Shown here: positions 1-64,000 of the stretch, piece after piece | How positions within the stretch are numbered: position 1 is the first letter of the stretch | Layout: each line of letters begins with the position of its first letter | Source: Guillardia theta CCMP2712 | Lineage: Eukaryota; Protista; Cryptophyta | DNA length: 64,000 nt | Assembly: GCF_000315625.1 (NCBI RefSeq) | Contig: NW_005434671.1 | Span: 248,001 to 312,000 of the forward strand | Direction: 5' to 3' | Notes under the pieces: model-generated | Seen by the model: only the letters and a program-made list of their open reading frames with translations | The model's database searches: none | What the model was told of the DNA's origin: nothing | Position numbers and translations under genes: made by a program

Positions 1-701
1 GAAAGTGAACTTTGAAAGTTTGAAGGTTTTGGGAAGCTCAAAGTTTATCTCCAAAGTCTTAAAGTTTCGACAGCCCTTGGGTCCCTCTCCGCCTCCCGCT
101 CTGAAGAACCCCTGCATGCGCTCCTAGCATCGCGCCCACCACGGCAGCAGCACAAGCAGCTGTACCGTCCTCCTTGCGATACCACTGAACCAGAGCTCGC
201 ATCTGTACTGTTCCCCCCCGTGCTTTGCTCCGTACTCTCAAATGCTGAACGGTTGGCGCGTGCTGTTCGTTACGTCGTTTCCCAGCCGACCCCCTTGTGT
301 CGTATGTGTGTGTGCAGGATGTTAGAGGAAGAAGAGAAGTTATGAACAAGATTTCATGTCACTTGGACATTAGTGGAGACAGTTTTAACCCTTCGTGATT
401 CATTCTTCTCAGCTCATTCATATATGGTGTTCGCCAACTTGATTTGAACAGCCCATCCGAACCTGCCGTAGAACGATATTTGTTGCACCCTTTGGCTCTA
501 AGCCAATCGATTTTCTTGTTTTGATCTTTTCTGTATTACATCAAGAAATCCATTGAAAGATGATCATTCCCCTTACATAACCATGGGGGCCGATCAAGTT
601 TGAAATGAATTCACTAAACTTCATGAATTTTACACCTGAAATATATTTGATTCTCTCCTATTCAACACGCTGAGCGTGAACGATGACGTTTTGATTTCCA
701 G

Positions 702-1979
702 ATGAGGAGAGCACAGTCAAGAGCTCGTGTGTACGCCGATGTCAATGTAACTAGGCCGAAGGAGTATTGGGACTACGAATCGATAGCTGTGCAATGGGGG
801 TAAGAGATCTATACCTGTGGTTTGGACCCGAACTGATGAACGATGACAGTGATCAGGAGGATTATGAAGTGATTAAAAAAGTTGGGCGGGGCAAGTACAG
901 CGAAGTGTTTGAAGGAATCAATGTTGTGAATGAACAGAAATGCGTCATCAAGATATTGAAACCTGTGAAGAAAAAGAAAATAAGGAGGGAAATTAAAATT
1001 CTTCAGAATCTTTGCGGGGGGCCAAACATCATAAAGCTGCTAGACATCGTAAGGGATCCTCAATCTAAAACTCCGAGTCTTATCTTTGAACATGTCAATA
1101 ACGTGGACTTCAAGATCCTCTATCCTATGCTTTCAGACATGGATATCCGCTTTTACATCTACGAGTTGTTGGTTGCCTTGGAGTTCTCGCATTCAAATGG
1201 GATTATGCACCGTGATGTGAAGCCGCATAACGTCATGATCGATCATGAGAAGAGAAAGCTGAGGTTGATTGATTGGGGACTGGCGGAGTTCTACCACCCG
1301 GGGAGAGAATACAATGTCAGGGTAGCCTCAAGGTACTTCAAGGGACCCGAGCTGCTTGTGGAGATGCAAGAATATGACTACTCACTGGACATGTGGTCAC
1401 TTGGATGTATGTTTGCTGGAATGGTGTGTTTCTGAGTAATTGTGCATCCATCAACATGCTGAATTGCACTCCAGATTTTTCGCAAAGAGCCCTTTTTCCA
1501 CGGTCAGGACAACTACGATCAACTTGTCAAGATCGCGAAAGTTCTGGGCACAGATGATTTGTTTGCGTACATCGATAAGTATGGAATAGCTCTGGATCAT
1601 CGGTACGATAGCATTTTGGGCAGGTGCGTAATTGATACTATGATAAGTCAATCTCGACAAGATAGCGAGCATATTGATGTTCTCACGCAGGCACACGAAG
1701 AAACCTTGGTCATCTTTCATTAAGCATGAGAATCAGCATTTGGTTTCACATGATGCAATAGATTTTCTGGATCACTTGTTGAGGTGCTTGATTTCGCATG
1801 TTGTAGGCACGTATTGAATGATATTTTCTTGCAGATATGACCATCAGGAAAGGCTCACGGCGGAAGAGGCAATGCAGCATCCCTACTTCAACCCGATCCG
1901 TGGAATGGTTCCCATGAGGGACTCGGTTCAGACCAACAACACTCCAGCAGCTGCTTCCAACAACCCTAACGAGACGTAG
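702..1979 (+). CDS. CK2A: Casein kinase II catalytic (alpha) subunit, 5 exons
   Basis: ATG 702 gives [26 protein letters not shown]; intron 800-849; then [55 protein letters not shown]; further introns ~1423-1473, ~1624-1690, ~1783-1834; last exon [19 protein letters not shown]...NPNET*. Confidence 0.97.
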
Positions 1980-2371
1980 GTCGTGACGCGTCGGTGAGTT
2001 GGTCAACCCCAGCACCATCAACATTCTCGACTGCTTGTTGAAATATAGTGCAGCATTTGTTATAAGTAGACATGGGAACAGTGGTGATAAAATGCACGAT
2101 TGTTGCTACGTGAAATCGGCTTCAAGAAACCATTCCAAACACATGATTTTTCAACTTGTAATCCTGTAGTACACGTTCTGCACACAAAAATACTTTACTG
2201 CTAGCCATCAATTATCACATGCTAGATTTAAGAAATCTTTCATCACACACAAGTATTCGCAGTTGACTCACTGGCATATGCATCATACGCGTCCTGCCGT
2301 GCACCAAGACCGCAAAATCCTCACAAGGTTTCACACGGACGTAGTCGAAATTGCTGCAGCTACTCCAACCC

Positions 2372-2845
2372 TCAATTATCTGCTGCTCTATTTATACAGT
2401 ATGTCCAGCGCTGTAGTACAGGATCCTCGTCTGTCGCTCCAACAAACCACTCGATCCACTCGGCCTGCCCCTCCCCCATCCCCACCCACACGTCCTCCTT
2501 CGCCGTGCGCATGCAACCTTCCCCATGACCTGTCGACGGCTCCCCGCGGCCCCCGCGGCTGCTCTGAAAGAAGGCGACGAGGTTGTCGTCCCACACACCA
2601 TGTGTGCCAAGCTCGGAGGCCCTCCTCGCCTTCTTCTTTACGCCTTGCGTCCTGGTGAAAGGCCATCGCTTGATGCCGAGCCTCCTGCAGGCGGCCTTGA
2701 AACTGGTGAGGCAGACTCCGAGCTGAGCTGCAGCCTTATCCTGACGGAGGTGGTAGAGCTGCTGCACGGCATCGACGGTCAGGGTCACCTCTTGGTGACG
2801 GGTCTGCGCGCGGGGGAAGATAGAGACTTGACTTTTGCTGGACAT
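2372..2845 (-). CDS. RWP-RK domain transcription factor, copy 1
   Basis: 157-aa ORF with LYHLRQDKAAAQLGVCLTSFKAACRRLGIKRWPFTR, the RWP-RK signature; near-identical to 6808..7287. Confidence 0.88.
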   Translation of the reverse strand: MSSKSQVSIFPRAQTRHQEVTLTVDAVQQLYHLRQDKAAAQLGVCLTSFKAACRRLGIKRWPFTRTQGVKKKARRASELGTHGVWDDNLVAFFQSSRGGRGEPSTGHGEGCMRTAKEDVWVGMGEGQAEWIEWFVGATDEDPVLQRWTYCINRAADN

Positions 2846-5800
2846 GGTGGAGGAGAAACGAGAGGGAGGAGGAAGTGGGGAGGAGGGAGGCGAAGGGAGG
2901 CAGGGAGGCGATGGGCAGGACCTGAGTGAAGCTATGAGGAGATGGGCGTGGGTAGTGCAGAGCTCAGGGAGCCAGCGATGGGGACCGCGGGGGCAGGAGG
3001 AAACTTATATTTGCGGCATCTGCCATGGCCTTGACGAGAAGGTCTGTCATCACTTTGTTGAAAAGAGATGGTTTCAAAATGAACCTGTGACACGGACTCC
3101 ACATCACAAGGAGACATGTCTGTAGTAAAATGCTCGATTTGCCGGGTACAGAACTCGGAAAGTCACTGGCTGACTCGAACCCGACCCGTGACCAGTGATC
3201 CCAGTCCGGGACTCGCCGGTCCGACGGTCACGGAGACCGTCCGTGAGTCAAAGCCGTATCAAATGCCCAGCAGCTTGCCAAGTTGAAGGCCCCGGCTGAG
3301 GGGCGACTGCTGGTGAAACAGAGTACCGGGGTGACCGTCACTGTCAAGCCGCTCAGGGCCTTCCGAGCCGGTCATGGCCGCACCGCTCAGTGACTGGCAG
3401 GGCCGATGCGGCACTGGACGGGCCGCACGGTGAGTCGGACCCCGCCGCCCGGCCGGGCCCGCCGAGCCCGGCGCGGGCCCGGGGTCAGTCGGCGCACTGC
3501 ACTGCGGCCGGGCAGTCCGAGGTTGACTCAGTCACAGTGACTTGTGAACGGTGCAGCCTGGCAGCCGGCCGGCCCCGGATGCCGTTCACAAGGCCATATG
3601 CAGGCTCTAGCAAAATTGGTCTTTTTTTTTCTCCTTGGGAAGGGGTTCATATATACACTTCCATTCAGCTACCCCGGTTTTTGCTCTCTTACTGGGGGGT
3701 AGTGAGACAGGGATAAAGTAGGGTGGGGTGATTTGAATTATACTGGCGTGGTACCCTGTCCCCCGCCTTACTTTTTGAAGCACTTCATTTTAATTGTTTA
3801 GTCAGCGCTTCAATCGTACACATCTATGTACGGATGAAGTGCCTCTGGTACAGTCTGTACTATTCTTTTAAAGTGGTTTCGACAGGCGTCTCGAATCAGC
3901 CTCCACCCTAGTGACTTCCTTTGTCTGGAGGGGTAGAGGACCGAAAGATTCTCTCATACCCGTGCATTTCACTGTATCACGGTACGTGGGGGTGCTAATG
4001 GAAAAGAAGGCATTTCGATTGCCGTTGGAGCTCACCACGCCAATACCCCCGGTTCCCCTTCATCACCTTTACGAAAGGCGGGGTGGGTAGCTAGCAAAGA
4101 ATACAAATCTACCCTTTGATTCAAGAGTTTGAAATTGGGAAATAGGGGGTAGGGTGCTATCTCCACTCTCCTTTCCCCAAATCCCCCCTCCCTGGGCAAG
4201 CAAGAGATGGCTGATTGATCCTTCACCCGCATGCAACGACAAGTCATCATGGTGAGAGGCTTCGAATCTATTGCTGCTTGAATGTGGATGAGAATTTAAT
4301 CGTCTAATGTATCCATGTAGATAGACTAAGACCTTTTCTTAGTCTCTGACTTTGAAAGAAAGTTTTGAATTCCGCTTCTCTTACATGACTGCATGACAGA
4401 GAAAGCTGTCTAGGAATGAAGATGTCTTTAGAATACATTGCAAAAGATGAATACACCTTTTCTGCTCTCTTATTCGTTGTTTCAAGCATGAGAGCCGTAT
4501 GTACGAGGATTCAGAGAGGAAGTATGGTTTACAAAGCTGCACCATCAGTTTGCAAATGAGGTGCTTTCATGCACTCCAATCTTGCAAATATGCTAGAAAT
4601 ATTCAAGTATTTGCAGTTCAGATCCTCAAAAGCAACATCTTCACATTATTTCTGCTTGAGCATGCATTCAAAATGCTCAAGGATCAACATGCTCCACGTA
4701 GCTGTGGCGACATGGAAAGTCTGTTTCAACCACAGGATGAGAATCCTATAGCAATCCATGTGGCTTACTAGAGCTACAAGCATACATTGTGCATAATTAG
4801 GTTTATTTGCAACTTTTTGATGTATCTCTGCTATGCAGGCACAACGAAGAAACCAATGTGAGGCTTATTGTGCTGACCATTGCGCATGTATTTGATGCTA
4901 CTTGCGGTTGTCATTGTAATTAGATTGTTGCAAAGAATGATACCTCATGAATGTATAAAGATTTCTGCAATCAGATCACTACCACTTGTGATGTCGATCC
5001 CAAGCTTACAGTGAGTCGGAATGGTCTACAGGGGAAGCGATGTTTTCATCATCATTCAACCCTTGCATGCATTCTGCATTTATGCGAAATGAAAGAAGAT
5101 ACAGAAATGCTCTTTAGCATGGCCTCGAATGCAAGACTGATATCACTTTATTTCACAATAGAACAAATAATACATGTGTGCATACTGTGTTGACGGTTCA
5201 AATGTCCGACATCACAGCTAGATGAACGCTCAAAACTAATCCCACGCATCAAGAAATCAACACACTCTGCAAATCTCAGAAGTGGAGACTCTCGACGGTG
5301 TTCAAGGCTTAAGATGTCTTGATTGCCTCTGGCGGCATCAGTGTTTACATGCAATCAAACATCCTCACTGCAGTAGGCGAAATGCATGCAGAAATCTTGT
5401 GAAACAATCTATGCAATGCTTGATGTCTAATATAACAAGTGGGCTTGACTAATTACGTGGATCTGCAACATGATGCAATCTCCATCAAACAAATCTTCCA
5501 AGCATCGCATGTGGAAAATATGCAATTCAAAAATCATTCATCGCAGGGAAGTATCTTATGATTATTCTGCGCTGCCATAAGGTTGGTGTAAAGTCAAAAT
5601 GACAAGCGATCTCCTACACTGGATTCAAACCTCATGTTTTTATCATCTTGTTCTTCATAATAACCTTTTGAACCATGGATCTCACAACGCCATTGCTGCA
5701 CACTCTGTTGTCACCGAACGCATCACCACGAACCTAGCGGTCTCAGGTCTCAAACTGTGCTGACTAGAGAGCTTCAAACCTAACAAAGCCTTGCATGCTG

Positions 5801-7248
5801 AGATCTGATGCTGGCTACAGCAGCGGATGGTCTTACAGCGGCATCGTTGGAGGAGCAGCTTTGGTGCTACGTGCCGGCGTGTAGGGGAGACATGAGTCGG
5901 GCGTGTACGAGGTTGAAAACATTTCAACCCTCTGAAATGAAAGTTAAAATACATGTAAAGGCCTAGCAGAAATGATAACTAAACTGCACTGGTACTCTTT
6001 GGAGGTATCTCTTGCTGCCGTTGAAAACTTGTTTGAATTCACACGCCACCCCAAAAAAACTTTCTCGAAAAGAAGAGTGGAAATTAACGAAAGGGCTAAA
6101 AGTGAACGGCCTAGGCTCAGCCCCGGCGGCCGGGCCAGGCTCCGAGGCAGCCGGGCTGTCACGCACTGCGGCAGGGCCGCTCAGTCAGCCGGGCCGCTAT
6201 GCCAAGAGGTCCGGCCGGGCCTCGGCCGGGCGGCCGGGACTCGAGTCTCCGTCGGAGGCCGGAACTTTCCGCAATTACGGCATCCGACACACTGTCACAC
6301 TGGGCGGCCGCCTCCGAGGCTCAGCCGGGCCGCCAACTCAGTGATCGGACTCGGGACGCCCGGCCGGGCAGTGGCGGCAGTCACCGGCGTCACAGTGACT
6401 ACTCCTGATTGTCCTCGTACTGATTTTAAACTTAACTTTGAGTAAAGACTCTAACTTTGAATGAGCCTGCCACCGTCACCGTGCCACTGCCCGTGCCATA
6501 ATTGCTGACTGATCTGACGTTGTGAAGTGGAATCCGTGTACCATCATGTCACTCCAAACGATCGAGTTTTACATCGCTTCATAACACCTTATGACAAGTC
6601 ATGCTCCTCCAGCGTCAAGGCCATGGCAGATGCCGCAAATATAAGTTTCCTCCTGCCCCCGCGGTCCCCATCGCTGGCTCCCTGAGCTCTGCACTACCCA
6701 CGCCCATCTCCTCATAGCTTCACTCAGGTCCTGCCCATCGCCTCCCTGCCTCCCTTCGCCTCCCTCCTCCCCACTTCCTCCTCCCTCTCTTCAAGTTCTC
6801 CTCCACCATGTCCGGCAAAAGTCAAGTCTCTATCTTCCCCCGCGCGCAGACCCGTCACCAAGAGGTGACCCTGACCGTCGATGCCGTGCAGCAGCTCTAC
6901 CACCTCCGTCAGGATAAGGCCGCAGCTCAGCTCGGAGTCTGCCTCACCAGTTTCAAGGCCGCCTGCAGGAGGCTCGGCATCAAGCGATGGCCTTTCACCA
7001 GGACGCAAGGCGTAAAGAAGATGGCGAGGAGGGCCTCCGAGCTTGGCACACATGGTGTGTGGGACGACAACCTCGTCGCCTTCTTTCAGAGCAGCCGCGA
7101 GGGCCGCGGGGAGCCACCGACAGGTCATGGGGAAGGTTGCATGCGCACGGCGAAGGAGGACGTGTGGGTAGGGATGGGGGAGGGGCAGGCCGAGTGGATC
7201 GAGTGGTTTGTTGGAGCGACAGACGAGGATCCTGTACTGCAGCGCTGG
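2405..7248. repeat. Inverted duplication: arms ~2405-3036 and ~6613-7248 (~630 bp each), ~3.6 kb spacer
   Basis: Reverse complement of 2405-3036 matches 6613-7248 with few substitutions; arms cover promoter (AAATATAAG), leader and most of the RWP-RK ORF; C-terminal ~10 codons differ. Confidence 0.95.
4290..5950 (+). pseudogene. Decayed, CpG-depleted coding-like relic of unknown origin
   Basis: AT-rich with abundant TGCA/CATG and few CG; + frame from 5238 reads protein-like but is interrupted by TGA/TAA codons. No family recognised; strand tentative. Confidence 0.4.
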
Positions 7249-8394
7249 GAGCTCAAGAGAGTGTTAAGGTTGGAGGCAGGGGAGTAGAAGTAGCAGCAAC
7301 AGTGATAATCTTGCAATCAGTTTTTTTTGTCTGTTAAGGTCCGTCGGGTGGGTTCAACGTGCTGCGACTTGCGAACATAGGTTCACCTTGCAATGTCGGG
7401 TTGAGATCAAGTCAGAAGATGATTCCAACGATGTAGTTCGACATAAATATGTAGACCATAGCTGCGGATGCTCTCAGTCGAGAACCGTGATCGGAGTTGC
7501 GTTGAATCTCCGATTCCGTCTTGTATTTTAATAAACCCTTTAAGTTACTTCAAGTCCGATACAAGCAGGCTGTGCCTTCCATTTCATTCAGTACCGTGAC
7601 CCTCCTGTTTCTTTCTCAGCCTGGGTCGCTTCACGCACTGCGGTGACTCCGTCGGACCGCCGACGGTGCCCGGCCCGGCGTACGAGTCAGCGAGCCGCTC
7701 AGCGGCTGCTCACAGTGAGGCGGTAACCTGCCGCACTGCCCGGCCGGACTCCCGGGCCGGGACCATCTCAGTCTGCCGGGTCCGGATGCCATGATGACGC
7801 GTTGCCGCGGCTTCCTGTGGATGACTGGCGGATCGCCTACTCGGAGCTGACAAAGTCGGATCCAGTCCAGGATCCGACTTTGTCAGCTCCGAGTAGGCCT
7901 CCCTGTCCTTCACTGCAGTAGTGCCACTGGCATCGCGGACGCGTCACGGCGGCCGTCACGCACGTCACCTCCTCCGCTGCCAGTGTGCACGGCAACTTCG
8001 GACTCCGACAGTGAGGTACGGTACCGTACCGTGGGCCTCCCGAAGTCTCCGAGTGACCGTACTCTCCGGCGTGATCGGACTGGCAGGCAGCTCGGCCCGG
8101 CCCGCGGCCTGGCCGGGCGGCCCGGCCGGCCGGGTACTACGGTACTACCACGGTGGGCCGATGACTCGTGACTTCCGAGTCCGATGATCGGCGTGCCGGC
8201 GGCCCGGTCCGGGGAGTCCGACGGAGTCCGGCGGCCGCGGCCGCGGCGCGGCCCCGCCGGGCCCGGGGACTCCCACGGCCCCCGGGCGACCGGCCCGGGG
8301 TCACTGGTTCCCTCCGAGGCCGGGCCGCTCGGTAAAGAGTCCTCGACTCTCCTGATTGTCCTCGTACTGATTTTAACTTAACTTTGAGTAAAGA
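6402..8394 (+). repeat. Dispersed ~46-bp direct repeat (6402-6448, 8349-8394)
   Basis: CTCCTGATTGTCCTCGTACTGATTTTAA(A)CTTAACTTTGAGTAAAGA occurs twice, each right after a GC-rich island. Confidence 0.9.
6808..7287 (+). CDS. RWP-RK domain transcription factor, copy 2
   Basis: 159-aa ORF, same RWP-RK domain; CCACCATG start context; TATA-like AAATATAAG at ~6637. Confidence 0.88.
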   Translation: MSGKSQVSIFPRAQTRHQEVTLTVDAVQQLYHLRQDKAAAQLGVCLTSFKAACRRLGIKRWPFTRTQGVKKMARRASELGTHGVWDDNLVAFFQSSREGRGEPPTGHGEGCMRTAKEDVWVGMGEGQAEWIEWFVGATDEDPVLQRWELKRVLRLEAGE

Positions 8395-8584
8395 AAGAGG
8401 CCAGAACGTTCGACCGACATGCTGTGAGTGACCCTTCAGCGCGTATGGCGATTGCGGCGAAGATGCGATGAAAATGAAGGAGAGATTGGTCAGAGTTGTT
8501 CGCGGTGACGATGAATGACGACGAGGAGGAGAAAGTTTGTGTATGAAGTGCATTCCTTGTCTCATGACAGGATGGCTGGTAAAG

Positions 8585-8700
8585 AGCAAGGCAGGAAGCA
8601 AGGCAGCAAGGCGGCAAGGCAGCAAGGCAGTAAGGTAGGAAGGTAGGAAGGTAGGAAGGCAGGCAGGCAGGCAAGGTGGCGGGTAGACTGGCAGGAAGGA
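8585..8700 (+). repeat. Degenerate (GCAAG/GGAAGGTA/GGCA)n simple repeat
   Basis: gcaaggcaggaagcaaggcagcaagg...aaggtaggaaggtaggaaggtaggaaggcaggcaggcagg. Confidence 0.8.
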
Positions 8701-8786
8701 GGGTTGAGAGATAAACTGGCATGCGGAGACAGGGACAGGGCATTATAGCCTCAAGACAGAGAAAACCCTCTGCTTTACAACAACTC

Positions 8787-9027
8787 ATGTTGAGAGGATA
8801 GTAATGTCGGCGAGGCGCTCTGTATTGTAACTGATCTATTGGCTCGTAACAGCTCCAACCTCATGGGTGCAAGCCTCTGGCCTCGTTACCTCGGCACTCC
8901 TGCCGGCCATGGCCCGGACGCGGATGTGCGCGACTATGATCGCTGTAAGTTGCTGCGTCCCGTGGTGAAGATTGAGGTTACTAACGCTTGCTGTTCAGCT
9001 TTTGCCGCCAACACCGGTACCTGGTGA
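8787..9027 (+). CDS. Three-exon 44-aa microprotein of unknown function
   Basis: Exons 8787-8800, 8853-8944, 8999-9027; introns GTAATG..CAG and GTAAGT..TACTAAC..CAG; spliced 135 nt = MLRGYSNLMGASLWPRYLGTPAGHGPDADVRDYDRSFAANTGTW*. Confidence 0.7.
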
Positions 9028-9122
9028 GCGTGTTTGTAGCAGGAGAGGAGCGAGGAGAGCATTCCTTCACCTGTAACATCTGTATGAATATTCCCACGAA
9101 GAATACACTCTTCTCGCTTTAA

Positions 9123-12100
9123 TCATGAGAACCCCAAATCTTGTCCTATGTCGTTGATCAACATTCCAGCTACATCCACAGGGTCTGTCTCCCTTCTCGC
9201 AGGAAATCGGCGCTCAACGGGAGCTGATGCAGGAGCAGGAGGCGCTTGCTTCACTACTCTCACTGCCTGCTGCCTAACGGGCATCTCCACATGCTGAACG
9301 ACGTGCGGCCTGCCCGCTGCCTTCATCGGAGCCTCAGCTACTGCAGACTTCTCCTGCTCGTCCCACGGCCCTCCTTGAAACTTGGCGTTCTTCAGGAGCT
9401 GGTTCATCAAGGCCTCTGCCCCTTGCGCCTGCTGCAAGTCAGTAAGGGCCAACAGAACGTTCTGCCTGACCTTTTTGTCTGTTTCCGCCTGCGGGAAACG
9501 AGTGGGGGCTACATGAGATTTCCCCTTACCATGGGCCTGCCCCTGATGCTTGAGGGCTGAGAGCTTGACATGGGCAGGATTGGCAGAAATGCCTGTAAGG
9601 AACTGAGAACCGTTTCCTCATCATGATCGTCATAAACCTGAAAGGGTAGGCAGAAGGGGAGTGCCCTTGGGTGACTCAATGGCCAGGAAGGGCATGCTCA
9701 AGCTGCGCTGCTCCTCTTTCTTCACCTCGTGCTTCAGCAGCTTCTGATAATCCTTCATCGCCGCTGCATGCTGTGGCTCAAGTCCGCGGCCTCTTGGCCT
9801 CGAACAAGCTGCATGCTCATGTCAGTCGACGGCAGCAGGCTGGGCAAGCTCCTTACATTCCCCGTGTCCATCACTGAGTGAACAGACGCATCTGAAGTAG
9901 CCCCCCCATCTTGAAGATCCGATCGTGGTGTCGCTGTAAGATCGCCGACGCCATGCAGGTCAACCTTGGGTATGCCGCTTCCTCCATGTGTCATCCCTCT
10001 GTGAGATACTCGATAGCTGGGCAGGTTGGTCAGAGTACAAACAAGAGAGGAAAGGGTCTCCTACTTCAAGTGCATCCCGGTATGCATGTGAGTTCCCTTT
10101 GAAGAGAAGTCATCATTCTTCAATCCATCGCTGTCCAGCACATCATCCACTGAACGATCTACTCCGAACCCAGTCCCATCATTCTCTTCGTCCGTGGCAA
10201 CCTGCAATGTTCCAGTCAACACCGTCACCATCAATGGGCTGTATCATGAGATGTGTCCCTGAGGACTTGCATGCACAAACCTTGCTGAACAAGCAATCTA
10301 CTGTATTGCATTGGCTCTTGTACTTGGCAATGGCCTTGTGATCTGCGAGCTGTTGATCCTCCTGCTCCCCGTTGACTCTTTCGAAGAAATCCTTGTTCGT
10401 GTGCAGGCCTGGCAGATTGGCAAAGGAACCCTCCACACCCGAGCTCTGATCTCCTGCATGTCTTACTTTGTGCTTCCACCATGATCCTGAGGAGTACATC
10501 TTTCCATCGAACGAGTCCCTCTTATCATTGCCACGACTCCCGTCCCCACGTGTACGTGAGGAGTATAGAGGGCCCATCAAGCTCTTGAGAGACCACTTGC
10601 TATGAGACGAATCGTCTTTCTTCACCTCCGCCTTGGCGATGTCGTCCGAGAGAATCTTGAGGGCACTTTGAGCCACCTGGGCGTTGTGTTTCTCAGTGTC
10701 AGTGATCAACTTTGACGAGTCTCCCACAAGTCCCTGCCTCTTTGCGTAGTAACGAGCCTGAACAAGGTCCGACTGAGCTTGTTCAAGATCTCCGGCCTTG
10801 ACAGCATCTACTCCTCCGCGGATCTCATGGGCGAATTTTTGTTTGTCGCTCTTCAATCTTTCTTCCGTGGTTGGCCCTGTCTTAACTGCAAACTCCTTGA
10901 GCGATTCATACTGAATGGGGGCTTTTAGAACTTGGAGATTCTTTTCAAGCTGCTCTCTCTGCTTTGCTTTCCTATCTCGGACATATTTCTGTAGCATGTT
11001 CCTCAAAGATTCCATCTTGGACAAGAGCTCTTTCGGGAGTTTTGTTTCTGATGAGCCCTTCTTTGCACTCAGTGCACCTTGGATGTAGAAATCTGCCTTC
11101 TTCAACGAGTGCTCAGCGTCAGAAATGTAGCCAGCATTCGCCGCCTCGATTCCTTTGGAGATCTGCTTTGAGGCTAAGGATTCGAAGTTGGCAGCCAAGT
11201 TTGCTATGCCCTCGTTGGAAGAATGTGACTTGTGCGAGAGCGTGACGTCATCGACCTGAGCCAGCGATTCCTTTGAGAGATGTGACTGGTCCTTTGAGAA
11301 ATGGTTCCAAATCTTGTTGAGACCAGCACTATGGTCAGGTTGACGAGAAGGATAGTGCTTCAACATGATCTCCTCCAGTTTCCTTGGAGTTCCTTGGTGG
11401 GTAGACTTGTGCGCCACGACGAACTTCGGCAGGTGGTTGCCTAGAGCCTGAGAAGAAAGAGAGGCAGAGGCGCTCTTGGCTTCGCTATCATCGATCGCGT
11501 TCTGCAGCTGCTGAATGGAATGAGGTGTGCTGAGGTAGTTCGCTACCTGCGGGCTGCCTCTAAGGATTTGAATCATCCGTCGATGAAAAGATTTGGCAGC
11601 TGATAACTCTTGTTTTGCTCGACTCACCTCGCCCTTCTTGAGATATTTCCATCCTTGACTGATAGACTGTCGTAGCCGTCGCTTCTGCGCGTGGATGAAA
11701 GTTTGCTTCAGATTGCCATCCTCGCTCTGAGCCTCTTCTCTCTTTCTTCTCTCCTCCCCCACTGTATACTTCCCTTCACCTTCTGGCACAGAACCAGAGG
11801 AAGAGGTTGAGCTGGTCGCTGGCAACCTGCTTGCAAGCGATTCTAAGCAAGCCTCCCCACATGCCCCATTTCCGCTGTAAGACACCAAGCTGCTTCGATG
11901 CGGAACTACTTGGGCAGCATCATCACTGAAAGCAGCGCCAACAAGACCTCCCAGTCTTCTTCTCTCGTCCTGTGTCAGCTCTTCTGTGATGGCTTTCAGG
12001 GATGACTTGAGATCGCGAGCCGGTCTTCCATCCCCACCAACAAGTTGAACAACCGCTTGCTTGGGCGTCAGCCAGGCAACACAAGAGAGCACGAGCAGCA

Positions 12101-12179
12101 CAGCAACGGTGAGAGTCAAGGAGAGGAGGGAGGAGGAGGCAGAAGCCGGTCGCATCTTCTCTTTCCTTCCCTCGACCAT
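9123..12179 (-). CDS. Large hypothetical protein with N-terminal signal anchor, multi-exon 3' part
   Basis: 666-aa ORF 12179-10179 with hydrophobic LLSLTLTVAVLLVLSCVAWL; protein-like downstream segments (9755-9994, 9123-9452) on the same strand probably joined by introns. No family recognised; 3' structure approximate. Confidence 0.65.
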
Positions 12180-12389
12180 GTGTGCCTGGCTCCCTGCCTC
12201 AAGCCATAGGCCGAAGGGGCAGTGTAACGGAATGTAACCTGTCGTAACGTCTGAACTTTATTTGTAACGTCATCAACCGGGTTCGGTACGGTCCGGCTTT
12301 CGGGGAGACAAAAATCATGTGAAAACGAAGTGACGGGAAGCGGGGGGAGCGAACTAGACTGAGAAGGAGGATGAGGAGAGGAGAGGAGA

Positions 12390-12432
12390 GGACAGGACAG
12401 GACAGGACAGGACAGGACAGGACAGGACAGGA
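12390..12432 (+). repeat. (GGACA)n microsatellite
   Basis: About 8 tandem GACAG units. Confidence 0.95.
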
Positions 12433-12913
12433 GATTGACCGAGTGACCTCTGTCATGGTCCCTTGCCATCGGCAAGGCAAGAGCAAGCCACCGGGCGGCT
12501 CTGAGCCTGGCCAAGTTGAAATTGATGCTGAGGAGATGATAGGGAGAGAAGAGATCTGGCTTGAAATGCTGAACAAAACCATGCCTGAGAGACCAGGCAG
12601 CATCTGATGAATTACTTTCACTCTCCCTCGTTTCTCTGAACTGATGATCATTGGTGTTTAAAAATAAGATTCTGCTACGGTTGTAATGTTGCTGACTATA
12701 GCTCCAGGTCTGATCACAGTGTACACTTACTGATCACTGCAAGGTCACTGAATCTTGCGAGATTTGGCAAAGAGCTTGTTGATGGTGCGATGAGATGTCG
12801 AAGCTGAGTCTGTTGGTCAAGAGATGACGAATCGTTGCGATATTTGCGGCATGCGAGGACAAGAAGCTTGTCAACTGAGGAAGCGTTGACGTGCTAACGG
12901 AGAACTGAGGACG

Positions 12914-15243
12914 ATGAGGGCAGGAGAGATGCTATCTGAGTTGTCAACGAGGTTTGAACAAGAGTTTGCAAAGATCGACTCAGATCAAGACGGGGAGATC
13001 ACCTTCAATGAAGCGAAGCTCTTGTTTCAACAACTCAACATTCCTTACAAGAATTTTGTGAGGGTTCTGCAGCTGATGTCACGTTGCAATGATGGAAAAC
13101 GCTTCAAGGTCTCAGATTTCATGACCCCAGACGTCAAACTGTATCTGTTGAATTGTATGAAAAATTGTCTGCCGGAGTTCTCAACCACTCTGATTGACAA
13201 GAAGAAAGAATATCAGGTCAACGTGTCAAAGATCCAAGAGATCTTAGCAGAAGAGATTGAGCGAGGGGCGAGAGCTCCGTCTTTCTTGTTGTATCTTGTG
13301 CTCCTGGTGATCTACGGAGTTGTTGTCACCCTGCAACTTTCGCCTTGGAACTCAGCCAGCACGCGAGCTGCCGTCCTCAGCTACTTTGCGGACCAGACGT
13401 TCACTTCGAGCATTGCGACGACTCTGCTCACATTTCACGACATTCAGAGCGTGCAAGGTGAGTTCTTGCTGAGACACCGTGATGATCGCTGACTTGACGA
13501 TCTTCCCTCAAGACTTGTGGAAGTGGCAGATAGATGTGTTTGTGAACAAGTTCTACATCCAATCATACTACAACGGGGAACCACTCTCGAGCCTCGACGC
13601 CAACTACCTGCTCGAGCACATCAAGAAGATGGGAACATTCAGGGTACTCCAGAGGAGGAGCAGGAACGGGACCTGCGCTGTGAAGATGCGCTTTCCTGCG
13701 TTTGAATCCTCTTGCTATGGAGAGACGTGGAGCGATGGGCTGGAGGGTGCTGTGGAGAAAGCATCCTTTGTTGGGGCCGTCACAGGGCAGACGTACAAGT
13801 ACACCGACGCTCCTTGGTACGACTCCGGATACCTGCAGACGTTCTCCTCCAACAAGGACAGCGCCGTTGCGCAGCTGCAGACTCTGCAGCAGGATGGATG
13901 GATCAACGCGTCCTCTCGTTACTGGAGGCTGGACTTCTCGGCCTACTCCCCCGACGTTTCTCTCTTCATCTACACGAAGTTCCAAGTCGAGCTGAGAACG
14001 ACGGGAGAGATGCTGCCTTCAGCTGAGGTCGAGAGCAGAAGGTTGCACTACTATCGCACTTCGACTGACTTCGTCCGGCTCGCGTTTGAATGCCTGCTCC
14101 TCCTCTGCAACCTTGCGTTCGCCCTCAGGCAGGTCGTCCTCCTCAGGACGAGGAAGGAGCGGATTCAAGCTATCCTCCTCGTGCGGCCCATCACCTTGTT
14201 GGCTATCAGTCAGGGCCTGCTGCTTGTCACCTGCATCGGGCTGTGGATTCGAATCATCGTGAAGGGTGAGTCGATGGCCAACAGTCTGCAGGTCGATCAG
14301 CAAGGCATCTCCTGGAAAGGCGGGTCGATGTTCACGTTGTATGACATCTCCTCTACCTTCAAGGCTTACTTCGCCCTCCATGCCTGCAACTTCATTGTCG
14401 CAATGATGATTCTCCTCGACCTCCTCCGCTTCAACCCCAGCATGGAGATGGTGATAGCAACCTTGTCAGCCGAGCTCAGAGTGATGGTGGCCTTCTTTTT
14501 CGTGATGGTGCTGTTCGTTGTCACCATAGCTGTGGATGGCATGATGCTCTTCAGCCGCTCTTCTCCCCTCTTCTCGAACCTCCGTGCCTCCATCAACTCC
14601 TTGTTGAGCCTCCTCCACGGACATCGCACGGCGAAGGAGCTTGTAAACATCTCCCCGACTAGTTTGTACTCCCTTTACCTCCCTCTCATCCTCTGCTTCT
14701 TCTTCTTCCTCGTTCCCTTGTTCATCGCCGTCTTGTACCATCGGCTCCTGAAGCTGAGGACGAAAGTTGAGGAGGCAAGGAGAAAGAAGGGCGGGAGGAT
14801 GAACGACAGCCTGATCGGTCAGCTCTTGCTGGGGATTCAGCTCTGGTTGCCCAGGAGGTGGGCGAGCAGACGCGTCGGACTGGCTCGAGAGTTCCTGGAG
14901 GAGGTGGACAAGTGGCCAAGGATGAGCCACATGATGTTCGAGGAGCTGATGGAGAGGCTGGACAGGAAGCTCTCTGAAGCCGAACTCTCTTCCTTGGTGG
15001 ACGAGTGCGATGCATACGAGAACGACTGCAAGGATTTCAATGTCGATCCTGCTGAGGTGCGAGAGAAAGACAAGCAGGAGACGGAAGGTGAGCTGAGAAA
15101 GGAGAGGAGGGGTCAAGACTGAAGGTAGTTTGGCAGAACTTTACGAGGACATTGCGAGAAAGATGGACTCGCTGCTACAAGACAACAAGTTGGCGTATCA
15201 ACGGCTGTCATTCATGCAAGAGGTCATGGGATACCAAGAGTGA
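12914..15243 (+). CDS. Polycystin-2 (PKD2/TRPP)-like cation channel with N-terminal EF-hand
   Basis: EF-hand DSDQDGEITFNE; after intron ~13458-13512, TOP-domain-like sequence (FRVLQRR..C, LQQDGWINASSRYWRLDFSAYSPDVSLF) and about six hydrophobic helices; last exon ELYEDIARKMDSLL...GYQE* ends 15243. Confidence 0.85.
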
Positions 15244-15260
15244 AGTCTCAACAACACCTC

Positions 15261-17325
15261 TCAACTCGTCAACTTCCTCACCATCGAACTTACTGTCTCT
15301 GGCATGCAGAGCAGCATGTCCTCCCACGATGAAGGGGACGCTTCCACTTCCATTCTCAGCATCCTCCTCAGGCTCCTCCGGTTCTCCGGCATCGACGTCT
15401 CCCCGACCCACTGCCTGCTCAACTCCTTGAGGGACGACAAGAAGCTTCCTGCCTCCAGCTCAAGTGCCGCTACGTCCTCCTCGTCGGACCACCCGTCGGA
15501 GTCATCCCAGTCAGAGCCCGTGTCCTCCTCCTCTCCCGCCTCCTCGTTCTCATTCCCATCACAGCCAGTGTAGATGGTCAAATTGCCTGACTTGGACCGC
15601 CTCTTCTCCAGCACTCCCCCGCCCTCCCTGTCCCCATCCCTGAGCCCTGTAGGTGTTGTCGCTGCTGCTGCTGCTGACGATGATGACGACGGCGTCGCCG
15701 CCGCTGCCTGCTTCGAGCTCGCGTGCTCCGAGCCCGACGATCCATGGCGGCTACCACTGCGCAGCCTGACAGCCAGGGACTGCCAGATCCTTCCCAGGTA
15801 CCGTCCGTCACCGACGACACAGCATATAGAGTACAAGTTGGTGAGGAGGGCGCGGAAGAGAACGATCTCCATGTCGTGCATCTCAAGGATCTTGAGGATG
15901 CTCTCCATGAACTGATCCAGTGCGGCATCGAAGCTGTGCTCGCACTCATGGATGGAGCACTGGAGGGAGGCTGGCTCCTCCGCTAGCTGCACGTCGAGGT
16001 ACTGAGGACGAAGGTAGGTGTACCGCCTCTGCGACTTGCCGGGGGTGCAGCAGGAGGCGTATGTCCGGGCAGCCTCCATGTGATTGCCCTGCATTTCCCT
16101 CGAGGTGTCGAGAGAAGGAGGAGTTGTATGTACAGGTTGCACGTGGCTTGCGTGCTGAGCAGCAGTCAGGTAGCTGTGAGGAAGGGAAAGGACGAGGAGG
16201 ATGGGATAAGAGGAGAGGGGTGAGAAGACGCATGAGAGAAGGAGAGCGGAGGGAGAAAAGGACTGAAAAAGCAGTGAAGGAACAGACGGGAAAAGAGAAT
16301 GACAGGAGGTGAGAAGGAGGAGGAGGAGGAGGAGGAGGAGGACAGAAGGATGGAAAGAGCACTACCTTGTGGTCCTCCTTGCTCGGAGAGACGAGGTAAC
16401 GCTGGTTGTTGGGCTTGCTGTCCTGAGAATCTTTCGATATATAGTCGCTCCAGCAAGAAAGTGGGAGGTGAATGATGCGATGCATGGCCTCGACCACGTT
16501 GAGCTCCACGTTGAGCTCCTCCGGGTAGTTCTTGAGGAACTGGCTGAGGGTGGAGGAGAAGCAGAGCATCTGATCGATGCTGCATGTCGCTATGAAGTCC
16601 GGCAGCATCGAGCTGATGGAGATCAGGAGCGCCTTCTCAACTTTCTCTGCTGCTCTCTTCCCCGTCCTGCACGGCATCGTCATGCCTGAGGTCAGGAAAG
16701 CAGGCGGGTCGAGACCTGGTGGTAGCGAACAGCGGCGATGAGATCTTGAGAGGTTCAAGAACAACAGCTTCTGCTCCTCGCTGAATCACTCTGCGACTTC
16801 ACCATCAGCCAACCCTCCTCGCACCTCCTTGATCCTCCCCTGTCCCTCAGCCTCACAAGGTTTCTAGTCCATCTCCTGCCTTGCTGCTTCTACCTCGCCT
16901 TCAACTTGTACCATGGCTGTCTCAGCCTTCACCCACTCCCTGCTCCGCATGCCAAACTTCGTCCTCATCTCTCCTGGGCCCTCTCCCTCCCTCCGACCTT
17001 CACTCTTTTCCGCTCCCCACGTGCTCACTCGCTGCAGTTCTGCCGGCATCCGCTCACCTGATGGGGCTAACGGCAGGATCTTCTCCCGGGCCGAGCTGCG
17101 AGATGGACGAGAACCACGAGATCATGGCGCGAACGTTCTGCTGCTGCCGAGACGCCACGACGGCGGGGAAGCGAGTATGCACTACCATCATCACCTCCAT
17201 GCTCACAGCCCCTGCCTTGAGCGGCATCCCTTCCTCCAGCAGAGACTCGATCGAAGGCATCAACTCTGCCGGCATCGTCAAGAAGGGCGGAGGAGGAGGA
17301 GGAGGAGGAGGAGGAGGAGGAGGAG

Positions 17326-17357
<32 letters not shown>

Positions 17358-20300
17358 GGGCGGAGCGGGGAAGGAGGGGGAGCAGGAGCAGGAGCAGGAG
17401 CAGGAGATGGTGGTGATGGCTAGAGCGCTTTGGGGAGAGAGGGGAGGGGTGAACGTAAGTCTAGGAGTTACCAGGCAAGAGATTTTCAATCCACACTGAG
17501 ATGCTTTCGATGCAAGCTTGTGCGTCATCGCGAACAAGACAGTTGGATTGTGATGTGACAAAATCCTTGTACTGATCGACCTGCAAGACTGTCACTCGCA
17601 GAAAGCTGCTTCACTTCTTCACCTTCTTCACGATCTCCCGGACTGCCAGTGTCCCGATGAACTTTCGCAGCGACTGCGAGTTGATGTTTGTGCTCACTTT
17701 CCTCTTCATCAGGCAGTACAGCAGGATCGCTTCGAGGCGATGCAGGTCAAACCACATGAGCATCACGCAGAGGAGCGGGAGGATCTGGACGCCCATCCTC
17801 CGCAGCTCCCATCGCTCATCAGCGACACAGTCGAGCACGTCTTCAAAGATTCTCGTGAGCACATTCGCCAGAGGTTCGTAGTTGTTGCTGAAGGTCTCGG
17901 AGAACTCCAAGGAAGCTCCGTTCTCACTACCATGACCGTCCATGCAGCGAAAGATCTCGATCAGCGAGGCCTCTGGCGACATCCTGTTGCCCTTCGCCGG
18001 GGCTCCTTGATCTCCTTCGCTCACTGGAGACGACGAGGACCTGCGGCGGGGAGAATCCTTTGAGGGTATCGTGGCCATAGTCCTGGCAACCTCCGGGTTC
18101 AGCTGCTTCTCAGCGTCAACGCTCTCTTCAAAGTTCTTGGGTCTGGGAGGGTACGAGGACGAGTCAGAGAACAAGCTGGAACGAAGATGGTGATGTTTGG
18201 ACTGAGAGTCGAGCGAGAAGTCTCGAAACTGATTGGAATTGTACTGTCGCTCATCTGGCGTCACCTTCTTGGGGCTGGGAGAGAAGAGCATCGAAGGGAT
18301 TGACCGCAACAGCTTCATCGTGTGATCATTCACAAAGTGACCCAAGATCAACTCGTATGCGAGAAGCCTTCCTTCGCGCCACTCCCACGTCGAGCTCACA
18401 CTCCCTATGTTCACCCGTGCCGGCGTATCCTCGGACGAACTGCCATGAGGAACGGAGGTTGCCTCGAACGAGCTGGTGGGGGAGAAGGAGTCCATGAAGT
18501 TGTACTCCAATCTCGAGCCACCGGGGGGAGAATACTCAGCATCGTAGCTGGAGGACACCAGATCATTCTGCGACTTCCACGCCTCGGACAGCCCCTGGAG
18601 GACGAGGCGCTGGAGTGAGATGGAGCCTGCGAGATCGAGATCAGTCGGACAACAAGAAGGGATGGAAGCGAGTGGGACCAGAGTCTGACTTCGCCGCGAG
18701 TTGGAAGAACAGCGAGCTGCAAGCCTGCCGGACGGTGCTGGCAGGGTGGGCGAGGTAGAGACTGAAAGTCTCCAGCAAAGTCTCCAGCTGTGACAGCAGG
18801 TAGGAGGATGAAAGCCTCTCGAGTAAATCTGCAACAAGTGACAGGAGGCCCTGGGCTTCGAAGGCCTCGACGAACTCAAGCTCGTCGGGCTTCACAGTCG
18901 CAACGTCGAGCACGCGGATCCCACTCGATATCTGGCTGTAGCTGCGAGTGAGAGTGTACTCCGACTGCACCCGATCACTCCGAGCGCTGAAGATCGAGAG
19001 CCTCCCCATGACTTCCTCTAGGCATGCCTCAGTCTCGTGTACGGCACTCCGGGAAAGGAAAGCCGAGAACGTTTTTGTTGCGCACTCCCTCACACTGCAC
19101 AACCAACGTCAACAAACCAGGCTCACCAGTGCATGCAAGGAAAAACCTCAGTTGAGGATGAGCAAGAGCGCGGTAGAGAATGTGCTTCAGCCTCGTCCCT
19201 TGCATCGAAAGGAACCCATGGCCGCTGCTTGCGGATGCGGTCTCTCCCCTTCCTGCACCCTCAGCATCTGGTGTCACGGGACCCTTTTGGAACCGATCAA
19301 GCGTCTTGATCAGGACTGGCAATCCCAGCAGAATGCCCTGCAGACAGATCAGAGCAGCACGCTCCCAGACTCAGACTGGACCTCCTTCGACTTCCAAACG
19401 TCTTTCGAATCTTGTGCAGCCTCGTGGGAGGTCGTGTCTTGTTCCATTCCATCGTAGTACTCGAGCAAGCTGCAGGGCCATCAGCACAGGAAACAAGCAG
19501 GCAGGAGAGGAGACGTGAATATCAGGCCTTGGATGAGCTCTACGCTCAGGTTGCACGATAGCTTCTCCAGGCCGCTGGCTGAAATCTTCCTGCAGAGATC
19601 AACATAAGACGGTACAGGCGGATGCCATGAAGATTTGAATGGCTCTTGCCTTGTGGCGCTCCAAACGTCACTCAGACTGCAAATAACAAACCGATGAAAG
19701 GACTGAATGGTGGGCTCCTGTTGGAATGATTAGACCATGTCAGACAATGACGGCGAAACAACGTTGGGTGGTGTGCTTGAAGCGTTGCTGAAGCTCTGTT
19801 CCAACCATCCATAGACATGACTGACTATCTTCTGTCGAACGATCGGTTTTGCACACATGCCAATCTACAAACAGTTATCAAACCATGTAAAATGAACCGA
19901 GATCGTGAGAAGTCACCGCATCCGTGTACGACTGGATCAGCAAGTCGTTCACAGTCTCATTACAGAGCTTGATGTGTATCTTCAAGTCAATAGTCAGATA
20001 GAAGGAATATGCTAGAAGCCTCCATCACAGGCGATCGATACCTGCTCATGAGCATCATTGAGGATTTTTCTTTCCCGATCATCTAGTTTTTGCTTATGGT
20101 TTTCCTCTGGTTCGTCAGTCCACCTGCATCATCATATCACATGGAAGGAGGACACCAGATCTCTCATCACCCGTATCGCCCTTCGAACGTGAAGGCGAGA
20201 AACTGCGACAGAAGCAGCTGCTGCTCAAGGAGGTGATTGCGGTCGTCACTCTCTGCCCAGCAACCAAGTAGCTCATGGATGAGCTCTTTTTCTGTGTCTG

Positions 20301-20558
20301 GATTCTGTTTCCCTTGCACCAGCCCACCCATCACTGCTAACAACTTGGCCGCGCTCATTGCAATCAACTTGCTATCGAGGTCAAACAGGGCATTGGGAAA
20401 GAGGTGTGGGCCCACGTACTTCCAAGCTTTGATCTCTTGTAGGATTGGACGGGAATCTTTCACCTCTCAGTTGCTCTGTTCTCCTCGTCCTCCTCTGCCA
20501 TATCTTCAAGCTCCATCCTCCTCGACCTTCCTTTGCGGACAGTCGCTGCATCTGCCAT
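15261..20558 (-). CDS. Large multi-exon HEAT/ARM-like helical repeat protein, function unknown
   Basis: Consecutive minus-strand exons (20463-20167, 19102-18641, 18879-17611, 17281-17054, 16764-16360, 16142-15261) with HEAT-like motifs SVRECATKTFSAFL, STVRQACSSLFFQL, WEWREGRLLAYELIL, RWELRRMGVQIL; poly-Pro/Ala tract 17290-17400; start MADAATVRKG inferred. Confidence 0.65.
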
Positions 20559-22070
20559 GGCCTTGGAGAGATTTTGAGAGTGAACGCAGCTTAGACCACT
20601 CTACCCCACCACCCATTATTCATGGTATTTTGTAGTGACATCGGGGGTACCCTATATATTTTGCCTTTTCTTTTTTGTCTTGTCTTGGTCTTGTTCGATC
20701 ATTTTTTCGAACCGTTGGGCCGGCTCGCCTCAGCTGATGACCCCACCCTTCCTGGCATGATAGTACCCCTAATATGCTATGCCCACATAATTCACCCCAC
20801 CCCCTGATTAGACCAGCCAAATTTCCCACAACTACCCCTGTCATAACTCGAAAGTCCCCATGCTCTCTACCCACCCCTTTGACCAAAGTGCACTATGGAA
20901 AGTACCCCTCCAAGGACACCCGTCTGTGACTGCCAGCTTCATTTCAAGAGCCCGCCCCAGCGATATCGATGCAGAACTATGCTTTCAAAAAGTGGCAGAT
21001 GACCGCACGTAAGTGGAAGGTCAGAAGGAGCAATATGCGGGATGGGTGTTGTGAAGGCAAAACTGGCTAACATGAATGAGTTCACATAAAACGCATAACT
21101 GCTGAGTCATAAGACAAATCATTGGAATAAGCTCCCAGTAACGCTTTCACGGAACTTGATATTTCAAGAAATACCTCGGAAATGGATGAAAAGGTGACAC
21201 ATCATCCTTGTTAGGTTCAATAATGAGTTCGAATCTTCCAAAACGACTCACAAGATGCGGATTTGTACCTGAAAACTACCTCATTCGACCTTTTGTCATC
21301 GCATGAAATCGACCATGGCACACATTGCACTTCTGTGTAGAAAATGCAAACCCAAATGAATCAACAAGAACGTGTCCATCATGAAGAATCCGAATCAAAT
21401 TTTAGAGCAGATAATGTTAATTGAATGATGGATAACTGTCTGAGTGAAGAGAACAACATGTGTGACCAGGAAAATCTTGTCGCTTCCTGCCTTCGCTCGA
21501 GTTGCTCGAGTTCCTCGAATCCTTGGCCAGTGCATTGTGGTCAAGAACGGAGCTACGGTTTTCGTTTATTTATGAGTCAGTCCACTGGAATGGAGATAAC
21601 ACGTCGTGCTGGAAAGAGCATTTCCTGCCAATCACATCGTGCTTTCTAGCTCCCCATATCTTGTTCACAGTCCCTGGCCAATATCAAATCCCTCAATTCC
21701 GCCATGTGCCAGTTATGCGTTTGAGTATTTTTAAGATCTGAGACCCCATGTCCTTGTCGTATCTAGCTCTTTGATTGAATAAGGAATTTTTTCGTTGTCA
21801 CGAGGTACGTGGCGGAGATAGATTGGTTCAGCACAGTTCTTCGTGCGTTACGACTCGACAAATCCTCTCTCGTTGAATTCTATCACCACAACAGTGCAGC
21901 GTGCCATCACAAACGCAACAGAACGTGATGTGGATGGTGCAAGTTTCCCACCACAGCGACATCAATAACTCGTACCAAAAAAGATCTCAAGGTCTAGTCT
22001 GCAATTTTATTGCACAAATTCGCGTGGGAAAACCCAGATATGGAATTGAGCGTGTTAACTCCTACTGTAC

Positions 22071-23037
22071 TTAAATGGATTCATATCCTGTGCTTGCACC
22101 AGACATGAGGATAAGGCCAAAGACAGCCTGCAAAGAGAAACGGAAGAGGGTCAACGGAACGACGAGGCACTCAGGACTCTTCTCACCTTGGAGATGACGT
22201 CGAGCACACCGTAGATGAGCACCTGCATCATGAGGTAAGATCGGAGTGTGCAAGATGTGGATTCCACTCCAGCAAGAATGCTCATACCTCAAAGGTGACA
22301 GAGAAGTTTCCGAAGCCTTCAGCGAAGACCCACACAACAGGGTAGCAGAACCATGTGATGACAGTAATGCCCGCGATCTTGCTGTACACTGACGCAGAGT
22401 CTCCTCCCTTGGCCTTGGCAGCCTCAGCCCAGGACTTTCCGAGGGCAAAAATGATGTGGAGGAACCAGCACATTCCAAAGAACCACCAAACCCACTTCAC
22501 GTTGCCAACAGTCAGGGAGCCAAAGGCGCCAGTGGCGATCATGAGGACTAGAAAACAGGATAAGTGCTGAGTGACAGAAGAGAAGCTGCATACCGTCAGA
22601 CAAGCACAAGGCCATGATATCCCAGCGGCTCACTCCAGCAACAAGACCAAGATCAAGGAGGAGGAGAGGGGTGGTGATCAACCAATCCAAATACCTTGCA
22701 ACGAAAAGCTGTCTGCAATCAGGGGCAATGACCCAGCCACCTCCGGAAGCCATGGAGAAGTATGCGATGGAAGCAATTCCGGTAACGAATGTGGCGGGGA
22801 ACAAAACTCTTCCAGAAGCCTTGCTCTTAGCAGCATTGATACCCATCAGCAACGTGATGCAAGCAAAGACGATGAAGACGAACTCCAGAAGAGCCTTTCC
22901 GAAGGAAGAGGCCATATCGACTGTCTTGCATCCGTGAACATCAAGCTTGGCTCCCTCGCCCACCAGCATGGTGGTCATCTGCATGGCAGGTCAGTAGCGC
23001 CCTCGCACATACGCGGACACCCTACCTGCGATGCCAT
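22071..23037 (-). CDS. GtR3: Microbial (type-1) rhodopsin, DTD proton-pump motif, GtR3-like
   Basis: Exon 1 MASQ (ATG 23037), then MLVGEGAKLDVHGCKTVDMASSFGKALLEF; helix C RYLDWLITTPLLLLDL; helix G VLDVISK|AVFGLIL; ends TGYESI*. Matches my recollection of G. theta rhodopsin 3 apart from a few residues. Confidence 0.92.
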
Positions 23038-23248
23038 CCCGCGCCTCTTCGTGTGAAGCTGACGGTTACAGATGTTGCCATTCATGTAACGGAAACATTG
23101 TATCACTTCACATAGGCGGACACGGTTTTTGACCTGAAATCGGAAGCCCCGAAGATCCGGACGGTTATAAACCGTTTCGGGATATCAGAAGGACGTTACA
23201 GGCAGTTTTATAATATTCTCCGAAGCGTCACCCTCCTGAAAAGCCGCC
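23038..23248. promoter_or_regulatory. 211-bp bidirectional promoter between the rhodopsin genes
   Basis: Divergent ATGs at 23037(-) and 23249(+); repeated ACGGTT/GTTAC/GTAAC words; TTATAA at ~23165 and ~23207. Confidence 0.7.
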
Positions 23249-24377
23249 ATGCGCCACTTGCTTCAGGTGAGATGAAAGTCGGCAAATGGCAGCTCAGGCC
23301 GATGATGTGAAGACAAATTCCTCTTGGAATGTGTTTGATTCTCTTTCCTTTTCATTTATCTTTGTGCTTGCCCTGCTTCTTGTCGCATGTGTAGGGTTCA
23401 TGCTTTCTGATTGAAGCTCAATCTATGTCTGAGGTATCGGTTGCAATGTGAACATGCTTTCATGTTGGTTTAAAGAAATGTTCTTATGATTGATTGAACC
23501 TGTTGATGGTTATAGAGGAAACATGTATGATTCAAGGTGTTATCACGTGTTGATGTATTCCTTTCTCGAAACAGGAGGCAGCTGCGGCTGAAGAGCCAAC
23601 TGTTACTTTCCCTGATGACTACCCCAACTCCGTTCGTCACTTCTTGCTCATCGGCTTCTTGGGCATGTTCATCGGAGCCATTGTGTTCTTCTACATGGGT
23701 ATCTCCAGGAAGGTCAACACCGTGATGCACGTGCTCACCTTCTTCATCGCTGCCGTCTCTGCATGCTCCTACTATGCTGAGTGGGCTGGCCTCGGTGTGG
23801 AGTACAAGACCACCGACACTACTCCTCGTGTCATCTTCTGGGCTCGCTACCTTGACTGGGTTGTGACTGGACCTGTAAGTTGATTATTGTGACCCGAGCC
23901 GCGACGTGTTATGACACCTTCTTGCAGCTCATCCTCACTGACTTGGCCCTCCTGTCCAAGTCTGACACCCCAACCATCATCTCCCTTGTTGGCAACATGG
24001 TCCTCTACGTCATCTGCGGCCTCATTGGAGCCCTCACCGTCGCCCCCTACAAGTACATGTGGTGGGTTGCTGGACTCATCTTCCTCATCATCGTCTTCAT
24101 GCTCCTCCTCCAGCGCCTCAACAACGCTGAGGGATACGGCGGTGATGCTCTCAAGGGCTTGACCTGGTTGACCATCCTTGTCTGGATCGTCTACCCCATC
24201 GTCTGGATCGTTGGCTCTGAGGGTACTGGTGCTCTTGGCCTTTCCCAGGAGGTTGGTATCTTGACCATTGCCGACCTCATCGCCAAGATCGGCTTCGGCT
24301 TCTACCTCCTTGCCAACGTTGATGCTCCTGAGAGCGAGTCTGTTCCTCTCAACCAGTCCTCCCAGCAGTACGTCTAA
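23249..24377 (+). CDS. Second microbial rhodopsin, DTD motif
   Basis: GCCGCCATG; exon 1 MRHLLQ, intron 23267-23574, EAAAAEEPTVTFPDDYPN...; helix C RYLDWVVTGP|LILTDL; helix F VYPIVW; helix G ADLIAKIGFG with the retinal-binding Lys. Confidence 0.93.
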
Positions 24378-24546
24378 CCCAGACAACAGCAGGAGGGTTG
24401 ACTGCGAGACTGACGGCTTGTCGTTGACAATAAAGGATCAGTTTTGGATTTGTGTCCGCCCTCACACTCTCAGTTTCGAAGCGACGAAGAGATGAGTGTA
24501 GGAAGTTTGAGATTGAAGTGATGGAGATGAAAGCTGAGTCTTCATT

Positions 24547-27200
24547 TCATCTGGAAGCAAGCGACACTACTACACCAAACAGTCCAAACAACAAGCCTAA
24601 GATAAGCGTGATGTAGCTTGTGACGTACATCCTCTCCTCCTTTAAAGAGAGCTTCGCCCCTTCTTTTCTCTTCTTATCCAGACATCCCATGTGGATAAGG
24701 GGAGGGAACACAAAGATGATGCAGGCGCCCAAGATGGATCCGCTGAGACACAGTCAGGAAGCTTGATCTGTGCCTCTAGCCCCGCACCTCAGGCTGGCGA
24801 TGATGCCAAGTCTCTCCAAGACCTGCAGCATATTCTCACACGTTGCGACGATTCTACAAGAAGCCCACGAAAGCGAGAGACACGTTCACTGCCACCATCA
24901 CAAACGCCAGAACGTCCTGTTGTCAGTCAAGGAGAGCCAGCGCAGAAGCGACCCGTCGGAGGGAGGGGAGCATGGAGCACGGAGGAGCCTGGGGAGAGGA
25001 GGGAGACAAGAGTAGAAATGTACTCCTTCTACCTTCACTGTCTGACGGTCTGACGAGCGCAGAATGTCAGCCGTCAGCTCGATGATGCCCGAAGCGAACC
25101 CCCCGAAGAAGAGCGGGTAGCTGAAGGAGGATGAAAGATGGAAACAGTGGCAAATTCTTGCCTGCAAAGAATGGACACAAGAGTAGCAAGTCTTGCCCAT
25201 GTTGCAAGCTGGTCTGGAAGGGCGTTGTCAGCAAGGAAACAACTTGGATGAACTACCGTTGGAGTGATAGTTGTTGAGAAGAAGAGATTCGCTATGTTCC
25301 CCGAAGGTGAGAAATCCTGCGATCCTTTGTGGTCTTGTCAGGAAAGGAGAAGAAGTAGAATCGGATCAGAGGGCTCGTGAAGATTAGAATGAGAGTAAAA
25401 GCACAACTTGAAGGAGACGGTGTTGCAGAAGTGCAGGAGGGTGAGGTGACCAAGGAGAAGTCGTGCAGATAGAAGAAGGATGGTCACTCTAAGAAGCCTT
25501 ACATGAGCCCTGCCCCGACCAATCCCGCAATCGTAAAACTGCATCACGGGGACGAAAAACAAGGAGATGAGTTAGGTGAGGTAACATCTGGCGGATCAGC
25601 GAGAAGGGTGACGAGGAAGCACCTGCTGTAGGTGAGGACGTTGAAACGTCTCAAGGTCGATGGCGACTTGACAAGCGGTCACCACCACAAGAGCATTGGC
25701 AATTTATTCCACACCAGAGAATGGAAGAACTTTGGCGCATCGAAGTGAACCTGAAGAAATCTAAGATGGACCTAGCGGATAGAAGAGCTGAGAATCGATC
25801 GCGAGCATGAGATACCTGATAGCATCCGTGGAAGTAGGAGATCAGCACAAGCAGTTTACTGATGTTGATCTGTCTTCGTATCAACTTGCCTCTCAAGCAT
25901 TGATTGACTCAGGACCTCGTCTCCGAACTTCGGTCTCTGTGCTCATTTTAGCCAAGCAATCTGTAACCGTAAAGAGATTTTACTCACTCGCTCCAAGGCA
26001 AGCAGTTGAAAGAACCTCCCGCCCTTAGCATAATCTCCCTAGGAAATCAAAATGTTCATGTCGAAGCTTTGACACGCGTCATTGTCACCTTCACGTGTCT
26101 ATAGATGGCAAATCCCGTGGTGTAAAGACAACCTAACATTCCGAAGAAGCTCGGAGGAAGTGAGGTGCACGTTTGATTGTAAAAAAACGAATGATACCTT
26201 GTGTATGCGAGTGATGATAAGGATCTCAACAAGCAGAGAGGAAGTAGCAACAAGACCATCATGGCACAAACAGACTCCTTGCTGGTCCATGCCTGTCAAG
26301 CATGAATCGCCAGATTCCTTCTGCTTGCGAGGCGGCAGAGACCTCAGCCATGCCGATGGCAAGGAGCAGCGATCTCAGCATGTCTCTGATGATAATGGTG
26401 TACATTGCGCAACACAACCAAGTCTGCAGGATGATGAGCATCCAAGATAGTTGTCTCGGATTCTATATCACAAAAGTGAAGCAAGCCGTGTTTGGCATCC
26501 AAGCTGTTTTAGGAGACACGGTTTTGGACCATAGCTGCCACAGATCAGAAAGCAAACTGGCAGGCACGCTCACCTCAGTATAGCTGTTAGCATGGAGCAT
26601 TTGGCAGCAAAGTCCCAGCAAGGAGTAAGTGTGAGCAGAGAAAATCTGCGACTATTTGAGGGGAAAGACAATTCAAAAACGCTTCTGCTGTGCAAGAGAC
26701 CGCAAAGAGCATGCAAAGTGCTCCAGCTGGAGCAGACATCCATGGAGCATTGGTGACCTGAGCCAAGCCGCCACTGATCAACAAAAGCTCAACATGTCAA
26801 GAAGAGAGTCGGCATTCATCAACATCAACGAAGACACCTCAAGATGAGAACGGTCCCCCCTGTCCAATCGTAAGATGCACGTTTGAACACCACGCGCAAC
26901 CTATCAGACTTTTGCAGAGTCCGAGCATGAGCTCTACCATATTGGAGTCGAATCCACCCTGCACACCCACGAGGGCACTCCCTCCCTGTCCTGATCCCCC
27001 CCCTCGCAAAGATCCTTTCTTGATCCGCGGGGATCTCATGGGATCTGAAATATGTGGGCACGCTCTTCCATCCCCCATTGCACCGTGTCTTAGTGCAGCA
27101 TCAAACTTGTTGTACACAAGACCATGCGACAATCCGATGCTAATCAGGCTGAATACAACCACAGCATACTGCAAACAAGGGCGATTCAGTGGATGATCTC
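24547..27200 (-). CDS. Aa_trans (AAAP/SLC38/AVT-like) amino-acid transporter, many exons
   Basis: Exon fragments LGLCKSLIG, LLLPLCLLRSLSSLAYT|SFFG, AGFLTFGEHSESLLLNNY, FSYPLFF, GSILGACIIFVFPPL and terminal TM helix. True start codon not resolved. Confidence 0.8.
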
Positions 27201-28737
27201 CCTCAAAATCACCGGGCCCTTCAGTCTTCACCTTTCCGAGATAACATTTGCCGACATAACAACTAATCCTTTCACGTCCTCGATGACCAATCCCTCCATG
27301 TCCTTGTGCACTTTTCCTGTCGCTCCCTCCATCCCCTCCTCATCATCAGCCTCCTTACCTGCAAGCTCTGCATTTTCATTCCCCGAAATGTATTTTATCC
27401 ACGTCCCCCCGCAGGCCCGGCTCACTGTCCGACTCATCTGCCGACTCACCGTCACACTGTGCCCGGCGACAGACTTGGCTGTCCGAGCCAGCGGCGTAGT
27501 ACCCATGCCAGCCGCGGCCGTGACCGGCGCGGCGGCGGCGCCGCGGGCCCGGGCTCGGACCCCCATCCGATGATCATGGCATCGGATCATGATCCGGACA
27601 CGAAAGTCAAGTTCCGCTGAGCCCCGGAGGGCCAACAGTGGCTGCGGCCCGCCGGACTCAGTCCGGGGAGCGGCAGCCTAACTTGACCCGCTCAGGCGGG
27701 CCTTTGAAACTCCCTCCGGGCAGCGGCTCAGAGTCGGATTTTTCAAGCACTGAGCATCTGCCGCAGTGCCCGGCCCGGGGCTTCAATCAGTAACCGGCGT
27801 TCGGAGGCTACTAGTCAGTAAACGTACTGCAGCCCGGTAGTAAGCTCCGCGGCCTGTTCAAGTCTAGTAGTGACAGTCACTGTCGGACTTGCCAAGTTGA
27901 CTCGGTGGCCGCCGGGCCGCCCCGGTGGCCGCCGGGCCCGGCCGGGGCCGGGCCCAGTGGCACCGTCCGGCGTTGGCCTGGGCTGATCGGGCTCACAGCC
28001 AGTGTACATTGTACGGTCTGTTTGAGTAAAGTCTGTCGGTCGGCGCCGCCGCGCTCCGACTCCGAGTACGGTCGGCGCGGCCCCCGGGCCGCCGGGGCCC
28101 GGCGGCGGCCGGGCCGGGCCGGGCCCCGCCCGGCCGTTCCGGCGGCCGCGACTCAGGAGTCCGACTCGCCCGATCGGGCCCTCGGCCGAGTACGACGGTA
28201 GGAGTAAAACTTGCCAGTAGCCTCGTAACGTGACTGGTCCACTTTTGAAAGTTTGCCCACCGTAGCACGCCGTGACCGGCGGGTGCCCTCACCGCCGCCG
28301 CCGGCGAGCTCGGAGTAACTCAAGCGACTGTTTTAAGTTACCTCACGGTCCGACCACATGCCCTGAGATGGTCAGGGTCACGAGGACTGAGTCGGACAAC
28401 CAACGACCGTACCAGGTTAGCCTCAGAGCCGCATCATAAAATCACAGCGCGGCACCAAAGTTCCTACCGCCTGTGAGTCGATCGAGCCCGTCACTGCCCT
28501 CGCCCCCGGCCCCTCTCGGCCGGGTCGAAATCGTGACGGACTCCGACTGGTAACGTGACCAGAAGGGGTGAACCTTTTGGCCCTTGTAATAGCCGCTGCG
28601 ATCCCTGTCGCTAGAGCAGCTTCGCATCGCCAGCAGCCACCACGGCCTCGCGACCCAGACCATCTTAGAGACCTTCAGTGACCTCGCATCCTCCTCGGCA
28701 TCCTCCCCTCCCCCTATCACAGCAAGCCTTCATCGAC

Positions 28738-29049
28738 ATGCACGACGTGACCTCAATGTTCACAACTGGCACCAGCGGTCTGCTCAGCATCGACCAACCG
28801 AGCTTCAGAGACATTGCGATCACGAGCGAGGAGCTCTCATGCCTTCCGGACGTGGGGGATCTGAGCATTTCAGATATTCATGATGCACTGCGGGAGGAGC
28901 AGAAGCGCCAAGAGGAACAGAGGAGAGCCAAGTACGGGTGCCCCTCAAGAAGCAAGCAGCTGCAGGCTCTGAAACGCTCCCTAAAACTCCTAGGGGCCTC
29001 CACAAGGCCCCGCCTGATCTCAGCAACGGGGGAGGAGCTCATGCTATGA
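28738..29049 (+). CDS. Small hypothetical protein (~103 aa)
   Basis: MHDVTSMFTTG...ALREEQKRQEEQRRAKYG...GEELML*; protein-like composition, AATAAA at ~29090; no family. Confidence 0.45.
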   Translation: MHDVTSMFTTGTSGLLSIDQPSFRDIAITSEELSCLPDVGDLSISDIHDALREEQKRQEEQRRAKYGCPSRSKQLQALKRSLKLLGASTRPRLISATGEELML

Positions 29050-29435
29050 GCTCTGGACGACGAGGGAATGTAATGTAACACTAGGCATGAATAAAGCATG
29101 TATCATAGAGACCCTTGTTTCACATCGATCGGATAAATTGAATCTAGGCAGAGGGAGAAGTCGTTCTAATACTACGAATGCAAAGGAAGTGCTAAGGATT
29201 TAGTGAGGACCAGGAGATTCTCTGGATGATTGAAGAAGTCTTTGACTTCATTGAGATACGCGAGCAACAGGTGGAGGAGTGACTTGCTTTTTCCAGTGAC
29301 TGCGCCCACTCAACTCACTGTAGGTCAAAAAGGCACCCGCCGCGCAAAGGGAGGGATCTTGTGCTACTAGCTTGATCTGTAATGAGATGACATGATTGGA
29401 GAAAAGAGAAGGACTGAGCCCTGAAGAGTTATAGG

Positions 29436-29509
29436 GAGAGAAAGGAAGTAGTGGTTGCTGCAACCGATGAAAGAGAGAAAGGAAGTAGTGGTTGCTGCAA
29501 CCGATGAAA
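29436..29509 (+). repeat. Perfect 2 x 37-bp tandem repeat
   Basis: GAGAGAAAGGAAGTAGTGGTTGCTGCAACCGATGAAA twice; unit contains the palindrome GGTTGC-T-GCAACC. Confidence 0.95.
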
Positions 29510-30009
29510 CATGCAGTAGCCTGTCGAACTTCATGCAGCTGATGTGCTGAGTGCCCTGATATGAACGGTTCGGGAACAGACAAATTTCCTTGAATCGGCA
29601 ACACACTCAGTTCAGATGATGCTTCTTGTTTGATTTGAGCAAGAAGTGAGTATAGAGCGCGGAGGGCTGGCTGGCTTGCTGCTTGCCTGCCAGCTAGCAC
29701 AGTCGGTCGTTCCTTCGGCCATGCCGGCAGACAGAAGAAAGGACGATGGAGGGAGAGGTGCTAAGAAAGGATGACCTACGATACAACAGACTTCAACTCA
29801 GGGGGGGGGGGGGGTGAAAGAGAAAAGACAAGACGAGCGTCAGCATCACGGTATGGGTGCGGTTAGAATAAATCAAGGGTACAGAGAGAAGGACAAGAAG
29901 TTCATCAACACTCCTTCACAGACCAATCTTAGAAGTGGCAATGAGAGAATTCACGTAGATGAGATTTGCTTTATTAACAGTACATTGAACGATAAATTCA
30001 GTCTACAGC

Positions 30010-32121
30010 TTAGTCGACCTCCTCCATCTTGGATCCCTCAGCAGAGTCACCAGTCTCCTCGAGCTCGGGGACAGGCTCCTCATCCTCGCCATCCTCGTCG
30101 ATGCTGAGACCAAGCTTGATCATGCGGTGGAGGCGACCAGCGAAGGTGTTGGGCTCCTCCAAGGTGAAGCCAGAGACCAAGAGAGCAGTGTCGAACAAGA
30201 GCCAGATGAGATCCTTGACGGTCTTGTCGCCACGGTCAGCATCCGACTTCTTGACGAGCTCCTTGATGATGGGGTGCTCGGGGTTGACCTCCATGGTCTT
30301 CTTGGAGGTCATGTAGGTAGACATGGAGTTGTCACGAAGAGCCTGGGCCTTCATGATGCGCTCCATGTTGGCAGACCACCCGTACTCGCCAGTCACCAAG
30401 CAGCAAGGAGCAGAGACAAGGCGGTCAGACACGACAACCTTCTCGACCTTGTCATCCAAGGTCTCCTTGATGAGCTTGCAGAGCCCCTCGGTGTTGGCCT
30501 TGAGCTCCTCTCTGGCCTTCTTCTCGTCCTCGGACTCCTCAAGCTTGAGTCCCTCCTTGGTGACGCAAACGAGCTTCTTGCCGTCATAGTCCTTCATCTG
30601 CTGGACCATGTACTCGTCGATAGGATCAGTCAGGAAGAGAACCTCGAAGCCCTTCTTCTTGAGGCGCTCAAGGAAGGGAGCGTTCTCAACAGCCTTCTTG
30701 CTCTCTCCAGTGATGAAGTAGATGTTCTGCTGCTCCTCCTTCATGTTGCTGACATAGTCCTTCAGGCTGACCATATCATCACCAGACTTGGTGGTAGTGA
30801 AGCGAAGGAGGTCCGCAAGCTTGGAGCGGTTGGTGCTGTCCTCATGGATACCGAGCTTGAGATTCTTGCCAAACTGCTCGTAGAACTTCTTGTAGTCCTC
30901 AGCATTCTCAGCAATCTCCTGGAACATCTCGATGGCTTTCTTGACGAGGTTCTTCTTGATCACCTTCAAGATCTTGTTCTGCTGGAGCATCTCACGAGAG
31001 ATGTTAAGAGGGAGATCCTCGGAGTCGACGACACCCTTGACGAAGCTCAACCACTCAGGGCAAAGCTCGTCGCAATTGTCGGAGATGAACACACGGCGAA
31101 CGTACAGCTTAATGTTGTTCTGCTTCTTCTTCTTCTCGAACATGTCGAAGGGAGCACGGCGGGGAACGAAGAGGATGGACTTGAACTCAAGCTGTCCCTC
31201 AACGTTGAAGTGCTTGACAGCCAAATGATCCTCCCAATCGTTGGTGAGGGCCTTGTAAAAGGCGGCATAATCCTCCTTGGGAATGTCCTCAGGATTGCGA
31301 GTCCAGATGGGCTTCTGCTTGTTGACAAGTTCCCATTCGTGGGAGACCTCCTTGACCTTCTTCTTCTTCTTGTCCTTCTTCTCGGCATCCTCGTCGACCT
31401 CCTCGATCTTGGGCTCGTCACCCTCGGGCTTGTCCTCCTCCTTCTTCTCCTCCTCCTCGTCGTCCTCGACCTCCTTCTCGGTGGTCTTCTCGATCCACAA
31501 GCTGATGGGATAGTTGATGAACTCGCTGTGCTTCTTCACGAGATCCTTGATGCGGCGCTCCTCGAGGAACTCAAGCTGATCCTCCTTGAGGAAGAGCTGG
31601 ATCTTGGTTCCACGTCCCAGGTTCTCTCCGCTGGTGTCGGGGCGCACAGTGAAGGATCCGCCAGCAGCAGACTCCCAGATGTACTGCTCATCGTCATTGT
31701 TCTTGGAGGTGACAACGACCTTGTCCGCGACAAGGTAGGCAGAGTAGAAACCAACACCGAACTGTCCGATCATGCTCACATCCGCACCAGCCTGAACAGC
31801 CTCCATGAAGGCCTTGGTGCCGGACTGGGCGATGGTTCCGAGGTTGTTCACCATGTCGGCCTTGGTCATGCCGATACCGGAGTCGATGATGGTGAGGGTG
31901 TTGTTGGTCTTGTCGGGGATAAGGTGGATGTACATCTCCGGCTGGCTGTCCAAGACAGCTTTGTCGGTGAGGGACTGATATCTGATCTTGTCAAGGGCAT
32001 CACTAGCGTTGGAGATGAGCTCACGAAGAAAGATCTCCTTGTTGGAGTAGAAGGTGTTGATGATAAGGGAGAGGAGCTGGTTGATCTCCGCCTGGAATGC
32101 GAATGTCTCAACGTCCGACAT
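30010..32121 (-). CDS. HSP90: Cytosolic heat shock protein 90, intronless
   Basis: [55 protein letters not shown]-terminal MEEVD. Confidence 0.99.
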
Positions 32122-32896
32122 CCTTGCTTCTGCCGAGTTGGTTCCCTCCCGCCAATTTATGCCTTCCTCCCCCTAGTGCCTTCCACCCCACCCTGGGATG
32201 CTCAGGGATTGCACCCCACCCCCAAGTGATAACCAGACAAGACACCCACCATATTTGATCCCTCTAATCGATGTATTTATACCCGGTACTTCAAGACATA
32301 AATCTCTGCTAAACATTCATCACCCGTACTTCGTAGAATACCCACCCCCTTCTCAGGTCCCTTTCCTTTCTTGGTTGGACCCTGGAGACACCCCACCCAC
32401 CTTTAAGATCCCTCAAGTCCCTACACCTATGTGCAACATCCCATATGCCCAATCTTTACTGGAGCCCGCATGCGTTTCGGTTGGAATGGGTCAGGGCGAC
32501 CCCCCCCCCTCAAGCTTGTAAATTCTCAATTGCCAGACTAGTAGATTCTGGGACATCAACAACATACCTGCACAAAGACCCACGCCCCATCGGCATGTGA
32601 CTACCCTACCCCATGGAAATCGATAACGCCCCATCCCCTCGTGCTGAGTACCCACCCTTCACAACAAACACCCCTAGCTTCGTCTGACCTTGCAATCCCT
32701 GCACGTGTCCTTAGAAACCCATACGCATGTCCTAGGACCTCAGCGAGCTCAATATGACCGCGAGCCCTTGACTTCAGCTCACCCCACCCCACCTCCCCAC
32801 ACTGCCGTATTCCCGAACTTTCTTTTTGCTAAGTACCCCAGATTTGACAGTACTTTGTCGGGGTGTACAAATACCCTACCCCTGAATTGTTCTCAG

Positions 32897-32911
32897 AGAA
32901 CATTCCCGAAG
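32897..32911. promoter_or_regulatory. Perfect three-unit heat-shock element upstream of HSP90
   Basis: aGAAc aTTCc cGAAg = nGAAn nTTCn nGAAn, ~780 bp upstream of the ATG; a two-unit element aTTCc cGAAc at 32810-32819. Confidence 0.55.
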
Positions 32912-33317
32912 TCGCCTCACCCCACCACCATAAAGCCGGACTCCACACCCTGTCTTGGGCCTTTGACACAAACAGTAGAGTAGGTAGGGGGGTGGGTACC
33001 TCTTAAAGGTTTTCGCGGGAGATTTTGATTGGTCACCGCGCGGCAAACTCATGGAAGGGCGATGATGATTATGAAGACACGGTCCGAGGTCAGTACGGTC
33101 AGCAGCACTCAAGTAGTTGGCAGCCTCCGGGAGTCAATAGATCGGCCGGGCCGGGGGCCGCACGGTGACCGGGCCGCGGCCCGGGGGGCCCGGGGGGCAG
33201 CCGAGTCCGATCGGACGCCCAAGGCCGCTGGGGCCGCCCCCGCATAATACGCACAATGACCGTCGGACACTCAGGATGACACTAGCATAATAGCCTGAGA
33301 GTCACTGATGTGAAAGT

Positions 33318-36300
33318 TCAATCATGGCACGTCGGCCCTCTTGCCTGGTCTCGCTCTGCAATGGTGAAAGGATGTTGTGAACTATCGGACCTCCTATCGC
33401 CTCCTGCAGCTCCCGCAACTTCGCCACTGCTCTCTGTCGACTGTGACGCCTCTCGCTGCGCGTTGAGCGGCATGCCGGGAGTCAGGTCCGCTAGTGCAAT
33501 TGTTGATGGTAGAGGAGGTGCCGACGGGGCTGGCATGGTGCTGACGCCGCGAACCGTCCGGATGGAGAAGTATTCGTCAGTCTGCATCTCTGGCAAGAGA
33601 ACGTCAAAGCAGAGAAAGCAACAAAGGAGATCGTGCAGGGGGGATAGGGTGAGGGCACTGCCGCAGGATATGAGGATACACTCAGAGGCTGCTAGCCAAG
33701 CGAGCATGAGGATGAGTGACTACATGCAAGAGGAAGGGGAGGAAGGGGAGGATAGGAGGAGGAGGGAAGGTGGGGAGGAGGGGAGGAGCAAGAAGATATT
33801 CTAAAGTTGATAACATTTGGAGCTAAAGTTTACCAATATCGCCGGGAACGCGCATTTCCTGCATTTGATAACATCAGGTTCGAACAGTGATGGGCGTTCG
33901 AACTACCGCTTGTACCGCACGTCGTAAAGGGTTGCCTGCTACGCGCTTCCTTCTCCTGGAGAACCAGTTCACACCACAATCTCACTGGCACGGCAAATTA
34001 TGTACAAGTAGAAGCCATATCCAGTAATTGCGAGGATTGGAAAGACTGCTCCGCATCCTATGACTATCCACAAGAGAGAGGGGGACTGTAGAAGCGAGGT
34101 CAGGGGTCGAAGTGATAGCAATGGATCTTTCGGTATACCGATGAAGATGAGGAATGCTCTGAAGTGTTCGTATTATCGCCGCTGATGGTAGACGGGGGTG
34201 GGGAGGTGGATGAAGACGGAAGGAGAGATTGGTCGATGTAGGCTGATTGAATGATCTCAGCTCTGGGGAGATTCTGTCCGAAGTGATCGATGAGAAGCGT
34301 GCAGGAGGCAGAGAAGAAAGTAACGAGACGTCACTAACCTGCTTGTTCAAGTTGTCGTTGAGGTTGCTTGTTGTGATCTTGTTTGCAACCTGAGTTGCAG
34401 AAGAGAGAGAGGGAGAGCTGATGGAGGTTGTGATGACAACCATGAACGCCGAGGATAGGAGCCTCCTGCCGGAAGGAGGCGCAGCGATCTGGTTCTCTTC
34501 GGCCGATACGATCCTGGCGGGATAGTCAAGAGCAACAAGCAAGAGAGTGGAAGAGCATTCTCACCAGACATTATCCGGAAAGACGCCGGCTGTCAATGCA
34601 ACGGCTGTCAAGAAGCGAGTCGAAATGCCCTGGAAGGTCACAAGGGACATCCGCATCTGCGCTTGGAAGGTGACGACCACAGCAGATGGCATCCTCGATG
34701 ACGGTGGTGGCTGCAGATGCGATTGAGAAACCGCATGACGTGATTTGCAATATCACCGTCGTTGATGCTGGAGAAGGCATAGTAGTAGAGGTGGAGGTGG
34801 AGGTGGAGGTGGAGGAAGTAGTAGTAGTCGCCATGGCGTCAGAGAACCAATTGGTACTCAAGTTTGTTGTCCCCCTTTCTAGATACAAGTCGGTGATGCT
34901 CCTATATATAAGAGGAGCTTGGATGGCCAGGACCCAAACCCCTCCTGTCGTGACAGAGAACTGAGAACTAGAGATATCTGTGACTTGGTACATTCCCCTG
35001 AGCAGAAAGTTGTGATGTTCTAAGGAGGGTTTGCTGTTCCATGACAGCATCACGGAGATGTTGGTGGGATAACGGGGAGCAAGGAATAGCCGCCATGTGT
35101 CGTTATCATCGGAAACGTTCCAGAAGAAGTAGGAGATTTCAGTTGGTTCAAGTTTCAACTGAAGCAACAGGTTGTTGTCCAAATGCTTTGTCTTCAACTC
35201 ACATGCTTCTCCTGTGTGAAACAGGTCGCAACGACAGTACGTTCCTTCGCACTGCCCTGCTCCGTTGCAGCCGTAAGGGCAGTAAGGGCTAGGGCAACTT
35301 TCCTTCATCTCGATATTTCCTGTGACGACGATGGAGAACGGTTGAGGATCCACGGGAACATCCCATCCGAACACATATATCATGTACGTTCCTTGACCAG
35401 GGTTGGGCCACACCACCTGCCAGTGAAGTTACATGAAACACAGCTCAACTCTCCCTCCCCCCCTCCCCCCCTCCTCCCTCCTCTCGTTCCCTCTCGTTCT
35501 CTCTCTGGCTCTTTATCACCTGCTCGTTGTTGTTGAACCTGTCCCGCACCTGGTAGAATCCTGACTCATAGAACTGTTTCCCGTTCCCATACTTAGTCGC
35601 TCCGTCCGGCCCCACTACGGTCAGGTCCAGGTCGTTGACAAGAGCTTGAGAGGAGGCAGGGTGAGCAGGAGGATCCGTCCAGGCGATGGTGACACGCAGC
35701 TCGGCGCCTCCTCGACCATCCAGGCAGAAGGAGAACAGCTGCCTGTGTGCTATGCTGATGTTGTCCTGCACGCGGAGGATGAAGCCCTGCTTGTCGGGGG
35801 AGGGCAGGACGGTGGAGATGTTCACCAGGCCGTATCCCTGCTTGGTGGATGGGGGCAGCGAGCCAGTCTCGAGCCCGACGTGGTTGGCGCTGTGGAGGAG
35901 CATAGCTCTTAGGAGAGCAGAGGAAGGCTCGAAGGCTGTAACAGTGTTCGCTGAGGGGGAAAGAGCGTTCCCGGCTGAGAGTCCAGTAGAGAAGTACTCT
36001 CTTAGCAGGAGGGCCAGCCCAGCTACTGCTGGAGCTGCCATGGAGGTTCCCGACTTGTCAATCAAAGAGTCAATGCCGCAGTGGTACTGACCGAGATTGC
36101 CCTCGGAGCGAGCAGACACGACTTGCTGCCCGGGAGCAAGCAAGTCGGGCTTGAAGCGACCATCGTAGGTGGGGCCGAGGGAGGAGAAAGAGGCGACATT
36201 GGTGGCAAGGTCTGTGATGGCAGGAAGTTCTACCTGGACAGCATCTGGATGAGCCTGGATGGCGTCGTTGAGGACATTCCCATCATTGTAAGAGATAGCG

Positions 36301-38231
36301 AGGCAGGGGATAAGAGGCTTAAAGTCGTTGGCTGGGTACATAGCGACCACGTCCTCGGGCTTTGAGGCCTCGTTGTTGAAGAGGATCATACCAAGCGCGC
36401 TCGAGTCCTGCACGAAGGAGCTCTTCAACGAAAACGTGCATTGGCCCCTGCGAACAAGCACAAACTTCCCCGCTGCCACTGCTGCGTTGGTGAGCTGAGA
36501 ACAGGCTTCTAGTGGCTCAGCGAGGACTATCTGCCCCTTCCTTCGTTCTCTCCCGTAGATCGGAGGACCGAAGATGGCAGGTACCATACTGGTAGTGTAC
36601 CGCACGTTCTGTACCAGGAACCAGATGTCCCCGACTTGAGGAGACGTCCAGCCGTTCTCGGGGATCCCCGCCGAGGCCCCGACTGAGATGATGTTCTTCG
36701 CTACTGCCGGTTCCGACACACTTGCATAGGACGGCCCGTCGTTGCCCGCAGCAAAGATTATCAGGTAGTCAGGATGCAAGTAGGCGAAGTCGTCTGTGTG
36801 GTAAGTATCGATGCTGTACTCGTTGTTCAATCCACCCCACGAATTGCTGTGCACGTGCGCCCCACCCCCGCGTGCCAACGAGTAGACGCCGAGCTCGAGG
36901 TCTGCTGGGATGTTCAGATACCCTGACGCACTCGAGTCCCCGGCGTCTTGAAACACAACCTTGGCATCCGGAGCTACACCGCTCTCAGCTGCCAGGAATT
37001 GTGAATCTGCCTGTCCGTTGGCGTTCCCGCTCACAATCCCGCACACGTGCGTGCCGTGGCCTTCCACCACGTCCCCCACCGTTGAGTCTACCATGACAGT
37101 GTAGGACAAGATCTTGCGATGCCCTGAGCTCTGGGAGCTACAGCTGTTCGCACCTGTCTCGTAACACACGTCAACGTTGTGGTTGGGATCGTAGAAGAAG
37201 CAATGGCTGTAATCGATGCCCGTGTCCGTCACTGCGACCAGTTGGTCCTTCCCCGACAGACCCAGGACTTTCGATCGAGAGACGCCAAGGACTTGCTCTA
37301 CCACGTACACATTCCGTAGCTTGGCTGCAGCCCCTGAGCTCGTTGGCAATTCGGAATTCTGCTTCACTAGGGGCCTCAACCTCCTACCTGAGTGAGGTGC
37401 AATCCATCTGACTTCTATCAGCGTTGATAACCAACTCAGAGTCTCGAGAGAGTAGTCGTCTAGAACGTCAATCAAGACCTGAGATGGTCAGCCAGGTCAG
37501 AGCCCGATGCGGCAAGAACAAAATCAACTCACAACGGACGAATTCACTTCAGGCTCTTGAAACTTGGCCACACTCCCCACTTTTTTCAACACTTGGGCTA
37601 TATCTTGAAGGAATGATGCGGCATCGGTGGCAAGCTGTGCCGAGTAAGTGCCACAACGAGAGCCTTGGGTCGTGCTGCACCCTTGGAAGGAATCTGAAAC
37701 ATGGCTGCGGGACTCACGCAGCTTCGGCTCAGCATGAAGGAGTTTCTCAGCAAGTACTTTCGAGAGCTTCATAATAGACGGAACTTCAACAACATTCACA
37801 ACTTCCTGAACTGTGCGAAGCTTTTTCATCTCCACTTGGTTTGCTTCCACTACGTAGGTGTTCAGCGGGATATACCTGTATACCCTCTTGCCCAAGACTT
37901 TCTCGATCTCCTGCCTTATCCGAGACCTGTTGATTCCTGATGTTTGCACCATGACTTGTCGTCTCTGCATAGAATTTCCTCGAGCCTCAGCCCTGAAATG
38001 AGGAAGCATCGAGACGCCGTCATGAATCGGACCATAGAAGTTACTTTTCATCTTGTCCCTGACCTCGGAATCAAGCTTCAGTATGTTGGATAGATCCCCC
38101 CCAAACTGAGGGTTGACGAGAAGGACAGGAGTTTGTGTGGTCATTGCAGACGACCACATAGACATGTAGAACAAAGAGATCACGTAAATGATACGTAGTT
38201 TCCCTGCAAATGTTCTGCTAGTTCTGCGCAT
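33318..38231 (-). CDS. Type-I membrane subtilisin-like (S8, Kp43/TagC-like) protease with PA insert and EGF domain
   Basis: Triad motifs VTDTGID, HGTHVCG, SGTSMAAP; FAAGNDG; PA domain (GKFVLVRRGQCTFSLK); WTDPPA..LVNDLDL; EGF CPYGCNGAGQCEGTYCRC; TM LLWIVIGCGAVFPILAITGYGFYLYII at ~34000-34080; tail to 33318. Confidence 0.9.
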
Positions 38232-39713
38232 GCTTGATACAATTTTCGTGTAGCCTTGCCTTCAATCGAGCAGGTTGTTTGACTTCATACAGCAGAAGCA
38301 ATCTCAATCACTCGCAAAGAAGCTGCAAAGGACCTGCTCTTGTGCAGTGCCCTCTTGTCCCTCCCCCCTCCCTCCTCCCTCTCCAGCGTGCGATATGAAA
38401 CCAAGGCAACAAAGCCATTGCTTAGTTAGACTAAAGTAGATAAAAAACTAAAGACTAGTGGGTGGGGTGGGTGGGTGGACGGGACTTTATCATACGTGGT
38501 CGACGTGGGGATTTAGTAGGGGTACTGAATGATTTTCCTGTAGTAGTTGTGACAGGGCGGAAGAGGAGGTGGGGGTACCTCTTAGTTTGATGTTTTTCTT
38601 TCCAGGCGCAGTGCTCCTGACCGTGCCTGGATGGCAGATTTCCCTTCGTACGGTATGCTGTCTTCCTCTCTAGTTCGCTCCTTCGACCTTTCTCTCCCTC
38701 CCTCTCTCTCCCTCTCTCTTCCTCTCAGGCCCCTTCCTCGCCTCCTCCTTGCTTCCAATCTGAGACCTCAGTGTAAACAGGGAGTTTGTACCTGCCACCA
38801 TAGCGGTATTACATTCAACACCGTAGGGCCTCCGACTTCGCTCAGATGGAACTCTTTTGTCATCAGCCCTCGGAGGGTTTAATGCAGTAGCAATCAGGTC
38901 ATAGTCAGACATGAGAAGGTTGCCCAATAAGGTGTATTAGATGTTTCAAACGTCGGGAATGTATGATATGTTTCAGAAGCCCTGCATTTTCAAGTGTGCG
39001 TATCTTACTTCTCTCATCTCCTTTTTCTTTCATCTTCCTCGCTAGACAATCTCAAGAAAAACATTGCAGTCCATGGGGTTTTGTCTCAATCACTTCCATT
39101 CATCGTGAAGGCTGTCTGGTGCAGCCGTGCTCGACAGCTGTTCCAAAAGAAATTTATGATGGTTGACAATTCGGAATCAAGAAGAAGAGAGTAAGACACA
39201 GGTGGAGAACCGTCTGCATTGAAGCTGCAAAAGATGTATTGACATCAAGGTTGAGGTGATTCCAAGTCATTTGTCCCCAGGACAAAAGCAAAAATTCACA
39301 GCGCCAGGGCGTGTTGAATCTTATCTCAATTCCGATTTTATTCTTTTAGCATAGCAGCAGTCCGCAGATCAGACTACGTGCAACATAATGCATGTTCATC
39401 CATTGGAGCAAAAGAAATCTTCAATCCTACTAGTAAAGAATTTCTCCTGTGTTCCCTTGATTCTCAAACACCGAATCGGTCAAACAACACGATGAGCAAA
39501 GGCGACGTGCAAAGGACTGAATCAGACATAGCAGGATGAAAACAAAAAGATACGAGGAGAGTCAATGAAGAAATTATATCAAAAGCTACCACAACACATT
39601 GAACACATGTACAAAGTTGGCCCGGAGCAAAAACAATGTTTCATCACGGCAACAAAGGTCTTGAAACTTAGCAACATAACATCAAGGATGGACAGCTCCT
39701 CTCTTCACACTCT

Positions 39714-39783
39714 CTGACATGTTCACTGACATGTTCACTGACATGTTCACTGACATGTTCACTGACATGTTCACTGACATGTT
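39714..39783 (+). repeat. 12-bp minisatellite (CTGACATGTTCA) x ~5.8
   Basis: Perfect tandem copies; source of the spurious MFTD ORF. Confidence 0.97.
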
Positions 39784-40035
39784 TCTCGCCTCGGCTCCTC
39801 CTCTTCCTGCCTGTCGCCTCATAGTGTGGGGCGCAAGAGCTTCACGAGCGGCCCCCGAAACCCCTTATTTTCGACATTTCAATATCTTACTCAAAATTTT
39901 CAATATTACTTAATTTTGTGTAATATGATTTCGCAATTTCTTCAATATTATACTCTGTATTTTCAATTGTTCAACACTTGACCCCCCACTTTAACGTTAT
40001 CGATTCACAGACCACCCATCCTCAGGCAGGGGGCC

Positions 40036-42394
40036 ATGCTCGCATCGGCGCCGCTACGTCTCATCCTCCTCGGCGTCCTCTATGGACGGCTCGATGCCTT
40101 CCAACCAGCTGCATATGCTCCAGGACGTCTATCCTCCTTCTCCTCCCCCACCTCTAGCTTCTTCTCTTCCTTGAGGCCAAGATGTCTGCCGCCCGTAGCA
40201 TCCAAGCTCCCTCACAGGAGCTTCATCCCTGCGAGCGGGAGGAGGACAGAGACTTTCGGGCAGGGCGTTCACTGTGTGCTGTCGATGACGACCGACGATG
40301 CACAAGTTAGCGTGGCGGATAATTCTTACTTCAGTACCGTTGGGCTGATACCAGAGTTGTGTGCGGCGCTCGGCGATATGAACATCAACACGCCTACAGC
40401 CATTCAGAAAGAATCGTTGCCGCTCTCTCTTGCGGGAGAAAGCGTCTTGCTCTGTGCCGAGACGGGATCGGGAAAGTCCCTGGCGTTTCTTCTGCCACTT
40501 GTAAACCGCTTGAAAGTCGATGAGTTTGTCCTTGGCATTAACGCCAGGCCAAAACGTCCAAGAGCGGGTGAGAGATGTAACTAGTAGCTGTTGCATGCCT
40601 CTGATTCTGGTTGTTGCAGTCGTTATTGTCCCAACGAGAGAGCTTGGATCGCAGATCTTGGGAGTAGCTAAGGGTCTTTCAAAGCATGCCAAGTGAGTAG
40701 TCCTTCTCGACTTTCTGTTGCCCTTTCGCTTGTCCTCAGACCCTGCTCCCAACAGGTTCTCCAGCTTAGGCCTGCTGGGAGGAGCCTCTTCAGCCATGCA
40801 GGCAAAGCGCCTGGAACAGCCAGTCGATCTTGTGATTGCGACACCTGGTGGGCAACAGCTGAGGAGGTGGGAAGGGAGAGCTGAGCGAGTTGCTGCAGGG
40901 AGGCTGCTGGATCACATCAATGACAACCACCTCTCGTTGGGAGACGTCAGGTTCGTCGTGGCCGACGAGGCAGACACCATGGCTGCTCAGGTGCGAGAAA
41001 GTTGCGACCTGCGTGTGTGACGAGCTTCAAGGGTTTCGGCGAAGAGCTCAGGAAGATCTTCGAGGCCATCAGCGGGGCCAGCACAGCCGCACGGGAGGTG
41101 TGGGAGAGGAACTGAGAGCGGCGGTGGACTGATGCTCTTGGACAGAACTACGTTAAAAGTGAAGAATTGCGAGCAAAGCTGGAAGCAAAGCTTGCTGTCG
41201 AGTCCGATGTGGTGGTAAGCCATGGTTGCTCCGAGCGCTGCCTGATCCTTTGACGCTTCCTGTTAGGAGATTGAATCTATCAAGAATCAAGTGAAGAGCG
41301 ACGATGTCAGGGGGGCAGGGTTGCTGATTCTGCGATTGCAGATGAGTGTCAGACGGGGCCCCTTCCATCCCAAGGATCGCGGGATCGTTCAGTGTATGCT
41401 CGCTGCCGCCACGTTCCCGCATCCGTCAAGAACATTATCTCGTCCACTTTCCCTCGTTACAGAGAAGTGCAGACGAAATCAGCCCACAGAGTGAGAGCTC
41501 GAGTGAGGACAATCTCGGTTTGACCCCAAGGCAGGTCTCGGATAGGATCTTCCAGGAGTTTGTGTCTGTCTCGGCGGGAGACAGGGCGCAAACGCTCTTG
41601 GAGGTAAGAACAACCTTGCATCTTGTTGAAGACGGAAAGTTATCGTTTCTGCCCTGTTTGATGATACATGCAGGTACTCGACAGAGGGAGAAGAATGAAT
41701 ACACAGACTTGGGCAAAGTCCAGAGAGCTTGATGAGAAGACTCGAGACGCTACGATCATATTCTGTGAGACAATCAGGTTGCAGAATACAGCAATTGCGC
41801 GCTGATCCTGTGTCTTGCCAGGCAATACCAAAGATAGCGCGATGTTTGCAGCGAAGCTGCTCCGGGAGAACGACTATGACGTGGCAGAGGGCCATGGATG
41901 GGTCGCCCAGCATGAGAGGGTTGTACAGATCAAAGAGTTCATGTCCGGGGAGAAGAAGATTCTTGTTGCTACAGACATCATCGCAAGGGGCATCGACACC
42001 GTCCATGTCTCCCACGTCATCAACTTCGACTTCCCCTTGAACCCCGTGGACTATCTCCACAGGATCGGAAGGACAGGGAGAGGAGGAGGTAGCGCCGGCT
42101 CCGGATTCCCTCCTAGTTCCTGACGCTGTGCCAGGCACGGGACGTGTTACCAACCTCATCACGAAGAGGGACTACACCCTCGCTATGGCAATCGAGCGAG
42201 CGACGAAGTTGGGGCAGCCGATCGAGTCCTTGAGCTCGAGGAAGGCCGACTACGTGCAGGGAATGCCGGGGAAGCTCAAGACGGAGATCAAACGTGTCAA
42301 GACGACGAAGCAGGAAGGGACTGCGACGCTGGGGCGTGTGAGGACCACCGCTGCTCGGACGGAAGGGTTCGTTCGATCATGCAAAGACTTGTAG
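40036..42394 (+). CDS. Plastid-targeted DEAD-box RNA helicase, multi-exon
   Basis: Signal peptide ending LDA|FQP plus S/R-rich transit peptide; TPTAIQ, AETGSGKS, PTREL, ATPG|RL, DEAD, AAT (SAT variant), ATDIIARGID, HRIGRTGR. Confidence 0.92.
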
Positions 42395-42693
42395 CGAACT
42401 GACTGGCTGCTGCAGTGGGGCAAAGAGGAAACCGAAAGACACCACGGCCAAGTCTCTCAAGAGGATCCCTAAGCGCAAGAGACGCTCTTGAGGGCTGACT
42501 GGGCTTGTTGAGCGTTGTAATGCTGTAAAAGTTCTTTGGCAGTTTGTACAATAAATCCTTGACCGACTTGAGTGACCTTTGGGTATTGTCAAGATTGTAG
42601 CTGAAAGCATAGATCATGGTTCTCATCTCGATTCTTTTCCTTCTCCCCTCCCTGCTTCTCTTTCTCGTTCTTCCGAGCTCTTCGCCTCAGATC

Positions 42694-44316
42694 ATGTCGT
42701 TACCTCCTGTGAGCTCGTCAAGGGAGCAGGACTGGGTGAGCACTTCGCAAGACTAGAATCTGCACTGGCAACAAGTAAGGGGGAGGGTGGGGACATGGCT
42801 CTCTTTACTATGCCTCTCACATATAAAAAGTGGTATGTTGGAGCTCGACGGAGGGGAAAGTAAAAAGTCAGTTTTTACTTTGAAAGCGCTGCGATGGCGA
42901 CGTCTGGTGGAGGAAGGGACGGGGGAGAGAGAGGGAAGGAGGTTTACAGCGAGTGAGGACGAACGCCGAGGAGACGACAAGAGCAAGGGATGGCGATGGG
43001 AGAAAGGCAAAGTTAGGGGAGAGGAGAGGAGGAGATGAGTCTGAGGTGAAGGGACTGAGAAATCAGCCTGAGAAGCATGTCCTTCGGACGCTTCTACGAC
43101 GACTTGTTCGAGCTGCAGCTGACCCTGACTCGAGCTGAGGAGATGATGAGTCAAAGAGCCATGGAGGAATTGTTCGTTGATATCTGCGCGCAATGCTTCT
43201 ACTTCTCAAGGGCGGTATCCGATCACTTTCTCTGGGTAGAACTCGAAGACTGCCTCTGCTCGGCAGAGATCGTGAGGTGAGTAAGAACATGAACGCTGTG
43301 TGCGCTGCTGTGAAAGTTTTGACTGTTGTGTGCAAGGGGGTATGTCCTAAGATTTCCACGGAAAGAATCGAAGCAAGAGGCGCTGAGCTTCTTGTTGGTC
43401 AACTACGACCAAGTACAAGCGAATATGATGTCGGATGGCTATGATTGTAAATTATTGCGATGCTTCTTGAAGGATATGAGAAGGTGAATAGATCATTGTT
43501 TTAAGTGATGTCGTGACCAGTTCTGATTCCTTGTGCTCAGGGCCCTCCTACTTCCAGGGATGAAGCCTGAACACGATTATTATCATGGCAATTTCCCAAC
43601 AACTGCCAAGACTTCATCTCTAATCCTGCCATCTTGGGATATGGTCACGACTTGGGAAAGACCACCGTCTAGCTCGGCACCAGCAGAGCTGAACGTGCGG
43701 TAAGTGTTAGAAAGCTGTTGCACTGCGTCAAATCAAAACTCACCTGACTACTGTTGCCACTAGCTTTACGGACAACAATCTGAACATGACTCCGACAGCA
43801 AGCAAGAGGTTGCACTATGACGTTACAATGTCGCCAAACGATCACTCTGCGAAGTTGAGCCCGAAGAGAGACAACAAGTGATTTGATCTTCGAACTCTTC
43901 ATGCAATACCCCTCACTGTCCTTGAGCAGCACTTTGATAGATCAGATCTCACTGAGCGAGTCCAGTGAGGTCGACTTGACTATCAGCTCTGTTCCGAGCA
44001 GCGCAGAGAGGGACTCGGGGAACACGTTTCCTGGTGGATCATCACAGGTCAGCTTGCGCAAGTTGTGATGCTGCGTTCATCAAACTTTCAACTTCATGTG
44101 CAGCTGTTGAGACTGATCAAATCACTGCAGAGCGCGAGCGAGAGAAATAGCTCTGAGCCAGATCGCACCGAGACATTGGTGAGATACATCTCGTTCTCAC
44201 AGGTCGGCAGACAGGAGATGGACGCAGCGGCACTCAAGCCTGCACAGCTGCTGGGCACGGTGGCGGAGATGCAGACTTCGATGAAGCATACTGCTTGCCC
44301 GTACGAGTTGATGTAG
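42694..44316 (+). CDS. Hypothetical multi-exon protein
   Basis: Protein-like + strand segments (43077-43277, 43540-43700, 43860-44047, 44104-44316) bounded by GT..AG; start uncertain; no family. Confidence 0.45.
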
Positions 44317-46649
44317 CCTCGCACTTACCAGTGTAGTACTAATCAGTGAAGTTGCCACTGAATCCGACCGAATCATTCAATGCCACTGCCGTGACGGTAC
44401 CGTACCGGGCACCGTAGTGTCACGGTCAGTACGGAGTACGGTACTGAGACGGTGAACACCGTTTACGGTCGGTTCCGAGACTCCCGCCGGCAGACGGTGA
44501 GGCAGCAAGTACGGGCCGGCGGCAAGTCCGTCTGACGCGCTCAGCCGCTGACTCAAAGCCGCTATGACCCGGACCGTACTGCCAGTCGGACTACGGCCTG
44601 GCCCGGCTGCCCCGGCCCGGTGAGTCCCGAGGGCCGCCAGGGCGGGGCGAGCGCTCCACACAAGGAATGAACCCCTCCTTTTCCCACAATCAGGACTAGC
44701 AGGACCGGTGGGTCAGGGAGTCTCAAACAAGGACACGTGCGTGAATCACCACCCCTCCATGCAGAATTGCACCCCCATGATCACCCTACCCCTGTTCTTC
44801 CTCAGATTGCCCAAACCCGTCCAAACTTTGTTCCACCAGTCACCAACTGGGAAGAAGCATCGAACATTCAGGGTGGGGTACCTCACCCTACCCCTTATCA
44901 GCCATACACTGTCATGAATCCCCTTGCACCTCTAACTGTATTGTACCCCTCTACATCCATTGTAAAGGACCCGTCCTCAATGAGACCCCCTACCCCTCCG
45001 AGCCAAGTACCCGAATGCCCCGCCAGACGATCGAATGGGTCCATTCAAATAAAACCGGTCCTTGACCAGGAAAAGGAGGGGTGGTATTCCTTGAAGGCCT
45101 CGTGAGGCAGAAGTTATAGGTAGGGTCAAGGGTAGGGTGGCTGACGGTGGCACTTGGAGGCTAGTTTGCAAGTCCTCCAGAATGTGGGGTGGGGTTCAAG
45201 TTCAGAGAGTGATCAAAATTCAGTCTAGACATATTAAGGTATTCATCGATTAAAGCTATAAGTCAATTCGCTATAGTATGTCCTTAGCTCTGGAAAGACT
45301 GCCATCGAACGCTCGGGTTCCTTGGAGTACGGGTACTAGAAACTCTGGAAGGTGGCACCCATCATCGGGGGAATCGAACACTGATATAATGAGAGGTGGG
45401 TGGTAGTTTGAAAAGTGGGGACACCAAATGACATGGGTGTTCATGGAAGGGGTATTGACAAGGGGGTCCTGCTTGAGGAGAAAGTACCGGGGTCCCACAC
45501 TCATGCTACAGGAATTCTTTATAGGTAGGGTACTTATATGGGGGTAGTAGCAGAACCATGTTCGGTAAGCAAGTCCTGCCAACCGGGTCAAACGGAGGTG
45601 AAGGGTAGGGGTAGGACCAGGATATTTAAGTGGGTACCCAATTCGAAGGATGTTCGGAGGTCATCCATGGAGGGTTCTTTTCTTAATGCTACCATAATAA
45701 AAAGTGACATAGGTCCTACCCTTGTGAAGTCACCATCACCTTGGGATCTACATGAAACTGAGGGTGGAGAATACCACCGGTCATACGCCATTTGAATTCA
45801 AACCATGAGGGAGATAGGGGTCTGCTAGGTCTCAGGCAATGATTGATTGGGCAATCCATTTTTAGTAGTATACTGTTTCCGAATGGGTAGGGTATTATGA
45901 ATTTGGGGTGGTAGGATGTAGGGGTGGGTTTGAGTGGGTACTTTCGTTGCTCTTCTGAGGGGTACCTATAGTGGGAATATGACTAATGTTGTTGAAAGGG
46001 GGTATGCACTCTAAAGAAGTCACTGAGGGTAGGTGGGGGTAGAAGGTATGGGGACGCCTGGGGTAGGGTAATGAATTTGTCAGAGTGTTCTAGGGTAGGG
46101 GGTAGAACCAAGGGCAGGAGAAAGGGTAGGGGGTTCTAGGGGGTGGAAAAGAGTCTGCCGCGCGACTGGAGATGCAGTAGTGGCATGTGCCAAGGCTGGG
46201 AGGACAAAGTTAGAGGATGGAGAAGATGTACTGACATAGATAGTGGATAGAACGAGATGTTGTCTTGCTCCGAACCTTCATTGCAGATAGTTTTGTGAAC
46301 CCAGAGAGATTTTATCACTTTTCTTCATGGATTCAGTGAAATGTCTCGTGTTCATTTCGTAGCTCAACAGCGGGGTTTGATTACTCCATTTTTGCTCAAA
46401 GTTTGTACACGAGACAGCTACCTGATCCAAGACGGAAATCATGTGTTTAGTTCTACCTATGATAGGAATGTTGTTGAAGACTTTTGGTCTGTTTCGAAAC
46501 TACGGTTTTCTTGGTTTACTTGTTGTCATATTCCAGTTTTCTATTCTTAGAAGCATTTATTCATGATTCACACTGCAAGATGATAACATATTTGTGATTT
46601 GAAATGCTAAGTGCGAATACTGCATGCTGATACTTTCAACAGTTAAACT

Positions 46650-48316
46650 ATGACGAGCACGGAGTCATTTTTCGACGGTCCTTTCGAAGTCGAGAGCGAC
46701 AAGGTCAACTACACTGATGAGGCTATCTTTGCCACCTACTCCTACCAGACCACAATGGTAGAGAACCGAAATGGGAAGACGGTTGTCATGCCTCAGACAC
46801 AAAACTTCGAATTCAAGACGGATCGCCAGGTCCCAAGGGTGGGAGCAATGTTTGTCGGATGGGGAGGAAACAACGGCACCACGGTCACGGCAAGTATAAT
46901 TGCAAACCGCCATGGCATCGTATGGAACAAGAAGGAAGGAGAAGTCCGCTCGAACTACTTCGGCTCTCTCACTCAGTCCTCGACCATCCGGATCGGCAAC
47001 AACGAGTGCGGAGACAACGTTTACATTCCCTTCAAGAACCTTCTGCCTATGGTCAATCCCAACGATCTGGTCATTGGAGGTTGGGACATCTGCAGCACCC
47101 CCCTTGGAGACGCCATGAAGAACGCCAAGGTTCTTGACTATGACCTGCAGCGCCAGGTTTACGACGAGATGCAAAAGCTGAGACCACTTCCGTCGGTTTA
47201 CTTCCCAGACTTTATTGCCGCAAACCAGGCAGGGAGAGCTACCAATGTCCTGAAGGGAAGCAAGCAAGAGCAGCTTGACCAGATCAGGAAGGATATTCGT
47301 GATTTCAAGTCTGCCAACAATTTGGACAAAGTGATTGTCCTGTGGACTGCCAATACAGAGAGATTTGCTGAGGTGAGGCTTTGAATGTTAGGTTTCATTT
47401 ATCCTCTGACGCGCAATCAAGATCCAAACAGGCGTGAACGACACTGCAGAGAACCTCCTTGCTGCAGTTCAGCGTGGCGAGTCAGAAATCTCTCCTTCCA
47501 CCGTCTTCGCGATTGCCAGTATCCTGGAAGGCGCTTCCTACATCAATGGCTCTCCTCAGAACACCTTTGTAAGTGTCCCTAGACTGCTGTACTTCGCCCT
47601 TCCTGACGTGAACTTGTCTCAAGGTTCCTGGAGTCCTCGAGCTTGCTGAGGAGAAGCAGGTGTTCATCGGCGGAGATGACTTCAAGTCCGGACAGACCAA
47701 GGTCAAGTCTGTCCTTGTCGATTTCTTGATCAGCGCTGGCATCAAGGTGAAATCCATCGTCTCTTACAATCATCTCGGAAACAACGATGGGAGAAACTTG
47801 TCTCAACCCGAGATGTTCCGCTCCAAGGAAATCTCCAAGTCCAATGTGGTCGACGACATGGTTGCCTCAAACAACATTTTGTACGAACCAGGAGAGCACC
47901 CCGATCACGTTGTGGTCATCAAGTACGTCCCCAACGTTGGAGATAGCAAGCGTGCGATGGACGAGTATGTTTCCGAGATCTTCATGGGAGGAACCAACAC
48001 CATTGTGATGCACAACACGTGCGAAGACTCGTTGCTTGCCGCTCCTATCATCATTGACCTTGTTCTCTTGTGCGAGTTATTCGAGAGAGTACAGCTCAAG
48101 CGGGAGGGAGCGAAGGAATATGAACGCTTCCATCCGGTCTTGTCGGTGCTTAGCTTCCTTCTGAAGGCTCCTTTGGTCCCACCTGGAACTCCAGTTGTCA
48201 ACGCGCTCTTCACCCAGAGGCAATGCATGGTGAACATCATGAGGGCTTGTTTGGGTCTTGCTCCCGAGAACAATATGCTCCTTGAGCACAAACTTAACCG
48301 CAACTGCAGCATGTAG
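46650..48316 (+). CDS. INO1: myo-inositol-1-phosphate synthase
   Basis: [56 protein letters not shown]; introns ~47373-47431 and ~47569-47623. Confidence 0.98.
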
Positions 48317-48513
48317 ACGTGCGAAGCTTCCTAGGTAGCAAGACAGAGACAGACAGGATCAAAAGTCTCTCGCTCTTGCATCCTTGTGTTTTACCTTAAA
48401 CTAGAGAACCAACCTTTAATGAAAGCCACAAATACAATCTTACAAGAGTGTTGCATGTCACACCCTTAGCAAGGCTGGTATCTCTGTGTTGCTGCTTCTG
48501 AGTTTACAAAATC

Positions 48514-51060
48514 TTACACCATCACGATGGATTTGGTCATATCCTGTTAAGTCGTCAACATCATCATTTACAACAAACAGCATCTGACCTGAGGGTTGCT
48601 GAGCCCGTGGTTCGTGAACGTCTTGGAAGCCGAGGATTCACCGATCTCAGTCAGCCTGTAGAGTGACAGCAAACTTCATGGATAGGAAACGCGCAAGCAA
48701 AGTCATCACCTGCCAACGAAGGGCCCATCCTCGTCCTCCGGGAACGCGAAGAAGTCGGCGATGAGTCTTGGGGCCTGTTACGAGGAGGAAGCGTCAAAAG
48801 AACGGGAGACGATTTATGCCCTGACCTGCTCCAAGGAGGAGATGTAGAAGTCTGGATCGAGAACCTACGCTCCAGTCACTTTGTTCTCCTGGCATTGCCT
48901 CCTCACACCGTGTCTCGTGCCCTTGTCACGACTGTGTCGGCTTCTGGTATCGGTCCGAGCTGTGAGACATGTCAAAGTTGGACGGATGCACCCAAGTGAA
49001 GGACCTTGGAGACGTCCATTTCAGGATTCTTCATCTTGTATTCTGCTGCTGTCTGTGTATATTCTGCACGAAAGACGGTTCTGTTCTGGACGTCAAGGCG
49101 ACAGCCGGGATGTCGTCGAGGAAACAAAAATTACCCCGGGGCAACGCAATAGTCCTTGAGGTAGGTCATGAGATAAGGTGGTTTCGCTCCTGATGAGAGA
49201 GGTCAGAGACTTGGAGAGGACTCAAAGGGGACATCGTAGGCAAGTGCTTCTGACGGAGATGGATGTTGAAAACATCAGGTAGATCAGAGTTGAGCCGTGA
49301 TGCGTCCAGCAAGTATCAAAGGATCAAAGGGGAGGAGATAGGAAATATCAAGGGGAGGAAATGGGTTGAACTCATTGCGGATGGAAGCAGAACGAGTAGA
49401 TGCAAAGGGTGCATGGGACCTGTGTTGATGGTCTTGGAGAGATCGAGTTGACCGTCCTCCAGTTTCACAGAGCCGATGAAGAGATCAAGATCGCTCGGCT
49501 TCTGCTGTACCAGTCACATTGCATGCCATTGACTTTCGCTTCCAACCTCAGGGCAGCGTCTCGGTGGATTGTACTTGCGCGGACAAGGGATAGGCTTTCT
49601 GAGCATCCGGTCTGACAGTGGCAGCATGTATCAGCATCACACGATAGTTGTTCCAAGGCAGCGACACCTGGAACGACGCTCGAACCGTCAATGCGCACTT
49701 CCTTGGAGTAGTGAGAGCTCCCGGGGATCTGCTTGGACAAGCCGACGTCGCTGACGATGCTAAGCTTCGTTTCTACATTCCCAGGATTGAAGACGGCACT
49801 GAAGAACCTTCCTTGCCAAGTCAACCAACAGGTCGTACCGCAGAGGAGACCGTACCTTGCATCCGCATCATCGTCCAGAGTCTGCAAGTGCATCTGCGCC
49901 TGCATCTTGTTCCACACCTTCAACCTGAACGACTCGACGGAGTCCGCTATCCTGCACTTGATAGGAACCTTTTCTCCATGCAGATCATTGACAAACACCG
50001 TGATGGTCTGCAGGAGATGGAGTGATTCAGCCTCCACAGTGCTTTCCCATCATATGGCTCTGAGTTTACCTCGTAAGGGGTGGGCTGTGGCCTCTGACCA
50101 GGCCAGCTCTTCTTGTTCAAGGTGAACCGATCAGTCTTGTACGGCCCGAAATCGATAGGAGAGTTCTCTTCCTGGAAGCAACATACCTCAGATAGGGTTG
50201 GGGAACAGTAACAGATCACAAGCAATTCCAGATACAAACTTATTTTCCCGTCCTCTCCTCTCCCACCAACCAAATTTCCCAGGCCAAGTTCCCGACCACA
50301 CACTGAATAACAATCTTTGACCCACCTGCTTGACCCCGAAGCAAGGCAGGACTTCATCCACCTGCCGCTCCTTCTCCCAGGAGTCGCTGGTTCCTCTCTC
50401 GGTCTTCTCGTACTCTACGGATCCGAGCAGCCATGACAGACTCTGAACAGGCTCATAATCCACCGCCGGTGGCCCCGGTGCATTGCGAACCATCCCAAGC
50501 GTCGTCCGGGACCCTCGTCCCCGCACATACATTGTCTTGGACGGGCCCGCACCGATAAAGAACACAGCTCGCCTCATCAGAGACAGGTTTGACCGTTGAC
50601 CAAAATGAAACCGGCAGACAGACCACAACAATCCGAAGAGGTGCAAAATGAGTAGAGCAACTTCGCAACGTTTGGCATTGTTGCCCGTCAAAACTAGAAA
50701 GGGTCCCCAAACTTTAGACCGCATCGTTTGGGATTGTTGCGCTTTCGACATGCCGTGCGTCGGTTCGGAAACGGCAGGAGCAATGGAGGTCCGTCGGGGT
50801 ATTTCTTGAGGTAATGCTGGAGGTAGTCCTTGGTTGCTGTCCTCCTCCTCTCGGCAATGCCGACGGGCATCTCCTCAATCACGTTACTGTTGGTCCGACG
50901 GGGCAACAATTCCAATCGTTGTGATTCATCAAATCCTGGATTGAGCCTCCTGTAAAGCTTTTCAAGATTTACGAGGGGATTTGAAGATTGCTCCCCAGAA
51001 CCGTGAACTTCCGTGTCAAGTCCGACACAACAATCCCAGGCGTTGCTTCTTTGCAAGAAA
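48514..51060 (-). CDS. Hypothetical many-exon protein with a ubiquitin-like domain
   Basis: ITVFVNDLHGEKVPIKCRIADSVESFRLKVWNK..WLTWQG resembles a ubiquitin fold; chain of short GT-AG-bounded exons (QKPSDLDLFIGSVKLEDG; APRLIADFFAFPEDEDG; DMTKSIVMV*). 5' end uncertain. Confidence 0.55.
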
Positions 51061-51557
51061 AAGATTTCGAGAAGAAATTTGAAATTGAAGATACGCTGAT
51101 GTTTGAAATTGAAGATACGCTGATGTTATACCGACATGTGCACAACAATCCCAATCGTCCTGTCTTTAACATAGATAAACTCACATCGAATCATATTGTT
51201 GCTCCTCGTTACCCTGTAATTTAAACGATTTTAATCCAAATTTTGAGAGAATTTGGCTTCTCGTAGACAAAAACATTTCGATTCGGATTGTTGCCCTTCG
51301 GTTCGTGGTATTCCAGAGCGTCTGTTCCTGGTTGAGCAGGGCAACAATACGAAACGACGGGAATCAATTCCAGCACCGCGACGATCTGGATTGTTGCTCT
51401 ACTTCATTTGTATCTTGCAAGCCTGCGTCGATTCGGATTATAAAATACCGGCGTCGATTGGGATTATAAAATACCGCGTCGATTGGGATTGTTGCCCTCG
51501 CTTCATTTGTATCCTGACGAGGTCAAGCTGAAATCGAAACGATTCGCATTGTTGCTC
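50624..51557. repeat. Array of 12 dispersed 18-bp motifs (CGWTTSGRATTGTTGCYC) in both orientations
   Basis: Forward at 50669, 50725, 51187, 51279, 51382, 51480, 51540; reverse at 50624, 50901, 51025, 51140, 51339; truncated at 51429 and 51455. Confidence 0.85.
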
Positions 51558-52052
51558 TTTTGTATCTTCTAGCTTCAATATTTGTACATGAGTGGGGATG
51601 TGGTCCATTTTGTGAGGCGCCCAAATGTGATCAGACCCGCCCCGGAGTGGTCTAACGGCAGTGACAGCGTTGCCTGCACGCCTTGAGTGAGGATGGTGGA
51701 GATGTCCGATCTCCTTGGCCGCACCGTCCAGGCAGTCACTGCCCAAGTCTCCTCACTGACTCTGCCATGATCAGACGGTGCCAGTGGGGTGCAATACTGA
51801 CAACAGCCCGCTGTCACGTATCGACAGTGCCACGGTGCGTTGATTGAGCGGCTTACACGACTTGAAGAAGCGCAGCCGGGGTCCACTAAGTGAGAAACCG
51901 GGTGTTTGATCACTGATTGCGAGTCCGAGATGAATCGATCAGCCATGATTAATGCAACTGATGAACGTGTGAGGAATTGTTGTGGCGTAGGATCACTAGC
52001 GATGGATTGTATGATAGTCGAAGCGCAGTGAGGCGGCGAAAGACGACATCAC

Positions 52053-55000
52053 ATGAGCTCATTTCAGTCTCGTTCTAGCGTCGTTCCAAGTTCTTCGGCG
52101 GAAACTGACGCGAGGAAAGAAAGACGAAGTCTGACTCCATTCTGGGACACGAATGTGAGAGAAAAAGTGAAGGAGAATCAGGCGTCTACCTCTGTTGTGG
52201 GACATACAAATCAACCGGCTGCTACCTTCTCCTTCGAGAGCCGGAGGCAGAACCTGAAGCCGAACAAGAACTCTGACTTGTTTGCAGCGTCTTCGAAAGA
52301 GAAGAACGAGGAGGCCTTGAAGGGGTGGAAGCCATGGAGAAAGGCGTTGAACAAGTACAGCCATGAGGGCAAAGACAAGAAGAAGATCTCTCAGGCCTTG
52401 TCAAAGATCGCTGCTGAGACTCTGATCCAGTCAAACCCTCTGTTGGAGGCCTCGCAAGACAGTCTCACCCCCAATTATCAAGTTCGCGACCTCTCCTCGC
52501 TCTCTCTCTCTGACCTGTGCATCTTGAATGTGGCATTTCAAGCCGCCGACGTGGATAACAGTGGTGCTCTCGACATGCAGGAGTTCATCAACGCCTTCCT
52601 TCCGTTGCTGGCCGCGGGAGCCGGAGACCTTCACCTGATGTTCATGAGGATAGACGCGGACTGCGATGGCACCATAACTTGGGAGGAGTTTCTTTCTTTC
52701 ATCGTCATGCAGGATGACGGAGCGATTCAACTCGAAACTGAAAGCTCGAGGAAGCTTTTTCAATATCCGAGCATCGCAGACAATGCTCTGCAGATCGTGG
52801 GGCACAAGGAAGTGGCAGCTGGTTTCATTTGCTTCGACGAGGTTGATAAGTACTTGTCCTACAGCAGGAAAGGAGACCTGCTCGTCTGGTGGCCAGACGC
52901 CATTGATGGGGTGAAGATCCGCAGCCCGAAAGCTTACCAAACTGACTTGTCTTTCATCGTCGGGCTCATTCATGTTGCCAAATTTGGGCATTCTGATAGA
53001 TTTGCCGTGTGTGCTGCAAACAAGCGCCTCCTCTTCCTCGACTTGATCCGAGACAGCTTCAAGGTTGTGGGGCAGCTCGTTCTCGACATCTCACCCCTCT
53101 CCATCTGCATGATTGCCATCAAGGGCGATACAGAAAGCTCGAATGAGAGCATGATCGCCTTCGGAGACGACTTCGGAAGCATCCATCTGTACGATGCCGA
53201 CAAGCTGGTGCACATAGCCAGCCGACATGAGCTCACTGCCAACGGCTTGTCCAAGGAGATGTGGACTGCTAGGGCCGCGTACATCAGCTCATGGCAGGCG
53301 CATGACAAGACCGCCTGGGTGACCAAGTTGGACTATCACGACGAGACGCGCATGCTGCTGTCGTCAGCGTCGGATGGGCAGCTTGTGGTCAGCGATGTCA
53401 TTCGCCGAACGATCAAGCACGATGGCTTCAGACACAGAGGGGAGGTAGCGGATTTCTTGTGGATGCCCAAGTGGCAGCTGCTGGCTTCATGTGGTATTGA
53501 GAGGTACATCAGCATCTGGCAGATTCCCATCAAAAACCCCGCGTACAAGCTAGAAGGGCACCAGGCGTCTGTTCACAAGTTGGCGTATGGAGGTGGGCAA
53601 CTCATCAGCCTAGACACGAGCAAGACAATCATCATATGGGACCTCAGAGATATGGAGCCCATCCAACGCCTGGAAGCAGCCAAAGTCCACCAGGAGTTTC
53701 CAGTGTCGAGCATCATCTTCGACGCTCGCAGGAACACGTTGCTGAGCATCTCTCGAAAGATTCTTCCATGGCACATATCAGAGCGCAAGGTTCCCAACGG
53801 GCACGCTCTGCCCATCTCCTGCTGCGTTTACAACCCCACCTTTGAGATCCTCGTCAGCACGGACGAGGCCTCGGTAGTGCGAGTGTGGAACGTCAACACA
53901 GGAAAGGCGATCATCCGTTACGAGAACGCGCACACCAACGCCAAGTCGGAGCCAGTCAAGATAACGGCAGCCACCTTCGACCAGACCAATCGGCGGCTCA
54001 TCACAGGAGCGCATGATGGGAGCATCAAGGTGTGGAACTTCAGCACGGGCCAGCACCTGAGAGAGCTGGAGGGGTTTGGGAGCGGAGAGGTCACTTCGAT
54101 CCAGAACTTCAGCATCACTCCCTACGACTACATCGTTGCAACAGGGTGGAACCACAAGGTCTCGTTCTGGGAGGAGTCAGGGAGCAGCACGGCAGAGAGG
54201 CAGGGCAGCAAGAAGGCAGTGACGCATCACTTCGAGGGTCACGGGGAGGACATTCTGTGCATGGTCTGCCACAAGGAGGCCAACCTCATCGTCACCTCCT
54301 CCTACGACGGTGACATCATCATATGGAACCACGAGCTCGGCATCCCCCGAGCTCACCTGGTCCTGCCCGGCATCCGCATGATGACGCAAGAGCAGAAGCC
54401 GATAGAGGCCATGGTGATCATCTGCTGCCCGAGCCAGGTGGAGCAGGAAGACTTGATTCTGCTGGTAACAGCCGGAGGAGATGGGGTCGTGAGGTTCTGG
54501 AACGTGACGGGGGCGCCTGAGCTGCTGCTGGAGTACACCATGAAGGACTCGAGGGACGCAGGTTTGTCCTCGTTGATCTCGTGCGAGAGGAGCAAGGTTA
54601 TGATCCTCACTGACAACCATGGCTTCGTCTACGTCTTCGACATCCAGGCTACCATGAAGAGCGCGGGGCAGGCGACGGACATGTCAGACATTCGGCTGTG
54701 TCGTCCAGTGCAGAGGAGCAAGTGGCGAGCGCATCTTCAAAGCATCACGAGCGTCTGCTACGTCAACTCAAGGAGAATCGTCATCACGGGATCGCGCGAC
54801 TGCACCATCTGCGTGTGGACGATCCATGGGCACAGACTGGGGATCCTCGGTGAACCTTCAGGATGGGAGCTGACGGCCGACATGTTCCGAGACTTCAGGC
54901 TGGATGAAGCAGCCTTCGATGCCTCGCTGCCGGAGGAAGAGGAGGAGAGTGGGCAGCGGACGGAGAGTCCCAGCCCTGTCGCAGAGTCGGGCAAAGACAA

Positions 55001-55625
55001 AGTTCAGCCAGAGAACGACTCGTCGAGCCGGATCCCCATCTTCACCCTGCAAGCTCAGATGACGGGGAAGAGGCTGGCAGTGACAGACCCAACACAGGAA
55101 GAGGGCAAGAAGACGATGGCTGACGAGTCGAAGCAGCAGGCAACTCAGAACGCTTTCTTCATGACTCAGGACTTGGATATCAGCACAATATCACGGGACG
55201 GTGAGCTCGAGGAGGACAACAAGGACACGGAGAGCATCAGCGACAGTTCGTCGTCCGAGCTCGACCTCCTCTCCTTTGCCGATGCTGGTCCTCTACGTCT
55301 GCAGGAGATGGGAGGGAAGCAGGAGGTTTCCATCAACTACGCGCTCAAGGACGAAGTCGACTCGATCCTCCAGCGGGCCAAGGAGAAGCGAGAGAACCCG
55401 GAGAAGTACTTCGAAGCTTCCTCCCTGGAGATCTCAGCGTACCAGAAGATGATAGTGAGCGACCTCCATGAGCTCTCCCTGCCCGCGTCTGTGTCAAAGA
55501 AGATGATGAAGGGCAAGAGGCTGGTCAAGGCAGCCTTGTCGCACGGCAAGGATCAGACGCCTTTCTCTGACGTTGACTCCGAGTTCGGATCGGAATCTGC
55601 GTTCGAGAGGGACAGAGCGCTATGA
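52053..55625 (+). CDS. EF-hand + WD40 repeat protein (WDR49/WDR64-like, probably ciliary), single exon
   Basis: EF-hands DVDNSGALDMQE and DADCDGTITWEE followed by many WD repeats (ITGAHDGSIKVWN, GHGEDILCM, ITGSRDCTICVW); acidic tail. Confidence 0.9.
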   Translation: MSSFQSRSSVVPSSSAETDARKERRSLTPFWDTNVREKVKENQASTSVVGHTNQPAATFSFESRRQNLKPNKNSDLFAASSKEKNEEALKGWKPWRKALNKYSHEGKDKKKISQALSKIAAETLIQSNPLLEASQDSLTPNYQVRDLSSLSLSDLCILNVAFQAADVDNSGALDMQEFINAFLPLLAAGAGDLHLMFMRIDADCDGTITWEEFLSFIVMQDDGAIQLETESSRKLFQYPSIADNALQIVGHKEVAAGFICFDEVDKYLSYSRKGDLLVWWPDAIDGVKIRSPKAYQTDLSFIVGLIHVAKFGHSDRFAVCAANKRLLFLDLIRDSFKVVGQLVLDISPLSICMIAIKGDTESSNESMIAFGDDFGSIHLYDADKLVHIASRHELTANGLSKEMWTARAAYISSWQAHDKTAWVTKLDYHDETRMLLSSASDGQLVVSDVIRRTIKHDGFRHRGEVADFLWMPKWQLLASCGIERYISIWQIPIKNPAYKLEGHQASVHKLAYGGGQLISLDTSKTIIIWDLRDMEPIQRLEAAKVHQEFPVSSIIFDARRNTLLSISRKILPWHISERKVPNGHALPISCCVYNPTFEILVSTDEASVVRVWNVNTGKAIIRYENAHTNAKSEPVKITAATFDQTNRRLITGAHDGSIKVWNFSTGQHLRELEGFGSGEVTSIQNFSITPYDYIVATGWNHKVSFWEESGSSTAERQGSKKAVTHHFEGHGEDILCMVCHKEANLIVTSSYDGDIIIWNHELGIPRAHLVLPGIRMMTQEQKPIEAMVIICCPSQVEQEDLILLVTAGGDGVVRFWNVTGAPELLLEYTMKDSRDAGLSSLISCERSKVMILTDNHGFVYVFDIQATMKSAGQATDMSDIRLCRPVQRSKWRAHLQSITSVCYVNSRRIVITGSRDCTICVWTIHGHRLGILGEPSGWELTADMFRDFRLDEAAFDASLPEEEEESGQRTESPSPVAESGKDKVQPENDSSSRIPIFTLQAQMTGKRLAVTDPTQEEGKKTMADESKQQATQNAFFMTQDLDISTISRDGELEEDNKDTESISDSSSSELDLLSFADAGPLRLQEMGGKQEVSINYALKDEVDSILQRAKEKRENPEKYFEASSLEISAYQKMIVSDLHELSLPASVSKKMMKGKRLVKAALSHGKDQTPFSDVDSEFGSESAFERDRAL

Positions 55626-55674
55626 GCAATGCATGCCATGCTAGACGAGATTTCTGCTCTGATGACTTTTAACT

Positions 55675-56779
55675 TTATGTTTTCCAAACTGGTTTTCTCT
55701 TTTCAATGAAAGCTCCGATTCCTTCTTCGGCGTCCGCTATCTTCATGTTGTTGACCATCACGCCCTGTGAGCAAGCAATCAGCCTGTCGTCTCTTCTCGA
55801 CATTCATTCCGCAAGTTTTACCTTGCCGTACTCATATGCTGCCACAAGGTCTTCCATACTTGCTTGCTTGTAGAACGCTGCCTTGCCGATGGAGATGGTC
55901 TCGGAAGGAGCCTGAACATGGGCGTCAAGTGACGGGAAGACAGCCCTGGACATGTACCGCAGCGATCTTCATCGCCAGACTTTCTGTCGTCGCTTGCAGG
56001 GCATGCGGGGTGGTCACTTGGTTCACTAGACCGTAAGACAACGCCTGATGTCCTCCATTATTCTCGGCCCCTCCCTCATCACGCGCACCTGCTCTGCCGT
56101 GAGCATGTCGCCGGTGAGCAGCATCGACATGGCATGCTTGGCGTGCATAGAGCGCGCGATGGCAACTCCTGGAGTTGTGCAGAAGAGCCCAATCTTGACA
56201 CCCGGGGTTGAAAATGTTGCTTCCTCGGACGCAACCGCCAGGTCACACGCTGCAACCAGCTAGGCGAGAGATGAGAGGACAACCGCTGCATGCAGAAGAG
56301 GACATACCTGACAGCCACCCGCTGTTGCTAGTCCGCTGACCTCGGCGATCACAGGATACCTCACCTTGCGTATCTGCATGTTGCGTCAAGAGAAAACTCG
56401 ACTACGGATTCCAAGGTGCTGGTCGTACCGCTAACATGAGGTCCGAGCATGCTGCAAAGACTTTCTCTGTGCTCCCGACAGTCTTCTGCAGCATGGAGAG
56501 CTCTTTGAGGTCATGCCCGCTGCTGAAGACCTTCCCCGCGTGCCGCAGGACCGCTACCTTCACGCTGCGGTCCTCTTCGAAGGACTGGATCTTGTCTCGG
56601 AGCTCCGTCATGAGGCTGAAGGAGAGGGCGTTCCTCTTGCTGTTGTCGTTGAGGGTGAGGAAGGCAACTCCTTCCTTCACCTCGCTCAGGATCTTCTCCT
56701 CCCCAGTGCTCATCCTCCTCCTCCCCAGCTCCCTGGCTACTCTCCCGAACCCCTGTCGAGCCAGCATTGCGAGATTCAT
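55675..56779 (-). CDS. Mitochondrial enoyl-CoA hydratase/isomerase (ECHDC3-like)
   Basis: Presequence [23 protein letters not shown]; [63 protein letters not shown]. Confidence 0.93.
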
Positions 56780-57132
56780 CCACAGGGTGGGGGTACTCAG
56801 AGAGGAATGGAGGGGTACTTGTGTCGAATGAGGGGTTGGGGTCTTTTTGGTAAAAAGGGGAGGTAGGGGTGGGGCAAGTGGAGGAGGAGTGAGGAGGCCG
56901 CCTTGCTGTCCTCGTCCTCCTCGCTCCCCGCCGCCACCCCCCTCCCTCCTCCTCCTTCTCCTCCTCCTCTCTCCCCTGCTCCGCCCCTTCCTCTCTCTCT
57001 CCTCCTCCTCTCCTCCCTCCTTACACTTGGCCCCTCTGAGATCCACTGGCCTCCTCGAGCCTTGCTCGGTTCAGTCCGTGCGTCCACGGGCTGACCCAAG
57101 GACGGTCTCCTCCGCTGCTGTGCTAGCGCACC

Positions 57133-59258
57133 ATGTCAAGCGCGGGCCACTCGCGCCGAAAGGCAGGGAATCCGAACAATGCGCCTGATGTCGTCCAAGA
57201 GAAGCAGAAGCTGAAGGCTGAGAAGAAGGATCAGAAGAAACGGTGTGACTCGTTAGCAAGAGGGGGAGGGTAGATGTGACTGACTTGAGTCTGCAGAGAC
57301 GAGCGTATCAAGCAGCTCTCGTGGAAGTATGGTCTCTCCACGGCTGGAGTTGTCATCACCATCGCATGCATCTATTCCTTGGTCACCATCTCCCGCTCCA
57401 GCGTCCGCACAATAGAACTGAACAACGCGGATCTGCTGAAGGAGGTAGGAGGTCCGAGCGCGGTGGTGGAGGAGTGAAAGAATGTTCTCCAGGTCTTCTT
57501 CGGGGGAGATCCATGGATGGTCCATTGCGCCAACGAGAACACCACAGGGTTGTCCGCCGGCTTCCTGGGGGCGGCCAAGAGGCTGTCGGTGACGTCGTCG
57601 ATCAAGTTTGGAGCCATTGATTGCGGTGGGAAGCTTCCTTCCAACAAGACCTTCTATGAGCGCTTCAAGCTCCCTCTCTACGACTTCAACAAGAACAGGC
57701 CTCTCGGCTTCTTGTTCGCCAACGGAGATTCGCCACTGCAGGTGACGAAACGAGACCTCCCAGTGTGCGAGTGACCTTTCGCATTTCAGATCCCCGATGA
57801 CCTTTATAGTGAGCCCAAGAAGCTGTCGAACTGGGCAGAGAAGAACAGGTTCCTTCTCCTCCTATCCTCCTCCTCCCAACCCCCACGCCAAATTCTTCCG
57901 GGCCCGCAGATCGAGCTCGCTTCTACTTGCCGGCGATGATGTCCCATATATGTGTTAGACTCTTACCACCTCGTGTGGAGGGAAGATAAATTTCTGGGCT
58001 GAGCCGTGCAAGTGTCGTCGTGCTCGATCGAGGTGCATGCGAGAAGCTCGTGCAGAGCTGGAGAGGATCGGGGAGCAGTTCCATTCTTACTGAGGGGATG
58101 CGATTGCTCTCCGAGACTTTGTTGGTCAGACTTGGCATTGATGCTCCGAATTATGTGTTAGACTTCCGAATCACTTGTGTTGAGACTTTCTTATCGGCTG
58201 AGCCATCTGACCAACAGAATCTCTCTCCCCCTCCCCCTCCTCCCCTCTCCTCCTGATGTCATGTTTTCCCTTGACCTTGTCTTCACCCAGCAAGCCGAGT
58301 GTCAAGGAGGTGGCGTGGGATCGAACCTTCCAGAAGTTTTGTATCCTTCGGGACGCCTGTGTAATGCTGCACACCAAGGGGAAGTACAAGGCGCCTGCAT
58401 GGCTGGTTAAGGTGATGACTCGCCATCGCGCCACCAAGTTCGTCAGTATCAATCGCAAGATGCACAAAACTTCCTTCGATGGTCAGGTCGGGCTTAGTTG
58501 CCGCGTCATGTCTCAAGAAGCTGAGCTCGTGGACAGGTGCGCTTGTCACGGGCCGAGGACAAGCCTCGTCTTGCTATCATGCAGCGGTCCAAGGATGGGG
58601 AAGACTTCAAGTACCGGGTGACGCAGTACCGAGGAGAGTGGAACGAGAAGGATGTGGAGAAGTTTGTCCATGATCTGGTTGTGAAGGGAGCAAGCCACAA
58701 GGACACGGTACTTTGACCTCCTTCTTCCTCTTCACAGCCTAGGATGACACGAGCTTGCTGTTGTAGGTACCCTTGGAAGGGAAGCCTTGGTTCGACGCTC
58801 CTCCTAAGGGTCAGAAGGGCAAGGCGAACGCAAGACAGGGAGGACAAGCCAACGAGCGGGTGAGTCTAACTCTCCCTCTCCTCCTCCTTACCTCAGCATG
58901 TGATCTGTCTGGCTTCCCCTTTGCCCTCGTCGCGTCTGAATGACTTGATTCACAGCGTCAGCGAGTTCGCCGCGAGCAGGCTAGCAGGGAGGAGAGCGAG
59001 CAAACAAGAGTAGGATCATAGTCAAGATTGTTCTCGTCCTCACAGTGTCGCAGAGCTCCCGCACTAGCAGTGCCAACCCAGAGGACAAGGACGCGGAGGA
59101 TGAGGAGAGGAGGATGGAAGCTGTAAAGAGGGCAGAGCAGCAGGTAGGATGAAAGAGGTCCTTGTAAGGTTTTGCTGACATGCTTTGAGCAGTTGTCGGA
59201 GGAGGATGAGTTTGTTGTGAGCGACATCGAGGACGAAGAGGACAGCGGCATCGTTTGA
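57133..59258 (+). CDS. Type-II membrane protein with a non-catalytic thioredoxin-like region; snoRNA host gene
   Basis: TM AGVVITIACIYSLV, then ELNNADLLKE|VFFGGDPWMVHC..KFGAIDC..LPS and YRGEWNEKDVEKFV; acidic C-terminus EDSGIV*; no CxxC seen. Confidence 0.65.
57925..58013 (+). ncRNA. Intronic box C/D snoRNA 1 (snR58/SNORD104-like guide)
   Basis: Stem ACTTGC-CGGC / GCCG-T-GCAAGT; C box ATGATGT 57936; guide TATGTGTTAGACT antisense to conserved LSU rRNA GAGUCUAAC; D' CTTA 57962; D box CTGA 57999. Confidence 0.78.
58113..58223 (+). ncRNA. Intronic box C/D snoRNA 2 (paralogue)
   Basis: Stem GTTGGTCAGA..TGGC / GCCA-TCTGACCAAC; C box TTGATGC 58138; guide TATGTGTTAGACTT; D' CCGA 58166; D box CTGA 58198. 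Confidence 0.8.
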
Positions 59259-59390
59259 TCCTTGTGATGATCATGAGCAACATGTTCCGAGACAGTTGAG
59301 GGATCCCGAGGGGAAGAAATATTTTGAAATGTCCAACCTTGTCCTCCCTGCTTGCTTTCGAGTATTATTTCACTTGTCACAAACTTCTGC

Positions 59391-61645
59391 TTACGGCACT
59401 GATACTTCACGATCTCCGAGTTTGCAGAGATGAATGTAGACGTCTGTTCCATGCCCCTGGTAGGATCGAGTTACTTATCCTGCTCATGGCAAACGCCCAA
59501 TGAACGCATGCCCAGCTCCTCCTTACCTGCATCGACATGACGTGCAGATCTCCTCCAAACGCCCTCGCATGGATTCGGCTCAGCGGCAGGCCGTGAGCAA
59601 AACCTGCCATGATCGGCCGGCCGGGTGTCTGCGGGTGACAGCAGGTGAGAGAAGCAGGGAGAGCGATCTTGCTCTCACATTGAGCTGCTGAAGTTTCTCC
59701 AGCGTGTTCCCAGCAGTTGTGAACGTGTAAGTCCAGAGGCGCTGGAGGCCAACGTGAGAAAAAGGTTTCAACTCGCGGCTCTTCTTACGTCCATCCCTGA
59801 TCTCGGGATTCCTCCTCCCTTGTCCGAAATTTTGATGGCGATGTCTTCACTGCCCTCAGCAAAGACGACAGTGATGGGTTCCATCTAAGACAGCCAGCGC
59901 TCTCAGCCCCTCCCTCCCCACCCAGCACATGCCCACCTTCTCCGGCTTGTCGCGAAAGCGCTCGGTTACAGCTCTCATGGAGTTCTACATGGGAGGATGA
60001 GAGTCATGGAAGCGGGCGACATATCAGGCAGCCTCTACCTTGATCAGCTCGAAGAAGATGTAGTGGAGATGCTCGGGAATGTAGCTCAGCTTCAGCCCCA
60101 GGTTCCCCTCTAGGATAACCTGCCATGGCGGCGTCAGTTGGCCGTCTGGAATATTGAGGGTCGGAGACAAACCTCAGGAGATATCCCATAGCTCATCTCG
60201 CAGATGGCCCGGGCATCTTCAATAGCGTGCTCGCAGACGACAGAGGGCTGCGGCAACCGATCACGCGAAGGAGAGCGAGGAGGAGGGAGCTGACACCACG
60301 CATTCTTTCTGGATGATACCGATGAAGCCTTCTTGAGGATGGTGTAACATGATATGCTGAGAGATCTTGACGTCACGAGCGGTTCTCGCGCTCCTCTCGA
60401 CCGTACCTGACCGATCAAAACTCTCACGCCCACTCTTGAAAGATAGAATCTATCCAGGAACTGCCCGAAATCAAAGGGCACTAACAAGAAGCGAGAGACG
60501 TCACTCTATACACCACCAAAAGGTTGCAAAGATACTTCCGGCATGCATCAAGACGTCCTTCTGCTGCTGCACATCCTTCCTCTCCTTAGCTAGCTCCTGC
60601 AAGTTCATGCAAACTTTCAGGAACGAAGGCATCTCCATACCCAATCGCTCACCTGCAGCCCTCGAGCGATGTTCGCTTGCACACTGTTATGCTCGGTCTT
60701 GATGTCATCGAGCATTTCAGTAAACCTTTCCTCCAGCTCTGTGGTACTCGGCTTCGGAAACCTGACCAGTCACCAAGTCAGGAGGAGGAAGGGATATACA
60801 CTGAGCTCACCTGCGGATGCGGAAAAAGCTCCTCTCGTACAACTTCCGCACTCCTTTTATTGACACCATCTCTCCCAGGCCGAAGGGCAAACGTTTCAGC
60901 TCCCTCGCTCGCCTTGCAAGGCGGACAGGCAGCTCCTCGTGTAGGAACTGGGCAGCAAGGAGAAGTGTACGCTTGCTCTTGTTCGACGATGCACCGAACT
61001 GATACATCTCTTTCAGCGTGATTGTTGCAGGATGTCTGTAATATTGATCAGAGCAATCAGAGAAGAGCCAGAACAAGAACGAGGGGAGTAGAGTAGGAGG
61101 CAGTAGCCGTACATCGTCAAACATTTGCACCAATCTCATATCAGCATTCATCGTCATTCAAGTCAGCCAACAGCACGCTTTTTCACTATCATCGTCGTTC
61201 AACATTTTCTCTGCAGCATTGCCCTTGGGTTCTTCTACATCGATGTGTCTCACCTCAGCGAGTAGTACATGATCTCGTGGGTGTCCTCCTCCGATTCCGC
61301 TCCGTCGATGCTCATGAGACGAACGTGTCCAGGCGCCGCCAGTGAGTTGTGAGGCTGCTCAGGAACGCTCTGCCGCCATACATTCGCCTTGCATTGAGAT
61401 GTCTTGGTTGCCGCTCCCTGCCGCACAGGAGGAGAGGAGGCACGCCGGTCACTCGAAGAGTTGGAGTAAGCATGGGCCTGCTTGGACGAGGCTGCTCCTA
61501 GAGGGAAGTGAAGGTGCAGGTCGAGCTGAGGAGTGGCTTGGGAGGGAGAAGAGGAGGGGGAGGGGGAGGGCAGGAGGGCAGGAGGCAGGCGAAGCCCCAT
61601 GGAGCAGCGGCTCAAGGAGCCTTGCCAGCGGCTCATGGACAGCAT
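59391..61645 (-). CDS. Mitochondrial pyruvate dehydrogenase kinase / BCKD-kinase family protein
   Basis: AAQFLHEELPVRLARR, FLDRFYLSRVGVRVLIGQ, HLHYIFFELIK|NSMRA, IKISDKGGGIP, MAGFAHGLPLSRIHARAFGGDL, GHGTDVYIHL. Confidence 0.93.
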
Positions 61646-61801
61646 GGGGGACGTAATGACCTCTGGGGGTGGGTCGTAACATAGAAGAAATCAGGGGTAC
61701 TTGCCGAGGGGTAGGAATTATAAGGAAATTTAAGGAACCGTCTAAAAATAGAAGGAACCATAAGGAACTTCAAGGAACCTGTAAGAACCGAAACTTGTTA
61801 C

Positions 61802-64000
61802 ATGTTGGCGATGCGGAAGGGAGGAGCTATGACGTCCTCCTCTTCCTCCTCGCCCTCTTCCTCCCTCTCCTCCCTCCTGCCCTTCGTTTGCCTCGGATAT
61901 GCCGTCGCATTCGCTCCCTCCCTCCCCGGGGTATCCAGGATGCGCCTGCCAGCGTCCGCCCCCCGTCCTTCTGCCGGCCTCCGACCCCGCACAGTCTCAT
62001 CTCCTTGCAGCAGGTTGCTGTCCCTCCGGGCGTCGCTTTCCGATGGCACGTGGGCCAGGTGCGAGCGCGTCAAGGTGGACGGCAACGTCGCTGCCTACAC
62101 GGAGGAACTCGAGGGAGCTGAAGTGGGGGTTATCCAACTGGACAAAGCCCTCACCCCTGCACAGCCCTACTACGAGGTTGAGATCGTGGAGCCAGGAACA
62201 CAATCTTGGATCGGCGTCGGCCTGGCCGACAGTTCCTACTCTCTGGACAAGCAGCCGGGATGGGATGTGAACTCTGTGGGGTACCATGCCGACGATGGGT
62301 CTTACTACCGCTGCCCCGTCCCCGATGAGATGAGCAAGAGGTGAGTTTTGGTTAGCTCCGATGTCTCTCCTCCTCTTACTGGGAGGCCTCAGTGGACGAC
62401 CAAGCCCGATGCCTCTCGTCGGGGCTCCTTTCCCTTGCTCCAAGGGAGATAAGATGGGCATCGGCCTTGAGTTCGACGACCGTGGAACCGCTCCCAGTGG
62501 CTTCCCCAGACGCGTCTTCTTCACCAAGAACGGGCTGGTGAAACAAAGCAGAACATGATTCATTCTTCCTTCTTTGCTTGATTGTTTTCCCCTCTTTCTT
62601 GTCATCGGGAAATCTCTACTCCGTCTCCTTCTTTCTCCTCTTCGTCCTCTTTCGTTTTTTCCTCGGATGCTGCTCGTAGCATTTCCTTCTTCCGCTCGCT
62701 AACATAGACGGCAGTACCTCGGGAGTGTGATCTTGGAGAAGCAGTTCCACTACTCCCTGTACCCGACTGTTGGCTTCAACTCTCCCGGCGCAAAGGTCTC
62801 CGTCAACCTCAAGGCTGACTACCCCAGGTGAGGAGGAGAAGAAGAAACCTGTTCTCCCAGCGCTCTTGTCCTGATTGTGTCCTGCAGCGTCCAGCTCATG
62901 CACGCTGCTCAGTTCTTCGGAACAAACGAGTACGCCATCGACATCACTTCCGACGCCATCGCCAAGGGCGCCGATGTCAACGTCAAGGACGCAGCTGGCA
63001 GGACGCCTCTGGTCTGCCTGCCTCTGCAAGTTGCTCGGAAAGGTGCTCACACTTTACTCGCAGCACATGGCCTCGGCCTACGGAGCCACCCCCATCGCTT
63101 CCCTCCTGCTGGAGAAGGGAGCTGATCCAGATGTGCAAGACAACATGGGCTTGACTGCCCTCCACATGTCTGCTGGCTACGTCAGGCCTACCACAACTAA
63201 GCTTCTGATCGAGAACGGAGCTGTAAGAGCCTTGCTCCTCTCCTTCTCTGCCCTCTCGTTGCTCTTGTCCCTCCTCCTCCTCCTCCTCCTCCTCCTGGTC
63301 TGATACCCGTAACAAGGACCCTGAGCTCCGCACTCAACGCAACGAGAGGGCGCTTGACTTGATCCGAAACTTGAGGAACATCACTCAGGTGAATAGAAAC
63401 TCTTTCATTATTCATTCGTCCCCTCTTCTTGCTCCTTCCTCCTGTCCTCCTACCTCAGCTGCTACGGCGCATCATCCTTCGTTTCCTCCTCGTTCCTGTC
63501 TGCTCTTTGACAAGCGGTGATCAAGGCAACCTCCATGGGAGGACTCGTCAAGGATAAGCGTTATCCCCTCATGACTGGTACGTGCGCCTTGCTTGGATTG
63601 CCCCCCGGCCCCCCGCTCCCCCCCATCCTTCCTCGAGCCTCCCCAACTCAACCTTGATTTATCCACCTCATGATTCTCCGTCCTCCGACACTCTCCCCCG
63701 CCCTTCCTCGCCATCTCTATCTCCCTCCCTCCTGCCGATGTTTCGTCAACGGGTCCACAGATTCTGTCGTGATCTTTCCCTTCTCTTTTACCCTCAACCC
63801 TCACTCCTCCTCACTCCTCACTCCTCACTCCTCCTCCTCCTCACTCCTCCTCACTCCTGCATATACATCTGAATCTTCTTGACGTGCAGAGGTCATGGAG
63901 CTTCTCCTCGGAGTCACTGAGGACCCCAACGAGTGGGTTGTCCCTGCTCCTCCCAAGCTCTCCCAGGAGCAGGAGAAGGCGATCGCTGACGCCACTGAGA
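61802..64000 (+). CDS. Plastid-targeted SPRY + ankyrin-repeat protein (runs off window)
   Basis: AVA|FAP presequence; SPRY YYEVEIVEPG..IGVGL..QPGWDVNSVGYHADDG, VFFTKNG, LYPTVG; ankyrins GADVNVKDAAGRTPL|HMASAYG and GLTALHMSAGYVRP. Confidence 0.85.

Follow-up and report, generated by a model that had tools for sequence, protein, structure and literature searches.

The 64-kb stretch of the Guillardia theta genome analyzed here (hereafter the window) contains two open reading frames (ORFs) placed head to head and separated by a gap of about 2.0 kb. The left ORF (49468–50037, reverse strand), whose product has a ubiquitin-like N-terminus, starts at an ATG at position 50037. The right one (52053–55625, forward strand) is intronless and encodes a protein of 1190 amino acids with EF-hand and WD40 domains; the closest natural solved structure is WDR64 and the gene product resembles an axonemal protein. 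Part of the gap is filled by an array of about 930 bp (50625–51555), which begins 588 bp from the left ATG, ends 497 bp from the right one and sits in gene-dense DNA of ordinary GC content. Scanning the window with the relaxed 20-mer consensus GCAWCGNTTSRNATTGTTGC, at a cut-off of at least 14 of 18 informative positions, gave 12 full copies inside the array (seven forward, five reverse) and one chance match outside; two truncated copies are also present in the array. The full copies follow one another in the order - + + - - - + + - + + + and lie at 50625–50644 (15/18 positions matched), 50665–50684 (18/18), 50721–50740 (18/18), 50903–50922 (17/18), 51027–51046 (16/18), 51142–51161 (14/18), 51183–51202 (16/18), 51275–51294 (15/18), 51341–51360 (16/18), 51378–51397 (15/18), 51476–51495 (17/18) and 51536–51555 (17/18). 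The initial annotation had spoken of twelve copies in two orientations and listed 11 of them; the seventh copy (51183–51202) is the missing one.

The heptamer ATTGTTG is invariant in these copies (12/12), and a CG stands 8 nt upstream of it in 11/12, the sole exception being the copy at 50625, so that both features noticed at the outset hold. The stricter pattern CGNNNNNNATTGTTG (CGN6ATTGTTG) has 11 exact matches in the window, all within 50669–51554 and none elsewhere, whereas dinucleotide shuffles contain 0.42 on average and never more than 2. The clustering of the motif in non-coding DNA is far above chance, which is the mark of a homotypic binding-site cluster. The ORFs that run over the array have no Pfam match and fail a crude codon-usage score, and a coding repeat was rejected on these grounds. 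The array had been thought to span the 5' exons and introns of one gene as well as a divergent intergenic region; the first part of this description is not supported, no sign of such exons or introns having been seen inside the array.

The spacing of the copies is irregular, as initially described, with start-to-start distances of 40–179 bp and no helical phasing (Rayleigh p = 0.33). The spacers were also correctly described as mostly unique: the only tandem structure detected by TRF in this array consists of two local duplications. The first is a perfect 24-bp tandem duplication in a motif-free spacer (51078–51125, forward strand). The second, at 51425–51490 on the same strand, is a 26-bp repeat of 2.6 copies, where in units 1 and 2 the left 15 nt of the motif precede ATAAAATACC, a word that resembles TATAAAA, while the third unit merges into the full copy at 51476–51495. 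The two truncated copies belong to this repeat and have ATTATAA in place of ATTGTTG. Such a succession of partial and full motif units points to growth of the array by local duplication. A tandem satellite, even a decayed one, had been named as a finding that would contradict a protein-binding array, and was rejected: the window spacers are unique and do not align in this manner, the spacing is irregular, the orientation is mixed and the arrays of the genome are unrelated to one another once the motif is masked (blastn, no match at E<=1e-3), the motif alone being common to them. An RNA gene or a CRISPR-like array was rejected as well, because spacing and orientation do not fit and because 130 kb of array loci gave no Rfam match at the gathering score, with only a chance CRISPR-DR match (E = 0.95) in the window.

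Aligning the copies shows a conserved unit of about 26–30 bp, with information confined to about positions -5 to +25 and none in the flanks beyond. The unit begins with an A-rich 5-mer, continues as [G/A]CA[A/T]CG-N-TT-[C/G][G/A]-N-ATTGTTGC and ends with a weak downstream tail. It forms an imperfect and asymmetric palindrome (GCAAC, 10 nt, GTTGC), the stem of which is only 5–6 bp long and varies on one side: position 1 is G or A facing C at position 20, and position 4 is A or T facing T at position 17. The position counts thus show no compensatory changes. The imperfect asymmetric palindrome suggests a reader that is a dimer or a multi-domain protein, for instance a poly-zinc-finger protein.

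Several known elements share words with this unit. The X-box of RFX factors (GTTGCC-N1-3-GGCAAC) has the half-site words GTTGC and GCAAC, and some G. theta copies extend through the weak tail as GTTGC-N3-GCAAA. This candidate was nevertheless rejected: in the X-box the half-sites (GTTRCY/RGYAAC) are inverted and 1–3 bp apart, whereas in the core of the motif they are everted, GCAAC preceding GTTGC at a distance of 10 bp. RFX factors are reported only from unikonts, and a ciliary regulon is excluded by there being only about 15 loci. The SOX/MATA interpretation of the initial annotation was based on a 6-bp substring, the HMG-box core ATTGTT, of a unit that exceeds an HMG-box site four- to fivefold in length and has a CG 8 nt upstream; sequence-specific HMG boxes are known as an opisthokont feature. 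A tRNA B-box or TFIIIC site (GGTTCGANTCC, with invariant A58 and C61) was also tried and rejected: the motif reads G-N-TT-S-R-N-A-TT-G, with one extra base before the invariant A, TTG in half the copies and TT where CC is required.

One reading of such a long motif is that each copy serves as a mini-promoter for a small RNA, like the Ruby motif upstream of the 21U-RNAs of C. elegans. The length of the motif, its two orientations, the unique sequence beside each copy and the clustering of the loci would agree with it, but no second conserved element or initiator was seen at any constant distance from the motif, some spacers measure only 18–40 bp, the Rfam search is negative and the genome holds just about 170 copies. 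We give this reading the least credit of all those considered here.

Across the 87-Mb genome, about 143 consensus sites are gathered in 15 arrays of 0.2–2.2 kb, and the pattern CGNTTNNNATTGTTG has 164 matches compared with 18 for the reversed control. Nearly all sites belong to arrays, only about 30 singles standing above background, so the uniform genome-wide frequency that was initially proposed as a counter-indication is not what is observed. The singles, like the arrays, have nothing but the motif in common. Arrangements differ from one array to another: that at C3:376k consists of inverted pairs in strict alternation, the largest one-orientation array has 27 copies with unique spacers, and some others are partly tandem with periods of 58, 74, 108, 136, 137 and 147 bp, the units differing between arrays. 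Three arrays (window, C3:924k and C67:290k) have a scored ORF on either side at no more than about 1 kb, and all three lie between divergent ORFs, while over all G. theta arrays the flanking ORFs turn their 5' end toward the array in a ratio of 14:9, which is not significant. The genes next to the arrays have no common function, being mostly orphans together with two unrelated WD40 proteins and an aminotransferase, and all-against-all blastp found no neighbor gene family shared within G. theta apart from a transposon-like element and the two WD40 proteins, which are distantly similar.

The transposon-like element is multi-copy; one array is directly adjacent to it and another is 950 bp away. 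We considered whether the arrays are relics of transposons, perhaps domesticated ones: either subterminal repeats that bind a transposase or clusters of MITE ends. A long motif in mixed orientation is typical of the subterminal regions of CACTA- and Ac-type elements, and one contig from the metagenomes presented below carries two oppositely oriented arrays around two LRR genes. Yet neither the window nor that contig has inverted repeats beyond the motif itself, arrays and single copies have unrelated flanks, 30 flanking ORFs contain no transposase domain, and the array loci examined contained no full-length element in which a transposase is bracketed by two such arrays. One-orientation arrays (26 copies) are also unlike element ends, and the other copies of the one genuine repeat element nearby have unrelated flanks. 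The transposon end proposed initially, or a MITE, was rejected for lack of TIRs, repeated body, transposase and common flanks, and even the broader idea of a relic appears highly improbable. Together, the lack of a shared array sequence, of TIRs, of an Rfam family and of a coding signal, and the fact that singles share the motif only, argue against a satellite, a transposon body and an RNA gene.

The grouping of the arrays on scaffolds bears on another hypothesis, in which they are elements of chromosome architecture (boundaries or insulators, replication origins, pairing or anchoring sites, components of regional centromeres) that need many bound copies to nucleate a structure. It would account for an occurrence almost restricted to arrays, at few loci (about 15 in 87 Mb), beside functionally unrelated genes. 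Many G. theta arrays lie in unusually long gaps free of confident coding ORFs, with a median length of 4.7 kb compared with 0.8 kb by a crude measure, and the transposon-like element beside one array and close to another recalls permissive, gene-poor spots; these long ORF-poor gaps are compatible with an architectural role as well as with an enhancer role. However, the loci are too few for replication origins, the window array is only 500–600 bp from two gene starts in the gene-dense setting described above, and compact metagenome contigs place arrays 40–370 bp from ORF starts. Scaffolds C3 (298k, 366k, 377k and 924k) and C67 carry four arrays each. This count disagrees with the centromere, or one cluster per chromosome, suggested initially, and a centromere-type locus was rejected on this basis, a weak test given the scaffold-level assembly; the presence of several arrays per scaffold, with one array of C3 about 550 kb from the others, argues in the same direction. 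We consider an architectural role on the whole unlikely.

The motif is more constrained than the sequence between its copies. Comparing locally duplicated units, we found 17/140 variable columns in the motif and 506/708 in the flanks (Fisher p = 2e-40), a contrast in which some ascertainment bias remains because the sites were picked by their match to the motif. The unique spacers of the largest one-orientation array indicate in addition that this array is old and that the motif was held throughout.

Arrays of the same kind exist in uncultured aquatic protists with eukaryote-type genes. In a scan for motif pairs, 27/120 metagenome matches formed full-motif arrays (all five motif positions left free by the search pattern had to match), compared with 1/120 matches in bacterial genomes (p = 5e-8), and the viral contigs scanned contained no arrays. 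The organisms that bear arrays have GC contents from 0.28 to 0.63. Three contigs (L061, L085 and L104) represent syntenic regions of three related uncultured organisms with 43–88% amino-acid identity, and in each of them the array occupies the identical intergenic spot, immediately before a start codon that is conserved. The motif is conserved while each of the three has its own number of copies; in the most distant one, the spacer has diverged and the motif is retained together with a CGCGAA box. In two further contigs (L094 and L160), the array lies directly 5' of orthologous DUF2828 genes that are 72% identical. Among named relatives, the one nearest to the DUF2828 protein encoded next to one metagenome array is a G. 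theta protein (48% identity), which hints, for this contig alone, at kinship with cryptophytes. The DUF2828 genes of G. theta themselves have no site in loci of about 4 kb around them, which perhaps fall short of the full upstream region, and two orphan proteins from metagenome array contigs have no match in G. theta. Flanking ORFs on the metagenome contigs face the array 5'-first in a ratio of 20:15, again non-significant.

Other features of these contigs were recorded. Giant Ephrin_rec_like proteins are encoded beside arrays in four of them and may simply be common in that organism. An HMG-box protein was encountered only once, and it is of the non-specific HMGB type.

These comparisons also allow weighing a reading in which the motif is kept for promoting its own duplication, as the site of a recombinase or a nuclease or as a hotspot, and not for host genes. 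The arrays would then correspond, in a eukaryote, to the REP/BIME elements of bacteria, or would form a minisatellite family built on a common core. REP elements are likewise short, imperfect, intergenic palindromes found singly, in inverted pairs and in clusters in both orientations, and the alternating inverted pairs at C3:376k resemble BIMEs. The copies being almost all in arrays, the clear growth by tandem duplication (periods of 58–147 bp), the change of copy number between orthologous loci, the intergenic placement lacking a clear 5' bias and the grouping of the arrays themselves on scaffolds C3 and C67 would also be expected of a self-propagating repeat. On the other side, the position of the array is kept between the same genes at just 43–88% protein identity, no target-site duplications, TIRs or associated recombinase or transposase ORFs were found, and the 27-copy one-orientation array has kept its motif for long enough to have only unique spacers. 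REP elements are moreover bacterial, depend on a RAYT transposase and have well-paired stems, whereas the stem in G. theta is of 5–6 bp, varies on one side only with no compensation in the position counts, and has no such enzyme nearby. We regard self-propagation as rather improbable.

The reading we favor, with middling confidence, is that the array is a selected cluster of binding sites for a putative sequence-specific protein, acting on both flanking divergent genes or as a boundary. All copies of the array would be sites for one and the same DNA-binding protein. Arrays may arise and change their copy number through local tandem duplication, after which selection would keep the motif while the spacers decay. 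The window platform occupies the middle of the 2-kb divergent intergenic region and most probably either controls one or both of the genes beside it, in the manner of an enhancer or an upstream activating element, or insulates the two genes from each other. The binding of the motif by a protein, the identity of this protein and its effect on transcription are inferred. Against this reading, the near-absence of single sites (about 30 above background) is not what an ordinary transcription-factor regulon usually shows, and the neighbor genes are functionally unrelated. The 5'-side bias, non-significant in both data sets (20:15 and 14:9), falls short of demonstrating a strict promoter role. Of the initial proposals, the general one of a protein-binding platform fits the evidence best, although most of its specific versions fail their own tests; a regulon of promoter clusters is weakly favored by the divergent setting of the window array and of two other G. 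theta arrays, but not by the overall 5' bias.

Known binding-site clusters offer parallels for such an organization. The Su(Hw) array of the gypsy insulator in Drosophila also packs about a dozen degenerate, long and asymmetric motifs, with short unrelated spacers in between, into a few hundred bp; its reader is a multi-zinc-finger protein, and its function depends on the presence of several copies. It differs in being located inside a retrotransposon and in having all copies direct, whereas the G. theta array has no transposon body, mixed orientations and an unrelated motif, so that the likeness would be one of functional analogy only. The hrs of baculoviruses are several dispersed loci per genome, each containing an imperfect palindrome, about 30 bp long and embedded in repeat units, 2–8 or more times; a dimeric factor binds them, and they function as enhancers and as origins. 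They are viral, however, with units homologous between loci, unlike the unrelated spacers found here in a cellular nuclear genome. Finally, the UAS of yeast GAL1-GAL10 and similar clusters present several partly palindromic sites in the middle of a head-to-head intergenic region, but with four sites of 17 bp in about 120 bp instead of 12 of 26–30 bp over 930 bp, and the G. theta motif, in contrast to GAL-type sites, is hardly ever single.

More tentatively, the arrays may represent a cis-element system of cryptophyte-like protists, in which an asymmetric quasi-palindrome of 26–30 bp, functional almost exclusively in arrays, would be recognized by a lineage-specific multi-domain reader and would keep its place between orthologous genes while copy number turns over. 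Literature searches with the motif strings returned only primers, those on repeats and regulation in G. theta did not bring up the element, and a paper on cryptophyte polinton-like viruses (PMC12220804) makes no mention of such a motif.

Very little is known of nuclear gene control in cryptophytes, a major algal group of secondary endosymbiotic origin. A long and specific DNA word, recurrent in arrays, selected and common to uncultured relatives, provides an unusually clean entry point: a 30-mer bait could retrieve the reader protein, the approximately 15 arrays constitute a small set of loci for tests of co-regulation or of boundary function, and the element could become a building block for expression tools. 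Should the motif turn out to propagate itself, it would offer a parallel to the REP elements of bacteria that is rare among eukaryotes. If instead the cis-element system of cryptophyte-like protists is real, the group would have its first defined element of enhancer or insulator type, and with it a direct handle on the binding protein.

Matches to CGNNNNNNATTGTTG in the 64-kb window numbered 11, every one within 50669-51554, against a mean of 0.42 and a maximum of 2 in dinucleotide-preserving shuffles. Alignment of the window copies gave the 20-mer GCAWCGNTTSRNATTGTTGC. Calling sites at 14 or more of the 18 informative positions, we found 12 within 50625-51555 (7 on the + strand and 5 on the - strand, with start-to-start distances of 40-179 bp) and one chance match elsewhere in the window. 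The copies listed in the initial annotation were correct, and one at 51183 had been left out; the CG dinucleotide 8 nt upstream of the invariant ATTGTTG is absent only from the copy at 50625. A 26-bp tandem repeat (51425-51490) carries two more motif copies, truncated, in which a TATAAAA-like word takes the place of the right half, and a 24-bp unit without the motif is perfectly duplicated at 51078-51125. The TATAAAA words made by the motif-truncating repeat (51437-51443 and 51463-51469) both lie about 590-610 bp upstream of the start codon of the EF-hand/WD40 gene and may be due to chance.

A long and specific motif recurs in clusters at about 15 loci of the G. theta genome. The identity of the genome is confirmed by a database protein of strain CCMP2712, GUITHDRAFT_74258, which finds its match in the assembly with 100% identity across 333 residues; the window corresponds to C3:248001-312000. 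Four split searches of the assembly (87 Mb, 669 scaffolds) returned 164 matches to CGNTTNNNATTGTTG versus 18 for the reversed control pattern. The fetched loci contain 143 consensus sites, grouped in 15 arrays that hold 2-26 copies over 0.2-2.2 kb: on scaffold C1 at 466k, C3 at 298k (that of the window), 366k, 377k and 924k, C16 at 198k, C18 at 304k, C42 at 513k, C51 at 398-400k (26-27 copies in a single orientation), C67 at 230-232k, 233-234.5k, 290k and 375k, C82 at 377k and C115 at 84-86k (23 copies). Strict matches standing single, counted from the four match lists, number about 50 against a background of 18. Neighbouring copies are at least 28 bp and most commonly 50-70 bp apart, with no helical phasing across the G. 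theta arrays. The four arrays on C3 and four on C67 disagree with the one cluster per chromosome that had been put forward as the mark of a centromere or origin, and neither a decayed satellite nor a uniform genome-wide frequency, the two findings named as refuting a binding platform, was encountered. One array on C3 (376283-377508; L011:3784-5009 in the fetched locus) has 16 copies in strictly alternating orientation (+-+-...) and is made of a unit of about 147 bp in which two sites, inverted relative to each other, are spaced by 43-53 bp; this architecture differs from that of the single-orientation, 26-27-copy C51:398-400k array.

The motif profile was built from 148 sites of all G. theta array loci, 136 after dropping near-duplicate flanks. 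Information content in these 136 sites is limited to about 30 bp, and columns outside are random. An A-rich run (positions -5 to -1) is followed by the core [G/A]CA[A/T]CG-N-TT-[C/G][G/A]-N-ATTGTTGC and by a weak tail (not-A, S, G, N, C, A, A). The SOX/MATA core recognized in the initial annotation makes up only six bases within this far longer unit. The core of the motif is imperfectly palindromic, GCAAC and GTTGC standing ten bases apart, and consistently asymmetric, with CG in the left half and TG in the right. Position counts over the 136 sites gave no sign of compensatory change in the putative stem, position 1 being G/A while its partner is fixed as C and position 4 being A/T while its partner is fixed as T; we therefore regard the motif as a site in DNA rather than an RNA hairpin.

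The motif is more constrained than the spacers. In the C51 array, the stretches between the 27 same-orientation copies measure 18-160 bp and bear no resemblance to one another. We also compared locally duplicated units, in seven sets drawn from six arrays: variable columns numbered 17 of 140 in the motif and 506 of 708 in the flanks (Fisher p=2e-40), a contrast inflated because sites were picked by their match to the motif. Selection on the motif is indicated by the size of this effect and by the fact that the spacers of different arrays have lost all similarity. Arrays grow by tandem duplication: after motif masking, the only similarity left by blastn was that of local duplications within arrays. 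This growth and the palindromic core are features that a self-propagating or recombination-driven palindromic repeat would share, a reading that we consider improbable, if the likeliest of the alternatives.

Motif-masked blastn detected no similarity between arrays at E<=1e-3, so that they are not copies of one element; nor do they belong to a larger mobile unit, since single copies with a perfect motif have only the motif and a few flanking bases in common. No inverted repeats longer than the motif flank the window array or a metagenome array pair, no transposase or other recurrent domain occurs in 30 flanking ORFs, and no paralogy was found between the flanking ORFs of different arrays. A transposon relic, the domesticated end contemplated initially, is accordingly very unlikely. 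An element of at least 4 kb is present in many copies, among them L010:1-2976 (C3:360938-364975), about 950 bp from the C3:366k array, and L014:5193-8886 (on C18), 34 bp from the C18 array. Its 3' end is fixed and its 5' truncation varies; it contains a single intronless ORF (898-972 aa, no Pfam match), and its genome matches number at least 60, many of them 98-100% identical and many interrupted by stop codons; the 3' flanks of the remaining copies are unrelated. These features suggest a transposon of an undescribed kind, active now or until recently.

The window array gave no coding signal, the overlapping ORFs having no Pfam match and failing a crude codon-usage score. The motif fits neither the RFX X-box, whose half-site words are present in the wrong arrangement, nor the tRNA B-box, whose invariant positions it misses. 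Against Rfam, 130 kb of array loci yielded no match at gathering score and the window only a chance one (E=0.95), and the copies acting as mini-promoters of small RNAs is the least probable reading. The motif was not found in literature searches.

The window array, of ordinary GC content, occupies the middle of a 2.0-kb gap between head-to-head genes, separated by 588 bp from the start codon on its left and by 497 bp from that on its right. The left ORF (49468-50037, - strand, start at 50037) passes the crude codon score; its first 45 or so residues are similar to those of ubiquitin's N-terminal half (E about 1e-8 against chains of polyubiquitin), and no match was found beyond them. Further left, two long ORFs at 46650-48316 (+ strand) resemble, on inspection by eye, a myo-inositol-1-phosphate synthase split by an intron. 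The right neighbour (52053-55625, + strand) is an intronless 1190-aa ORF with EF-hands and WD40 propellers, and an intronless gene of this size is unusual in G. theta. Of the natural proteins with solved structures, WDR64 (PDB entry 9fqr) matches it best, and because WDR64 is an axonemal protein, the gene may encode a flagellar protein. The C3:924k and C67:290k arrays, the only other G. theta arrays flanked at about 1 kb or less on either side by scored ORFs, likewise lie between divergent ORFs, orientation being deduced from ORFs and a home-made codon score. Over all arrays, the bias of flanking ORFs to present their 5' ends was non-significant (14:9 in G. theta, 20:15 in the metagenome). Many G. 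theta arrays are set in extended regions that lack confident coding ORFs: the gap between such ORFs has a median of 4.7 kb at arrays versus 0.8 kb elsewhere, by a crude measure biased by locus length. Such settings would suit a purely architectural element, a reading that we hold to be unlikely.

The motif is conserved in other organisms, and among certain metagenome contigs its position is conserved as well. A scan of public metagenome contigs for pairs of motif copies at a distance of 25-55 bp gave at least 120 loci. The search pattern left five motif positions free, and all five matched in 27 of the 120 metagenome matches listed, versus 1 of the 120 listed from bacterial and archaeal genomes (p=5e-8) and 0 of 10 viral-contig matches. 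The bacterial exception (L264, RFOM01000094.1, 'MAG: Proteobacteria bacterium WB4_1_1462') is a 10.6-kb contig with three full copies at its end and large ankyrin ORFs, including a 582-aa ankyrin-repeat ORF; we suspect a eukaryotic contig mis-binned into a bacterial MAG. Positive metagenome contigs (GC 0.28-0.63) encode eukaryote-type proteins (Ephrin_rec_like, LRR_6, ankyrin, MORN, U-box, Snf7). Most of these arrays consist of tandem repeats at a regular 53-75 bp, in which the spacers vary between contigs and the 20-mer is constant; the G. theta-type tail also occurs in some of them (e.g., GTTGC then GTGGCAAAC). Arrays on four contigs (L090, L052, L111 and L130) adjoin genes for giant proteins with Ephrin_rec_like repeats, joined in some by F5/8 type C, PAN or NCD3G domains, and on L090 a 2204-aa ORF of this kind has one array on either side. 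An AT-rich marine contig of 46 kb (L045, ORXF01000198.1, GC 0.28) has a four-copy array and ORFs that are all orphan (no Pfam match in six tested), and its source may be a protist or a large virus. No G. theta match was found for two orphan proteins encoded on other array contigs.

Three contigs from separate samples (L061, L085 and L104), syntenic and 43-88% identical over about a dozen ORF families, bear the array at one common intergenic spot just upstream of a conserved ATG, with two copies, three full copies plus degenerate ones, and five or six copies, respectively. Spacers are still common to L085 and L104; in the more distant L061, the motif and a CGCGAA box, common to certain other contigs, are the only conserved parts. 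The array also lies directly 5' of orthologous DUF2828 genes (72% identical) in contigs L094 and L160. The nearest named relative of the array-adjacent DUF2828 protein is a G. theta protein (48% identity), which hints that at least that contig is from a cryptophyte-like organism. The G. theta DUF2828 genes had no motif site in fetched loci of about 4 kb, perhaps short of the full upstream region.

In function, the arrays are most closely paralleled by the Su(Hw) sites in the gypsy insulator, by baculovirus homologous regions and by homotypic site clusters of divergent promoters, the GAL1-10 UAS being an example. Each motif copy would be bound by one sequence-specific protein which, given the length and asymmetry of the motif, may sit on the quasi-palindrome as a dimer or read it through several domains. 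We put at about even chances that the arrays are clusters of binding sites for one such protein, whose high local occupancy would activate the flanking genes or insulate them from one another.

What the first reader, a model, noticed from the sequence alone, without database searches (positions are those of the whole stretch)
62890..64000. cpSRP43-like ankyrin segment in a plastid-targeted SPRY protein of a red-lineage alga
Seen: GADPDVQDNMGLTALHMSAGYVRPTTTKLLIENGA, then ALDLIRNL and KRYPLMT|EVMELL, in a protein with an AVA|FAP presequence and a SPRY domain. Known (from memory): plant cpSRP43 has [35 protein letters not shown]; it chaperones LHC proteins and is considered green-lineage specific. 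Inference: a cpSRP43-related chaperone with SPRY in place of the N-terminal chromodomain, a candidate missing antenna-protein targeting factor in cryptophytes.
Basis: partly seen in the sequence, partly recalled or inferred. Interest (0 to 1): 0.72.

Follow-up and report, generated by a model that had tools for sequence, protein, structure and literature searches.

The report
cpSRP43-like ankyrin protein in cryptophyte plastids
A cryptophyte alga encodes a plastid-targeted protein whose ankyrin core most resembles the antenna-protein chaperone cpSRP43, thought to exist only in green plants and algae, making it a testable candidate for the missing antenna chaperone in red-lineage algae.

Summary
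An 11-exon gene starts at window 61802 and ends about 310 bases past the window. It encodes about 494 residues: a bipartite plastid presequence (AVA|FAP), a SPRY domain, four ankyrin repeats with a capping helix, and a small helical tail weakly like STI1/HOP DP. Full-length orthologues occur in other cryptophytes, including Rhodomonas lens.

The cpSRP43 link is partly supported. Repeats 2 to 4 align in register with plant cpSRP43 at 41-47% identity over 92-100 residues. The match includes the motif HM(A/S)AGYVRP, whose tyrosine is cpSRP43 Tyr204, the hook for the DPLG turn of antenna proteins. For this segment cpSRP43 is the best solved structure and the best hit outside cryptophytes. Searching back from cpSRP43, cryptophyte proteins beat every generic ankyrin I held.

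Three things weaken it. The protein has no chromodomains. The tree leaves cpSRP43's position unresolved. Fold searches do not separate it from other ankyrin proteins. It is therefore not a cpSRP43 family member.

A metagenome scan also found a sister family in haptophytes, supported as a clade with the cryptophyte family. Most G. theta antenna genes examined carry FDPLG before helix 3. An antenna chaperone role is inferred, not shown.

The parts
61802..62340 (+). Exon 1. It holds the start codon, the bipartite presequence (hydrophobic signal peptide ending AVA|FAP at 61901-61918, then a Ser/Pro/Arg-rich transit-like stretch) and the first part of the SPRY domain. The donor is AG|GTGAGT.
   Evidence: ORF. 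Pfam SPRY E 2.3e-4. tblastn of the orthologues P0153 and P0151. Orthologues read DEMSKSGRP across this junction.
62393..62537 (+). Exon 2, the middle of the SPRY domain (SGRPSPMPLVGAPFPCSKGDKMGIGLEFDDRG...FFTKNGL).
   Evidence: 72% identity to P0153 residues 166-212.
62715..62827 (+). Exon 3, the end of the SPRY domain (YLGSVILEKQFHYSLYPTVGFNSPGAKVSVNLKADYP.). It ends in phase 2.
62888..63011 (+). Exon 4. It holds the degenerate ankyrin repeat 1 (VQLMHAAQFFGTNEYAIDITSDAIAKGADVNVKD) and the start of repeat 2 (AAGRTPL).
   Evidence: This stretch matches the general ankyrin consensus only.
63064..63222 (+). Exon 5, the rest of repeat 2 and repeat 3. It includes HMSAGYVRP. The Tyr codon at 63178-63180 corresponds to cpSRP43 Tyr204.
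   Evidence: Pfam Ank E 5.7e-9. 57% identity over 51 aa to Olea cpSRP43, in register. It is the most identical G. theta match to cpSRP43 (56%).
63317..63388 (+). Exon 6, the first helix of the atypical repeat 4 ([24 protein letters not shown]).
   Evidence: 43% identity over 23 aa to cpSRP43 residues 241-263. 90% identity to P0153.
63526..63577 (+). Exon 7, the loop of repeat 4 and the start of the capping ('bridging'-type) helix (ATSMGGLVKDKRYPLMT + G). The acceptor at 63524-63525 was chosen because 63515 would break the frame.
   Evidence: The length agrees with all orthologues.
63890..64000 (+). Exon 8, cut by the window end (it ends at 64002). It holds the capping helix (EVMELLLGV) and a linker (EDPNEWVVPAPPK...). 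Three more exons follow outside the window: L001 2549-2608, 2654-2701 and 2753-2809, with the stop at 2810-2812. They are separated by in-frame mini-introns of 45, 45 and 51 nt and encode the DP/STI1-like tail.
   Evidence: Pfam STI1-HOP_DP is weak, E 0.0068 to 8.7e-4, below the curated cut-off.

Best explanation
This is a nuclear gene of a cryptophyte, very probably Guillardia theta. It encodes a stroma-targeted protein with four parts in order: a SPRY domain, four ankyrin repeats, a capping helix, and a small DP/STI1-like helical domain.

The ankyrin block is a cpSRP43-type substrate-binding module. It has the same number of repeats, the same atypical first and fourth repeats, the same register, and the same tyrosine hook in repeat 3.

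[quoted passage not shown] It would act as an ATP-independent chaperone that catches newly imported chlorophyll a/c antenna proteins by the FDPLG turn ahead of their third membrane helix. It would then keep them soluble in the stroma until an Alb3-type insertase takes them.

It lacks the chromodomains that couple cpSRP43 to cpSRP54 and Alb3. Hand-over must therefore use other contacts, presumably through the SPRY and DP-like domains.

Shown here: the gene, its architecture, its conservation, and its sequence affinity to cpSRP43. Inferred: common descent of the ankyrin module (about 0.6), stromal location, the client, and the mechanism.
For: Gene and architecture: exon model. Full-length orthologues in cryptophytes, including Rhodomonas lens. 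Pfam finds SPRY at 2.1e-14 plus Ank in the orthologue P0151. The AlphaFold model has pLDDT 77.7 and shows a SPRY sandwich, ankyrin helices, a long helix and a C-terminal helical bundle.

Affinity to cpSRP43:
- BLASTP of P0151 against Olea cpSRP43 gives 81 bits and 47% identity over 92 aa, in register.
- Profile-profile comparison gives 45% over 96 columns, probability 99.5.
- A joint alignment gives 39-41% over 100 aa with only two short indels.
- With the Ank3-Ank4 segment, cpSRP43 (3deo, 3ui2) is the top solved structure at E 2.5e-5.
- Its single-stretch score is 29-46 bits. No single repeat printed for ankyrin-R/B or tankyrase exceeds 13 bits.
- In the word-seeded search of 5.8 billion proteins, the best hits outside cryptophytes were cpSRP43s, at 51 bits and 60-63% identity.
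- Searching back from the cpSRP43 ankyrin region, cryptophyte proteins score 60-82 bits and the best generic ankyrin scores 54.
- 9 of the 34 columns where the two families agree are rare in 50 background ankyrins. One is a Pro seen in none of the 50.

Function-related points: the Tyr of GYVRP is Tyr204, around which the DPLG motif wraps (chain position 120; PMC6244792). The ankyrin repeats of cpSRP43 alone suffice for chaperone activity (PMC2898393). 9 of 13 G. theta antenna genes carry FDPLG; in the 8 of these where the helix-3 motif was located it lies about 20 residues upstream. All but one full-length orthologue (P0154 has Tyr) have a signal peptide followed by Phe. Alb3-family and SRP54 genes exist in the genome.
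Against: There is no chromodomain anywhere in the protein. The cpSRP54- and Alb3-binding parts of cpSRP43 are therefore absent.

The careful ML tree on 125 columns leaves cpSRP43 in an unresolved polytomy. Holding cpSRP43, cryptophyte and haptophyte proteins together costs 10 log-likelihood units, though this is not rejected (p 0.30).

Fold searches rank DARPins and the AKR2A ankyrin domain as high as or higher than cpSRP43.

Repeats 1-2 match the general ankyrin consensus. Sequence similarity in the capping helix is weak (one search stops before it).

Only angiosperm cpSRP43 sequences were available. The background set was picked by word sharing and is not exhaustive. Ankyrin repeats converge easily. 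No binding, localisation or expression data exist for G. theta itself.
Confidence: 0.45

Rival explanations
1. It is a plastid ankyrin adaptor with other clients. The resemblance to cpSRP43 would come from convergence on the ankyrin consensus plus a few chance matches. SPRY and ankyrin repeats are both general peptide-binding modules. The protein could sort or hold other imported cargo, for example lumen-bound phycobiliprotein subunits or Tat cargo, as other plant stromal ankyrin proteins do.
For: The tree does not resolve a cpSRP43 relationship. Fold searches are generic. Repeats 1-2 are consensus-like. The nearest ESM Atlas clusters are plain ankyrin families.
Against: The in-register match includes non-consensus residues and the functional Tyr. 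cpSRP43 is the best per-domain match in both directions among what could be tested. The presumed ligand motif is present in the antenna proteins.
Confidence: 0.3
2. It is an import-associated co-chaperone of the AKR2/Tic40/Hop type. The DP/STI1-like tail would recruit Hsp70, Hsp90 or ClpC, or bind hydrophobic segments itself. The ankyrin and SPRY parts would pick up a broad set of precursors.
For: There is a weak STI1-HOP_DP match in the tail (E 8.7e-4 to 0.0068), and it is precomputed for two orthologues. The AKR2A ankyrin domain is structurally close, at Z 20.4-20.6 with 36% identity.
Against: The DP match is below Pfam's cut-off. AKR2 did not appear among the 42 solved chains matching the Ank3-Ank4 segment, where cpSRP43 was first. 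AKR2 is cytosolic and has a different domain order (own knowledge).
Confidence: 0.15
3. It is a chaperone of tetrapyrrole-synthesis enzymes. This is the second, cpSRP54-independent role described for cpSRP43.
For: [quoted passage not shown] The module retained here is the chaperone part.
Against: Nothing in the sequence points to these clients. The conserved feature is the DPLG hook.
Confidence: 0.05

Closest known systems
cpSRP43 (chloroplast signal recognition particle 43 kDa protein; structures 3DEO, 3DEP, 3UI2)
   Same: Both are stroma-directed. Both have four ankyrin repeats with degenerate first and fourth repeats and a capping helix. Identity is 41-47% in register over repeats 2-4, with HMAAGYVRP including Tyr204. 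An N-terminal beta-rich domain abuts repeat 1.
   Different: CD1 is replaced by SPRY. CD2 and CD3 are replaced by a short DP/STI1-like helical domain, so there is no aromatic-cage site for the cpSRP54 tail and no chromodomain site for the Alb3 tail. The host is a red-lineage complex alga with chlorophyll a/c antennae.
Haptophyte plastid-targeted ankyrin family found here (for example Chrysochromulina parva P0279; loci L036-L038, L046, L051, L054, L060, L064, L068, L069, L071-L073)
   Same: It has a signal peptide followed by an aromatic residue and the same four-repeat module (GRTPLHF.AG.GLAPA..LL and GLTPLHMAAGY). It forms a supported clade with the cryptophyte module (98/83). Identity to cpSRP43 is 36% over 121 aa.
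   Different: It has no SPRY. Short KITVKPPS-type repeats lie N-terminal and a lysine-rich helix lies C-terminal. It reads GYANA where the cryptophyte family reads GYVRP. Length is about 270-345 aa.
AKR2A (Arabidopsis ankyrin repeat protein 2A; ankyrin domain structures 4TUM, 5EID)
   Same: It is a four-repeat ankyrin domain of very similar shape (Z 20.4-20.6, 36% identity in structural alignment). It is also a chaperone of membrane proteins bound for the chloroplast.
   Different: It is cytosolic, its ankyrin domain is at the C-terminus, and it lacks the GYVRP hook region. It was not among the sequence matches to the Ank3-Ank4 segment.
SPRY domains of RanBP9/RanBP10 and human SPRY-only protein (5JI7, 5JIA, 2YYO)
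   Same: These are the best structural matches of the N-terminal domain (Foldseek E 4.5e-16 to 1e-12). They are peptide-binding beta-sandwiches.
   Different: They are cytosolic or nuclear scaffold proteins. None is fused to a cpSRP43-type ankyrin block or targeted to plastids.

Membership tests
cpSRP43 | Four ankyrin repeats forming the substrate-binding domain, with the conserved Tyr204 hook in repeat 3 | tested here: met
   The alignment is in register, and HM(A/S)AGY(V/C)RP is conserved in all cryptophyte orthologues and in the window. Tyr204 was identified from chain position 120 of the 183-residue 3DEO construct and from PMC6244792.
cpSRP43 | N-terminal chromodomain CD1 capping repeat 1 | tested here: not met
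   Pfam finds SPRY (E 2.1e-14) and no Chromo. The fold search of the N-terminal domain hits SPRY proteins.
cpSRP43 | C-terminal chromodomains CD2 and CD3 (binding sites for cpSRP54 and Alb3) | tested here: not met
   No Chromo match. The tail is helical in the model. In the lists, no chromodomain hit lies on the same strand within a few kb of a significant ankyrin hit.
cpSRP43 | Bridging helix capping repeat 4 | tested here: inconclusive
   A long helix is predicted at the right place (model residues 138-152; 317-330). Sequence similarity there is weak, and hhalign stops before it.
cpSRP43 | Groups with cpSRP43 in reciprocal searches and in a tree | tested here: inconclusive
   Best in both directions within the limited sets. 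A quick tree groups the three families against 50 background ankyrins (SH-aLRT 89). The careful tree with more background leaves cpSRP43 unresolved. The AU test gives p 0.30.
cpSRP43 | Binds the L18/DPLG loop of antenna proteins and keeps them soluble | not testable with these tools
   The motif is present in 9 of 13 G. theta antenna genes. The one complex prediction gave no verdict.
cpSRP43 | Stromal location | tested here: inconclusive
   The sequence shows a signal peptide followed by Phe and a transit-like stretch, in the window and in orthologues. No localisation predictor or experiment was available.
Ankyrin repeat superfamily (Pfam Ank, Ank_2, Ank_4, Ank_5) | Pfam matches above the curated cut-off | tested here: met
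   Exon 5 scores Ank 36.2 bits (cut-off 21.1). P0151 scores Ank_5 59.6 and Ank_2 57.3.
SPRY domain (PF00622) | Pfam match above cut-off and a SPRY beta-sandwich fold | tested here: met
   The orthologue P0151 scores 54.1 bits (cut-off 26.3). Exon 1 alone scores 21.6 bits, below the cut-off because the domain is split over three exons. The Foldseek top hits are SPRY domains.
STI1/HOP DP domain (PF17830) | Pfam match above cut-off | tested here: inconclusive
   Scores are 13-20 bits against a cut-off of 29.1. The family is listed in the precomputed Pfam for P0037 and P0268. The model shows a small helical bundle.
AKR2 family | Sequence match of the ankyrin domain, and domain order with the ankyrin domain C-terminal | tested here: not met
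   The resemblance is structural only. AKR2 is absent from the 42 sequence matches to the Ank3-Ank4 segment. The domain order differs.

The most novel reading that the evidence does not exclude
The antenna-binding ankyrin module of cpSRP43 is not confined to the green lineage. Cryptophytes and haptophytes carry descendants of it, either inherited or acquired from a green alga. These descendants have lost or never had the chromodomains and were rewired with other partner-binding parts: SPRY plus a DP-like tail in cryptophytes, and short beta-repeats plus a basic helix in haptophytes. They would form an antenna-protein delivery route that does not depend on SRP54. That would explain how chlorophyll a/c antennae reach the thylakoid in algae said to lack cpSRP43.
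Probability: 0.35. Interest if true: 0.85.

Novelty: new variant of a known kind. Interest (0 to 1): 0.7.

Why it matters
cpSRP43 is the only known dedicated chaperone of light-harvesting proteins. The literature states that it is restricted to green plants and algae and absent from diatoms and other red-lineage algae (PMC10269134). How the very abundant chlorophyll a/c antenna proteins cross the stroma in those algae is an open question.

This finding gives a conserved, plastid-targeted protein that keeps the substrate-binding ankyrin block and the tyrosine hook of cpSRP43 in a different domain frame. A sister family exists in haptophytes. Together they are concrete candidates that can be tested with established assays: aggregation prevention, loop-peptide binding and localisation.

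The finding would also bear on the origin of cpSRP43 itself. It would indicate whether the ankyrin block came first and the chromodomains were added later.

Tried and rejected
- Complex prediction: the ankyrin module (A2) with a 48-residue G. theta antenna loop plus helix 3 (L020:1789-1932) scored 0.31 against a mark of 0.34. That is no verdict and is not evidence either way.
- Whole-protein ranking of ankyrin hits is dominated by proteins with many repeats, because scores add up. I rejected it as a test and used single-stretch scores instead.
- Fold searches (Foldseek, VIA-align) cannot tell cpSRP43 from DARPins.
- The ESM Atlas look-alike search gave only generic ankyrin clusters.
- Two word-seeded searches with P0037 missed cpSRP43 altogether. 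This shows how patchy that index is, so absences there mean little.
- The representative search with the SPRY part returned mostly giant multi-SPRY proteins. It did not return the G. theta protein itself.
- A canonical cpSRP43 was looked for in G. theta. In the lists, no chromodomain hit lies on the same strand within a few kb of a significant ankyrin hit. The nearest pairs are on opposite strands, 2.6 kb apart on C50 (ankyrin hit E 0.87) and 6.6 kb apart on C151.
The window was searched exon by exon by reference, and transcript-derived orthologues stood in for the full-length protein.
Full report
**Where the window lies.** The window is contig C3, 248001-312000, of an 87.1-Mb assembly in 669 contigs. 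From my own knowledge, that size and contig count fit the Guillardia theta nuclear genome. The closest relatives of the gene are cryptophyte transcripts, which agrees with that. The gene continues past the window end, so I read the next bases from locus L001 (L001 position = window position minus 61499).

**Observation.**
- The gene has introns.
- Exon by exon, Pfam finds SPRY in exon 1 (E 2.3e-4), Ank in exon 5 (E 5.7e-9), and a weak STI1/HOP DP match in the last part (E 0.0068).

**Gene model.**
- A HMMER scan of 1.84 billion representative proteins with the mature part of exon 1 returned single-stretch matches of 59-75% identity. These proved to be cryptophyte proteins.
- Further searches gave full-length proteins of 478-484 aa (P0151, P0153 to P0156) and several partial ones. 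P0151 is from Rhodomonas lens.
- tblastn of P0153 and P0151 on the locus matches every exon at 50-90% identity. It shows three gaps of 15, 15 and 17 residues that coincide with GT...AG stretches of 45, 45 and 51 nt. These are in-frame mini-introns.
- The resulting model has eleven exons: window 61802-62340, 62393-62537, 62715-62827, 62888-63011, 63064-63222, 63317-63388, 63526-63577 and 63890-64002, then L001 2549-2608, 2654-2701 and 2753-2809, with the stop at 2810-2812. The product is about 494 residues.
The window was searched exon by exon, and the orthologues served as full-length stand-ins.

**Architecture.**
- The N-terminus is a hydrophobic signal peptide ending AVA|FAP, followed by a Ser/Pro/Arg-rich stretch.
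- The full-length orthologues all have a signal peptide followed by Phe, or Tyr in one case. From established knowledge of cryptophyte plastid import, that pattern marks stromal proteins.
- In the orthologue P0151, Pfam gives SPRY (E 2.1e-14) and several Ank families (E about 1e-15). The tail gives a sub-threshold DP match (E 8.7e-4 when scanned alone).
- An AlphaFold model of the mature orthologue (pLDDT 77.7, pTM 0.67) shows four parts: a beta-sandwich (residues 1-178), ankyrin helices (184-300), a long helix (317-330), and a bundle of four helices (346-410).
- Foldseek finds SPRY domains first (2YYO, RanBP9/10). The first ankyrin structure in that list is cpSRP43 3DEO (rank 21, E 4.4e-10).

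**Is the ankyrin block specifically like cpSRP43?** Whole-protein scores are useless here, because proteins with many repeats add up many small scores. I therefore used single-stretch scores and narrow queries.
- With the segment from repeat 3 to the capping helix (P0037:256-330), the best of all solved structures is cpSRP43 (3DEO E 2.5e-5, 3UI2 5.2e-5).
- In longer queries the cpSRP43 match is one stretch of 29-46 bits. No single repeat printed for ankyrin-R/B or tankyrase exceeds 13 bits.
- The printed alignment reads [45 protein letters not shown] against [45 protein letters not shown].
- A word-seeded search of 5.8 billion proteins with the first 60 residues of P0157 found cryptophyte proteins, then three cpSRP43 clusters (51 bits, 60-63% identity) and one cpSRP43 fragment, with one generic ankyrin protein scoring level with them. 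This gave me cpSRP43 sequences to work with.
- BLASTP of P0151 against Olea cpSRP43 gives 81 bits and 47% identity over 92 residues, with repeat 2 on repeat 2, 3 on 3 and 4 on 4.
- The window's own exon 5 gives 57% over 51 residues, and exon 6 gives 43% over 23.
- Profile against profile gives 45% over 96 columns. A joint alignment of 100 residues needs only a one-residue and a three-residue indel.
The best generic ankyrin protein scores 54.
- Within the G. theta genome, exon 5 is the most identical match to cpSRP43 (56%). A single exon cannot outscore uninterrupted multi-repeat ORFs, which reach 47 bits at 38%.

**Shared rare residues.** The cryptophyte and cpSRP43 consensus agree in 34 alignment columns. 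Nine of those residues occur in at most 20% of 50 background ankyrin windows. One is a Pro at the start of the second helix of repeat 2 that none of the 50 has. Five of the nine are also shared by the haptophyte family described below.

**The functional tyrosine.** The review PMC6244792 states that the DPLG motif of the antenna-protein L18 loop wraps around Y204 of repeat 3, and that mutating it impairs binding. The 3DEO chain has 183 residues, and the Tyr of GYVRP is at chain position 120. Repeat 3 holds only this one Tyr. With a construct starting at residue 85, position 120 is residue 204. The Tyr is conserved in the window (codon 63178-63180) and in every orthologue.

**Limits of the cpSRP43 link.**
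- A quick tree of the 125-column module has 9 cryptophyte, 11 haptophyte, 4 cpSRP43 and 50 background rows. It put all background on one side of a branch (SH-aLRT 89).
- After I added five ankyrin windows from G. theta itself and ran the careful search, cpSRP43 fell into an unresolved polytomy.
- Holding the three families together costs 10.1 log-likelihood units, and the AU test does not reject it (p 0.298). The tree therefore neither supports nor refutes the link.
- Fold comparison does not discriminate. With the ankyrin-only model (pLDDT 85), cpSRP43 is rank 9 and 25 by Foldseek, among near-equal E-values, though it has the highest query TM-scores (0.74-0.76).
- By VIA-align, DARPins lead at Z about 21. 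The Arabidopsis AKR2A ankyrin domain reaches Z 20.4-20.6 with 36% identity, and cpSRP43 is not in the first 50.
- Repeats 1-2 match the designed consensus best.
- All my cpSRP43 sequences are from angiosperms.

**Family membership.** cpSRP43 is defined by CD1, four ankyrin repeats, then CD2 and CD3. No chromodomain is present here. In the lists, G. theta has no chromodomain hit on the same strand within a few kb of a significant ankyrin hit. This agrees with the published absence of cpSRP43 outside the green lineage (PMC10269134). The protein is therefore not a cpSRP43. It carries a cpSRP43-type substrate-binding block in another frame. SPRY stands where CD1 caps repeat 1, and a DP-like helical domain stands where CD2-CD3 bind cpSRP54 and Alb3.

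**A sister family in haptophytes.**
- A scan of metagenome contigs with the joint alignment returned three cryptophyte orthologues, four plant cpSRP43 genes, and a third group of about thirteen loci.
- The proteins of this third group are 270-345 residues long. They have a signal peptide followed by Phe (for example STAF|AP), short repeats of the KITVKPPS type, and four ankyrin repeats reading GRTPLHF.AG.GLAPA..LL and GLTPLHMAAGYANA. They end in a lysine-rich helix.
- The cluster of one of them contains a Chrysochromulina parva protein, so the family is haptophyte.
- Pfam sees only ankyrin repeats in them.
- The Chrysochromulina protein is 36% identical to Olea cpSRP43 over 121 residues, in register from repeat 1 to repeat 4.
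- In the careful tree, the haptophyte and cryptophyte modules form a supported clade (98/83).

**Likely function.**
- Falk and Sinning showed that the ankyrin repeats of cpSRP43 are sufficient for its chaperone activity, that the chromodomains are dispensable for it, and that the DPLG motif is strictly required (PMC2898393).
- I examined thirteen G. theta antenna genes. Nine carry FDPLG; in the 8 of these where the helix-3 motif was located it lies about 20 residues upstream, which is the L18 position. The rest read FDPLN or FDPLR.
- The genome also holds Alb3/YidC-family and SRP54 genes.
- The most economical reading is an ATP-independent stromal chaperone for chlorophyll a/c antenna proteins. 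It would use the tyrosine hook, with hand-over contacts supplied by the SPRY and tail domains.
- This is inference. One complex prediction gave no verdict and counts neither way.

**Novelty.** Full-text searches found no paper that links cpSRP43 to Guillardia or to haptophytes beyond statements of absence. None describes a cpSRP43-like ankyrin protein in red-lineage algae. The scan's own notes hold nothing further.

**Verdict.** The gene is a new variant of a known kind. If the descent and function hold, it is of high interest to people who work on plastid protein targeting.

Noticed in passing
L071:2506-3399 (+); also L036, L037:958-1950, L038, L046, L051, L054:63-944, L060, L064, L068, L069, L072, L073: A haptophyte family of plastid-targeted proteins, about 270-345 aa. 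One cluster holds a Chrysochromulina parva protein, P0279. The proteins have KITVKPPS-type short repeats, a four-repeat ankyrin block 36% identical to cpSRP43, and a lysine-rich C-terminal helix. It is sister to the cryptophyte family in the tree (98/83).
   Followed up: partly
L001:2504-2548, 2609-2653, 2702-2752 (about 64003-64251 in window numbering, just past the window end): Three in-frame GT...AG mini-introns of 45, 45 and 51 nt. Two of the three (the first and third) hold no stop codon, so an ORF reader or gene caller would translate straight through and add 15-17 spurious residues each; the middle one holds two in-frame stops. They were seen only by comparison with orthologous transcripts.
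   Followed up: partly
window 59400-61650 (-): The upstream neighbour on the minus strand is a multi-exon gene for a mitochondrial-type alpha-ketoacid dehydrogenase kinase (Pfam BCDHK_Adom3, E 8.1e-19, for the ORF at 60807-61157).
   Followed up: partly
L001:3135-3878 (-), about 1.1-1.9 kb past the window end: The downstream minus-strand ORF of 247 aa has a coiled-coil part followed by a short collagen-like Gly-Pro-Pro run (Pfam Collagen, E 6.2e-6, just under the cut-off).
   Followed up: no
window 63775-63860 (intron 7): A CT-rich run of CTCACTCCTC-type units. More than 60 similar stretches are scattered over many contigs of the genome. It looks like a common simple repeat of this genome's introns.
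   Followed up: no
P0158 (Rhodomonas transcript): This orthologue lacks 38 residues covering the end of repeat 1 and most of repeat 2. It may be a skipped exon or an assembly gap.
   Followed up: no
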